Source of the DNA: Klebsormidium nitens
Lineage: Eukaryota; Plantae; Klebsormidiophyceae
Assembly: GCA_000708835.1 (NCBI GenBank)
Contig: DF237019.1
Location: 124,001 to 188,000, forward strand
DNA: 64,000 nucleotides
Reading direction: 5' to 3'
Shown here: positions 1 through 64,000 of the stretch, piece by piece
Layout of the letters: each line of letters begins with the position of its first letter
How positions within the stretch are numbered: position 1 is the first letter of the stretch
Program-made: the position numbers and the translations under genes
The notes under the pieces: model-generated
What the model saw: the letters and a program-made list of their open reading frames with translations, nothing else
Database searches by the model: none
Told to the model about the DNA's origin: nothing

Positions 1-3000
1 CGGCTGCATGCGAGAAAGGGACCTAGAGCGATCTAAAAGCTGGACCCTCTAAGTCGTACGGACAGATACTTGGAAGCTTCGTACTGCTATTCTTAGCAAG
101 AAAAGGGTCAACGCCAGATTTTAAAGCAGAGCGGCCGAGTTGATGGTAAAACTTGCAACTGCAGATCAGCCAGGCATAATCTTCGGTGAAAATGGTCGCA
201 ACGTCGTGAAGTATCCGAGCCAAAACTCACCGCGAAGTGGAATAGCGCCTCGTAAATACTGGCAATGACGTGGGAATGATGAAAAGGGGTGTCAGCATGA
301 CGAAGAGGGAAATCTTACATGTGTGCGTTGATTGCTGCGCTGTACACATTGGGCGGCACGCTCAGCCCCAACTTCCGAATGGTGTCAAAGACCTCCAAGA
401 CTTGCCTGCGAGCGAAGTGAGTGTCAATCAACGACCATTTTTTGACACTAAGAAAGCCTTCTATCCTTGTCAGCTCTGTCCTAAGCCGGCTCATAGCATA
501 TCGTCTCTAGATGCCCCCTGAATATGGCGTTATGCTAACTGACAACAACGCGAAGCAGTCAAAATGAACCACAAAGAATCGCTGCGTTTGTACGTCATGC
601 TTCACGTGAACCTGTCTACGTTTCCATATTTCACGAACAACTTGGATTCGAAGCTGCAACATTAAGATGTTATCTGACCGGCTCCAATAATTTCCAGCTT
701 CTCAACTTCAAGAGGACTTTCGAAAAGAAGTTGTTCAGATTCAACTAAATGCGAATTCAAGAGGACTTTCGAAAAGACGTTCTTCAGAATCAACGTAATG
801 CGAAGGAATTCACAAGCACCGGGAAAACCGTTCAAACAAGCACCAAATCTATTGCGGTTCACGAGCACTCCCAGAACAAAGCCTCACCGGCGGTTTTTGG
901 CTCGCGCGTAATAGAGCACGAGGAAGCTGTAGGTGACGCCATCTGGCGGCACGCCATTGGCCTCCATCTCGGCCAGGAGCGACGTGGCACTCTGGATGGC
1001 GCCGCTATTGCAGTACGCTTGAAGTAGACTGCACCCGTGAGACGATACACGTAAGAAAAGCATTGAAGCGTGTGGTTTGGATAGGCAATGCGTGCTTTCT
1101 GAAGAGCATAAGGAGACGAGCTAACTTCGCAGGCGCAATGCCTACTCCGCAGAGATTGCACATTTGAAGGTAAGAGACTTCACTGTTGGTCTGGCCGTTT
1201 GCAGACTCGGTTTCGTGAAGCGTTTAGAAACAAGCTCTATTCACGAGCTTCCCAAGAAACCCGCTAGACGGATGACGAAGACTTGGTGTTGTTTGTCGCA
1301 GAGACGCCGTTCTTGGCCCACATTTGTCCGCAGAATCTGCTACGAGCTACTGTCAATGATCAAACAGAGCTCTAAGAAAGGACTGACTTGTGGTAAGAGA
1401 GCCGGGAAGGGCGGATGCCCTTGTCGCACATATGCTCGAACGTCGCCCGCGCCTTGTGCTTCTCGGCCGCTTGCGCGTAGGCCCTGAGCAGCGATGCGTA
1501 GTCTGGCTCCGTAGGCTGCAACAGCAGGAATGGATATTCGTTAAGTCAATGTTAAGTGCTTACGCCGAGTGACAAATCATCGAGGGATGGATAGGACTCG
1601 AGAGTTAGGAAGTCTGCGAGAGTGAGGTAGACAGAGAGGTGTGGTCGTCTCATGGATGGACTCATCGCTTCTAGGTTTCGGCAGAATTGTATTGTGCATG
1701 CTAACGAACCTTCGCTCTATCGAAACACCAGAGGAGCTTCGATCGTCAACGGCTTACACTTCGCTTTTTCATCCTGGAGTCTTCTCAAAGGAAATTAGTT
1801 GATGCAAAGTTCTTCAAAGAGAAAACAACCAAGCCGTATGTAGAATAACACAGTGGACCTCCCTTCAGCTGAGATTTCTTTGTTTCTTCTCTGAAATCCT
1901 TTCGGATCAAGCTTGTTCGGAAAGGCTGGGACGAGCCTGCCGGTCCCCAGACAGCAATCAGCGCCAGAGCTTATGCTGACGTCTTTGGCTCATTTCAGTA
2001 GGTCAGATGGTCTTCAAGCAGCCCCCTCCGCAACCAACCTGATTGACCTAACCACTCCAGCTTGTGACTAAACGACAATCCCTTCGACAGCCAAAAACTA
2101 CTAACAACGTAGCAAAATTGGTTGGATCGGATTCAACGCCCTCCGGTTTACCTTCACCAGCTTGTGCAGCATCAAATCTGAATTGAAGGAACAGTCCGAC
2201 CACAGCATCGCTGGAAGGAAGACAGACTGGAGTTATTGTCACAGCAGGAATGTCGAGTATCCTGGAACAGGAATAAGAAGATTTCCAAGAAGAGAGAAGA
2301 AAGAAAAGAAAAGGAAAAAAGAAAAGAAAAGAAGGAGAAGGAATCCTGGATGTGACACGTTGATATGACCCTCACCTCCAGCAGCTGCGCAAAGAGGTGC
2401 TCCACTTTTCGGACGTCCGGCGGCCTGTGCATCGCGGCATCGCGCAGACGTTTCCGAACTGCCCCCTCAAGCGCTCCCAAAGCATCAGACTCTTCCTTCG
2501 ACATTGCAACCGGAGACCTTTCTGAAGTCGTGCACTGATCCGAAGACTCATTATGGTCCGAGACCCTGCTTCCGTTCAAAGCCCCAGTTCCATTCGCAAC
2601 CTCACTTCTCTTCCACAGTCCGCTCGTGTCTGAAACCCCACTATCGTTTGAAACAACATCTTTGCTGGACTCTCTTCCGGCACTGCCTGCGACCCCCGCC
2701 CCATTCTCCGCTACGCCCCCCCCTTGCGCCCCTTCAAAAGAGACCCTCAAACGGTGATTTTGCCATATAAATCCGTTGCCCTTAAGAACCGCTTTCGCGG
2801 CACTTTCGGTTGCCCAGGGCTCCAGATATCGGACCACCGCACCTAGTTTGCCTTTCCCAGCTTTTGAGAGTTCCACGGATTGAAGGGGCCCAAACGCATC
2901 AAACAACGACTCGACTTCAGCTTGGGCAGTCTCTGGGGGCAGGTTGCTGACCACAACACAGGTCCTGCTCAGTGGTTTCGGCTCCAGGGGGGTGCCCGTG

Positions 3001-3655
3001 AGTGTTTGAACAGGGGGGGTAGGAACCCCCCCCGACGCCATACGCGATTCTGCGGCGGTGCCTGGACCACGGGCTTTGCTCTGCCCCGGCCATCTCGCGA
3101 GACGCGCACGGAAGTGTCCCCCGCTTTTTGAAAAGAACTTGGCCTTTGATCATGAAAACTGGAGCTTTGATCGTGCTGCAATCCCGGGCCCGTTGATTCT
3201 GGCAGCTCACCCTGTTCTAGCTCGGAGGCGGCACCAAGCTGGTTCTCAGGGTGGTTACTTGACGACCCTGGTTTTAGAAAAGCGATCGCGGCTGCCCTAC
3301 CTCTTCTAGCTCGCTGCGTGCTTGATCCAAATCTCAATCTCACTTCAACACTTTGTCCATCGATGCGGTTTTCAGAAAGCCCCAACGGCGGGCTGCCAGG
3401 CACAAAACCAGCTCTTACATCCAACGGTTGTGAGAATCGAATCACTCGACCTGCAGCTGGTATCCTCCTTCCAGCATTCTGCACTGCCCCGCCTCCTCTT
3501 GCAAAGAGATTGTGCGACTCGCCATTCAATTTTCTGCTTGCAGAATGACGCAAGTTGGAAGCTCGGGAAGCGGTGCCAGTCCTCCTGCAGCCAGGACACA
3601 GGCTGAACAGCGCCCCAGGACCCCATCCTGGCACCAGCTGAATGCCAGAAGCCAT
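1..3655 (-). CDS. PPR4: Plastid RRM + pentatricopeptide-repeat protein, PPR4-like (partial; continues past the window start)
   Basis: ATG at 3655 begins a transit-peptide-like N-terminus. RRM reads CVVVSNLPPETAQAEVESLFDAFGPLQSVEL. PPR exons at 1515-1388 (DYASLLRAYAQAAEKHKARATFEHMCDKGIRP) and 1028-888 (LLQAYCNSGAIQSATSLLAEMEANGVPPDGVTY) have GT-AG borders in consistent phase. The KHxARATFE first repeat after an RRM is typical of PPR4. The first exon needs a 1-nt frame correction at a G8 run (3026-3033). Confidence 0.8.
707..804. repeat. 49-bp tandem duplication (2 copies) in a PPR4 intron
   Basis: ttcaagaggactttcgaaaaga...atgcgaa occurs at 707-755 and 756-804 with a few mismatches. Confidence 0.9.
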
Positions 3656-4266
3656 GATCTTATCAACACAAGCCAACCTTACAAGCCAATCTTTTACCGG
3701 TGAGGAGAAGGTCTGTGTCAATGGTTCACATGTAGCAGCATGCGACTACCACAACCAACTAGACCCCATGGCCTTCCTCTCTGCCAAAGCGTCTTCCCTC
3801 CACGCAGCCTAATACCTACGAATGTCGAGCAGGAAGACAAACCCCAACTTTGTGTCCCGGTGTGAAAACCTTTTTGTCTGATCCATTCGGACCGTTCTCA
3901 GCCGGTTCTCGTCTAAGTTGGGCTTAATATATTCTACAATAATTCCGGGTTTGTTGCCGCTTTGCCGGTTTTGGCATGCAGCGAGATGCGTTTCGTTATT
4001 TCACACCCGTCCCTCAACTTGAGTCCGGCATTCGGGTCTCGTCTCTCTTGAGTCTTGAGCTTTCAAAGGCGCCATGGTCAAAACTCAAGTGGCTAGTGAA
4101 GAAGCTAGGGCGCTAAGTGAAGCCTTCAAGTTCTAAAAGAAGGTAAAGCCTCAGTGTCTTTGAGTTTGTGCAAGTTCCCTCGACAAGGAAAAGAAGAGGA
4201 TTAAAGAGAGCCATACGCGGAGTCGTACGTTTCATTTCGCAAGCTGCGTAAGGCATTAAAACTGAC

Positions 4267-6738
4267 ATGGCAGTCCTTTCAAAGGTGCAGCTGCGAGGTT
4301 GCCAATGCCGGTACAGAGCTTCTCTCACGACCGGCAGCTTGGTTGAAAGGAGACCTAATGTAGCGCTCTCTTCGCTACGTCCAGCTTCTTTAGCTCCTGG
4401 CGCTTCTTTCGGAAGCAGGCGGGTTGCAGGTGTTCCACAAAATAGATCAATGCAGCTGCCTGAAGGTAGTATTAGTTCGCCCGCTCTCTTAAAAAGTAAA
4501 GCAAAGCTGGCGGTGGACCCAACATTTTTGGCTCAGTTTGAAGAGAGGGGCAGTGGGCGGAGGGCAAAAAGAGAAGTAGATTCGCGACCAAGATTCAGTA
4601 CGGATAGTTGGACTAGCTCCGATAAGCTGCACGGAAGTGCACATCTTCAAGCAGTCCTACCACTCCGAAAGAACGGAAGCAGCAGGCGTTTTGGCGGCAG
4701 TGCACGGTCGCTGCGACACTCGCCTCTGACTTGCATTTGTAAAGTAGGCAAAAGCTCTGACATGTCTCCTGCTCATATGTCAAGAAGAGCCCGTGCTACC
4801 ACTTGCCAAACACACGGTCAACTTTCACAGCTAGGGGACAGCTTGAATGGGGCTTGTTGTCGGAAGCCTAGGCGTCGATGGGAGTTGAGCGCACTGCCTG
4901 AGCAGAGTTTAGCAGAGAGTGTATTCACACTGGCGGTGCAGGCAGGCCCAACCGTAGACCTCCAGACTGTCATCATTTCGGCAGGGGCTATCATTTCAAT
5001 ATCCGCATCCTTGTACTTTGGTATGAAGGTGAGTAGAGTGCTTTCCCAGTACCCAGATTCGTCGCTTCATTCTGGAATGCAAATGTAGTCTCTGCAAGCA
5101 AAGAGGTCCTTGATAGTGATGTTCCAATCATGGAGCTTTACGCTCTTCTTCAAAAAACAGCACTGCCAATCCATCAGCCCCCTGGAGAATCTATGATGGC
5201 CTGGGTTGCAGACAAATACAAAGTAAACCAGATATTTGTCCTGCTTTAACTGCTTGTGCAGTGCGCGCCTTTGAAGAATGTTCAAATCTTAATCACTGCT
5301 TCGAAGGAGTGGTGGATTCATGGAGGGGCCCCTTTGAACCTGGCTTTAACTTTACTATGAACTGGAAACAAATTCAAAGCTTAAAGGATTCAAAGCTTCA
5401 AGAATTCTCTCTGTTGCCCTTGCAGGGAGAGCCGGTAGCCTGTCAATCGTGCGGAGGCAATGGCAAGCATTCTCCCCTCCAATCTTTTCAGTCTCTCAGC
5501 ATTATGCTTCTCGATTTCAACCAGTTTATGCTCCTTGTTGGTATAACAGTAGCGGCCCGAGCGTTTTCTATTCACAGTTCTCAGCAAACTTGAGACAGCA
5601 AAGTCGAGAATAGTACGTCTAGCAGCCAGACCTCTTGATGCCCCCTTGATGGACACAGGGCACTATTCAGCCCGGTTTCATGGCTGGCTACGATTTAAGG
5701 AAATATTTCCTTGATTTCTCTGTCGCTGCAACGCTTTGCTGGTGCATCATTGCAGCAATTTGAACCACTACCTTCAAAGCCCAGCTTTGCCTGGTTGAAA
5801 CGTTGAAAAGCAAGTCAATCTAGGTTGTTTCGGGAACCCTGCTTAGCTCTACGGTCATCTGTTGGTTAAGATCAGCGTTTTCTGAAGTCATCGATGTGGC
5901 ACACTAATGCTGAGCAGAATGCTGCAGGGGGGACCAAGTGCATCTTCTGTGAAGACGGGAAGATGCGATCGGACAAGGGGCTGATAGACTGCAAGGTGTG
6001 CAGGGGCGCAGGTGAGACCCCTGCTACTTCACCAAGCGGTACTCATTCTTATTTCTTTTCGGAGAAGTCGTCCGAAAAGCACGGGACATATGAACGGATT
6101 TTAGCGTCGCTCAGTCTGCTCTGAGGGGTTTCCATTTTTTCGTTTCAACAAACTCAACTTTGAACCCGGTAAGCAAACAAGCCGAGGTCGATGTGTAGCC
6201 GTTTCAGGTGCGACGAGTGAACGGCTTTCGAAGCGAGCCACGTCGAGAATTGTATGTGCTCTCAATGTCCCCCCATACCAATGAAATCTGCAACGAGCTT
6301 CCCCGTACTGTTTTCCGCACAAGTAAGCCGCTGCCACACGTGTAGTGCTCCTTTCCTATCACTTCTCCTTTCTTGGGACGTCTATCGAATCTTGCCTGAG
6401 CATGTCGACAATGTCTCAAAAACAACTCCTCTAAGAGTCCATTGAAGGGCCCGGGAGTGATGACAGTTTTGAACAGAATTACCGTTTCTGAACTTCGGTT
6501 CACTTGCCTCGACACCTCTTTGCTGTTGCCCTTCGATCCTCTGCACACTCGATGAGGAGAGCGGTATTTGAGAAACAATAAAAATCTCCACTCCAAGAGA
6601 CGCTTCGACATCCGGTTGTTCAAATTCATGCTCAAGTCCCGATTCGCGGAACATTTTATCAGATCTGGTTCTCAACGTGGTGCAGGCCTCGTCCTCTGTC
6701 GAACATGTAAAGGTAGCGGTTTCTCCACGCGGATGTAG
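4267..6738 (+). CDS. DnaJ-like (CxxCxGxG) zinc-finger protein with one TM helix, probably thylakoid-localised
   Basis: Exons 4267-5028, 5426-5462, 5928-6010 and 6686-6738 splice to ...[67 protein letters not shown]. This gives four CxxC motifs after a hydrophobic helix and an S/R-rich N-terminus. Intron 2 is GC-AG. The start codon is uncertain. Confidence 0.85.
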
Positions 6739-7916
6739 TACTGAAGGTAGTGCTGATTTGTGAGTGAGTGAGAACAGGGCCAATGTATACGAAGGCATCC
6801 ACGCCCTGGGCCACTGAGGCCGCGCAAACTGCAGGACTGAGCACTTGCGCGCAGTACGGATTGGGAACCACCGTGTTGGATCAGGGCGTGCTCGACGAGT
6901 TGAACAACGGCCTACGTGTTGCATTGTCACCCGGCTTGCCAAATAAAGGGGTCAAGTTTGTTGGAACGGCAATCATCCTCGTGGTAAAATAATAATCAGC
7001 GCTGCGTATGCCGGCACTCCTCCGAAATGCATGCTGATATGCACGGCCCGGGGACTTGAGCTTCAGGACGTGAAAGCTTACGTGTATAGCTAGCCTGATG
7101 GAGCATGATTATAAGATGACTTGCATGAGCCCGACGTGGAGCGGCGGCTATATGCACCATGCGCGCTGCATCGAACTGAGTACGTTGCAGGCCTGGCCGC
7201 CCGCGGGCAGCTAGACTCACGTACTGAGTAAAATCATACACGTTGCATATGGCGGGCATGTGCATGCGCAAAGCAGCTTTTAAAAGCTGCGGGCCCGACG
7301 GTGGTCGTCTGAAACAAGCCCAGCGCCCATGAGAATATGGTACATGTTTGCATTTGCGGAAAACAGAGCTTGCCAATTGACTAGCTCGAGCACGTCGGGT
7401 AGAATATTGCCAGCTGCGGCTAAGGCTCGAAATTGATTATTTGGCGAAGCAATTGATCGCATCCGCAAGCCTGAACGAAAGCCCACGCCGTGACATGCCT
7501 TCCGGTGCTTCGGCAGAGTGGCAGACGGTGGTACTAGCCTCGTACAAACTTTGTACGGCGTGACACAAAGCAAGTGAAAGGCTGGATTATGAGCAGAGGC
7601 GAGAGGCTGAGCTGATGACACTAGTACACTCTTTGAGTTCCGCATCATGTGCCACAATGGCGTTGCGAGCTACCTTCGCCCAACCTACCGCACGGTTCCA
7701 CACCGTCTGGAATGTCCGCTTGTAGAACAACCGTCCTGTAATAAGCACTACTTAGCCTACATAGCTCCTGCAATGATGCAGCATTTGCTCACGTACTGCC
7801 AATACATCCGACGAATCCGCGCCCCGCTTGACTTTCTCAAGCAAGGCCCGTAACAAAAACCTGTGGTTAAATCATTCCTAGCGGCTTTGCCTCGTACTCC
7901 CAGTCGACTTATCGTT

Positions 7917-10900
7917 CTACTGGCTGACACTCTCCTGCGCCTCGCCTAATACGCCCTGCTTGAGCAACTCGATGTTATTGAGGATGAGCCGCCGAGTGCC
8001 CACCGCCTTGACGCCCATTTCTTTGAGGTCGTCTGACGTCAGGTGGGGGAGTGCGTCGTCGACAACCTCGTGTTCGGTAAAGAGGCCGACCAGCCGGCCT
8101 AGCCCCACGTGCTCGAGCCACTTCTGTACCTGGTAACCAAAAGCAGCCCGGGTCAAGAATGGAGCTAAGAGTGAAAGGAGAGGACTTGAGGGAAGAAGAG
8201 GCTGGACAACAAACAAGCAAACAAGGGGAATAGCTGATGTGGACCACATCCGAGAAAGAGCACGCACGAGAAGGCTAAAGAACCGAGGGAAACAAACGTA
8301 CAAAAATGGGGAGATGAAACGAAATTGAAAGACACCCGGCACAGATTTAAATCGCTCGAGCAAGCCTTGATCTTGATAGTAAGCGAGAGACTTGGTTCGG
8401 AGATCGTCCGATCTCGTAGTCTGCATGGCGCTAATGCTGAAACAGAGAAGATGATGATTCCGCTGATTCCGGCGGGAGACTTGGCCAGAATAGACCGGAA
8501 ACTTTGCAAGCCGGTTGTGCCTCGCTTCGCACGTCCGCATGCCAAATTGTAACCAAAGCCAATGCATCAAACGTTCTTCCACAGCGGCGAAACTTGGTGT
8601 AACCCCCAAACTGCACATGACCGCACATCCTCCGCCCCAACTCTCAAAAATACTTGCAACCAGTATCTGGTGCTCAGGCGCTCAAGCACAATTCTCACAA
8701 CGAATCTTGAGCACCTTTTTCCGGTTAAAGCCTCTCCAAACGACTCACCCCGCCCACGTCAGCCAGCGTCTTTGCCGCCACCTTCTGCCACGCCCCCCCC
8801 ATCTGGCCGCTGCTCCCGTTCTCCGTGTGCAGCGGCAGCGCTGCCGTCGAGTCGCTCTCAACCCTGGAAGTCTCGGGGCCGTGCATATTCACACCACCGG
8901 GCGCCTCCTTCCCTGTCGGGATCCCGTTCACACCACGCCCGTTCACACCAGCGGTGTCCGAGGCCCCATTCACACCGTCCATCTCTGAAACTCCAGTCAC
9001 GCTGGTCCTGTTCACACCGTCCTCGGCAGGCGCACCGGGCCCATCCACACCGTTCGTCGCCTTCACACCCTCTCCTGGGCTGGCCCCGTATTCGGTGTTG
9101 ACGACCTCGTCCCTGGGGGAGTGCTCCGAGTCGTTGCCAGGAGGGGCGTTCACACTGGTGGGCGTGCCGGCGTGCCCGTTCACACCGCTGACGTCATGCC
9201 CGTTCTCGAGGCACGGATCCTTCTCCCCGCTCCCCAAGCGGACCTCCAAACCGGGCCGCCTGACAAACCCTGGCCCCTCCTTCGTCTCCCCGACCCCCTC
9301 CTTCGGCTTCGTTTCATCTTCCACTGGGCTAAAAGCCGCAGGGGTTTGCCCCCCTGGAGCATCTTCCGCGGTGTTAGAGAGTTTAGGAATCTGCTCGCTA
9401 AGGGCATCCTCCGGCGGGTTAGCGGGTTTACGGTTCTGCCCTCCATACACGTCTTTCCACCAGAGGCGCCTCGACGCAGGGGGGTTTGGGGGGTCTGCGG
9501 CGACGGGGGGCTCAGTTTTGGGGGTTTGGAGAGTGGGGTCGGGCACGCTAGCGGGGACGCTGCCAGGGGGAGTGTTGTAACTAGGATGGGGGGCCGACTC
9601 GCGCTTGTTGCGCTTCCGGGGGAGCTCGATGCCGCCCCTCCTGCAAGTGCACCAAAGTCTGTCACACGAATTCCTTGGTATGCGACCAAGTAATATTTTG
9701 GGAGCCTGAAGTTGAACCCTCCTAAATCTAACCAGAAGACACGTGCTGTGCAAGTCGACTTTTTGCACCAGGAGACATCCCGTGAGTTCAAGAAGCAAGA
9801 TTGATTCGGAAAGAGGAAGCTCGCAAGGGAGGAAATCCAGCGGCTCGAAGGTACTAGAACGAGACAAAAGATGCTGGTATTCCTAATGCATGTCTCCCAA
9901 CGAAGCCGGCTCCTCTGGCAACTCCCTCTCCCTTAGTTTTTCTGGCCTCACCACTCCTGGGGCAACGCGCAGAACATACTGCAGCCAATCAATCTCATAC
10001 GCACCTGTAGGCTTCCACCTCCGCAGGCGCAATCGTCCCGCCCGCCGTCGCCTCGATCCGCCTCTGCGCGACCACCGCCGCTGACCTCATCAGCCGCGAG
10101 CCAGTCCGCACTTTCTCCGGCATCTTCTCTTCGGCCTTCATCGTTTCCCCCCCCACTTTCTCCACTTCCATCTCCCCCCCGGCTTTTGCCACCCGTGGCC
10201 CGGCCCCGTCCGTCTCTGCAGCGCTCACCAGCAGGGCTCCCCCGCACGCCAGCTCCACAAACTGTGTCTCCCCAAAGCTGCGCTTCCGCACCAACGGCTG
10301 CGCTTTCGCCACGTGGCGGCTCGTGCTCCCCTTGGGCTTGGGCGTAAACTTCCGCTTGCGCTTGTGGCCCCCCCGTTTGCCCGGCCCGCCGGCCTTCCCC
10401 TTGTTCCCCTCCTCTTTCTCCATCTTCTTCTTCTCAAAGTCGCTCAGAATCTGCTGGATCTCCGGGGGAAGGGGCACGGGTCCCCCGTTCACACCTGGCT
10501 TTCCCCCGGACAGGACTGGGTCTGCGGTCAGAGGGTTAGCGTCCGGGTGAGCGCCGTTTGACATGAACCCCTGGTTCTGCCCCTGTTCGCTCAATTTATC
10601 GTGATGCGTGTTGAGCTCCTGGGGGCGTTTGACGTCGGACACATCCGACAAATTCGCGCCCACATCTCTGGGCGGTCGGGCGGGCTCGCTCGAGGGGACC
10701 AAGAAACCCCCGGTTCGGAAGCCCCCCTTCGGACTCGTCCACCCGTTGGAATGTCCCGGGAAGTACCCCCCGTTTGCGGTCCGGTCCAAAGTGGCTGCTA
10801 ACCGGATCAGTTTCCCCTCCCCCTTCTTGCTCCGCTTCCGTTTCAGCCCGATGAAAATCGGCCCCCTCTCCTCCGAGTCGCGCCTCCCGAGCCCATTCCC

Positions 10901-13409
10901 ACTGGGCGCACCAAACGTGGGCGTGTTCCCACCAAACCGGTTCCCAGCCACCCCAAGGAGCGCCTCAATCGCCCCCATCTCCTGAACGCTCGCCGCCCCC
11001 TCGTCCGAAGCCCCCAACGCTTCTCCCCCGGACTCTGGAACCTTCATCTTCTTCCGCCGTTTCTTCATCACCCCCTCTGCCTTCGCATCTTTCGGCCCCT
11101 TCGTCTGCCCCCCCCACTTCTTCATTTTCTCGAACCGGCGGCGTTTCCGGGGGGGCATGTAGTGAGGAATGTCGCCCTCGGACGGCAGGCCCAGCTCGGG
11201 CGGGGGAATCCCTTCGCCGGGCATGCGCTCCTTTTTGGGGTCGAGCGTTCCGGGGCGCCAGATCTCCTTGGACAGGTCCAGGACTTCCATCTCGTTGTCG
11301 TCATACAGGACCGTGTAGCGGTGCTTTGCAACCACGTGCTCGACCACCTTGCCTGCAAGAAGGGGCGCATCCAGGTTCATGCGTCGTCGTCACTTACACC
11401 GAAGTCTTGTCCTCACTTAGTTTGTATCGTTGAAGGGCTTGTTTTGGTAAGACGAGGTCTGGGTGTGCCTTCTAACCTTGCACACATGCCCTTCCTCGTC
11501 ATTAATGGGTCAACAAAGATCCACAGCTCGTGTTCTTTCTAATTCGTTTTTGTCCTCGACACTTTCGTTTTTTGCCTTCAACTTAGAAACATAAGAGATG
11601 CTGTGTGTTCATGTAAGTTCTCGGCCATGGGAACAGTGCCTCAGACTGCGCCCCAAAACCACAACTTCGACCAGAATGACTCAGGTAATACTCTCTGGAA
11701 GACCTACAAGCTACTGAACTTTGTTGTCCAGAGCTTCCTTCTACCAACTCACTTCTACCAACTCACAATTGCTAAGACTGTCTTCGTACAACAATGAAGG
11801 TCATATCTGCATGTGCTCACGTTCTTTGAATACCTCGTGAAATGCATCCCATGCATGTCAAACCGTTCACCAAGTCTGAAGCATTCCAACGTAAGAATTG
11901 ACAGAAAAAAGAACGGTATCTTCAAGCGCAAAAAAAACGTCCGGGAATTTTCGTGGCACAGGGATCGCGGTGATGTTCGTGAACCTTCAATGGGAATGAA
12001 GTAGAACCTAGAAGTTCCTCCATTGCCCCTTCCAGCAGGATCTGCAGTTTTTTTTATACAGACGTAAGAAACTCTGGCACACATTGCAAGCATGAGAAAC
12101 GGACTACGGTTTGCTCTGCCTCTGCTTGAATCTCTGCAGCTCTCAAAGTATGACGTTGATCAGCCAAAGCAGAAGAAGACTGGTCACTCCGATCTCACCT
12201 CAAGCTTTGACGTTTGAGCAAACTAATTACTGGGAAACTTGAGCAAGGGCTATGTCTTCCCGGACTGCTCTGTATCCGAAACTGACAGTTCTTAATATTG
12301 CTTTTGAGTGCCGAAGCTAGTAGGAGCACTTTGAGAAGCTTTTCCATCCATAGCCTTAACGACAGATAATCTTTGCCAAACATTATTTCAAACGCAGCAA
12401 AACCGTCATCGACACCGCCAACAACCTGACTGCAGAGATTTCAATCCACTCTAGAGAAAAAGACCACAAACCAAGAAAACCAGAACAGATATCAACGGTC
12501 TGAATAGGCCCCAAGCAGGCTGTAACGAAGACACCATAGGGACATACCTGAGTAGAAGACCCCGTCCATGGGCCAATAAATCAGGATGCGCTCCCCGATG
12601 TTGATCAGCGGAATCTTCTTCTTGTGGCTCCGCTTCTCCTCAGGGGTCTCCTCCCGCCCAAGCAGCGCCGCCACCTGTGAAACCCGCTTCTTCATCTCTG
12701 CCGCCGTCTCTTTTTTCAGGGGGGTCTTGGGCGCATCCCCCAAGGCAATCTGCACCCCCCCACCAGGGGCCACGTCAACCCCCTCAGGTAGCACTGCCTT
12801 GGTCCTTTTGAGCCCTCCCTTAAACATACCCTTCTTTGTCTTCTTCAGATTGGGGGCAAAAGCTTGCCCCTTGGTCTTCTTCTGCAACCCCCCTAGAAGT
12901 TTCTGCTTCCCCCCTGGAGCGAGCTTCTGGCACTGTTCCACGCCCTGCTTCAGGCGCGCAAGTGGCTTCAGAGGCTTCTTCAAGGGGATGGACTCTTGAA
13001 CGGGGGGCTGGGACTCTGGCTCAGAGGTTGCCCCCCCTTGCGAGTCGTTTTCTACCGTGCTGTTGACCACGGCCAAGAGCTCCTGGAGCGGTGTGAGGGG
13101 TTTGGAGCTTCTGGGGGGGTCGCGCAGCGCCGCCAGGTGTTTTGGAATCATCGAAGTTTTGCGCTCGGGAGGGTGGTCCTGGGGTTCAGCATCAGGGGTG
13201 ATTGGCTCCTGGGGTTCGGTCGCTTCTTCCGGGGGGGTGGATGAGGGTTTGGAGTCTTCGGGAATAAAGAATTGGGGCTCCTCTGAGGGGATGATGGACG
13301 GGATCGGCGCCTGAAGTGGGGCGCTCTCAGGCTCAGGTTTGGCCTCGGGAAGAGGAGCTTCCATGAGGAGAGGCGCTTCAGTCGTCAGAGTTACGGCCAG
13401 AGTGCTCAT
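7917..13409 (-). CDS. Large, mostly disordered nuclear protein with a Tudor-like domain and a C-terminal SAM domain
   Basis: Exons 13409-12548, 11352-10005, 9640-8749 and 8129-7917 join in phase. Tudor-like segment IGERILIYWPMDGVFYSG|KVVEHVVAKHRYTVLYDDNEMEVLDLSKEIWR is split by intron 1. SAM reads VQKWLEHVGLGRLVGLFTEHEVVDDALPHLTSDDLKEMGVKAVGTRRLIL. There are several basic NLS-like tracts. An in-frame acceptor at 13437-13439 implies an upstream exon. Confidence 0.85.
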
Positions 13410-13459
13410 GCAGTGCGTCGAGCTGCTGACATGCGCCTGGAAAAGAGAAAAAGTTCAGT

Positions 13460-16100
13460 GGTTTTGCAAACCTTTCCAACTGACTGACATGATGGTAAAC
13501 GTCGAAAAGCAGAAGAGAGGGTTTCTCAGGATGCAATGTTGCGGGATTGAGCAAGCTGGTCCAACTACAACCCTCGTCCTGAGGACTACATGAAAACCTT
13601 TTCAGAATTTCAGAGCGTTGGTAATGGTTGTTATTATTGCCAAGTGCGATGCGGATAAATGCAACAGCTGGATGTGAGCAGCAGTAGGCGACAACACAAG
13701 CAAGCAGATAAGTTACTAGAATCAGCAAAAAAGAGTCACAAAGGGAAGCTAAGGGCTGCAAGGATGATGGGAGGCAATTCAGAAGCAAACCAAAGATCGA
13801 ATGGAAAACAAAACCGACAAGATGTATGTTCAGAAATTAGATGAAACTTGGACCACCAACAAGTTTTTGCAATCACACATGCTCATGGCACTTTGGCTTC
13901 ATTTATGAGCAAAGCACATAGAACCCCACTGTGACTCCTAATCCCAGGGCCAAAAACAATAGATTGACAAAGAAGGCAAACGAGGGCACACATGAAGCAG
14001 CAGCTGGTCAGAAAAAGAGGCGAATCAGCGAGTGAGGAAGTTACCAAAGACGATTGACCCACATGTGTGCAACAAAAAGAAACAACACAAGCAAGCAGAT
14101 GTGTTACTAGAATCAGCAAAAAAGAGTCACAAAGGGAAGATAAGGGCTGCAAGGATGATGGGAGGCAAATCAGAAGCAATCCAAAGATCGAATGGAAAGC
14201 AAAACCGACAAGATGTATGTTCAGGAATTAGATGAAACTTGGACCACCAACAAGTACGAACTGCAAGTTTTGCAAGCACACATGCTCATGGCACTTTCGC
14301 TTTCATTAACGAGCATAGCACATAGAACGCCACCATGACACCTATCCAAAAACAACATATTTTAAGGAAGAGGGCAAAAGAGGGCCTGAAGTAGCATCTG
14401 GTCAGAAGAAGAGGCAAATCAGCCAGGTGAAGAAACCACCGAAGATGTTGATCCACATTGTGTTGGTCAGGAATTCAGACGCTTCGAATGCATCACAAAG
14501 TGGCCTGCAGAGGGATTGAACCTCCAGGCAGATTGCTGAAGTCGGCTACTAACGAAAACAACCATGTACACCAGACTGTCAGGGTTGCAGTTACAAGCAC
14601 AAGGTTGCTCGCACCGTGGTGTTAGCTCGACAAGAAGATTCTCCCGCACACTGCTCCCCCAACACTGCAGAACTCTGCTTGACTTTGCAGAACTTTGCAG
14701 AACTCAGTGGAGGACCAAAGCAGGGCAAATCCAAAGCAGATTGGAGAGGATTGCTTGACGATTGGGGCGATCTGAAAATACCAAGAAATGAGATCAGTAG
14801 AAGGCACAAGAGAAGACAGAAGCGTTGCTTGAACAGCCAAAGCCAAAAGCAGGCTTGCTGCTGCATCTCTGCAAGCAAATACTACAGATAGGGGGCTCTG
14901 TGACTTACATCATACTTCTGCCTGCCGCAGTTGCTTGGTGGGGTTGCTTGACTGTCTCAAGGGGGGTGGAGAAGAAGCAGCAACCTGCGAGCCGATGAGC
15001 GACGATCAGTCGCTTTCCAGATCAGACAACAAGAATGACTGCCTATGCACAGAAACTGTACCGGGGGCTATTGTTCATGTTGCTCCAGTGGATTCCCGGG
15101 ACGGTTTCCTTGTAAGAGTGGTGCAGTTTGTGTGGTCCAATTTGTTTGCGATATAACAGCATCAACTTGTGAACAGCACGGGGATGTTGCATACGCCAAA
15201 AGGGGGGATTTGAAAAGGCCACCGCACTGCAACCTGGTATGCAGCGGATGAAAGAAACCCTGCAGAATACATGACTGCTACTCCCAGTGCATCAAGCAAC
15301 ACGTACGCATATGCCTTGCAAAAGTTGCCCCACCATGTACGCTTTAACAGTTTCCTACGGGGTTGCACACAATGTTGGCAAAAGAGGTCATAGCCCCCGA
15401 GTAATGGCTTTCAAATCTCCAGAGACATGAATTACCAACTGACCATGTTATGGTACTTCGGCAGAAGGATGGTCTGGAAGCGGAAGGTTTGCGATGGAAG
15501 TGGGAAGATTTCACACGCCAATCGAGCGTATCTGGATCAACGAGAACATACCATTCATAAGGAAACTTCGTTGAGCAGGGCTCACAACGAGGGGGTTTAA
15601 GAGTGTTCACAACAGAACGTACACAATGCAACCACATTCCCCCATAGCCTACGACAGCTTGTGCTCCAATTCAAGGTTACGCTTACCGAGACGCGCGCAG
15701 CGAGCAGACGAAAAGGTGGTCGATACAGGAGACACAGCAGAGTAGCGCTCGCGCAGAAGGCCAACAGCAGATGGAAACCTTGTCCCTGATGGCAAAGCTT
15801 CCAGCAGCAAACACGCCCCAGGCTCGCTTCTTCTCTGCCCCCACGCCTCGTTTTCCCCCAACGTTGCTGCTGCAAGGGGTTGCGTGCTCCACAACGCGCG
15901 GCCTGCATTGTCTAGCGCATTTTTGGGGAACAGGAACTGAGCCGGTTCTTTTAGACTCTGCGCGGGATCGAAGTGTGGAATGCAATGCCGCGCACCATAT
16001 TCGCACTCCAAATTCTGTGGTCACGGGCAAACTGGGCTTCAAAGAGGTGGTGTCTCTCAATGCACCACCCTCGCTTCTCAACTTCTGTATTCATAGAACC
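13460..16100 (-). mobile_element. Possible degenerate KDZ (Kyakuja-Dileera-Zisupton)/CxC transposase relic
   Basis: Stop- and frameshift-broken minus frames contain Cys clusters (LLCCVSCIDH, PPRCEPCS, LWRFESHYSGAMTSFANIV, WWGNFCKAYAY) and RVVVGPACSIPQHCILRNPLFCFST. The last has the C-x5-C-x2-R-x-P-x-F spacing that I recall from the KDZ core (YDNACxLxxYCLNREPxFF). Confidence 0.35.
13692..14462. repeat. About 391-bp diverged tandem duplication (2 copies)
   Basis: caacacaagcaagcagat...ttactagaatcagcaaaaaagagtcacaaagggaag...gaaacttggaccaccaacaagt starts at 13692 and again at 14083. Confidence 0.92.
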
Positions 16101-17417
16101 TGTGGAGGCTTCTCAAGCACTTCGTCATAGGGGCAGGGCACTCTTTTAGAAGTCCTATCGTTGTTTGTGACTTTGTGTCGTTGGTCTTTGAGCTCTAAAT
16201 CCCCAACAAAGCGCCGCCGAAAGCCTTGCCTTGATAGTACTGTAGCATCGAAGCATCCCACGCCTCAAAGCGTCTTTGAAGCCCATTGGTTATCTTGAAC
16301 AGCAAGGAGAATAATTAGTTTGCTCAGAGGATAACATTCTGCTGATCCTGACTGCCCAAACCCCCCCTTCCCATGCCCAAGAAAAATGACATCTCCAAGT
16401 TGGGAGACCTGTTTGCCCCAAATTGAAATCGTACGATCAAGGGGAGTCATCTGCTTTGCTTACTGTGCATCATGGCCCTACGCGTGTAGGAGGTTCGTCA
16501 GTGTCAAAACAATGCACTAATCAGGGGGAGAGGAAACCTGTGCTGGCCCAACTGCCCCCAGCGTCATAAAGAAGGCATTCCCATGGACGAGCCAAAGGTG
16601 TGTCAAAGGCCCAAACGGCGGGGGCGCCAGTCACTGGAGGAGCAAGTGGAGGAGTTGGCTGAGATCGTACGACGTAGCAAGCATCTTGTGGCGAGCTTCC
16701 CTGTTGCCTGATCACGAATCTTAACCGCCAGGAGAAACCATCTCTTACTCGGCCTGGTTATGCATGTCCATCACTTCAAAAAACCACCATTCAGCCCGCC
16801 TCGTTGGGCAAGTTAACCACTGGGTGTAATGTTGTTAACCAAGCATGGTTAGGCTTGGGTTGCGTGTCCTATTGGGCGCACTTCGCTTGCTTTTGGCCAC
16901 GTTTTTAACCAAGCAGGTTAGCACAACAGCTTTGCTTCTGAGGATGAAGTCACTCCGAAGGAGATTACTAACAGGGGAAAGAAGTGGTGAACCTTTTCGT
17001 TGGTGGTGGATTTCTGCCTGTCACTTGAGAATTGAATCTCTTTCTGAAGCTACTCTTGCCCAGTCATAACGGGCCACGCTGATCAGATGCTTCAAAGCTT
17101 GGTGGATGTCACCTGGGCAGTTTGCTTGACTATTGTCCGGTTTGGCCACTCAATGATAGTTTCTGAAACCCAGATTCCAGGAAGCAAAACTTGCTTCTGT
17201 AGCAGCAAGACTAACTAGGGGCGGGCGTAATTTCTGGAAAGAGTCCATTACGTGGTACCCTCACTTGGAACTAGGCCTCCGGTCTGTGGCACCCTTCAAA
17301 CACACCCCAATGTTTATCCACTTTTTTGCCAGATGCAAAGTATTTGTTTACTACTTCTTGAGACGCGTATGCGGCCCTCCCCAGGTGATAACCAGCCGCA
17401 CTAACCCGATTTTCCAG

Positions 17418-20400
17418 GTGTACACTGGGGCCGGCATATCCACTTCCGCTGGCATCCCTGACTATCGGGGCCCAGCGGGGGTATGGACCTTGAAGGCCCA
17501 AGGCAACGACCGCCACCTGTCGCCTACACACAGGTCAGCATTCCTAACCCACCCCCTTCTAACCCCCACTCAGATTCCCACTCTCCAATTCTCCAAGAAA
17601 GTCTCCACTTCCGTAAACGTACTTCAAAACGTCTGTGGTGAATCTGGGCTAGGAGGGCGGAATTTCACAGGCTGCCATCATCCGCAAAGACTATCAAATG
17701 CCAAAACGGGCACACATGCTGGTTCTTTATGTTACAGGGGTTTGGAAATTGTTGGAGATTTGCAAACGCTCGTGAGAAACCATATTTCCAGAGTCGGCTC
17801 ATGCCCTTGAACCGTTTGACCAGCAGGATCCGTGCTCTCGTTTGAGACTGAAAGAAAAGTCAGACGAAGCCCCCTGGGAAACTTTCAGGCCACCACTAGA
17901 GGGGCGGTAAAGATGGACGGCTCGGAGGAGCCAGATATTGCGGAAATGCGTGCAACTCTCTCGGCCGATACCAGGAGAACCCCTGGATGAAGAAAACGCC
18001 TTTTCGTTTGAATAGTCCTTCGCGTCTGGGCTGCCCCCCTGCGCTGATCAATGGTTCTCTCTGACGTGCTTGGGTCTCTCTATTCTTGGAGAAGTCCGAA
18101 CCTATTGGCTGTCTCCTATCTGCTACGAAGCCCTGCGGGAGCATCCCGTCAGCCTGAAACCCCTCTCGAAAAGAACGACGAACCTCGTGGAGCATCCGCC
18201 TTCCGTACCTTTCAAATCTTCTCGTTGACGTAAGAACCCCGTGAATGTGAACAGGTCACCCCCAGCTGCGCCTGTCGCTGGCTCTTAATGCACTTTGGTT
18301 TCGGCCCTGGAAATTGCTCATGCCCTTGAGCATTTTCCAAATGTCCCGACACTCTTTTCGGAACAAAGATCCATACCTTTTCGATCCAGAATTTGGAAGC
18401 TCCTAACCAAACTCTAATCTCTCTAACCATGACAAACACCACCTCCGCACCCGTACCCACCCCAAACCCCTGAATTAACTTGCCCGTCCGAGTCAAGAAG
18501 TCCTACTATTCCTAAGGCTCCGGGAAATGGGAGACTCTTCTAAACCTCGTCTGGTTTAAGCAGGTCCGCCCTAGCTACGCCCACCGCACGCTTGCGTTGC
18601 TCGTCCAAGCGGGTTTGGTTAAGCATGTGGTAACCCAAAACGTGGACGGCCTGCACCGCGTGAGCGGGGTGCCCCGAGAGAAGCTTAGCGAGTTACACGG
18701 GAACGCTAGGATGGAGAGGTGCGCGGAATGCGGAAGGGAGTACCTCCGGGACTACGCGACTTGGAGCGTGACGGCCGGCACTGGTGAGAGGCTTAAGCTT
18801 TGGCGGGGCTTTTTACGCGTGATTTGGGCTTCGTTTTTTCGGTTAAGCAGGTTCTCTGTGCAGGACGGCCCAACTCCTGAGTTGATCTTTTCCGGGTTAA
18901 GCAGTTTTGCTGTGCAGGACGTCCACAATCCTAAGGTCGAAAGTTAGCGTTGTGCAAACTTCATTGCTCAGATCTTGGGAGATCTAGGGATTCCTCGAGA
19001 CTTGAGAGGGTTTGAGCTTCTGTGTGTATGTTCAAGAGTAGTTATTTAGGCTTTCCAGGGCGGTTTGCCCGTTGTTTCGAATGTGAAGGGTATGGTATCG
19101 ACAATCAGGATCTCTCTGCATTTTTGAGGGCCCAGTAAGAAAGAGTCCGCAGATGGAAACGAAGGTTTGACTAACCTTGCAAGACGCAGAAGAGATTGCA
19201 ATCAAACGGACTATCTTCGATCCGGCAGTAGCCTCCTCTCCTACAAGCTGGGTCCGACGATTCAGACTCAATATCTTCTGATACATGAACGCTTTCGTGT
19301 TAAGGAATTAGAGGTCGGCCGTTCACGGAATCGCGGAAAGATTAGCCGTAATCTGAAACGGTGGCTTTGGTTACATTTCTCTGACTTGTTCAACGGCTAA
19401 TCAACCTCATGTGCCCCGTAACTTGCCCCTTGGCGAACTGACGATCTGCCGCTGAATTTCGGAGATCATATGCTCAGCAATCTGTTCCGGCGAACAGCAG
19501 GCCGGCATCGCTGCCAAAAGGTCGCCGGCACCCCAAGTCCTTGCTGACAACGTGTCACCTTCTTTTCAGGTTCTACGTCGGCGTCCGCACGGGCCAAGCG
19601 ACGGCGCTCGTCCGAACGAGCCTTGCCGTTCGGAGCCTCGGCTCATGCGTCCGGAGAAAGCATCCCGTCCGAACGCCCGACCCTGCCGTTCGAGAGTTTC
19701 CTGCCGCGCGATTGCTTTCCACCGTCCGCTGGACGGTTAACGTCCTGCAGTTCCCAGCCGTCCAACGAATCTACGCCGCTGGACAATCCTCGACCGTCCG
19801 ACAGTTTTCGACCGTCCAACAGTCCTCTACTGTCCAACCTCTCCTCGCCGTCCGGTCACTTAGTCCAGTCCAGCACGTCTCAGGCGTCCGATCATTCCGC
19901 ACACTCATCCACTCTTCGACCGCCGATCACTCCCTACCGACCGATAGCGTCCCCCGGTCCGTTCGCTGCTCACCGTCCGATTGCTTTCACACCTTTCGAG
20001 TCCTTTCACAGGCGGTGCGAATCCCAGGGCTGCGCAGGCTCCCTTCGGCACTGCGTAACCCTGTTCAGGGAACCCCTTCCGGATTCTGCGGTGCGTTCGG
20101 CGGAGCGCGAAACCGCCCTGGCCGACGCTGCGTTGGTGCTCGGGAGCAGCTTGCGGGTAAGGTGCTTTGATTGTCCAAAATCTGAGGTGTTCGCCCATCT
20201 ATGTTTAAGATATGTTCAGTTTGGTAGCATACGTCTCTGAGTAGGGTGCTTTAGTTCGTCTGAAAGCTGATTTCGGCTGTGCGGAATTGACCATCCGACT
20301 TTTTGAAGCTCCTGATGGAAGTGGTTTGCGCTTGTCTGTCAAACTTAGCCGCCTTAACCGATTTCGCACCTCATCAAACACTCACTTCAGCTGTCCGATG

Positions 20401-21390
20401 GTTATGCTTGGTTCCTGGAACGGGCCAGATTGGGCGTCTTGTTGAGGGGCCACTTTTTCATAGTTTCTAAGACCTTAAAATGCCAAAACCCTTCAACGTC
20501 ACAAAAGTGCATAGTCTCCGCCCTTCTTGCACACACGCACTTGCGAGCGCATCTGCATTCTCAAGCAGTCGTGTGGACAGCAAGTTCTGGCTGAAAGAAA
20601 GTTGTAAGTGGACGGTGCATTGAAAAATCCTCTTGGCCTAGTAAGCCTTGGAAGCAAAGCTTATGAAAAGTCAAAGGCGCAAGGCTTTGACGTGGGCAGA
20701 ATCAACCCGGTGCTTAGACCGAGGAGCTGTCCCAACAACGTTTGCTCGCTTCAACTGGGAGGCCGTATTTTGACGCCGCAATCTGAGACCGCAATCTGAA
20801 CGGAACGGACAAATTTATTCTGGATAGGAAGCGGTTTGTGCTGTCGCGAGTTTGCTTTTGTGCCCTGGAAGACTTCGCAAAAGGATTTAGAGCGGACCAG
20901 CAACTTTTTCTTAACTCGGTTAAGCATTCTGTTGCTGTGCACTGTGGGGTTTCCTTTTCAAAATGCCCTTCCATTTCGCACGAGGTTCGGCTGCTCGACT
21001 AGGCGTGTGGAAGCAATGAACACACTACTTACAAATCCGACGTAACATAGTTTGTATTTTCCGGATCAAGCTCTCCCGATTGACCGTAAGACACGTTCGA
21101 TTGTAAGCAGTATGCCCGTGGACTTACAGGTAGCCCCCGCTTGCGACTACCCTGCTGACGTGGCAGCCTCCGGAGGAAATCTGGCCATTGTCAACCTGCA
21201 GCCCACACCTTTGGACGCTAAAGCTGACGTCATCATCAGGAGGGGATGCGACCAAGTGATGGAGTTGCTGCTTTCTCATCTGAAATCGAACGTTGGGTTG
21301 ACTTGTGGATTCCACGAACCTATGAGCGAACTCTGCGAGAGCCAGGTTTGCGGACAAGCCCTCATGGGGCTCAGTGAAGCCGCCTCTTGA
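17418..21390 (+). CDS. NAD+-dependent deacetylase (sirtuin), SIRT6/SIRT7 (class IV)-like; 5' exons unresolved
   Basis: Motifs: [24 protein letters not shown] (17418-), [13 protein letters not shown]...LSELHGN...CAEC (18564-18783), RCESQGC...LVLGSSLR (to 20156) and [12 protein letters not shown]...CDQVMELL (21130-21390). Confidence 0.9.
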
Positions 21391-22953
21391 GATGCTCAAA
21401 GATGCCTCTTCGGTTCAATGGTCGACAGCAAAGTGACCGGCTGCCATGCAAAACTATTCATTGCCAGTTGTCCGGTGCCCACTGAGCCTAGTCATCAGCA
21501 CCTGATTATGTATTTACATCGAAAGAACGTGACATGTGGCATGAGCGATCATTCCATGCGTGAGCCTGCCTGCCGAGATTGCGCACAATGCAGCAGCATG
21601 TCTGCAGCTTAATGAACGAGCGCGGAGGATCAATGCGGCATCAACATAGACAGTAAAATATAATAGCATCATATGCCAGGTTGATGCCGCCGCATTCGAA
21701 AAATGATCGACATATGATGCATGCAATGATGCGGCGCTGTAAGTGGGCGTTTTTCAATCAATCTTCCGAGCTTCGGCCGCCCCCAGCATGTACGTGCGCA
21801 TTAGTATATATGTGTGACCGGCCCTGAGTCCACCCATGCAGTGCTTAATTTGCACGCGAGCTAGTGCTTAAGTGAATTTCGCCTGGTTGGAACGGTCCAG
21901 TGCTTTGGAGGTTGATCCAACTTGAGTTTGCAATGCGTGCAATGTGAACCATATCAATAGCGGCCGCCTAGCTGTTGAGTGCCCAAGCTTGGCATGAATA
22001 ACATATCATGTGATGCATGACTATTCGCGCGTACTTATCAAGTACTATACTTTCTCTGATCGAGACAATCAGCATATTGTGACGCAAATTTACTCCCCTG
22101 CCTCGAGGATTCTTCCCGCAGCCGGATACCGATCAGCTATATGAACAATCTTCATCACGATAGAAACGTTCCGGATCACATTGCAAACATTCAATCACTT
22201 ATGCACTTACACATGAAGCTGGCCCCTATCGCTAATACTGTCCGGATGCACTTAAAAAGGTTGAGCAGCTGATGAGTGTCATTTCCGAGATGAGCGCCTC
22301 TGGAAGCAATGTCTCTTCTTCCCTACTTGCGAAGTGTCCTGCTGCTCTTCCTTGTCCATCTCCTAGCAACTCTCAGTCGCTAAGAGGCCTAGCTCATATT
22401 GAACTCGGAATTCTCTGAGGCGCGGTGCGGCAAACCGTTTCAGATGAACCGGATCAACACCAAGCAGCCCACATCTCGGGGCCGTCGATAAGCATTTGAG
22501 TCTTATGATCAACGGTCAGGATATGTTCATTCTTTCTAACATTATTGACAAAACCCTGCGGCCGCGTCCGGCAGTTGCCGGCCGCGACTCCGGCAGCATA
22601 TGCTGCAAAAGCGAGGAATCTCATCCGGCCGGGTGGCGCGTTGCGTCACAATATCACTGCACATAGTATCGTGCCCACTTATGCTGACGCGCGCTGCATG
22701 GCCGGGCACATGCTTGATGATCCGAACTTAACAGGTAAAATCTACATGATATCTTTTGAACGGCGCCAGCCTGATTCGATTGTGTCTAACTACCTCGACT
22801 CCAGGCAGCCTTTAAAAATATTTGTAATGAACCCGAATCGATCGGGCCTTTCTGTATCTGGCGCTTGATGATTCACGCCTTCTGTGAACTTTAGACTTCA
22901 TGGTGAATCGAATCTTTACGCTGGTGTTTAGAGGTGCACCCAATCGTAGACGC

Positions 22954-25900
22954 TTATACGTTGTCAACCGGATGAGCATCCGACGATCTGACTGGCGGCG
23001 CACTTCTATCCGAGACGCTATTTGGCGTCTCAGCGACCTCATTCTGCTCGGACTCTACGGACATAGTTGAGAAGCTATCAAACAACTTCGAGCCGCGGGA
23101 TATTTCCGCGCCATTATCCGCGTCGGTCTGCTCGAGTGGCCGCTCGGGTGACGTGAAGAAGAATTGCTTGCCCCATGTTCCCACGTCACCGAACACGTCA
23201 GTCAGATTCCGGAGGTGAAAGCCAAACAAAATAGCGGCGACCCAGTACGCGAGTGGAACAAAGTTCCACGCACCACCGATATTGGAGATGATGTCAACCG
23301 TAGGGCTCCGTTCTCTTAGCATGGAAATGTCGTTGCTGTCTCGAAGTAGGCTCATCTGAACGGTCGCAGCGTCGACGCCTGGTAAAGGGGGCTCGACTTG
23401 GTTCAGGGTCGACATTGACGAGATGGTGTAGAACGTTCGCTGCAGAAACAAGGTGCTCAATCTGCTTCCTGACAGGCACGTTACATTTTTCAGTTCTGAT
23501 GAAATGCTTGATGACAGCAGAGCTGGGTCGGCAGCCAGTTCAATGTCACAAGTGTCTTGTTTCAGTTGGTGGAAGCTTTTGAAGCGTATTTCCTTCAACA
23601 TCAGGATGTTACTTTTTAAACCTTGAATACTTTAGTCTTTAGCTGTTATTTAGTAGCTTCACTAGGCTTAGGCTTTTGGTTGTCTTCGTCTTTTGCAGTG
23701 AAAGCAGTTCAATGTCACAAGTGATCTTGATTCTTTTCACAGCGAATTACCCTTCGAGTTAAAAACGGACGTTGAGCGGCGCTCTCCAGCATAGCACGAC
23801 AGTATTTGTATACGTCCTCGCTCAAAGACAAGACAGATAATATGAAGCAAACACAAGCAAGTTGTTAGCGAGGCAAGCTGAGCTGATCAAGAACGCTAAC
23901 GGGATCTAGCTGATAGCTGATGACAGCTTGCGAACCCACATCCGTTTTTTTTGAAACCTACCATGGTTTCTTTGCCATGCATCGCTCGACTGAGCCTTGA
24001 AACGTCCGTCACCAGGTCGAAAAAGCTAGCTTCTGACTCCTACTGAGAGCGCCGTCTTACCTCGGTTGTTGCCCCAAAGCCGACGAACAGCCATAGCTTG
24101 GACTTGATTCTCGTTTGCTTATTCTTCTTCAGCGCCAGGACATGCGTCGAGTTCCCAACCACCAGCTTCGCAAACCCGTGGCCTTGGGCTGTGTACAACG
24201 AACGTTTCTCCTCATTGGTCAACGATGATAAGCTTCTCGTGCTCAAGTCTACGCTGTGCTGCAAATCCGCGAGGAGGTCTGCTTGTGCAGTGTCGTTGGA
24301 TGAGTTGGTCGGGTAGTCATTGAACTGCCAGTGGAGGACCTTTGGGGGCTGCAGGAAAGATGAGCAAGAAAATTGAACTCAGAAAAGATGATAATAAGCC
24401 GAGATAATGATAAGGTAACCGCACCGGGACGGGTGCGGTTACTTTGGTGGTTAGGGTGGGTATGGGTTTGGAGCTGAGGTACCTTCTTGGGTTAGGTTTC
24501 GTATTGCTTGTCGGAGCCCAATATCATATCTTGGCGTATTATCATCTTTCTTGATCTAAATGAAAAATCAGGAGCTTCGATCAATCGCTTCCGTCAGTAG
24601 TTGAAACACACCTGTGCCTGCTGCACGAAACATGTCTCTCGCTTCTCGCAGCTAGTAGAGCGGAGGTGTTGTCTCCATGTATCTACAGGGAGCTGGCACA
24701 CTCAAACAAGCACAGGCATGACAAGCCGTGCAGCCTACGAAAGAAGGCTACTGAGGTACAACAAAGGACCCTTGTCGTAGCGTCACTTGATTGCCCTGCT
24801 TGCACTCCGAACCGCCGGGAAAAGAGATTGAATCGAAAGGAGGTAATCGAACGCAATTCAAGGCCGGGAAAGTGCGATCTTTTGAGAATCCACTACGCAC
24901 TCCACCTCTCCACGCGTACGCGGGCCTCCTTAAACGATGCTTCAGCTCCTGTCGTGCATGTGGACCCGTGTTGTGGACCTTATCCAAGCTGAAGTTTTAA
25001 AACTGCCCAAATATCGGGCACTGCAATTAGTAGCATTGCCGGATGCAAATTTGCAACTTCATGAGGGTTTAACAAAGTATGGCTGGAACCTGCCTTGAGG
25101 TTCCTGACGTCGTTCGTCACGTGTCCCCCAAACGACAGCGAAAAGTCTAGTGACACGTGGGGCTGCAGTATTTGCTCCGGGTCCGTTGTGCGCCGTCTTA
25201 ATTGGTTGGGGAAGTAGACGATACACCACGATTGTGGGGGAGTGACGGGCTCGCCGGCGGAGCTTCTAACGAGGTTGCTCGGTTGCAACCAGTAGAAAGT
25301 GCTGATCCTCGTGTCAGCTGATGCAGGCGAGCCTGTTTGAACGGTCGTACTGTTGCGGTCCCCCGAGATGTTGTTGCGTTCGTAGAAGTCCGGAAATTTT
25401 CCTTCCGCTCTGCGTGAGATTCAGGTCAGGAGAGAGTGAGTTCCGTCATTCTTGAGGTGGGTGCACGCATTACCTGAGGTATAGAAACATCGTGTCCTCA
25501 AAGGAAGCGAACTAGCATGTAACGGCCTGAGTGAAGGAACTGCTTTTGAATCGTGATTTCTCTGGCAATGGACATCAAAGGTCAAATTTCCACCAGCAGA
25601 GAACACGGACTGCTGTGCTGAAGGCCAGACATTACTTTCCAAACACCAACAACGGTAATGGAAGCTACTCCATGAAAGGAGGGTGCAAAACTATAATGTT
25701 GCCGCTCACAGACTAACTCCAAGATTCCTGCGCCGCAGAATGCATCGAGCTTGCTTGCCTTGCTCGCTGGTAGTTTGGTCCAAAGTTGAAGAAGAAGTAT
25801 CGGCTTGACGAGTAGAACATCTTCAAGTAGCCATAGTCCAGGGGAATGCTCGAAGGGCCCTCGAAAGAGCAAGCCGAGATGACGGGAGCCCGAAATTCGC

Positions 25901-26711
25901 TGTCCTCATTCTGGTTCATGGAGACCGATGGATGATTGTAGAAGACCAGGAACTGCATAATGGAAAGCACAATCAGAATCTTTCAACATGAGAGTTCACT
26001 TGGAGCATTGATTGCGAGTTGAGCCGCCGGATGCCAGGTGACCTGTTTGGCAAAAGTTCCATGTGAGTCATGGCAGCTCAGAAGAGAATGTGCCGTTGAG
26101 ATGACCAGAGTGAAGTAAGATGATGGCACGTCAGGAGGTAGTGGTTCTTAATGGATGCAGCCACTTTAGATTGCATGAATGGATTCCAGCAACAATGAAG
26201 CTGTGGATGCCAAAGTCAAGTGTCAGCCTGCGTTGAAGCTTTCTATGCAAATAGACAATAGGTGCAAAATTTCTCCACTTGAGGTAGAACTTAAGAGACT
26301 GCAAGAATGCATTCAGTAGGTGGTAAACGACCTCATTGGCCAAATTGCAACGAATCACCACGCTGAAAGCTGACCTGTAGGGATTGCTCGTAATGAGTTC
26401 TTTGAAATTGTTGTGCTGGTCTTTCTGGAATCTGCACAAATGACAGGACTCAACCACTAGGCTGACAGACTCAACGGTTGCTACTTTGCACAAACACGTC
26501 ACTGCATGTCTGATCGATAACTTACCGCTGAGAAAAGATATATCGAATATATCAGGAAGATGACAAGCAGAAAACCTGCAAAGTACAACCCCGCGCCGCC
26601 CCTACTCCTGCGGCTCCTTTTGTCATTTCGAAGATCCATAGTAGATGCTGCAGGATCATGAGCTGCTTTGTCTTCAGTCTGTTCTGAGGACATAGCGCCG
26701 ACGGAAGTCAT
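22954..26711 (-). CDS. Two-transmembrane protein (about 490 aa) with a large extracellular loop; PAC(TMEM206)/DEG-ENaC-like channel candidate
   Basis: Exons 26711-26526, 25952-25759, 25409-25094 (approximate end), 24348-24061 and 23439-22954 join in frame. TM1 is GLYFAGFLLVIFLIYSIYLFSAFLVF, followed by NHPSVSMNQNEDSEFRAPVISAC. TM2 is TVDIISNIGGAWNFVPLAYWVAAILFG. Several N-x-S/T sites lie in the loop. Confidence 0.65.
24382..24550. mobile_element. About 169-bp MITE-like element in an intron, with about 28-bp TIRs and a degenerate 9-bp TSD
   Basis: aaagatgataataagccgagataatgata (24384-) matches the reverse complement of tatcatatcttggcgtattatcatcttt (-24549). Flanks are ttgaactca and ttgatctaa (7/9 match). 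There is an internal 11-bp hairpin gtaaccgcacc/ggtgcggttac. Confidence 0.65.
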
Positions 26712-28718
26712 GCTTGCAGGATAATGCTGCTTTTGCTCTGCAGAAATACCCCCGTCTGCAGGCTGGCTGCACAAACAGGGAAGTCGTCGCGGCCCCGCCA
26801 GGCTTCACGTCCGCGGGCTCTTGTAGTCACAGGCTGTTGAGCTGCCAATGCCAGCTTGGCCGTCGCCATTGACTGCCATGATTGCTGCGGCCGCTGCAGA
26901 AAGCTTTGCAGAGTTGCACCTTTGAAAATCAGTGACGGCAAGGGGGGACCCCCTGGGTTCAAGAAAGCAATCGACAAGCACAGGAAGCATCCCGCTGACG
27001 GCCGAAACTTCAAAAAGCGGTACCTAGAAGCCACGAACTACAGGATCCTGGAATCCTAGAAGAGTTACAGCTTCGAATTGCCCCCCGCGAATTGCAAGCT
27101 TCGAATTGCAAGGACTCAGGCCGTGCGGTACGGTAGTCGCCGTTAGGTCGCCGAGTCGCAAGCCGCAGTAACTTCATAACGACCGTACTTGGACGTCGGG
27201 TACCGGTAGGTCACTGCGGTTTTGTGCAGTGCACTGGTATCACAGGTGGGGTGGGGTCCCCGGTCCACCGTCGGCCACTCACATGCAAACGAAACACGAG
27301 CGCTAGGTATAGCTATTACTTCGTTTTTCAGGCTCAGCCAATCACATTACCGGTGCCTACCTAGGTACGGTATTACCGGTAGGTAAAGAGAAGAGAAACA
27401 GAAAGAGGCCACCGACGTCTTGAAAAGCGCCCGTACACAATCAAGCCATAAATTCAGGCACGCAACATGCTGCAGGACGCTCGATTGTTCTTATCGGACG
27501 GTCGAAACAGCACGGATCTGCTATGATGGCTTAACGTCATCTCCCGTACAGACTCTACTCTGAGCCCCTTCCTTTGCGTGACACGCGGCCCAGTGAAACG
27601 GAGGATTTCTCTTCATATAGTGATGAGATGCATGACGGACTATTAGATTTAGGAATGATAAGAGGCGGGCATGAAAAGCTCCAACTATTATGACTAAAAC
27701 CCTAACCCAACAATCTACCTGCTCCATACCCGTACCCACCCTAACCCCCAAACTAATCCCACCCGTCCCAGGCTGGCGAGCTTATTATACATGCCGCTTA
27801 TTATCTTTATGGCGGAGCCAATATCTCGCACTTCATTTTGGCTCGAATGCCACGTGACTTGATGCCCGCTCTGCCCGGTACTATCCCCTGCCGGGCCATA
27901 TGATCCCATATCTCGCTGTCGCGACTGGCGGGCACTATCCGGATCACCGGGCACCTTGCCGAGAGGATGGCCAGATAACTGGCATATGGTATTAAGTTGG
28001 TTCCCTGCCAAATGGCCGAGCGGAAACATCGGGCGAGCACTATTAAATCCTAAATTAGGTAGTCCAGAGTTCACCAACGGGGCGTTGCCGGATGGTCAAA
28101 TGGTACGGACGCTACGGCGTTGACGCCGCGACTTCCCACTCCGCACTGCCGCAACTCGGCCTCGCCCGGCGGCCACAGTCAGTGCACGTCAGAACAATAT
28201 TCGCACACCCTGTCACTGCTGCAGTGTGCACTGTGCCAGTGGCAGTGGCTCTACTCACTGCTCTTGCAATGCTTCTTGCGCTGAGTCCTCGACTGCGAAG
28301 CGGCGACGGACCTGGTTACCCTGTCTTGGTACATGCCATTTGGCAGTACGAGGTTGCTCTCCCCTGTCTAGGAAGACCATAGTCACGAGTCTGAGAAGTG
28401 CAGCCTAAAACCAGCAGCTCGCGAGTGGGCAGTTGCCACCACTTCTTCGACTTCGCTTTTGAGCTGAATAAGTCGATCTAACACGGAGGCTCTGAAGTTG
28501 TGAAAGACGGGAGGAGAGGCTCTAACACCGAGATACCGAGCTGTTTCAGTGTCATGTCGAAAGGCGGACCTCAGATTTTGGCTCTTTAATCCTCTTGCCG
28601 GTGAAAGGCGCAGCAACGCGTACGTGTTCCGTGAGCTCCCAGATCGCCCCTCTTGGGTGCTCATTCGCAGCAGAAGCGACAGAAAACGAATAAAGCTATT
28701 GGACACGTACTGGCAGGA

Positions 28719-31356
28719 ATGGCTTTCCAGCCCCTCTATTGGCGCTGCATTTGCGCCCTTCTCGGGAACCTCCTGCTTAACGTATGTCTTCTGTCTTTTA
28801 TTCGGCCAATCAGTGCAGGAGCTGAAGGGTCCCGCTTGACGCGTCAGATTGGCTCAGCTTGTAACCTGAACGACGTCAATAATGCAGTCTCTTTATCGAG
28901 CCTCCCAGCCGGTCTCTGGTACTACAACATCAGTCACCCAAGCACTAATGGCTTGTGCAAGGAAGAACCAAATGCGGGTCACTCTCTTTGTGGAGTGATT
29001 GGCGCCCGTGTCTGTGAAAAGAGCAAGCAAGCAGCTTGTGCAGACCCAGCGACAAAGCCGCTGCATTCACGGGCGGATCTTGTGCTACAGAAGACACAGA
29101 TGTGCAAGGCAGCACGTGTGTTTGCTGTAACCCTGGGCAGCGATTGTAACCTGATTGTGGACTGTGAGTATGTGGACGCAAGTCGGCTGTCGACAAGGAT
29201 CCTTGTGGAAAATTCCTACTACAGTAAGCCTCCGACTGACAGCCCGAGTGCTCAGCCTGAGGCAAACCTCCTGCCAAAGGCAGGTGACGTCGTGCTGACG
29301 TCAGCATACGCGGTGGGCATCGTCAAATACGTCTGCAGCCAAGGTGGGTCTGCTCGCCCTGCACTTCTTATTCAGACTCTATCTTTTGTCGGCCGCGGGC
29401 ACTTGAAAGAACTCTGCTGCCAGTAAGTCTGGTTGCGAGGCAATTCATGCAATCAGCATGGCCCCTTGTGGCACAGCAACGAGCTGCTACACAGCTGCAA
29501 ACAAGACCCCTTTTGAAATGCACATGGCAGATGACTAGAACATCATGATTGTGGATATATAAAGATAAGTGAAGTTCATAAGCTAGGGTGGGAATTAGTA
29601 GAGCTTTGGCCGTCTCACTTCCTGCATTTGATCTCCTTTAAGACCCTTCTGAAGCTCAGATATCAATCATACTGAGAATGGAGCTATATCAAGCTTTAGT
29701 ATTTATAGGGTCTGAGCTTCTCGCAAATCTTCTCACAGGAACATTTGACAGATAGAAAGATAGTGGATTGGACTGAGTGATGGGATGATCTTCTGGACTA
29801 ACCTGGAATAAATGTATTTCCAACTCACATCATTTGAACCGTTTTAATCAGTTCTTGTTCTAGCTTCATACATGACTCTGATGTTGTGTATGGAACTGCA
29901 AGGACGCTCAACATGGTCTCAACATCAGGTCTTGCCTCCAAGATATAGCAACTTGACGGCGGAAGTACCTCGCAGGGCAGTAGTCGGAAAAGAAACACTC
30001 AGTGAATCGCTGATTATCTCCTGTTTCAAGTCAGTCAAACTATCCATCTGTAGCAGCCGAATCTGCAGATTCTATCCCAAGCTCATACTTGTGCACACGA
30101 AATCATCATCTGGACCTTATCAACGAATGCAGCAGTAAGCGCTCCAGGTATCCTCAAGAAACTCTCGTCCGACTACCAAGAATCTTGAGCTAGACTGAGT
30201 GCGAGCTCCTTACAAGCTGATTATAATGTGTTATGCTCCTTTCAGGTAGCCAGTCCCCCAGCAATGTTTCATCTGCCGCTGACCTTTACTCCAATGATCC
30301 AACATACAACCGAGTGGGCACGTATCTCAGCACAAATGAAAGCCAGTATTTCCTCTTCAACTCAAGCGGACCTTTCGCAACTAGTACCTTCAATGCCACG
30401 GCAACCATAAACTCAACCAGAGCGACAGGGAAGGTGTATCCGTCTTCGGATCTGGATGGTAAGCAAAGTCCGGCAACGACATTGGCACGTCATCTACGCT
30501 CCGTGAAGACTTAATGTATCTGTCTGACGGAGAAAGAGGGATATCAGGGCTTTTCGTGGTCATTAGAGCAGCAATTGCCGACAACCAGCTTATGGGCGCA
30601 AGAAGGCATTTCATTTTCCTGTTTTGTTTCCGATGCCCCACTTTCGCATACTTCCGCAAAAGATTGACCATAAAGGTGCGTCAAAAGTTCCTATCTGAGT
30701 AGACCTTAAGCATTGAATATCTTGAGCACCAGCGGTCAATTACTACTCCTGCCACGTTTGCTTTCAGCCAGATCCCTGACTTGATTCGGATTCGGGTTTT
30801 CTAACGATCTGGTGCAAAAACTTCCCGATCCCGATTTCTGTGCTCTGGGGTCGAGCACGCGTCGAGCTTGCACCGACTCTGCTTGCGTCTGGTGTTTGAC
30901 TACTGCTCACTTGGCCGACAACTCGGAACTAGTTTTGATCTATGTTTGATGCAATCATCGCCCACGTGAATTCCAGACCTGCATCCGTCTTCGGATCTGT
31001 CTTCACAGCACTGCTCTCTAGCTGTCCCTAGCAAACTTTTGAGCGAAAGCAAATGCAAGTTCTGTCTGCTATCCTACGGAACAGACATAAATCTTCCGTT
31101 CAATGATTCTTGTTTTTGTTTTTTATTGCCCTCAGGTCCTTACTATGGTTCCCTAGACCAGAGTTACTCAACGGCTACCGGCACGCTGGGTTTAGCTTCG
31201 GTGAGATATATCACGACGACGTCGACTTATGGCGGCCTCCTTCCCCCGTACACCACGTGCGCAAAGCTGCCCATTCCGGGTGTGGTTCAAGCGCCATTCA
31301 GCGTCCCGTTTCAGGCAAACTTCACGTTCTTCAGTGCATACACACCTCCTATCTGA
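28719..31356 (+). CDS. Secreted protein: Cys-rich N-terminal region plus DUF3455-like domain
   Basis: Exons 28719-29343, 30246-30458 and 31136-31356. Signal-like N-terminus. VVLTSAYAVGIVKYVC and RYITTTSTYGGLLPPYTTC...FSVPFQANFTFF resemble DUF3455 motifs (G.Q.Y.C; YIQR.NT.GG.AP..C; VPY.A.Y.FY). Confidence 0.65.
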
Positions 31357-32689
31357 GCGAACTACTTTGATCTAGCACATCTCAGCTTTCGCTCTCACCC
31401 ACGTGGATTCAAGACGTACTGAGGACCAGCTCTTTCTAGCTTCTCGGTTCCATTGGCTGCTAACCGTCCTATTGGCTGATCGACTGTTACGTGACGGTTA
31501 TCGTAGTTGAAGTTGGTTTTGGATATGGGCCGGTTGAATTGAAACAGAGGAATAACCTTGCACGAGCTCGCAGTCGATCGAAGGCGTGAAGGTACGTACG
31601 GCACCTGCTACCGTAGTACGGGCCCGGGGCAACAGATGCAGTGAGCTTGCATGTGGTGTGACACGTACAGCTGACTCATTGCGATCAGACCGTCGGTGTA
31701 TACTTTGGAAGTTTGTCATGGTTGCAGCCATGCACTGCCACGCCATACAGCGAAATTGTAACTACCTTGTGAATATCATTATAACTCTGTAGACTGTGAG
31801 TAAGCTAACCATCAGTAATATCAACGATCGTTTCTGCTTCCGAGCGAACCTCAAACGAGTTGCGTGTCAACAGCTTGCGCATGTGCACCGGATGCGCCGC
31901 CTCAAAGGCGCGGCCGGGCGGCCTCACAATCTACTCGAAAGACTTGCACGAAAGGTGATAGCTTGGTGCATGAATTTTGGAAGATAGGGCCGGCACAATG
32001 ACAGCCTTAAATGCATGCAAGATCTTAGCGGCACACTCACTACAAAAAGTTCAGCGAGATCTACAATGATTGTCCAACCTTTTTCCTGAGCTGGCCCGTC
32101 ACTAGCGGTATCGACTTGCAAGTGTGCAAACCTTCAACCTACATGGCTACTAACCCTATACGAAAATCCAGAACCAGACACTAGAGCCGTTACCAAATGT
32201 GTAGTATGTCCTGCTTAAGCCTTGGGCGACTCAAAACAGCTTACCTAGCTGTAGATTTGACGTTGCAATTATATTGCATTCCACTGCACCACTAGACCGT
32301 TTAACCACCACTGCGGCAGTATCTTGTTGACTGTCTGCAACTGAATCCAAGATATTTCAACTCAGCAATATCACAGCCCTTAGTCAGTACACCGATATGT
32401 GGAATCCACCATGACGGCCCCCATAATAAATGCAGGGCGCCTATCTAGTCCTCAACCGTTGCCTGTATAAACCTTAGTAAGGCGCACCAACCCAGCAACG
32501 CTTCTTTCCCTGTCCCCAACAATCGAAGCCACGCCTGTCCCCTACGAGCTAACGTTCTACAAAAAAAGCCGCCCTAAAAATGCAAACACAATCTACGCCC
32601 CTCAGGCCGCTAGCCTGAGGGAACTCAAGCTAACCCAATCCCGTAACCCCACCCCAGGGACCTTCGCAAATTATCAGCTTATGCTTCCC

Positions 32690-35600
32690 CTACCCCAACG
32701 GCACCTTCGACGAATCCAGGAACGCCACGATCGCCTCCACAATCTCCTGGTTCCGATAATACGTGGCATGCGTCAGCTGCCACTGGTTGCGGATCTCCCA
32801 GAAGCGCGCCTCGACGACGCAGCACAGGGAGCGCAGGTCGCGCGCGAACTGCGCGCTCGTCAGCCGCGGGTTGTGGTCCAGGCTCGGCAGCTGCCCGCGG
32901 AGCTTGTTGTACATCGGCGACGAATCGGAGCGCGCGATTAGCTCCGCGTCGTCCCACAGAAACGAGTACGCGCTCGCGGCGGACGACGGAACTCCGTTCA
33001 TTCCGTTCGATCCCTCGGGCGCCGCGGCTCCGCCGCTGCGGAGATTTGTCCCGGATGCGAACTCGGAGCCGTCGAAACTCCCGCCGGTCCCGACGGGCGT
33101 TTCGCGGAAGCTGCCGCTCGAATCGACACTGACACTTTCAGACACGGCGCGTTGCAAGGAAGTCCGGCCAAAAGGTTTCCCGTCGTCAAGCGCCTCCCCC
33201 TTTGTTCCGGCCGGAATCCGCTCATTGCAATTTCCGTTTCCCTCCGGCTGCTCGCGCGCAAAATCCTCGACCCAAGTGCGCGCGAGCCCGCGCTCCTCCG
33301 CCTGCGCCAATAGCCGCCGCACGTCCCACGTGTGGATGTTCCGGGGGGATCCCCCGAGCTCCAGCGTCTCCTCCACGAAGATGCGCGCGTTCTTCAGGTT
33401 CGCCGTGTCGAGCCCGAACGCGAGCCCCATCAAAACAGACCGGATCGTGTTGAACGTGTTGCGCACGACAATCTTGCTGATCAGCCAGAAGATGATGCGC
33501 GGGAAGAGGAGAACTAGGTTGAGCACAACCGCGCGGAAGAGCGCCATGTAGAAGAAGGCGCGCGCGCGCGGAGGAGCGTGCGCGGCCGGGCGCCGGGGGA
33601 GCGCGACGAAGCCCGCGCGCGCGGTGGCGCGGCGAACTAGGGGCAGGAGAAAAGCGCGCGCGGCCGGCTCGGCGGAGAGCGCGAGGGCGGCCTCGTCCAG
33701 CTTGCCGGCCTGGATGACCAGCGCGTGCTGGGCGGGGGACCACGGGACCTGGCGGGGAACAAACGACTGACTCAGAAACTGCTTTGATCTGGTTCGGTTG
33801 CTTTTGGGGACCATGGGACCTGGCAAGAAGGACAGGATACATTTCGTCCTATTTCAGCTTGCCCCAAGACTGCGTTCGAAGTGTCCTTTAGCTTCGACGC
33901 AGATTGCACGGCACCACAGGACCTAGCAGTGAGGAAACAAATTGAGATTGATCTGTGCTGAGACTGCTCTTAGCATTCTCGAACGGCTTCTGCCTTGTTA
34001 GTCCCTGCTGTTCCATCGGGCTTCGCTGAATGAGCATCGGGCCTGTTGCAAACATCTGCAGAACCTGTCCGCTTTTCTTTCAGAACCCTCTCGGAGCATT
34101 TTAAGACTTCTCCAGTGATCCGTTCAACCTTGAACGACTCTTCTCTTGTACATCCACATGCCTACTTCTGGGAAGCGGCACAGCTTGAGATGCTTTTTCA
34201 ATTCCTCTTCTTATGCATGCTTTCTGATTGCCGGAAAGCAGCCATCGAAGGCTAAGCTGTACACTGAGTCGCATTTATTGACCAGCTGTTGTAGCACGTG
34301 GCGGGACTGCCGCAAAAAAATTGCATCTACAGTAGGATCTTCTTAAGTCGCCAAAATGTGACATCATGCCGTTTTCATCGAAGCATCAGTTCAATCAGCG
34401 GAGCCCTTCAGCTCCACCACGAAGCGAATTGCCACAGGAAGGAAGTACCGAACAGAAGGGACGGAGTCGGAAGAACCCTAAAACGCGACGCGCCAATATC
34501 TCAGGTATATAAAAGAATACAATCCATACGTTGTCAGCGTGATAGATGTCGCGGCTTTGGAATCCCGTCTGGTCGCGACGCTCATCAACTCCGTATGAAA
34601 GAGGAGCACTCACAATCTCAAAGATCTCGAAGAATTGCATCTTTAGCACAGACGCTTACCGTATTCGAGTGGTACATGTTGCCACTCCGAAACATCGTCC
34701 GGTCCGCAAAGCCCATCAGCTCCGCGAAGAAGAGCAGCGCCGTGAGCCCGACCGCGAGAAACATGATCACGTTGTCGTCCGTCTCGAACGCGCAGACGCC
34801 CGCCCAGATGTACACGGCGAGCCACGTCAGGGCGAAGCCGAGAACTAGAGAGACGAGGAACGAGAGGAGGATGCGCAGAACCGCCCACGAGACCCACTGC
34901 TTGCAGTAGAAGGGCGTGCCCAGGAAGACGGTCTTGCCGAGCGCGTTGGAGATGGGGCTCGTCATGCGCCTGCGGAGAGGGAACGGGATGGCGTCAGCAG
35001 CTTGTCTCACTTAAGGGAAATGGAAAGGGAACTTTTCCCGAGCACGTTGGAAATAGGGCTCGTCATGCGCCTGCAGAGAGGGGCGAGCGGGATGACGTCA
35101 GCGATTTAGGCGGGGTCACGCAAAAGGGGGGGGGTCTCACCACCTCAAGTTCTCAATTTGGATCCACTTTTGAAAAGGGTGCAATTCGCAGAGGCGTCAA
35201 CGAGAGCAGCGGTAATGCAAAGCGCGTTAAATATGGGGTCGTCGTGCCCCTGCAGAGAGGGGACGGGATGACGTCAGCAATTCGGGCGGGTTTACGTGAA
35301 GGGGAGGGGGGATCTCACTACTTTGCGTCTCAAGTTCTTGAGCGCGTTGGAGATGGGGCTCGTCATTCACCTGCAGAGAAGGGGCGGATGACGTCAGCAA
35401 TATGGAGGGGTTCTGCGAAGGGGAGGGGAAACTTCACCACTTTGCGTCATGAGCGCGTTGGGGATGGGGCTCGTCAGCGCCTGCGGAGAGGGAAAAGTAA
35501 CGTCAGCAACTTGTCGGAATCATGCTAACCGGAGGGGAGAAATCACTGCTCTGATCTCTCGAGCGCGTTGGAGATGGGGCTTATGTCACGCCTGCGGAGA

Positions 35601-38600
35601 GGGGGAGTGCGGGAGTAACATCAGCAGTTTCGCCCAGCTTATGCGGAGGAGGAGGGTTGAGACAACAGCGGTACGGTTGGGGATTACACCAAGGGAGGGG
35701 GGTGGAGACGACCGGAAACCTAGTTGGGGTTCTTTCAAGAAAAGGGGGTAAGACCTCACTGTGGTTGGGCTTATCTGCACAGCAGAGTGTCGTTGCCCAA
35801 CGGTGGTGCGTCAAATCGGCTTCCTAGACAAGAGGTTGCCACGCCTGATAGAGGTCTGGTCTGGCCCCATATGTGAATCAACGGAGTGGAATCATTCTTG
35901 GGATCCGAATTCGCCTCCTGACCGATCCCCCCCTCTAGGCTTGCTGACCGGCCGCCAGAGGGGGTTACAAACGGACATCTGGTTTCGACTTTCGGGGTTT
36001 CAGAGCCCTACACTCTGATAGAGACATCCAAAGTGACGGTTCAGAACAACCAACATTTCTAGCAGCATTGTTTCGATTAAGCACACAACATTGAGGCAGT
36101 AAGTAAGGGTAAGTGGGGCAAGAGGCACATAGTAGCCGAACTTTTTCCGAACCGATGAAACGACGGCGCACGTGGTAGGTACCGCGGGAAACTTCGCACG
36201 CTCGATGCGATAGATGGTACATACTTCACGGTACGTATTTCCCCCGAGGCAAATTAGCTCCCGGGAATGCCAACAAACACTAAACCTAAGCTACCTTGAC
36301 GCGAGACCCTAACCCACACCCTAAGGCGTTCCGCAGGCGACCTACCCCCACCCACCCTAACCCCCCGACCTAACCCCACCAAAGTCACTCGGTTGCTCGG
36401 ATTGCTGGTGGCTCTGGCGTCGACAGTCATACGGTTCGGAAGAAGTTCGGCTACTCTGTCCGTTTTGCGTAAGTGGGTGGGTTTAAGATGATTAAGCTCG
36501 CCTGTTACAGAGGTACAGAGTTTTCCTCCGCCTCCCTAGATTCAGAAGGGCGTCAACAGACCGGAAGTATCCCCAGGGGTAGAGCTCGGACCGATCCTTC
36601 CCTGCGGTCGGCAGCTCTCCTGCGGGTGGCAACAAAGAGATTGCCTTAAGCATGATTTGCCGATGCTTTCTCTGAGTTTAACACCTTGTCGAGTTGCTCA
36701 CACAGTGTGCTCGTTCACATTTGATTGATTCTTGTCAAGCATCCGCCAGAAGTGGCCAGCAATGGCCCTTGCGAGCAGAGTGGAGATTCAGCTGAAACAA
36801 GCTGACACACCGGCGACCAAGCACATCCTGCTATGCGCTTCCTGATAAGCTTCCAGAAGGCATCAGCCCGCCCTGTCAAGCAAGTGCTCTCTTCAGGACT
36901 TTGAATGGACTGATGAAACTTCTTCCAACAGGATGGACCAAGACTACGATTATGCTAGGGATTTTGCAACCGTGAAACGGTCAGCTGCAAGTTATCACAC
37001 GCTTCTGGTGTCATGGTCAGGGATGCCAGCTGTTAAAATTCGGCGTTGCATGAATTGTCTGATCAAGACTAAGACCTGCAATACAATCGAAAGGAGCTCT
37101 GTCGAGTACCACTAGGACCAACATATACTGCTGCGTGTGACTTGAAAAATATGCCACCGCTTGGCATGACGACCTCAAATCGAAGACACGAACGATCGCC
37201 ATACTCCATAATCACGGGAGGCTACCGACTTCTGTCCCTTGGGCACGAAAAGCGGTTCCCACCTTTCTGTCCCCTCCAAACAACTAGGAAGGGGAGCCCG
37301 CGCATCCACCAGGGCACGCCGTCGACCTTTCGCCAGCGCGCGATCTCGTCCGCCTGCGCCTGGTGCACCGTCTGAAAGCGCTCGCGGACGGCGTCCGGCC
37401 AGTCCTCCTCGGCGCTCCGCGGCTCCAACTTCTGGACGTACTGCTCGATCGCCTGTGGGCAGAATGCTCATACGTTTGGAATGTCAAGTAATTGAAGCGG
37501 TGCAAAGAAACATCCGGCCAGTCCTCCCTCGGCGCTCCGCGTCTCCAGCTTCTGGACGTACTGCTCGATCGCTTGAGAGCAAATTGAGAGTGGGTTGACA
37601 TGACAAGGAATGACACCCAAGCAGTCCAAGGAAACAAACGGCCAGTCCACCTCGGTGATCTTCAACTCCGGCTTCTGCGAGTACCAATTGATTGCCTGAC
37701 AGCACAGGACAGCGATTGTAAAGGTGGCTTAAGGCAAGACGAAGCGTCTGAGAGAGGACTTGACTTGTGAAGGCTACTGGAGAGTGTGTCAACCTCCCGT
37801 TGCTTTTTGAACACATTGAAAGGATTAACCTCCAAACCCACAGCGGGTGCCCCCTTCCCTGCCATGTTACTTTTGTCTTTTCGAGACAAGATCCAGAGAA
37901 ACGACTGAGTGAGAGTTCGGCCAACCTTTTCCCAATGTCTGGTGATCAAGGAAAGCCCAATACACTCACCTTGAGTGCCACGTTTCCGCCATGTGAGTGG
38001 GCAACCAGATGGATGCGCGCCGACGGGTCCCTGTTTGCGATGTGGCGGATCAACTTGGCCAGCTGCCAAGCGCCTGCAGACAACGAGACCCGAAGAGTTA
38101 ACGCTCGGTAAAGGATGACTCACATTCCAACCGAGTGTATGCTGAATAATATGCTTGCACAGAACTCTGTCCACAAAGGTTGAGGGCGTCAAGTCCATTC
38201 TGAATATCTGGAAAGAAAACAAATCCATGATATCTCTTTCCTGGACAAGCATCTTGAGCAGCTTTACACGGGTTAGCAATTGGGGTAGCTAGGCGGGTTG
38301 GTAGTTTCTTCAACCACCAGGAAAGATCTAACGTGGTTGAAGGATCATATTTTCACTTCTCATTTTTCAATACCAACAACAATATTAAGACTGCACTGAC
38401 TTTTTGACCAAAGCCGGCTAACAGATCTCCGGTCTGGTTCAAGAGTGGACCTATTGTTATCTGGAAATGTTGCTATATGCTCGATTCAACCTGCCATAAG
38501 CGCCCAGTATTGACAGCGTCATCATGGGCCGTAACCAAGGGGATCCCCTCACATTCTTCTAGGTGTTGGCAGACGAAAAATGGCTTTACTAATTAGTGCC

Positions 38601-39651
38601 AGGGGCACATGCGGTTGATATCAGCAGGAAGGTCCTCATAACTGGAATGCATGATGGACTCACGGCGAAGTTCCGCTTGTGATGCTCAATGCAATGTAAA
38701 AAAAGGTACAAAAGCAAGAGCGCAGCGTTGCGGTATTACCAGTGTTCTCAAGGGAAGCCCATTGGGCTGACATCAGGATATAGCAAGTACTAGTGTACAT
38801 CCTCAATCACTAGCTTTCAGAGTGACACGACTGAAGGTGACCACATCTTCGCATCGGCACTCTCTTCGCTGCTTCCATTTCCAGACCCTCTGAAAAGAAT
38901 ACGATCCTACAAGAATGGCTCTTCTCTTGTCTTGCGGAAGGGCGCTGAGCTGGGCAGCCCCTGAACAGAATGACGACATGTCGACACTCTGCCTCAACCA
39001 GCAGAAGCTGACTACAAGCGCTGCACCAAGCGCAGGGTTTCGCCCATAACGTGCTGCGAAGGGGGGCACTCTGAGGGTACCACCAGAATGTACATTACAG
39101 GCTTTCCTCTGTTCGGAGTTTTTCCACCTTCACGGGCTCATAGGGAACCCTCCCATCAAAAAGCTTCCGCAAGGCATAAGAGGGGCACCGGTAACCAAAG
39201 CTTACAGAAGCTCACCATTCTTGCGCCCCTCATCCGTGTTGCTGCCGTCCCAATAGAACGGATAGTTCACCCCGCTCGGAAGTAGCTCCGGATCAGGGAG
39301 CGCTCTCCACACGGCATCCTCACCAAAGTGCCCACAAGACAATTGGACAGCAATGCGCGTACAAAAGTTGTCGGAAGCTTTTTCTGGGTCCGGATGAAAC
39401 CAGTTCACTCTACCCTTCAGCTTGGGCTGAGCGAATGTACCGTGGATGACCAGAACGTAGTGCGTTTCGTCAGCAGGGTTTGCGTCATTTGTGCGGACTC
39501 CAGTACCGACTGGGAAAATCAGGCGCTCCACGTCAACCACTATCTCGTCTAAGGGCAGCCCATTGACCAATTTGGTTTCGTCAGTGATGGGCTCTGATTT
39601 TGCGTGCGGGGTTGTTTCATTGCTCGTAAGTTCCCTCTTCGCTACTGCCAT
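32690..39651 (-). CDS. Membrane-associated alpha/beta-hydrolase (lipase-like)
   Basis: Exons 39651-39216, 38073-37970, 37452-37226, 34969-34660 and 33748-32690 join in phase. Motifs: LVIHGTFA, FYWDGSNT, nucleophile elbow IHLVAHSHGGNVALK, TVFLGTPF, several hydrophobic helices, and C-terminal LTHATYY (putative catalytic His). Confidence 0.85.
34940..35620 (-). repeat. Six-copy array of a 3' splice site plus first ~27 nt of exon 4 of the hydrolase gene
   Basis: The unit agcgcgttggagatggggctcgtcatgcgcctgc(a/g)gagag...gtcagc recurs with acceptor CAG (plus-strand ctg) at 34970 (real), 35071, 35250, 35371, 35481 and 35592. Confidence 0.92.
36118..36468. mobile_element. 351-bp Mutator-like MITE with about 40-bp imperfect TIRs and a perfect 9-bp TSD
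   Basis: TSD gtaagtggg at 36109-36117 and 36469-36477. TIR gcaagaggcacatagtagccgaactttttccgaaccgatga matches the reverse complement of tcatacggttcggaagaagttcggctactctgtccgttttgc. Confidence 0.85.
37395..37700 (-). repeat. Three copies of the acceptor/5' end of hydrolase exon 3
   Basis: The real start GCGATCGAGCAGTACGTCCAGAAGTTGGAG...GACTGGCCG (37452) is echoed at about 37572 (near-identical) and about 37697 (diverged). Confidence 0.88.
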
Positions 39652-40049
39652 TGCCGTAGCAGCTTAGACAGGAGCAACGTTTAAAAACGCCGCATTGTCC
39701 CTCAACTGAGATTCGTGTCACTAATCCTATAAGGGCTCAGCATACACACTTGATGGCTCTCCATCCCTTCCCAGCCCGCCTTCACTTTTTCACTATTCAG
39801 TCTATTGGAACAGATTCTTCAAACCTTCACCTTTCAATCATGCAAGCAGATCGATCAAGGTTTGCATAATCCACAACGCGCAAGGTGCAGTGGCTCGCGC
39901 AGTGTTGGCTGGGCGTCAAGTTACCTACGCGGGTCCGAAGCGGCGGCCTGGTCAAGTTGCGCGACAGCTGACATGCAATTGAACATGCCGCGCGCCAAAC
40001 CCTTCACATGGTCCTGGCTTCAAACCCGTCGCTTTGATTATATCGGGCA

Positions 40050-40064
40050 TTAGGGTTTTAGGGT
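40050..40064. promoter_or_regulatory. Telomere-like TTAGGG/TTTTAGGG motif (telo-box-like) in a divergent promoter region
   Basis: ttagggttttagggt lies between the head-to-head genes starting at 39651(-) and 40990(+). Confidence 0.3.
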
Positions 40065-40989
40065 ATTTTAGCTCGGCGCACTGACACGCGGCCACTCACA
40101 CGGCCGCTTGATTTCAAATGGCGCGCGGCTCGATCTTAAACCCTGGAGGTTTATTTCCACGTGTCGACGGTGTAGTGCCCGGTACCTTCCGATCGGGTTA
40201 CCCACGGTCCACCGGTAACCGGTTGCACGGTTTATGGGTCACGCTCGGGATTGGCCCGCCAGCTAGGACTAGGACGACAGCTAGGACTCCTAAACTATAA
40301 ACGGACTCAGCCTAGAGTGGCGCCTCGACCAGCCTGGGGAGACCGGGGCCAGAATTGTCGCACCGCCCAGCCTGGCCCAGATCGACCTGTCGCCCGAGGC
40401 GGTGGGCCCTTAGGGGCGCTTTTGCCCCGGGCGGGCCCGTTGAGCTCGCCGTGAGGCTTGGTTTGCGGATAATGTGTAAGGTAATGATATCTCAATTCCC
40501 AAGGTTATCCACTATCGACGGTTTCTAAGATTTAGTATAGGTCATCGGACGGTTTAGAGTGTTGAACGGGGTGGACCCGCGGCCACGGCCGCGCCTCGTA
40601 ACGCCTCCGTTCTAACCCTCCGTTCTTTCCGTCTTATGCCTTGGCACGAGTGTGCATTGATGTCTCACAAACAGCGCAAGTGGAGGGCTCCAGCGAATTA
40701 CGCGGCGCACGTATGACCTATGATTGGCTTCCACCGGATTGAAACCCGACTCTCTCACATGCATACTAGAAGTACTGCAGTCTAGTAAACATGGTCAGCG
40801 AAGTCTGACAAGTTCGGGCCCCGGCTCATTCGCCTTTATGCCAGCTCACTGCAGCTCAGCACAGTCGACTTTCACCTATAAGAAGCGACAACCCAGCTCC
40901 TCACTGCCCCATTCTTTCTTCGTTGACACTTCCAGCTTCCAAGCATTTCTCTTCAAAGCATCGCTTCCGCATTTCCTCCGCCTGTCACC

Positions 40990-43900
40990 ATGGCTCCCCG
41001 CCTGCTCACTGCCGCGCTCCTCCTCACCCTCTTCGCGGTGTCTGCTTTCGCCAACGACTGCGAGATATGCCGCGCCAGCAACCCGAGTGACTGCGACCGC
41101 GGCGGTGTGGCCACTCTCAACGGGAACCCAAATTACATCCAAGTGAGCTGGCCGACTCGATTCAAACTTCGATCCAGCTTTTGTTCTCTGGCTTGAGCAC
41201 TTTGTTCCCAAGTCTGAGTCGCGGCTAATACTACTCACTGCTCAAGCACCTGCTTGTCTTGGTATTTCATTACTTTCAGCCAGCTGGGAGTACGTACGGA
41301 ATCTATTGGCCGACTCGGGTCCAGCCAACCTTCCAGCTTTTGTTCACTAGCCTGACTACTTTTGTTTTCAAGGTCTATGTTGCTGACTCTAATTACTGCT
41401 TCAAGCACCTGCTTCTCTTGGGTAGTCCACTACTTGCAGCGAGCTGGGAACAATTAAGGGAAACCCATTGACTTGCTGAAGTTCGTGGGCTTATACCACG
41501 CAGCTGCTCCCGCAATTTTGTGACTGTACTGAAACCTAGATTGGGAGAAATCTATGAGCTAAAAATCTGCCCCACTTCTGCATAAGGTCTAAGCGGTACT
41601 CAGTACTCAGCTTGACCCCTGTAGCTGCAAATATTTTCAAGCCCCTCTGTTTCCAATGGCCCCTTCGAACGTTTTCCTTCTGACTGATATCACCCAACGA
41701 CAGACTCTGACAGTACTTAGTTGGACCCATAGAGCTGCATAAGCTTACCTCTGCTTTTAATGGCCCCCTCCAAATTTGACACAACAACAGTCTCTGACAA
41801 TCCATCTTTACCCTCTCAGACTTTGACACAACAAAAGACTAACAGTCTAATCCCTACCTTTCTGCAGGGCCATGGTGTTACCTCATGCGCCCAGGCCTAC
41901 CAGTACGTCACCTGCGGCGACTGCAAGAACGGCCAGGGCATAAAGATTGATGACTGCTGCACGTTGGCATGCAAGGACGAGGGACAGGGCAACGTGAAGG
42001 CGCACTGCCTGTGCGGCCCCCCTAAGGATAACCCTGGGGCAGACCACGACGGTCAGCAAACCCCAGTCACGACTGGCGCCTGTGCCGGTGAGTTGTTCTG
42101 GTCTTTGTTTTCTTTGTGGGTTTAGGAAGGGGTTTCGATGACTATGCCAGTTGAAGCACAGTGGTAGGAGGTACACAGTGGAAATGCAAAGCTCAGACGT
42201 AGGAGCTTGTGCTTTCTTATCAGAGGGGATCATTGGGGTTGAGTGGTAGGACTGCTACATCTTGTCAAAGTTTTTTGCAATCTGTTCAGATTAAATCACT
42301 CCCTGTGGGTTTGACAAGCTGGTCAGCCAATAAGTTACTTCCATTCTCTGGTTCGTTGATGCAATACACTCGACCTTTGTGGCTGGACTTTGAAAGGAGC
42401 TTTCTGTAGGGGGCATGCAGATTCTGAGATGCAAGCTTACCCAAAGGTTTCTGGACTTTGAAAGGAGCTTTCTGTAGGGGGCATGCAGATTCTGAGATGC
42501 AGGCTTACCCAAAGGTTTCTTTGGTGTAGGCTTTCTTCAAAATGGCCTCACTTCAAAATCCTGAAGTTCCTCTTTACTTTCCCCTACAGACCCCCACTTC
42601 CGCGGCGCTTTCGGCATCCAGTACGACTTCCATGGCCTACCTGGTGAGCCCCTTGCTAGTTCACCTCTGTATTAACCAGTTTGGGCTGATCTGCAAGGCG
42701 AGTTTTCTTGTGACTCTGGTTCAGATCCAATTTGTATCACCTGATATTCGCAAGATTGTGGGCAACCATATAGCAATCAATTTGGGCTAATCAGCAAGGC
42801 AAAGTTTCTTGTCACTCTGGTTCAGATTCAGTTTGTATTACAAAAATTTCAGAGAATTGTGGGCACCCATTGATATAGTCTATGCCTTAGTACCAGTCAC
42901 TCGAGCGAAGGCTGAGCAAGTTTTGACTGGCTGTCTTTCGACGTGCACCCCTAGCCCAGTCTCAATTGTTGTTCATGCTTCTAACCTAGTTCATGTTCAA
43001 GCTGTCTGCCAACCCATTTGCATATACGCAAATCTGTGTGTGACCCAGTCCACCATTTGCTTCAGCCTCGGAGCTCTTATCTCCTTCGTGAGGAGTTTCG
43101 CTCTTACCCTTCGTGAGGAGTTTCGCTCTTGTACCTTTCGTCAGGTAGAAACTCCTCAACCTGAATCCCGATTCCGCAGTCTCTAAGGACAGTACAAAGT
43201 CCAACCTGATACTCGACCAGGACCTAAGCATGTACCGCCCCTTTCCAAAAGAAACCCTCTCCCTTGTGGCAGTTCAATCTTCCTCTTACTAACCTCCAAT
43301 CCTTTTGCCTCAAAGACAGAGACTTCAACCTGACCTCTCCTCCCTCGCCAGTTCATTCTCCCCTCGACTAATCCCCAGTCTCTTTTCCCTCCGCAGACAG
43401 AGACTTCACCCTGACCTCTCCTCCTTCGGCAGTTCAACCTTCCTCCGACTAACCTCTAGTTTTTATCTCCTCGCAGACAGAGACTTCAACCTGATCACCG
43501 ACCAAGGCCTGACCATGAACGCGCACTTCATCGGGCAGGACGGCCTCGAGACCGGCTTCGACGGCACCTGGATGTCCGCCCTCGGCTTCATGTGGGCCGA
43601 GAAGGGCGCGGTCCGCTCCGCCACATTCACGGTCAAGGAGGTGGGCTTCTCGTCGCATGCGTAACGCGTCCCTTTCCGTTGTAAAGCAGCCACAGCGATG
43701 CTGCGTGTACGGGCTTCTCCTGTAAATATTTGATCGGTTACGTTGTAAACCAGTCACAGCAATTCCTTGTGTACGGGCTTCTTCTGTGAACATTTGATTG
43801 GATACAGTCATTATAGATTTCGGCCACTCGAGAAAAGTCTGTACACCAGGTTTCTAGCTTTGTCATAACATTCGGTCCGATGTGATGTGATTCAGCCCTC

Positions 43901-45220
43901 AAGAACGTCTGGGTACAAGTTCACGCCTCTCTTGGAAAGCTCTGCCTTTCCCTTCGAAGAAGCTTCTTTATCCTGGAGACGAGCTTGCGTCTTGCGTCGT
44001 GCCCTCCCAGTAACCCTACATCTGACTAGACACCCTACCCGTCTGCAGGGCTCCGCCGCGTTCACCGAATCCGCGCCGTTCGTCATCGAGATAGACGGCC
44101 AGGAGCTGCACCCCGAGTCCTTCCTCGCCTCCGTCCAGAGCCAGGAGGCAATCCTCTTCGAAGACGAGGGCCTCTCCATCAAGGTCGCGCCGTTTGCCTA
44201 CTCGTTCCGCGTCAGCATCCGCGAGCACATTGACATCATCGTGACGGCAGCAACCCACGAGCACCCCGCGGGCAACCACATCGACATCGGGATCAGCAAG
44301 CTCAACGTCACTGGTGCGTCATCGCGCCCGCTCGTCTTTTGGCCACTTTCTCAAAAGACGACGCTTGTATTGTTTGTACGCAATTTCTGTCAAGGGTTGA
44401 CACATCAAGTTGATGGCTGAATCGGGTTCCCATTACTGCGGTTAGCGTTACTTCGGTCAGATCAGCAGGAATCCGTGGACTTTTTGGATCTGTCGACTGG
44501 GGCTGACTTGGCTGGCTGAATCGCTTCACGCTTCGATATTGCTCTGCCAGATTGAGACATTGTAGCCCTCATGTGCCCTCAACACAAGCTTAGCTTTGCT
44601 TCCGCTTCTGTCTCTGAGTCTTACCTCTCGTCTGCGGCTACCAGTCAAATACGATGTGTCGTCTGCCTTTCTCTCTACCAGCGTTGGGCAGCTTTCTTTC
44701 TTACTCGGAGCGCGAATCTACCTGCACCTCGCTTTACCCTTGCGCTTTTGAGTTGTCTATCTCTTTTCTCACGTGTCTATTCCTCCCTTCGTGCGGGCAC
44801 CGTCCACAGAGCGCTCGGCCATCCATCTATCCGTCGTTCCTCGTCAAGCTTTCATTTTTCTCACCCTGTCTAGTTCTTCCCCTTCGTGCAGGCACCGTCC
44901 ACGGCGCTCTCGGCCAGACCTTCGCCGCGCACCGCGCCGAGGCGCTCAAGGCCGCGGCCGCCATAGCCGGGAGCGACATCAAGTTCGACGCGGCTGACGT
45001 CATCGAGGGCAAGGACGTCGACTACATGACGACATCCCTGCTCAGCACCGACTTCGTGTACAACCGCTTCAAGCCCATGCACGCCGGCCCCTTCTCCAAG
45101 ATCAACGTCATCGCGCGCAAGCTGCTGCGCCTCTCGACCGTCGATCAGACGGAATCGACGGTGGATGGCGAGCTGGCGTGCAAGAACATGCGCGGCGGGG
45201 GGCTTGTGTGCTTCAGCTAG
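40990..45220 (+). CDS. Secreted root-cap/late-embryogenesis-related (VWD-like) protein with Cys-rich N-terminal domain
   Basis: Exons 40990-41142, 41868-42087, 42590-42643, 43477-43640, 44049-44313 and 44892-45220. Signal peptide MAPRLLTAALLLTLFAVSAFA. Family motifs DPHFRGAFGIQYDFHG, DRDFNLITDQGLTMNAHFIG, TWMSALG and VHGALGQT. Confidence 0.85.
41150..41450. repeat. Diverged about 160-bp tandem duplication in intron 1 of the root-cap gene
   Basis: tggccgactcg...ccagcttttgttc...caagcacctgctt...agctggga occurs twice. Confidence 0.75.
42383..42518. repeat. 68-bp near-perfect tandem duplication in intron 2 of the root-cap gene
   Basis: ctggactttgaaaggagctttctgtagggggcatgcagattctgagatgca(a/g)gcttacccaaaggttt starts at 42383 and 42451, with one mismatch. 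Confidence 0.95.
42680..42870. repeat. About 101-bp diverged tandem duplication in intron 3 of the root-cap gene
   Basis: tttgggct(g/a)atc(t/a)gcaaggc...cttgt(g/c)actctggttcagat...attgtgggca starts at 42680 and 42781. Confidence 0.85.
43310..43500 (+). repeat. Three 80-bp-period copies of the acceptor plus exon-4 start of the root-cap gene
   Basis: agacagagacttca(a/c)cctga follows AG at 43316, 43396 and 43476 (real). The CT-rich tract and ctaa(c/t) branch motif are repeated. Confidence 0.9.
44786..44917 (+). repeat. Duplicate of the acceptor plus exon-6 start of the root-cap gene
   Basis: cccttcgtgcgggcaccgtccacagagcgctcggcca (44786-) versus the real cccttcgtgcaggcaccgtccacggcgctctcggcca (44880-). 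The copy has lost the AG. Confidence 0.85.
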
Positions 45221-46648
45221 AACAGTCAAGGGAGTGTTCCCAGAAGAGTGGAAGCAGATTCGAGAGCCCAAGTGGATCTTGAATTATCCGCTCACGCTCA
45301 GTACTGTAATTTCGCCCAGGGTCAAGTGTAGTGTGATGAGCCGTTGTAAACGAGAAATTGTGGCTTTAGATTAGTATCCAAAGCCGCTGCCAACGGTCTA
45401 AAAGTCTTGTCGCTTTGAGGTACAGTGTATATTGGGTGGTTGAGGAGTGGTTGAAGAGAGCAGCAAGATGAGCTGGCTTTCAGACGAACGCCTGTAAGCT
45501 AGAGTACACGTCAATGGCCCGTGCCGCATTCGCGTGCACATTCCCGTAAAGGATCAACGGACAGCCAGTCTAGTTAGGAGGACTGAGAACAACTGCCAGC
45601 CTCCAAGTAGAACCATACCGTACAGACCGCCAGATGACCTCTAAACACGCACTCTCATGTGCCCTACCGCCTAGTTTGAATTTGATTTCTCCTTGTCGGT
45701 ATTCGTGTCCACCGCTCAGTGGAGCTCGTCCTGTTTTGATTGCTCAAGGTTTTCAATAAGTCAGACCTCCTTGAAGTGGCAAGTACATTCGCCGCTTGAA
45801 TGCATGTTCAAGCTCCCGCAAAGTTTTGTCATGCCTTGGCAATGCTGAATGCGCACTGTTCAATTCTTATGCACGTTCTTATCTCAAGTGAACGGGTAAG
45901 CGGTAAAGCGGAACCTGCATGTCCAAGTAGCGCACCATGGGTCAGCGTAGCTATTCAGCCAAAGCCAGTGTCGATTATGTAATAGAGAAATAGATGTTAT
46001 AAGATGGCTTGATTTAACATACTTCCTCGGGCCCAAGGCCATCTCTTTATTTGAATTTCGATGATCGACTCACTCACGAGTCAATATCGCTCGTGAGCTG
46101 ATACTATAGCTATAGCGAGAGTTCTGAGATACGTACAAGTATGAGGACCGGCTCTTAAGTTTACAGGATATAAGCCTAAAAGTTGTCCGCTCGAAGTAGA
46201 ATCAGTCCACATTAGCTCGTGGGCAAGTCTGTTCTGCGATTTTGCTGATCACAATCGAATCTCAATGTTTTTCAGAGTATTTGTCCAATTCATATGTCTT
46301 TGCCGCACATTTGGATCGTGTGAGCGCCGTCAGCTGTGCTGGGTTTAACATGACGTCCAGTGCAACAGATGTACTATATACGATTCTGCCATAGGCTCAT
46401 TCACGGCTATAAGTAAGGAAATCAAACGGCCGTTTAATCCGGATGCATAACCACCAAGGTCGGGCCGGACCTGACACGCATACTTCTTAGCTTGACAAAG
46501 GCAATGCAACTGATATACGTGCAACGACTCCGACCAAGTTGAGATTGATCTGGACTATACGCGACTGATTCAAAAACGCTGAACAGAAATTGCAATGTCA
46601 AGGAAAACCTCTTCAAATGTCAATCGAACCAGTTGCTTCCAAGAGGCG

Positions 46649-49170
46649 CTACTCTCGATATCGACGGGCCAAGAGCTTAATGTTTAGAGTACCGTTAGAG
46701 GCTAAGTATATAGACGATGTCCTGACTTCGTCCCAAGACGCGCCAAGAACGTCACGTTTACCTCTGCTACCACTAGCACCATATTTATAGGTATGTTCGT
46801 ACAGCAACTTCCAGTAGCCCTCTGGCCAAAACCTCACATAGAAAGCGTACCGAACTCTCTCTGTTTTGAGTAAATCCCGGCAGTCTTCAAGCGATGTAAG
46901 CAATGCATTGATAATCTCGGAAGAAAGAATAAGATCTACAGTTGCCTGGCCCTTTCGGCCGCATCGCTTCAAAGAAATGCGCCACTTCCTCCCAAACCAG
47001 ACAGCAGCGGGTGAAATTCGAGCGGTCCCCTCTTCGTCCAACACGAAGTTCTCCACAATCTCCAAAGTAACGTCTCGAACGCCCTTTCTCTCACGAGTTC
47101 GTTCTCCTCGCATTTCGAGTCTTCTCTCATCAGAGTAGGCTCGGAACCGAAGAGCGTCGTTGATCAGCGTTTCCGTGGCTTTTGCTTGCATCTCTGGAAC
47201 AGAAAGTAACTCCTCCAAATACTCCCCTCTCAGACACAAGAACCTAATCAGCGGTGACAGCTGGCTCACCACACGACATCTTTCTTCCAGAGACTCGTAC
47301 TGTTCTCCAACCCAAGCCAACAGCCTTTGAAGAATCTCCTCTTCGGAGTCAGCTTCAAGCTCCTCGGACCGCAACAAGATCTCAACCACCTCTAGATCTA
47401 TGCGCAGAAACGCTTCCGTACCCCACTTATTGCTAACGTCCCTGAACATTTTCACAATGAGCGCGCGCGCCTCATCGACCACTTTTCACACCTGAGGGAG
47501 TTGCAAAAGCGACTGTGGCATGTGGTTTGCAAGCAGCGCGCATTCTGGAATGCTGAGCATCCGTTGGTCTAAACACTTGAGGACTGCTCCAATCAGAGAA
47601 GGGACTTCGAACTTGTCGCCCACAAGAAGCAGCCCCACAAGTTCGCGCACATCGGTGGCCCGGTCAAGGAACCGGGTGGACAGGCTGCCGGCGTAGAGGA
47701 AGTGGAGCATCTCCTTGAAAGCCATTTTTTCTGCAGAAGCAGTAGCAGAGATTATGTTGGGTATCAATACTCAGGGTTGAGGGAGTGCCTGAAGGAATCA
47801 GAAGGGGGAAAGGGATAGGCTTGTGAATCTGTTTGACAGGGTGGCGGGGGCAGAGAATGAATGGTGCGTCTCCTTCCTTGCCGCCTTTTGCAGACGGGTC
47901 ACAACAATTCTTAATTGTCTGCACAGTTGCAACAGGTCTCTCTAACAACGAGCGAGGACAAAGTCAACCACTGAGCGGTCTCTGTGGCATCGCAAAAGGG
48001 GGTCCAACGAACCTTTCAGCCTCTGATTGAGAGTGAGCCAGTCTATAATAGGACACGTCTGATTGAACCTAATCCTCCATGCCGAACCAGAGACTCTACT
48101 TGCCCAGATTCCTTCCGTTCTGCAGCTAGAGCAACCCTTAGCTAAGCCGATACGTGCTGAAGGACCTACCGGCAAGAGGCGTTGAGGCCCTTCTGATCGG
48201 ATTAGGTGAGGTACTGTTTGATGTCAAAACAACAGTGAAAACGGAAGTTGAAATAAGTAGGGATATGCATGATCTTTCTCACCCTCTTCAGTGACCTTGA
48301 GCACCACAGGCGCGCTTGCGTCCGATTCTTTCATCCCGTTGGACAGCATCGTCCGAAGCACGCGGCTCTTGGCAGCGAGCACGATCGAACTGATGGGAAT
48401 CTCTTCGCTTGCGCCCGCCCCCGACGCAGCCACTCCAGGCGGTCCCACGCTCGTCGCAGCATCTGAAGCCTCCAGTTCTGTGGGGGAAAAGGCCGGAGAG
48501 CTGTTGTACAAACGTTGCAGACTGGCTGGGCTTTCGAACCTGTAAAGTAGCATGCTCAATGCTACTTATTGCAATGGGGTTTCTAGGTTCCCATATGCTG
48601 ATTGAAGGTCAGATAATAAAAATGCCTATGTGTAGAGGGCGTCAAAACTTTTGAGCTCCCGCTAAGAGGCATGCTCTCAGTGAACACTGAGTTGCCCTAT
48701 CAGTGCACTAATTTGACGGTACATGCTGAGGAGCCCCACAGCTTATTTCCTGGATGCGGTGTCCCAACTTTTCTCTTGTACAAGTGACTAAACTCAAGGT
48801 GAGTCAAAAGGATTGACAGTCTAAGGATACATGTTCTGAGAAGCACTTCCAGCGAAAATAGAAACATGGTCAAGCTGAAGTCCCTCCTTCAAACAAGTGA
48901 CCTTGCCCTTTCAAAGGGTGAGGGGTCCTTTCCGGGCGTTGCTATGCAAAAGCTAGCCTTTGATTCTGGGTCTGTGGCTGTAAACCATAGCCGATGTCCC
49001 TAGCTAGTTTCTCTGGCGCATCGTCTCCGGGGTAGACCTTGTGAAGTTCCCGACCACCTGCCTCGGATTGCAAACTATTGGGAAGCACCAGCAAGATTGC
49101 CCTCACCTTTCTTGCCCTCAGTCAGAATCTCCAGCCGTAACCTTCGGTCGCAGAACTCCACCTTTCTGCA
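46649..49170 (-). pseudogene. BTB/POZ-BACK protein (POB1-like family) with an in-frame TGA; probable pseudogene
   Basis: Motifs: EFCDRRLRLEIL (about 49160-49110), IPISSIVLAAKSRVLRTMLSNGMKES (48539-48283), AFKEMLHFLYAG...GDKFEV, and BACK-like LLRSEELEADSEEEI...LSPLIRF. The exon from 47730 reads PQV*KVVDEAR, with TGA at 47488-47486 in the same frame as the downstream ORF. Confidence 0.75.
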
Positions 49171-50029
49171 TCATTGTACAGAGAAAAGAAGTGTTTTTGG
49201 CTGAAGCACAGGTCGGGACTTCTGGTCCACAGAAGGTTGTGATGGCCCTCTAGGATCTATCTAAGTTTTCCAACATACGGTCAGTATAGTAACAACAGCT
49301 TTCCAAACGCTGTCTTTTCCACGTCAATACTTGGCCCCAGTCACTGATACACTCTCTGCAAGGGAAAACAGCAGGCAAGCCAGTTGTTACTCATCTGCTT
49401 AGCTGCCAACTGTTGCTGCTCACCTGTAAAATGATATGAAGTCAAAGTAGTGGCCTTCCTCATCAATGGCTGCTGCCAGCATTGAGGACCGCGCTTCTTC
49501 CTCCGCCATATTTTCAATTCTGAGCAGCGTGTGCGGGTCAAGAATAGGCAAAACTCTACATCCTACATTCTAGAATCTGAACTTGGACTATACAGGCTGT
49601 CACACTGCGCTTAGAGTACTCAGATATATTTCACCTTTTGTTTCCTTGGTTCAATCTGTGGCAGCGCATCACAGATAAGCAAGCTCAATGCAAACGGATG
49701 AGCCCCGTTGGTGTATGTTGCACTTAGCTATGCTGACCAGCATTTTGTATAAGCTGCTGATCCTGTCGCCTGCAAAGAGTGCGAGGACAGGTCTCTCTTC
49801 CCACCAGCTTTCCAATCTGCCTCCCTTGTTCCCAATAACAGAAGTCCTTCAGTCAATCCACATCCACAATTCACACTGGACGTATTATGAAGGAAAGACA
49901 GCAGCTGAGAAAGATGTCGAACTGTGAGCCCTGTTGCCAGTGCAGTGCAAGACCACCATTTGATTCTCCCAGCTGTGTTGTGTAAATGCTTGATACATTT
50001 TAACTGTGGCAGTCAGTTCATAACTACGA

Positions 50030-50103
50030 GAGGATATAGCTCAGCGGTTTAGAGCTTTCGACTGCAGATCGAAGGGTCCCCGGTTCGATTCCGGGTGTCC
50101 TCT
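50030..50103 (+). tRNA. trnC-GCA: tRNA-Cys (anticodon GCA), intronless
   Basis: Acceptor GAGGATA/TGTCCTC, D-arm GCTC/GAGC, anticodon arm TTCGA-CTGCAGA-TCGAA, T-arm CCCGG-TTCGATT-CCGGG. A T-rich terminator follows. Confidence 0.95.
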
Positions 50104-51395
50104 CCCAAACAATTTCTTTTTCGTCGCGCTTGAAGCGAGTCCAGAATTTTGTCAGAAACTTTCAGCGCTGGACTCATCACGGTGAATTCTTTCCAACGTA
50201 AAGCGCTGAACTCAGCACGGTGAAATTTGGTATTGGCAGCCATCAGAGCAGCCACAAAACATTCCGCTCTTCGTTCGGAAGATGCTTTTTTGATATTTAG
50301 TCCAATGCCGACGCTGCGCAGAACTTTCTGTGAACTTTCTGGACCAGCTCTCAATTGACCTCAAAACCTCGACAGGCTCATGGCTTTTGGCTTTGATGCC
50401 TCACGAATGACCACCTTATTCAGACAGCTTATTATTCATAGGATTGGGATTCATACGAGAGCTCTGCTCATGTTGCCCGCACACTCAATCCACTCATTGG
50501 ACTTCAGATTATGAGCTTTCCGCATTCGTTCGTCAAGAAGAGCTCTTCAAAATGGCGTCATCTGCGCGATCGCCAAAGCTTCAGGGGCGATATTTATTTC
50601 GCTGATCAGCTTCATCTTCGAGACCATCCCGAGGTTGTCAGCTTGACGTTCTGATCGTCGCCCGACTTCGACTTCGAAGATCTCAAAGCTCGGGCACTCA
50701 CGAACCGCTTCGAAGTCGTCGAAACGTCGACTAGCCCATGCAGAAAGATCGACTGAATCAAAGCAGGGTGCTTCAGAATGCTACAGCCAGCTACAGCCTT
50801 CAGAATGTTTTAGAGGCGCTTCCGCTGCGATCAGAGTCAGGAAGTCAGGCTAGATAAGTCTTGCTAGATTGGCGCTGGGGATTCCACAAACCCCTGTGAA
50901 TTCAGATGCGCGCAAGATCCTATTGCAAGGCCGTTCCATGCTGGAGCGCTGATCAGGGTGGTTGTGATCATACTACAGTTCCAATTTTCACCATGATATC
51001 TGGGGTCTCACTTCAAAGTTGCGCAGTGCAGGATGAATTCCTCGACGACTGTGCAGGAGAGCAGGACTAAGGAAACATGAGGAAAGGGCTGCTGAAGAGG
51101 CAGCGTTGACGCGCTTATTTATGCTCGTGCTAGCAGTTGAGCTTTTCGTCTGTTGGCACAAAAGGATGCATAGGAAGGAGGAAAAAGACATGCTTCTCAC
51201 CAACAATCGGCTTGCGGTCGGTTCAGCCAGGCCGATAAAAGCAACGAATGGGAAAGCAAGGAGACTTCCCCATGCAGAGGGTAGATCCTTGGTACCCTGC
51301 TAATGCAATTCGGCTCCATGCATAGCATGGCTTGCAGCAAGAGTTCGCGATTGCTCTGACCCAATCTGATTAAAATCTAAGCAAGAAGAGTGTGC

Positions 51396-54300
51396 ATGAT
51401 GCAGCCAACGATGGATGAAAAGAATGAAGAAGCTCTATCAAAGCAGGTCTCAGAGGCGGTAAACCTGCCTGGCGAATCTTCGAACTGGAAAGGATGGATA
51501 GAGAAGCCTGGAGGCCTCAAAGTAGCAGTGACGGGCCGTTTCCTAGGCAAAGAAGAAGACCGAGCATGGGTATTTCCGCTCAAGCTGGAGTTGAAGTTGG
51601 CAACCGATGCAAATGAGTGAGGAGCCATTTCAGGCTTTCCGCTGCCTTTACCAGAAAGCGGCAGAAGTTGTGTTGGTCACGTCCGCGGAGGTGCGATAAA
51701 AGGGCACGGAAAGGTGTCTAGATGCCAGGATAAGCAAAGCCATCTATACGTCATTGTGGAAGCACGTAAAACTGATAGGTTGCAGAATGAGCAAAGCCCT
51801 CCATACATGATTGTGAGCCACTTTGGAAGCTTCGAAACCCTGGTTGTTTGGCTGAGAATCCTCGGACTTTACAGAAGCTGACAGATTAGTATTGCATCTC
51901 TACCTCATGATTTCCGATGATTTCCCTGTTCTTAGCGAATCACTGCAAGCAGATAACTCGCGAACTTGCTTGTGACGGTTGCAGGGTGCTGAGACAAACT
52001 TTCCGAGAAAGAAACAACGGACCTCTAACGATCTTCAGACCAAGCCTTGAGTCAGAGACCCCCAACTTTCAGAGATTGGTGAGAAACAGTCCGCACTTCT
52101 TCAAATCCTTAAAAATGGTCTCAAGCATTGCACCAAGATCGACGCTAGTAGCACACTGTTGATGCGGATCCCTGCTTTTGATTTCCCGAACGTTTATCCT
52201 CAGTTGCACTCCATCAGCAGATCTGCAAAGAAGGCTCGCTTTAGGTGAGGCGAATCCAGATCTGCCAAAACAATCATTCCAGCCAGTCCTTGCTCAATCT
52301 TCAGAGTCTGCAAGACCATGCTCGAGCCTGTCTCATGTCTCATTAGTTCAGCTTTGCACCTGAACCATACTCCCTTAAATTTGCAGACGCGTCCTCCTCC
52401 GTTCCAAATATCTTCCTATTTGTTCCGTTTCCGTTCCGCGCAGGTGAGCTACATCGAAGCCGCGCACCAGAAGAAACACCTAGACGTTTTGGTCGCCTCT
52501 CTCGGCCCCGCCGTCCTGCCAACCGAAGGCTACAAGCAGCCAGCGCGCGAGGCGACCCTGCACGTGACCTCGCGCGATGTCATTCGCTATCTGATTGGAG
52601 AGGAGAAGTGCTTGGAGCTAGGGGTTCTGGACCGAGAGGAAGATGACGACACCCCCGAGATGTACGGCTTCGTTTTGCTGAACCAGGAAAAGGGAGCTGT
52701 CAAGAGGAAACGTGAGACCAATCGCTCGCTGATATGTTGAACAGGTCGAGCTTGCGAGAAGGTGGTAGAGACCTCTTTGTGCGATTGTCTGAGAAGGACA
52801 AGTGGATCTACCGAAAGAACGGAATCTGTTGGTCCTCTTTGCAGCGTTTGGAATAGGGCTTTTTGTGCGCAGGTTGCCTTTCTAAGCAGAATCTGCTTGG
52901 AAACACGTTTCGGAAACAGCTTCGATGGCCTTCCTCATTGGAACTCAGCCTTGATTGAGGGCACTTTTTCATGCATTTTCGCTCAGAACAGACAAACGCC
53001 AGAAACAGTGTGCACCACCCTTTGTCCTGCAGATACCTTTCTCCTAGATTGAGTGTTCTGTTTCACTCCAACGTACAGGCTTTTCGTGTTGAACGCCCAG
53101 CCACGAACGAAAGAAGTAGAAAGAAGCTCTGCGGCTCCGGTCTTTGCTGTTTGCGGCTGTATGCGGTTCGGGGTCTGCCTAATTTGATACTCTGCTTTTT
53201 CTGTTCAGGAGAACTTTTTCGCGGGTCATCTGACTCAGCGACAGCAGTTCAGCTGACCAAATTCATATCGCGAACTGAGCGCTGGCTATTTCCTCAGGCA
53301 CCCACCCGACCCTCGCTGAGATGGCGACCGCCCTCGAGGCCAGCAAGTACGATTCGGTCGCCAACAAGAAGCGGTGCGAAGACGTGGCCAATACCGCGGA
53401 GCGGATAATGCGCGAGTACCAGACCGATGTCTCAGAATACAATCGCCTCGCCAAGAAGATCAACGAGTCAGTCATCGCTCAATTCGCAGAGAGGTCAGTC
53501 CGTCTCAAAGCAGCTTTGCAGAGCGGATTTCCGTTCGCTCCGTTGTCGATCAACGGACCGCCGCTGCGGGACCAGGGCGACGAGTTCCGGCGGACCCGCA
53601 CGCTGTCACCGGAGCCGGACTTCCGGCGAGGCCGCACGCTGTCGCCGGAGCGTGCGGCCGGCTTTGACGTGCGCGCGGAAGTCGCGCGCGCGCCGCCACC
53701 ACGCGACGCGCGCCCGCGCTTTCGCTCCGCGAGCCCGGTCGCCGCGCCCGTGCGCCGCCCGCCGCCCGGCAGCGCGGAGGAGCGCATCTGCACGCTGTGG
53801 GTCGGTAACATCTCCCGGCACATGAGCAGCGAAGATGACGTGGCAAGGTTCTGCCGGTTCCTGGGCCTGGCGGTCGCTGACGTCAAACTCCTGAAGAAAC
53901 GGCCGGGCGAGATTGACGACGGTACGAGCGCGGGGTTTGTGACGCTCGAGAGCGCGGACGCTGTGTTCGACGCTCTGACGCTGTTTGCGCGCGAGCGCGA
54001 GCGGTTCCGCGGGATGCTGATCCGGCCACGGATTCCGGAGGCGTTCACGGCGCGCGGGTGGGTGCCCGGGCCGGGGCAGTTTGCGCACTCGAACCGGAGC
54101 GTGGCGGATGGGTTCCGGCTGGAAAACGGACAGAACTCGACCGGTAAAAAAGAAGGCGAGACGAAGGGGAAAGTTCAATTTGCCATGGACAAGAAGGAGG
54201 AGAGTGCGAACGGACGGACCGCGGCAATATTGCAACCGAAGGAAGGCGCGAAGGAGAGGACGTCGAAAGGAATACTCAAGAAGAAACAGGAGCGGCCGGT

Positions 54301-54946
54301 GTCAGAGGATAGCGACGGTAAAGAGAACGTGCCAAAGACGAAGCGGTCAGTGAGCGGAAACGGAAGCGAGCGGAATGAGGGCGAGACGCGGAAGCGGAAG
54401 GAGCGCCCCGACGATTTTCCAGAGAAGGAACGGGCTCCGTTCAAGAAGCTGCGTCCGGCCAGCCGGAGTCCGGACAAGAAGAGCGGAACGAAGACGCCGC
54501 CAAAGAAGCTCAAGCGGACGGAAAAGCCCCTCACAGTGAAAGATGTTCAAGCGGATGTGCAGCGCAAGCTGGCAGACAATGATTTTATGCGCGAGTGGAT
54601 TCCGAGGTCGAAGGAAGACGCGCGATTCGCGGAGTATGTCGTTTGGATCGGTGGGGATGGGGTCCAGGATTGGGAAAGCGAGGCGGCCGCGGTGAAATTC
54701 TTCGGGCGGCTGCCGCGCGCGGGGGGGGAGCGCGGGTTTGCGGTTGCCATGGCGCTTTGTCTGGGAGGGAAAGTGCTACCTTCGGGTACGCGGACGAAGA
54801 AGAGCTTTCTGGTGGAGATGCGCTCGCGGCGGGAACGGAAAGAAGTGCTGCAATTGAACGAGGACAAGCACCATCTGTTTGTGGGGATGTCGATGAAGGC
54901 GCACCAAGCGGGAAAGAAGGTCGTGCAGATCAATACCAAAACGTAG
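51396..54946 (+). CDS. Putative nuclear RNA-binding protein: SPOC-like N-terminus, RRM, basic disordered linker, degenerate second RRM
   Basis: Segments at about 51396-51617 (WKGWIEKPGGLKVAVTG...FPLKLEL), 52444-52710 (VSYIE...LDVLVASL...DVIRYLIGEEKCLELG) and 53298-54946. RRM reads TLWVGNIS...AGFVTLESADAVFDAL. The phase between the first two segments does not match, so a small exon is probably missed. Confidence 0.6.
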
Positions 54947-56186
54947 GTTTACGTGGTGGTGCATCCAGCGCTAGTCTCTTAGCCAGTCAATCTTTCCTTT
55001 TTCAGCTCGCATAGACGCTGAAAGGCTCGCAATCTGTTCAAATCATGGCCGCCACGTTAAAGGAAAGCTTTCAAGCCCAGCGTCTAAGAGACACTGAGGG
55101 TTTGCTCAGCGATAGTAATTCATTTTATTCATGCATCTCGGCGTCTCGGCGTCGATCCTTGGAAAGCTAGATATACATTTTAAAGAATCCGCGGAACGCT
55201 CGATCTCGGCCGTCTGCACAATCGTCCAACAGTAACATGCATGCATTTTATGGCAGACAGGAAGCTAGGTAACTATCTGGACTGCATTCAGCGGGTTCAA
55301 TTGCTAATAAGTACGTACGTATATGTGAAAGTGTGCTGCGTGCATGAGATTGCCAGAATCGAGCAATATAATGGATCTTATCTTATGCACCAAAAATGCA
55401 TCGCTATTTGGCCTGGAGCACGGGGCAGCCGCCTTAATCAGTATCAGACGTTTAAACGTATACCGTACTAAGATGAACTTAATTATACCAATACGCAATT
55501 CCGATTGAACCTTCCGTGTTAAGCAGCTTGAAGACGCGTCACTTATTCTTAAGTAGATCGTCGATCACGGTACTTCATATGCATAAAGTGCACGTGATCG
55601 GATGCGTGGAACTGCAACTTAGTCTAGGCGGGCCCAAATAATCACATGCAGTGACCAATTGGAACGGTGCGCTAGAGTTGCTATGAACATTTATGCGCGA
55701 GTTGGGCACCTAGCTTTGTACATGTGCGCGCAGCCTCCCTCATGGGAATGATGCCACACAGTGACTCAAAGGGCACACACACATCTTAATAAATGAGTCA
55801 CTGGCTGAATGAAGTTGCCAGCTGACTATGCAACTAGGATAGTGCTCAAATAAACGATTCAAAAAGCACTCACAGGGACGCACGCGAATTGAAAAGCGGG
55901 GCTAGCAACGTGGTCCCTGGAACGATGAAAATATTCAAATTGTTTGGGCAAATGGATACGACTGCAGTAGTACCTTTCTGCATGCACCTGTATTCGTAAA
56001 TGTTTGAAAGTCGCCACGATTGAAACGTGAGTAAACCATACCTGACGTCTCGACTGCTGAGCCCGTTCCCCTGAATCTGCTCAAGACGCCTGAAGTAACC
56101 AATATTACAGCACGTTTGGCGTCAAACACAGCGCCCGAGTGCCACTTAATGTACAATTACGCTAGGGTCCTACACAGACTGCGCGC

Positions 56187-59100
56187 TCAGGCCTTCTCAT
56201 CAGCCGAGGGATACAAGGTTGGACCCCGGATGATCGGCCTGTCAAATTTGATGCGGAATTGGAGGGACACGCGCTTTTCGCACGTGATGCCCCCAGTCGT
56301 CAGGTCCACCTTGACAGGGATTTCCCTCGTCCTCGTCTGCAGAGGGGCAGGAGGTTCTCATAATTCGTACACGAACACTTCCTTTCAGTTTTTGCGACGA
56401 GGTCCCCAATGTATTGATCACTTACGTGGCTTCAGAAGCAAAAGGTCAGCCCTGATCCAGAACCAAAAATACAAGGGGCTCACGCTAACTCAAGCAGGGG
56501 ACAAAGGAGATTGATCGAGAGACATCGAACAGCCTGCCTGCATCCTCTCTCATTTCCAAAAAAGGTTCCGTCCCATAGCGATATCTTTGGATAGGATGAA
56601 GGGACATTTGAGCACTTACTCTTGAGTCGACAAGAAGTTGCTTACAAGCTACTGCAATGACAGAATCACAGCTTGACAACCTTCTTTCGATGAGGATCCT
56701 CCCAATCGTGTCCCTTCTACAACAGCCCATGCCCCCATCAAAATCTCACGCTCTGAAGAGCACTCTACTTCTGAAAGTTGGTCGATAAAGGCAACAAGCC
56801 CAGAGAATTAACTTCGCTCGACCAAGACGACACATGGGCGGATGACGTCACTCGCCTGCCACGTTACGTAGTAGCCGCGCTCCGACAGGACGTCCGCGAG
56901 CATTTCGGACGCCTCGGGGTGCTGGAAGAAGAGCGGACGCTCCGTGTTGTACAGGGCCACCCCCGCGAGCGCACATTTGCGCACGATCGGAATCACCTCG
57001 TGCTCAATAATGTCAATCACCTGTGGGCGCAGTAAACTGGATGTTTAAGAGGCGGTTAAGCCGAAACGAGGTCTGTGCTTCGAAAAAAGTCCTCGGGCTT
57101 GAGGATGTGATCGACGGCGCATAAAGCGAGTCATCTCTGCTCGATATTGCGGATTATCTGCAAGCGCAGTAGATTATTGGAGACTTTGAATGAAACTCTG
57201 AGCGGAGGCGGATTATTGAGTGAAACTTTGTGCCGAGACGGATTTCATATGCTGAAGAAAGCTCACGGGCTTGACCAACCGAAGCGTCTTCAAAAGCAGG
57301 GAAGTTGCTTGGTGTAGGAGGTGGGGTTTGCTGAGTAAGTGCTTGAACCAGTGCAAAGCCTTTGCATTCAAAGAACAGGACAGCGAATGATATCTCCAAG
57401 TCGTGCTTCGTGGGCATTGAGGCGCAAGGCCATTTCCTGGCGCGTCTCCTTCTAAAGGTCCAAACTAATAGGCCCCATATTCAACCAGAAAGAAACTGAG
57501 GACCCTAAAACCCGGGTACCCTAGCTGACCCACCTTTTTGAATGTCTCCAGGTCATGCTTCATGTAGGCGTCGAGCCGCGTGACCATGTTTTGCAATTCT
57601 CGCCTCAACAGGTTCTGACCACCGGATCCTGGAATTGAATTTGAAGTAGAAGAGTATGCAGCTCCTCAAAGAGATTTTCAAAAAAAGGCTGGAATACCCA
57701 CCTTTTTGAATGTCTCCAGGTCGTGCTTCATGTAGGCGTCGAGGCGCGTGACCATGTTCTGGCGCGCCTGCTTCACCAGGTTCTTGGCCAGCGGCAGGTG
57801 GCAGATCGCGCGGAACGTGTCCTCGCCCAGCTCCAGCCCGCTCTGGTACTGCAGCTCCTCCGCGATCTGTGTCAAAAGATAACCCAGGGTTAACTCGACG
57901 GTACAGTGAGCGCCAGAGTAGAGCCTGGTAATGTTTCTTATCCGAGATATATGGAAAGCGGAAGCCTGCTTTCGCTTTCTGGTACTGCAGCTCCTCCGTG
58001 ATCTGCAGCTTTCAAAAAGAATTTGAAACGGGTTTTGGGTCGCTTTTCGTTAGCGCCGAACGCGCTTCTTGTCAATTTTCTATTGTGCATACTAAAAAGC
58101 AGACCCAAGACTTCACATGGGCACAGTTTTCGAGTTCTTGCTATATACTATTTTGATAAACTATAATCTGTAGTATTCACTAGTCTTCTCTAAGTACTGC
58201 AGTTCCTCCGCCATCTGAGTCCCACGTTCTTGGATGTGGCAGAAGATCAGTTTCGATGAGCCCAAGACTGGTGCTTCTTATAGGCTCTGCAATTGAATGT
58301 ACACGAAGCGCAGAACTTGCGGAGCGAAAGAGAGCGGAAATCACGACGGACCGGAACGGAAGAAGGACCAGAACACGTGTTCCCGGCATTGCGTAAGCGA
58401 CCCAAAGCGGCGGCTATCTTCTCTTCGTCGCGTTCAAAGGAGGTCTCCACAAGAAATCTTAGAAAGGATGGAAAGAAAGAAACTCAAGAAAAAAAATACT
58501 GACTGAAAGGCAAAGAATGACCAGCTAACCTGTTCCCGCCAATGCAGAAGCGGCACAGCGTCGGCTAACTTTTCTTCACTCCGACAGAAGACGTTTTTCT
58601 TCGAGAATGCATACAACATGTTGGAAGGAAGAATCTAGCAAGGAAACAGAACCGAAAGTGGCACGGACCAAAACGAACTGAAGGATACGCCCACCTGTTC
58701 CTGGCACTGCGCGAGCGTCTCTCGTTTTGTTTCAGGACGGGAAATACTCAAAGAGACTTCCAAAAGGCACCTTTAGAAAAGGAAGCCGAACCGGAAGCCA
58801 CACGGAACGAAAGGGAAAGAAGGAGCAGCCCACATTTTCTCGTCAATGCGCGAGCCGCCTCAAGCGTCGTTCACCTTTTCTTCATTGTGTGAGGTACAGG
58901 CTTCCGCAGGAATTCGTACAAGGAGCACGAACAAATAATATGACAAGGAAAGCGGAGCCGAAACTGACACGGACCGGAATGGACAGAGGGATCAGCCCAC
59001 CTGTTCCCGGCACTGCGCGAGTGTGCCCATGGCGTCGATGAGGTGAAATGGGAAGAAGCTCTTGAGCCGCAGCAGCGTATCGTAGTGCTCGCGGAAGATC

Positions 59101-62100
59101 TGGTAACGCCGCCGCGCCGCCCTCTCACTGGAAACGAATCACGGTCAGAGATTGAGGGCTTCAATGATTCGTGGCATCAAGAATGGTCCGTCTGAGGGCA
59201 TCTACGAGTCCCTGGCTTGACGACTGGTCCGTCCGACCAGATGCTTATACTCTCCAGCGAGCAAATCGGGATTCGACTTCAACGATCTGTTTCAAGTGCA
59301 GGAACGCATATCGCAAGGCTCTTCTCCTCTTCCAGAAGCGGCTACTTGTCAGTTCCCCTCTCCACAACGACTACGAATCCCACCAATGCGACTCTCATAT
59401 GAGAAGCCTTTGAAAACTCTGCAAGGCTCCGAAACCTGAAAACTTACTCGAGGTCCGTTTCCCGCACTTCCGCCAGATCCCCTAACCCGCTCTCCTTGAC
59501 CCGCTGGTTGTGCGCCAGCGCGGCGCGCCCCCGGTGCAGTTGCCGCCGCACGCTCTCCTCTTCCTCGACGTAGAGAACGGCGATCCGGAAGATTGGCCGC
59601 GGGAAGTGGTGCTCCTGGCCGGTGCTCATGTGCTGGTAGTGAAGGTCCGCCAACTTGTCGTGCAGCAATTTCACGAAGTCGACCTGCATCAGTGTTCGTG
59701 GCGTTTGATTTGCGAAACGCGCCTGCATTGATTCCGGGTACGCAGGGTGCCACTGACTGACGGAATCAGCGACAAATGCTGTTTGTGTATCCAGTTTCAA
59801 GCTTTTCGGGCACTCCCACTGTATCACCGGTGGTTCAGATTTAACGGTCCTCTGTCTTCAGTCGCGTCTAGGTGATTATGCTTCCGAATCGAAGAAAGAA
59901 CCCCAGATTTATGGGCGCTGGATCTCGGTGGCGCGGATATGCGCAGGCTGCGCCAATCCTACAGAGTTGTCGAATTTCTCAAGCTTCGCAATGATGACTG
60001 ACCTGCATCGTGGTGCGCGGAAAGCCGTCCACGACGACGCCGGCAATGATCTCGTCCTCGTCCGGGATCTGTACGGATGAAAGGTCCAGTTTGACTTTCA
60101 AACTCCCGTGAACAGGCAGCATTGGGGATCGCAATTTGGGGCAGGGTGGTGAGACCTCTCACCAAGTCGGAAAGATTACTTGTTGTGTATGCTCGCGATA
60201 CTTCAGGATCTGCGGGGCGTAGATTCAGGGGTTGAGATTTCGCTTTTGACATATCGAGCAAACGGTCTTGGATTTCAGGCTCTTCGCTTTATGGTAATCA
60301 GTCGCAGTTGGTTTCCGGAATGCGCTACTCTCCCATTGTCAGCAATGAATGTAAGAGTGGGCACGGGAGTACGTCCCTAAAGACGCTCGCAGGACTCTTG
60401 CGTCCTTCGGAAGCTGCAGGATGTGCGGTTTTTGCCTAAACTCAGATCGAAATAGACTTTAGGGTTTCGGTCACATGAGACCTTAGACATTGAAAGAGAG
60501 ATGAGACAGACAGACTACGTTTCACCACAAATGACTGCACATGAAATGATGGAAGTTTTTAACCATGAGAAAGCCCGCAGCTTCTCTCCGTGCATAGGTC
60601 CAAGTTGAGAGTCTGGAGTGAAAGTCAAGTTACTTGGCCTGTAGGGGGCGTTGGATTGAGCAACGGGACAGCGACGGTTTTCTTTTTTTTGGAACGGCAT
60701 CGTTGTGACATCCGATATCTGCGAAAGTTCTATCAAACGAAACGGTTGAGACTTGAAAGATTGGAATCTGCGTCCAGCATCGACGCCTGGCGCTCGTTGA
60801 CTCCCCTCCTTTCATGAAGTTCTCCTCTCTGGGTGAGTACAAATTCAAAAGAACTGCTTGAAGCGTCTGAAACAAATCGCATGTCCGTAAACCACAGAAG
60901 GACAAACGTCGCCACTCACGCTGTCCCCTTCCTCATCCAGCGAGTCCACGAAGCCAATTTTCAGAATGCCCTCCAGAACCAACTCCGGCACATGGGAGTC
61001 GGTCAGCAACGCCCTTTACTCACCTATCTTCACCTCTCTTGGTGAGTACGATCCAAAGTATGAAGCCAACACCCTTCACCCTGGACTCCTGAGACCAGAA
61101 AACAACAAGAGTCGAGACTCACTTCATCGCCCTCCTCGTCCGGCGAGTCCACGAACCCCATCCTCAGAATGCCTTCAAGCACCAGCTCGAGCACGTGCGA
61201 GTCGCTCAGCAACGCCCCGCTCTTCATGATCTCCTGCGCCGCCTGATCGTCCTGCAGCAGGTTACTTATGCTGATCGCCTTTGTTGGGAAGCCCCGGGTC
61301 TGGAGAATGAACGGGGTGTTGGCGCCCTTGCCGGAGCCGGGAGCGCCGTTGAGCCAGACAATCTCCTTGGGGATGTTCAGGCTCTCGATGCCCCCCATCT
61401 TGATCACGACCTGGTTCCAGACGCGGTTGAACAGCTTGGTGGCTTCAATTGATACCTGCAAAGAAGGGGATAGCCATTCTTACGTAAGCACAGTGCCGGG
61501 GAGTGGCAGGATACACAAGTTTAGGATTCTAACGATGGTGTCCTCGTTGAGGACTGACAGTGAATGACATAGGGGTTGCTAGGCGATTGAAGGTTGGGCC
61601 AGCTTGACAGTTTTCAAAGACGTGTATTTAAGCGGGTGTTTGGCTGGAAATGTCATGGGTGAAACTCCTTGGTTGAAAGCCAATTGAGGGCTTCAAGATA
61701 GTACATCCAGACTTGGAGCTCCAAAGAGCACGAAAGAAGGCCCTTGTCTCTGACGTACCTGACGTTGAACAAGGTGGAACTCGAATAAAAGGAGGAGAAA
61801 AGATCGATCAAACAAACCAAAAGCTTGAAGAGGGGAAGGAATAGTGGTCAATGATTTGATTGCCTGCTCTTAAAGAACGATTGGCCCTTTCAGGCTTCCG
61901 GGAAGGTACTATCGAGTATCAGAGGCTGGAGTGCAGTGGCTAAGTTTGGCAAGAGCTGGAGAATGTATGCGCTAAACTTGTGAGCTACAAGTTAAATGCA
62001 ACATCCTGAATGTGAAACCCCCACTGTCAGATGAGCTTGCTATTCTGAGCTCTTGGTTCACACGAAGACACAAAGTTGTGAACTTTAAGTTTGTGGCTTA

Positions 62101-62708
62101 AGATTCTTCAATTTCAGGTCAACATAATACTTGCATGATTCTTTCATCGTTTGTGGACAAGCTCTCTCAGGTCCTGCTAACATCCAACAGACTCCGAAAC
62201 AAAAATCTCCTACTCATAAACGATCCCCGCCAACTCCAAAGAAAGCTCTTACCTTTGGGGTGGATCCTTTCACCACATCCGTCACGCTTGCCTTGGACGA
62301 CGGCTCCCCCAAAGCCCTGTCCAAGTCAGCATCCGTGGGGTGATCTGAACCGTCAGTATCCAGGTGCTCCACTAACACGTCCGCAACTTCTGCGGCGCTT
62401 TCTGTGGCAAACCCCCTTGTTCCACCTACTGAGAGGCTATGCTTGTTTGTTGAATGGCTATGGCTGCTAGCTGTTAGACTGTGCGTATGTAATGGTGAGC
62501 TGCGTGCGATGCTGCGTGGTGCTTGAAGAGGACTTTGTCTGAGTGAGCGTTTGACAAGGCTGGCATTGAGAATGCTGCTGTGCAAGCTTTTAGCGGTTGC
62601 ATTCAAGTCTGCAATGGTCCAAGTCAATGGAGCGAAGCCCTCGCCAATGTCAGCAAACACCTTTGACTGTCCAGCTTGAGGATTCCCCAGAGAATGGGGT
62701 CTCCGCAT
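56187..62708 (-). CDS. Atypical adenylate/nucleoside-monophosphate kinase-like protein with organellar targeting peptide and C-terminal extension
   Basis: Exons 62708-62253, 61455-61123, 60068-60003, 59683-59448, 59127-59001, 57866-57702, 57020-56856 and 56336-56187 join in phase. P-loop WLNGAPGSGKG and AK motif VVDGFPRT(T)MQ are present. The last intron is GC-AG. Confidence 0.88.
57532..57760 (-). repeat. Duplicate of the 3' end plus donor of kinase exon 6
   Basis: 57 nt of exon end plus GTGGGT are repeated 168 bp into the intron (57534-57590 versus 57702-57758). Confidence 0.95.
57845..58217 (-). repeat. Three copies of the acceptor plus start of kinase exon 6
   Basis: CAG|ATCGCGGAGGAGCTGCAGTAC (real, 57867) is echoed at 58003 (CAG|ATCACGGAGGAGCTGCAGTAC) and 58215 (CAG|ATGGCGGAGGAACTGCAGTAC). 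Confidence 0.88.
58340..59030 (-). repeat. Five-copy array (about 155-bp period) of the 3' end plus donor of kinase exon 5
   Basis: GCGCAGTGCCGGGAACAG|GTGGG...TCCGGTCCGTG has its donor GT at 59000 (real) and diverged copies at about 58833, 58694, 58529 and 58376. Confidence 0.85.
60914..61215 (-). repeat. Duplicate of the last 31 codons plus donor of kinase exon 2
   Basis: 60920-61012 aligns without gaps to 61123-61215, and both are followed by GTGAGT. Confidence 0.92.
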
Positions 62709-64000
62709 TCGGGTCGCAGAGCTGCTCGGAATTGGGACAAGGCATGATGACCAGTCTGCTGACTTCCGAGGATGGTCTACGTGTGGCGCGTCCTTCTGAT
62801 CTGATGCATAATGTACATCAGCTGCAGCATCTTCTGAGAGAAAGTCGACCAATCCTCTGCAGCACTTGACGGCCCCCAAATGCACATTCTCCCATTGGCA
62901 GACTGCTTTCCTTGACTGCCTGATTGCAGTTTGATGGAGCTGCCTTTGGGAGCTCAGCAAACGCTGCAGCCTTTGGACGCCTGTCATCGGACCGCAACTT
63001 TGAAAAGCATCCCTTGTACCAAGTGAAGGTCAGGAGCGTATTGCAGGTATGTTTTGCTAACAATTTGGGAAGCAGAAGCGCTGTGCTTGGCTGATCTGTT
63101 TAGCTTGCATGATTCTCGGAAGTGAATGCGCATTGCACATTCTGTACATGGACGGAAGCCATCACTGTCAGTGGCGCGTGAGTGGCATTGAAACTCGAGC
63201 TCGAACTGTGCATCGATCCGCTGTCTTATTAAACCTCAATCGGCGACGTATGCTAGGTGTGCCTCACGTATCCACCCTATTAAATTAGGGAATTAAATAG
63301 CTGAACGTTCACAGCGAAAACCAGGTCCGGTTAACGAACTATTATACCAAGCTTTTGAATGGCCAGATTTACAAACCGGGCAAACCCAAGACTATTAACA
63401 CAAGCTGCTCTACGGTCTACCTCTTTTCAACCTGACAGTGATGTATTATAATACCTATGTAATATCCTAACATTTTTGTAATTTTGCACTATTGTCGTTA
63501 ATCCTGCTGTCAAGCTGGCAGCAGTCGAATCCTCAACTTCATCTCTTGAGCAAGTTGAACTTGACGCTCGAACTTGAAGTTGCAATGTTGCAGGAGGAAG
63601 CCCTTCCAAGTTCCAGGTCAACAGCACTCCAGAGTCCAGGCGCTTCTTGATATCTTACTGGGACCGGCATGAAAAAGAAGGCAGGGCAAGTGTGAGCGAA
63701 ACCACCACGAGAGAGGTCGACGATGATGAGGCATGATGCAGTTGCTTGCCCAGAATAAAAAGACCTTCATCCAGGGAGTTTTGGGCTCTGAAGTGTCCAG
63801 ACAAGCCCAGCTGACTCATTCTTGGACAGATCTAGGCGTACTTGTATCATTGGCGGAAGAGATGCCAATCAGAAGGGCTTGATGTTGTGTCGGCATGATG
63901 TCAGCGGCGAAGCCAATGATGTCGGCCACTTCGGTGCACCACCTCCGAGCATCTCTAGCAGCACTCAGAACAGGCAGCCGCTTTAGACACTCCCAAATGC

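Follow-up and report, generated by a model that had tools for sequence, protein, structure and literature searches.

The window analysed here, a stretch of 64,000 nucleotides from contig DF237019.1 of the Klebsormidium nitens assembly GCA_000708835.1, carries the annotated minus-strand gene KFL_000700190 at positions 22954-26711. Its product, a protein of 465 aa annotated as "hypothetical protein", is present in the databases as P0001. By tblastn on the window this protein maps to five exons, which when joined translate into P0001 exactly; in the exhaustive search described below, the last exon shows 100% identity to the database protein over 161 aa. The stop codon occupies 22954-22956 (minus strand) and there is an ATG in frame at 26711, an exact match to the span proposed by the first-pass annotation. 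The start proposed there, ATG 26711, is indeed in frame, but the annotated coding sequence begins at 26639, the third in-frame ATG; with an upstream start the protein would be 24 residues longer from 26711 and 18 longer from 26693.

All exons are on the minus strand. Exon 1 (coding part 26526-26639, residues 1-38, placed by tblastn of P0001 and by translation) encodes an Arg-rich N-terminus, predicted to be cytosolic, and most of the first membrane helix, TM1. Exon 2 (25759-25952) encodes the end of TM1 (residues 39-43), the post-TM1 segment HPSVSMNQNEDSEFRAPVIS that directly follows it (residues 45-64, 25875-25934) and the start of the loop. Exon 3 (25094-25409) continues the loop over residues about 104-208 and carries Cys165 and the sequons N116 and N122; exon 4 (24061-24348) takes it through residues 209-304 and holds three further sequons, N223, N226 and N274. 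Exon 5 (22954-23439 with the stop, CDS to 22957) contributes the end of the loop, then IISNIGGAW, the pre-TM2 motif (residues 354-362, 23266-23292), which enters the second helix, TM2 itself (residues about 358-380, 23212-23280) and the C-terminal tail. The two motifs quoted in the first-pass annotation, HPSVSMNQNEDSEFRAPVIS and IISNIGGAW, are both found in P0001, at residues 45-64 and 354-362.

The intron after exon 2 is of the GC-AG type (donor AAG|GCAAGC) and, in the annotated model, the intron after exon 3 is a second one (donor AAG|GCAGGT). Two GC-AG introns within one gene are unusual, and here they are known from the annotation alone. For intron 3, splicing from a GT donor at 25090 to the acceptor at 24377 is also frame-compatible and would add 11 residues. 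An extra exon in intron 2 (25617-25474), with good AG and CAG|GTAATG sites, was considered and rejected: it falls outside the annotated protein, in an intron with no third-position GC excess. A scan against Rfam gave no match inside the gene. GC content at third codon positions is 0.667 in the CDS, compared with 0.43-0.48 at any codon position in the introns, and this excess is the pattern of the other coding ORFs in the window. Because of this codon-position contrast between CDS and introns, we take KFL_000700190 to be real coding sequence; it is a real five-exon protein-coding gene.

The hydropathy profile of P0001 has two hydrophobic segments, one at residues 12-45 with a peak of 2.6 and one at about 358-378 with 1.5, and the product is accordingly predicted to be a two-pass membrane protein, with TM1 at residues 17-43. 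Between the helices lies a loop of ~314 aa with five N-glycosylation sequons (N116, N122, N223, N226 and N274) and the only two cysteines of the whole protein, C66 and C165. Within it, two short helices are predicted, at low confidence, at residues about 229-265. TM2 ends in G377-F-H-L-R381, with no Lys in or just after the helix, and is followed by an acidic, Ser-rich C-terminal tail of 85 aa. The architecture described by the first-pass annotation, two terminal helices flanking a glycosylatable loop, thus agrees with hydropathy and sequons, but the loop is ~314 aa long and not about 290. An even helix count, read with the positive-inside rule, would place both termini (the Arg-rich start and the acidic tail rich in Ser) in the cytosol and the ~314-residue sequon-bearing loop in the lumen or outside.

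Relatives of this protein were sought in several ways. In hmmscan against Pfam-A (each exon at E<=1, P0001 at E<=10) no ASC, TMEM206, P2X, ERGIC_N or COPIIcoated_ERV profile was matched, and the sole line returned was Chitin_synth_1, at E 0.19. Solved PAC, ASIC, ENaC and P2X chains gave no match at E<=10 when the PDB sequences were queried with the whole of P0001, with three large pieces (residues 14-110, 44-352 and 300-400) or with the two motif segments (residues 42-70 and 348-384); in the control, a PDB sequence search with PAC's own 20-mer does retrieve PAC chains. A word-index search of 5.8 billion proteins returned P0001 alone, whether queried with the full length, with residues 20-345 at E<=10 or with the last exon for fragments. 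The exhaustive phmmer search of the last exon (residues 305-465) against 1.84 billion representatives returned the protein itself and two bacterial-type repeat proteins, P0002 (2627 aa) and P0003 (951 aa), which we rejected as relatives, their match running through 5-9 repeated stretches only. Residues 1-304 were covered by the word index, which is blind to relatives that share no 5-residue words with the query. A metagenome scan found no relative of P0001, and tblastn of the window found no tandem copy of KFL_000700190.

By sequence, then, P0001 is an orphan, with no detectable relative in the databases searched and no described family, although "orphan" may here mean "beyond HMMER", and distant relatives may exist according to the Atlas feature scores discussed below. 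Our verdict on KFL_000700190 is that of a lineage-restricted orphan encoding a two-pass glycoprotein, the glycosylation being predicted from its sequons. The earlier suggestion that the gene was retained in an early streptophyte is left unsupported, since the searches turned up no relative in any organism.

As no homologue was found from which to build an alignment, AlphaFold2 models were of no use: predictions made from single sequences reached a pLDDT of 38.8 for P0001 and 30.9 for the loop (residues 40-365). The ESM Atlas holds its own model of P0001, of low confidence (pLDDT 0.54, pTM 0.51), and for this model we considered the 30 clusters ranked nearest, out of 7.7 million, in the Atlas structure search. 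These neighbours are all two-helix, sheet-rich proteins: Mucoromycota clusters with no assigned family, PF27811, TMEM206, ERGIC/ERV and ASC; P2X is absent among the neighbours listed. The Mucoromycota clusters head the ranking (TM 0.49/0.48 over 312 residues, and 0.41/0.63). The PAC and ASC clusters fall in the range TM 0.38-0.54, with 0.38/0.47 over 228 residues for TMEM206 and 0.45/0.54 over 263 residues for ASC; two ERGIC_N/COPIIcoated_ERV clusters give 0.40/0.54 and 0.37/0.38, and the PF27811 cluster 0.41/0.37. Every query-side TM score is below 0.5, and as neighbours of this low-confidence model the ERV/ERGIC families and the unnamed Mucoromycota and ciliate families equal or outscore PAC and ASC. 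From these neighbours we infer that P0001 probably belongs to a class in which two membrane helices clamp a sheet-rich outer domain.

PAC, ASIC/ENaC, P2X and Erv41/46, the characterised proteins of this class, work as assemblies of several subunits, with the outer domain as the part that senses or binds. By analogy with these proteins, P0001 may oligomerise and use its outer domain for sensing or binding, and could be a lineage-specific oligomeric glycoprotein of the cell surface or the endomembranes, of the same two-helix, sheet-rich class. To the explanation as a whole (a real gene, a two-pass protein, a sequence orphan and a putative lineage-specific oligomeric glycoprotein of this architectural class) we assign a probability of roughly 0.7.

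The alternative that survives best, possible but on balance doubtful, is that P0001 belongs to a hidden, fast-evolving, eukaryote-wide family of two-pass proteins together with proteins of Mucoromycota fungi and ciliates (PF27811, Y80K_N). The three best Atlas feature clusters are Mucoromycota "transmembrane/hypothetical proteins", with scores of 0.96, 0.94 and 0.93, the top score corresponding to 220 of 256 features; a score of 0.95 is reached by shuffled proteins about once in 100. PF27811 clusters, mostly from ciliates, follow at 0.91 (197 of 256 features), and the ten best family-bearing hits all agree. The same two groups, whose members are of similar length to P0001 (about 300-530 aa), are the nearest to P0001 by predicted structure as well as by features, the Mucoromycota ranking first in the structure search and PF27811 also appearing there; feature and structure results from the Atlas count, however, as one source of evidence. 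Against this reading, the Atlas scores come with neither an alignment nor an E-value, the HMMER-based searches retrieved no such protein, and language-model features may mirror layout (two helices and a disordered tail) rather than descent. P0001 gave no Pfam hit to PF27811, although the Pfam copy searched may predate the family, and our literature search on Y80K_N found nothing. Membership in such a family would be compatible with a PAC/ENaC-like fold.

That P0001 truly shares its fold or its ancestry with PAC and DEG/ENaC channels, at great divergence, and is a trimer with a TM2-lined pore gated by protons or force, we consider unlikely. The layout is the same, two helices near the ends with a large outer domain between them, N-glycosylated in PAC and sequon-bearing, with predicted glycosylation, in P0001; and clusters of both TMEM206 and ASC are among the 30 nearest Atlas neighbours, albeit of a low-confidence model whose query-side scores all fall below 0.5 and for which ERV/ERGIC and unnamed families do as well or better. 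PAC, described as conserved in vertebrates, and ENaC have a common fold, a trimeric core with a 12-stranded beta-domain between two helices, and yet no discernible sequence similarity (PMC7904269), so that the lack of similarity in P0001 does not exclude this reading. Profile and sequence support is nevertheless nil: P0001 matches neither PF15122 nor PDB sequences of PAC (e.g. 7JNA), neither PF00858 (ASC) nor PDB sequences of DEG/ENaC proteins, and neither the Pfam profile of P2X (PF00864) nor solved P2X chains. The first-pass annotation had named a lack of profile or structural similarity to PAC/ENaC/P2X folds as what would refute its proposal; profile similarity was not found in Pfam at E<=10, and on the structural side there is a weak, low-confidence hint.

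The PAC string quoted in the first-pass annotation is exactly residues 98-117 of human PAC (7jna and others), and residues 45-64 of P0001 do align to it with no gaps, at 7 identities in 20 positions and a BLOSUM62 score of 35, which only 10 of 20,000 shuffles of the protein reached; the segment was, however, picked post hoc, and correction for the roughly 330 possible PAC windows brings p to about 0.1-0.2. Look-alikes of equal or better quality exist in unrelated enzymes: in the same post-TM1 stretch, NHPSVSMNQNED of P0001 pairs with NHPVISLKRNED of glycine decarboxylase at 13 bits, and NIGGAWNFVPL resembles LGGAWKTVPL of choline kinase. P0001 shares with PAC a His-Pro directly after TM1 (the human PAC segment starts at H98). 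The loop of PAC is roughly 200 aa long, in contrast to the ~314 aa in P0001. In PAC, the anion filter is a conserved Lys close to where TM2 ends on the cytoplasmic side, and a conserved Gly lies at the TM2 helix crossing (PMC7904269). P0001 has no Lys in TM2 and carries G377, H379 and R381 at the cytosolic end of this helix; this small and this basic residue, G377 and R381, may loosely recall the Gly and Lys of PAC, but the positions are not to be equated with those of PAC in the absence of an alignment.

Comparison with the DEG/ENaC family (PF00858; e.g. 6AVE, 6BQN) gives a similar picture. P0001 has the two-pass layout and the large outer domain, and its post-TM1 and pre-TM2 (I-G-G) motifs would, according to the first-pass annotation, loosely resemble those of ENaC. 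The hallmarks of the family are an HG motif before TM1, a Trp at the start of TM1, 11-14 cysteines in the loop and a GxS motif in TM2 (PMC9822975), and all four are missing. The N-terminus MDLRNDKRSRRSRGGAG contains no His, and the 24-residue upstream extension has AHD and no HG; TM1 (residues 17-43) contains no Trp; the two cysteines of the whole protein stand against the 11-14 conserved ones; and no G-x-S occurs in residues 350-385 (PTVDIISNIGGAWNFVPLAYWVAAILFGFHLRNLT). With these hallmarks absent, no Pfam match and no PAC, ASIC, ENaC or P2X chain at E<=10, the membership in the PAC/DEG-ENaC families that the first-pass annotation had put forward is unsupported. The likeness of P0001 to PAC and ENaC/ASIC is one of shared layout, with a weak, low-confidence structural hint, and nothing further. 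A PAC/ENaC-like trimeric pore lined by TM2, as analogy might suggest, has on our estimate a small but appreciable chance of being formed by P0001.

Considerably less probable is that P0001 is an ER-Golgi cargo receptor of the Erv41/Erv46 (ERGIC2/3) type, with helices around a luminal beta-sandwich and no channel activity. The two ERGIC_N/COPIIcoated_ERV clusters are as good neighbours in the Atlas as PAC and ASC, and the layout is alike, with both termini inside, a helix at each end and the loop in the lumen, where the sheet-rich domain of P0001 is predicted by the low-confidence model. However, ERGIC_N and COPIIcoated_ERV can usually be recognised with ease throughout the eukaryotes, and neither PF13850 nor PF07970 was matched at E<=10; Erv proteins also carry short sorting tails, unlike the 85-residue acidic tail of P0001. 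Least probable of all, if by little, is an erroneous gene model or a non-functional gene, in which the exons were joined wrongly or the gene is newly arisen or decaying, and the two-pass protein would not be produced in the form given here. In favour of this reading, the gene is a singleton with an orthologue found nowhere in the searches run, database records of the exact protein come from a single genomic contig and include no copy derived from a transcript, two of the four introns have GC donors and intron 3 has the frame-compatible GT-AG option. Against it, the third-position GC excess is clear in all exons and missing from the introns, the exon joins are in frame and stop-free, AAG|GCA, the usual context of GC donors, is present at both of them, and a single reading frame carries the two helices at its matching ends.

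PAC and DEG/ENaC channels have been characterised in animals. Outside animals, the reported DEG/ENaC homologues are confined to a few protists, namely Tunicaraptor, heterokonts and dinoflagellates, and not in the plant lineage (PMC10507113). In the literature we found no paper placing a PAC or DEG/ENaC family in the plant lineage, nor any relevant one on ENaC, PAC or P2X in Klebsormidium or on TMEM206 in algae. It is rather improbable, in our view, that KFL_000700190, the Mucoromycota clusters and the ciliate Y80K_N proteins are far-diverged members of a eukaryote-wide PAC/ENaC-fold superfamily. KFL_000700190 supplies only a candidate, an orphan gene that is well formed, with a layout that fits and a weak hint from structure. 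If such a superfamily were real, P0001 would represent, within the plant lineage, a channel architecture characterised so far only in animals. The origin of trimeric two-helix channels would, if the fold is confirmed, shift back towards the root of the eukaryotes, and the lineage ancestral to land plants would gain a candidate sensor of acid or touch.

The reading of KFL_000700190 with the best support is that of a real orphan gene, restricted to its lineage, whose product is an N-glycosylated protein that crosses the membrane twice. The ORF listing and three-frame translation show a split gene on the minus strand (window 22954-26711), and tblastn of its 465-residue database protein, P0001, placed five exons there. 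Exon 1 (26639-26526) encodes a strongly hydrophobic helix, exon 2 (25952-25759) opens with FLVFYNHPSVSMNQNEDSEFRAPVIS, two more open stretches follow as exon 3 (25409-25094) and exon 4 (24348-24061), and exon 5 (23439-22957; 161 codons) contains DIISNIGGAWNFVPLAYWVAAILFGF and is followed by the stop codon at 22956-22954. The first-pass annotation had begun the N-terminal piece at 26711, an ATG in the same frame that precedes the annotated start by 72 bases. When the five exons are joined, the translation equals P0001 exactly. The word-index search identified P0001 as a hypothetical protein of Klebsormidium nitens, named "Transmembrane protein" in UniRef; its sole record is scaffold DF237019.1 of GCA_000708835.1.

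The protein begins with a very basic N-terminus (residues 1-16, MDLRNDKRSRRSRGGA), followed by TM1, which spans roughly residues 17-43 and peaks at a hydropathy of 2.6 over 19 residues. A loop of some 314 residues separates it from TM2 at about residues 358-380 (hydropathy 1.5; ending G377-F-H-L-R381), and an acidic, serine-rich C-terminal tail of 85 residues completes the protein. The loop's sequons are N116, N122, N223, N226 and N274; its only cysteines are C66 and C165. Because there are two helices and a basic N-terminus, the positive-inside rule indicates that both termini should be cytosolic and the loop outside or luminal.

Relatives were sought by several routes, and these yielded none. 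Word-index searches, which depend on shared 5-residue words, returned only P0001 itself for each of three queries: the full-length protein, residues 20-345 (at E<=10) and the last exon, this one aimed at exon-sized fragments in unannotated assemblies. With the last exon, the C-terminal third of the protein, as query, an exhaustive phmmer search of 1.84 billion representatives recovered P0001 with 100% identity over 161/161 residues. It also returned P0002 (2627 aa) and P0003 (951 aa), which consist of many copies of a repeat of ~40 residues (...FRDDHDIRLREAMGAVNAI..YGEARDFVALERWGARLIALAE...); these were rejected as relatives, since it is solely their own repeat, in 5-9 copies, that matches last-exon residues 28-78, and they exemplify how repeat proteins give false matches in an exhaustive search. 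A metagenome scan confirmed no candidate relative, and tblastn of P0001 found no second copy in the window.

AlphaFold2 run without homologues gave a mean pLDDT of 38.8 for the whole protein, confident only at the two helices, and 30.9 for the loop alone. The ESM Atlas has its own model of this very sequence (pTM 0.51, pLDDT 0.54). In language-model features, clusters of Mucoromycota "transmembrane proteins" score highest (0.96, 0.94 and 0.93), and PF27811 (Y80K_N) clusters stand at 0.91, with 197/256 features. The structural neighbours of the Atlas model (TM-scores by query/by the neighbour's row) include Mucoromycota clusters without a family (0.49/0.48, 0.41/0.63, 0.44/0.44), a PF27811 cluster (0.41/0.37), a TMEM206 cluster (0.38/0.47), an ASC (DEG/ENaC) cluster (0.45/0.54), two ERGIC/ERV clusters (0.37/0.38, 0.40/0.54) and a partial match to a Kelch-type protein; no by-query score reaches 0.5, and confidence in the model is low. 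Judged by these neighbours, the protein resembles the class of two long helices with a sheet-rich domain; they do not discriminate between a channel (PAC, ASC), a cargo receptor (Erv41/46) and uncharacterised families. Shared descent with the Mucoromycota/ciliate clusters, to which the feature scores point, is judged less likely than not; it is compatible with a PAC/ENaC-like pore.

That P0001 forms a PAC/ENaC-like trimeric pore, as the first-pass annotation had proposed, is unlikely. The underlying observation holds in all its parts (gene pieces, two TM segments, glycosylatable loop and motifs), and the PAC segment given there is exactly human PAC 98-117, as checked against 7JNA and five other PDB sequences. 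The best ungapped place for the PAC 20-mer in P0001 is residue 45, with 7/20 identities and a score of 35 that only 10 of 20000 shuffles attained; because it was a post hoc choice from ~330 PAC windows and several candidate families, its corrected significance is marginal. Pfam profiles matched none of seven pieces searched singly, and at E<=10 the whole protein had no ASC, TMEM206, P2X or ERGIC match. With phmmer against all PDB sequences (E<=10), neither whole P0001, nor residues 14-110, 44-352 and 300-400, nor the motif segments 42-70 and 348-384 alone returned a PAC, ASIC, ENaC or P2X chain. What did appear were NHPSVSMNQNED...YGYLKMF against human glycine decarboxylase NHPVISLKRNED...WAYIKMM (13 bits) and NIGGAWNFVPL against choline kinase LGGAWKTVPL, clearly chance matches that look no worse than the PAC/ENaC motif matches. 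DEG/ENaC channels typically show an HG motif ahead of TM1, a Trp where TM1 begins, GxS in TM2 and 11-14 conserved cysteines in the loop (PMC9822975); P0001 has none of these four. Since every sequence-level test run was negative, we place P0001 in neither family, and the channel reading has less support than a family match or a confidently predicted fold would lend it. PAC and ENaC themselves have a common fold with no recognisable sequence likeness (PMC7904269), so a missing sequence match does not by itself argue against that fold. The same paper describes PAC as a channel conserved in vertebrates, and for DEG/ENaC, PMC10507113 reports non-animal homologues in Tunicaraptor, heterokonts and dinoflagellates; our literature search found no paper with either in Klebsormidium or the plant lineage.

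An Erv-like cargo receptor, with two helices around a luminal sheet-rich domain, would share the general layout of P0001, whose Atlas model has ERGIC/ERV clusters among its neighbours; given no ERGIC match in Pfam at E<=10, we consider this reading very improbable.

Third-codon-position GC is 0.667 in the coding sequence, versus 0.43-0.48 in the four introns, whichever position is taken, and a similar excess is seen in other clear coding ORFs of the window. Because this excess is absent from the introns, the exons are taken as real coding sequence, and a wrong or non-functional gene model is highly improbable, even with introns 2 (25410-25758, donor AAG|GCAAGC) and 3 (24349-25093, donor AAG|GCAGGT) annotated as GC-AG; introns 1 and 4 are GT-AG. 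Intron 3 has a frame-compatible alternative, a GT donor four bases downstream (25090) with an acceptor at 24377, which would add 11 residues. Within intron 2, an open stretch (25474-25617, minus strand) is flanked by a good acceptor (CCTTCAG|) and a good donor (CAG|GTAATG); its phase would fit a GT donor at 25718, and it could serve as an alternative exon. It was set aside, being absent from the annotated protein and lying in an intron without the GC excess. Intron 3 also holds a 35-nt inverted repeat (24372-24406 and 24527-24561, 80% complementary, 120 nt between arms), which on the transcribed strand closely precedes the exon 4 acceptor, and intron 4 a perfect 19-nt direct repeat (23536-23554 and 23705-23723, 169 bases apart). 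On the opposite strand lie a SIR2-family (PF02146) gene at about 19954-21390 (+), just downstream of the 3' end, and, upstream, a 225-residue product without any Pfam family at about 29100-29640 (+); both extend past the locus examined and were called on the public contig. The sole Rfam match in the window is a tRNA gene at 50030-50103 (+) (RF00005, 65 bits).

As the product of an orphan gene of this architecture, P0001 would be expected, by analogy with all characterised members of the architectural class, to form oligomers and to use its outer domain for sensing or binding.
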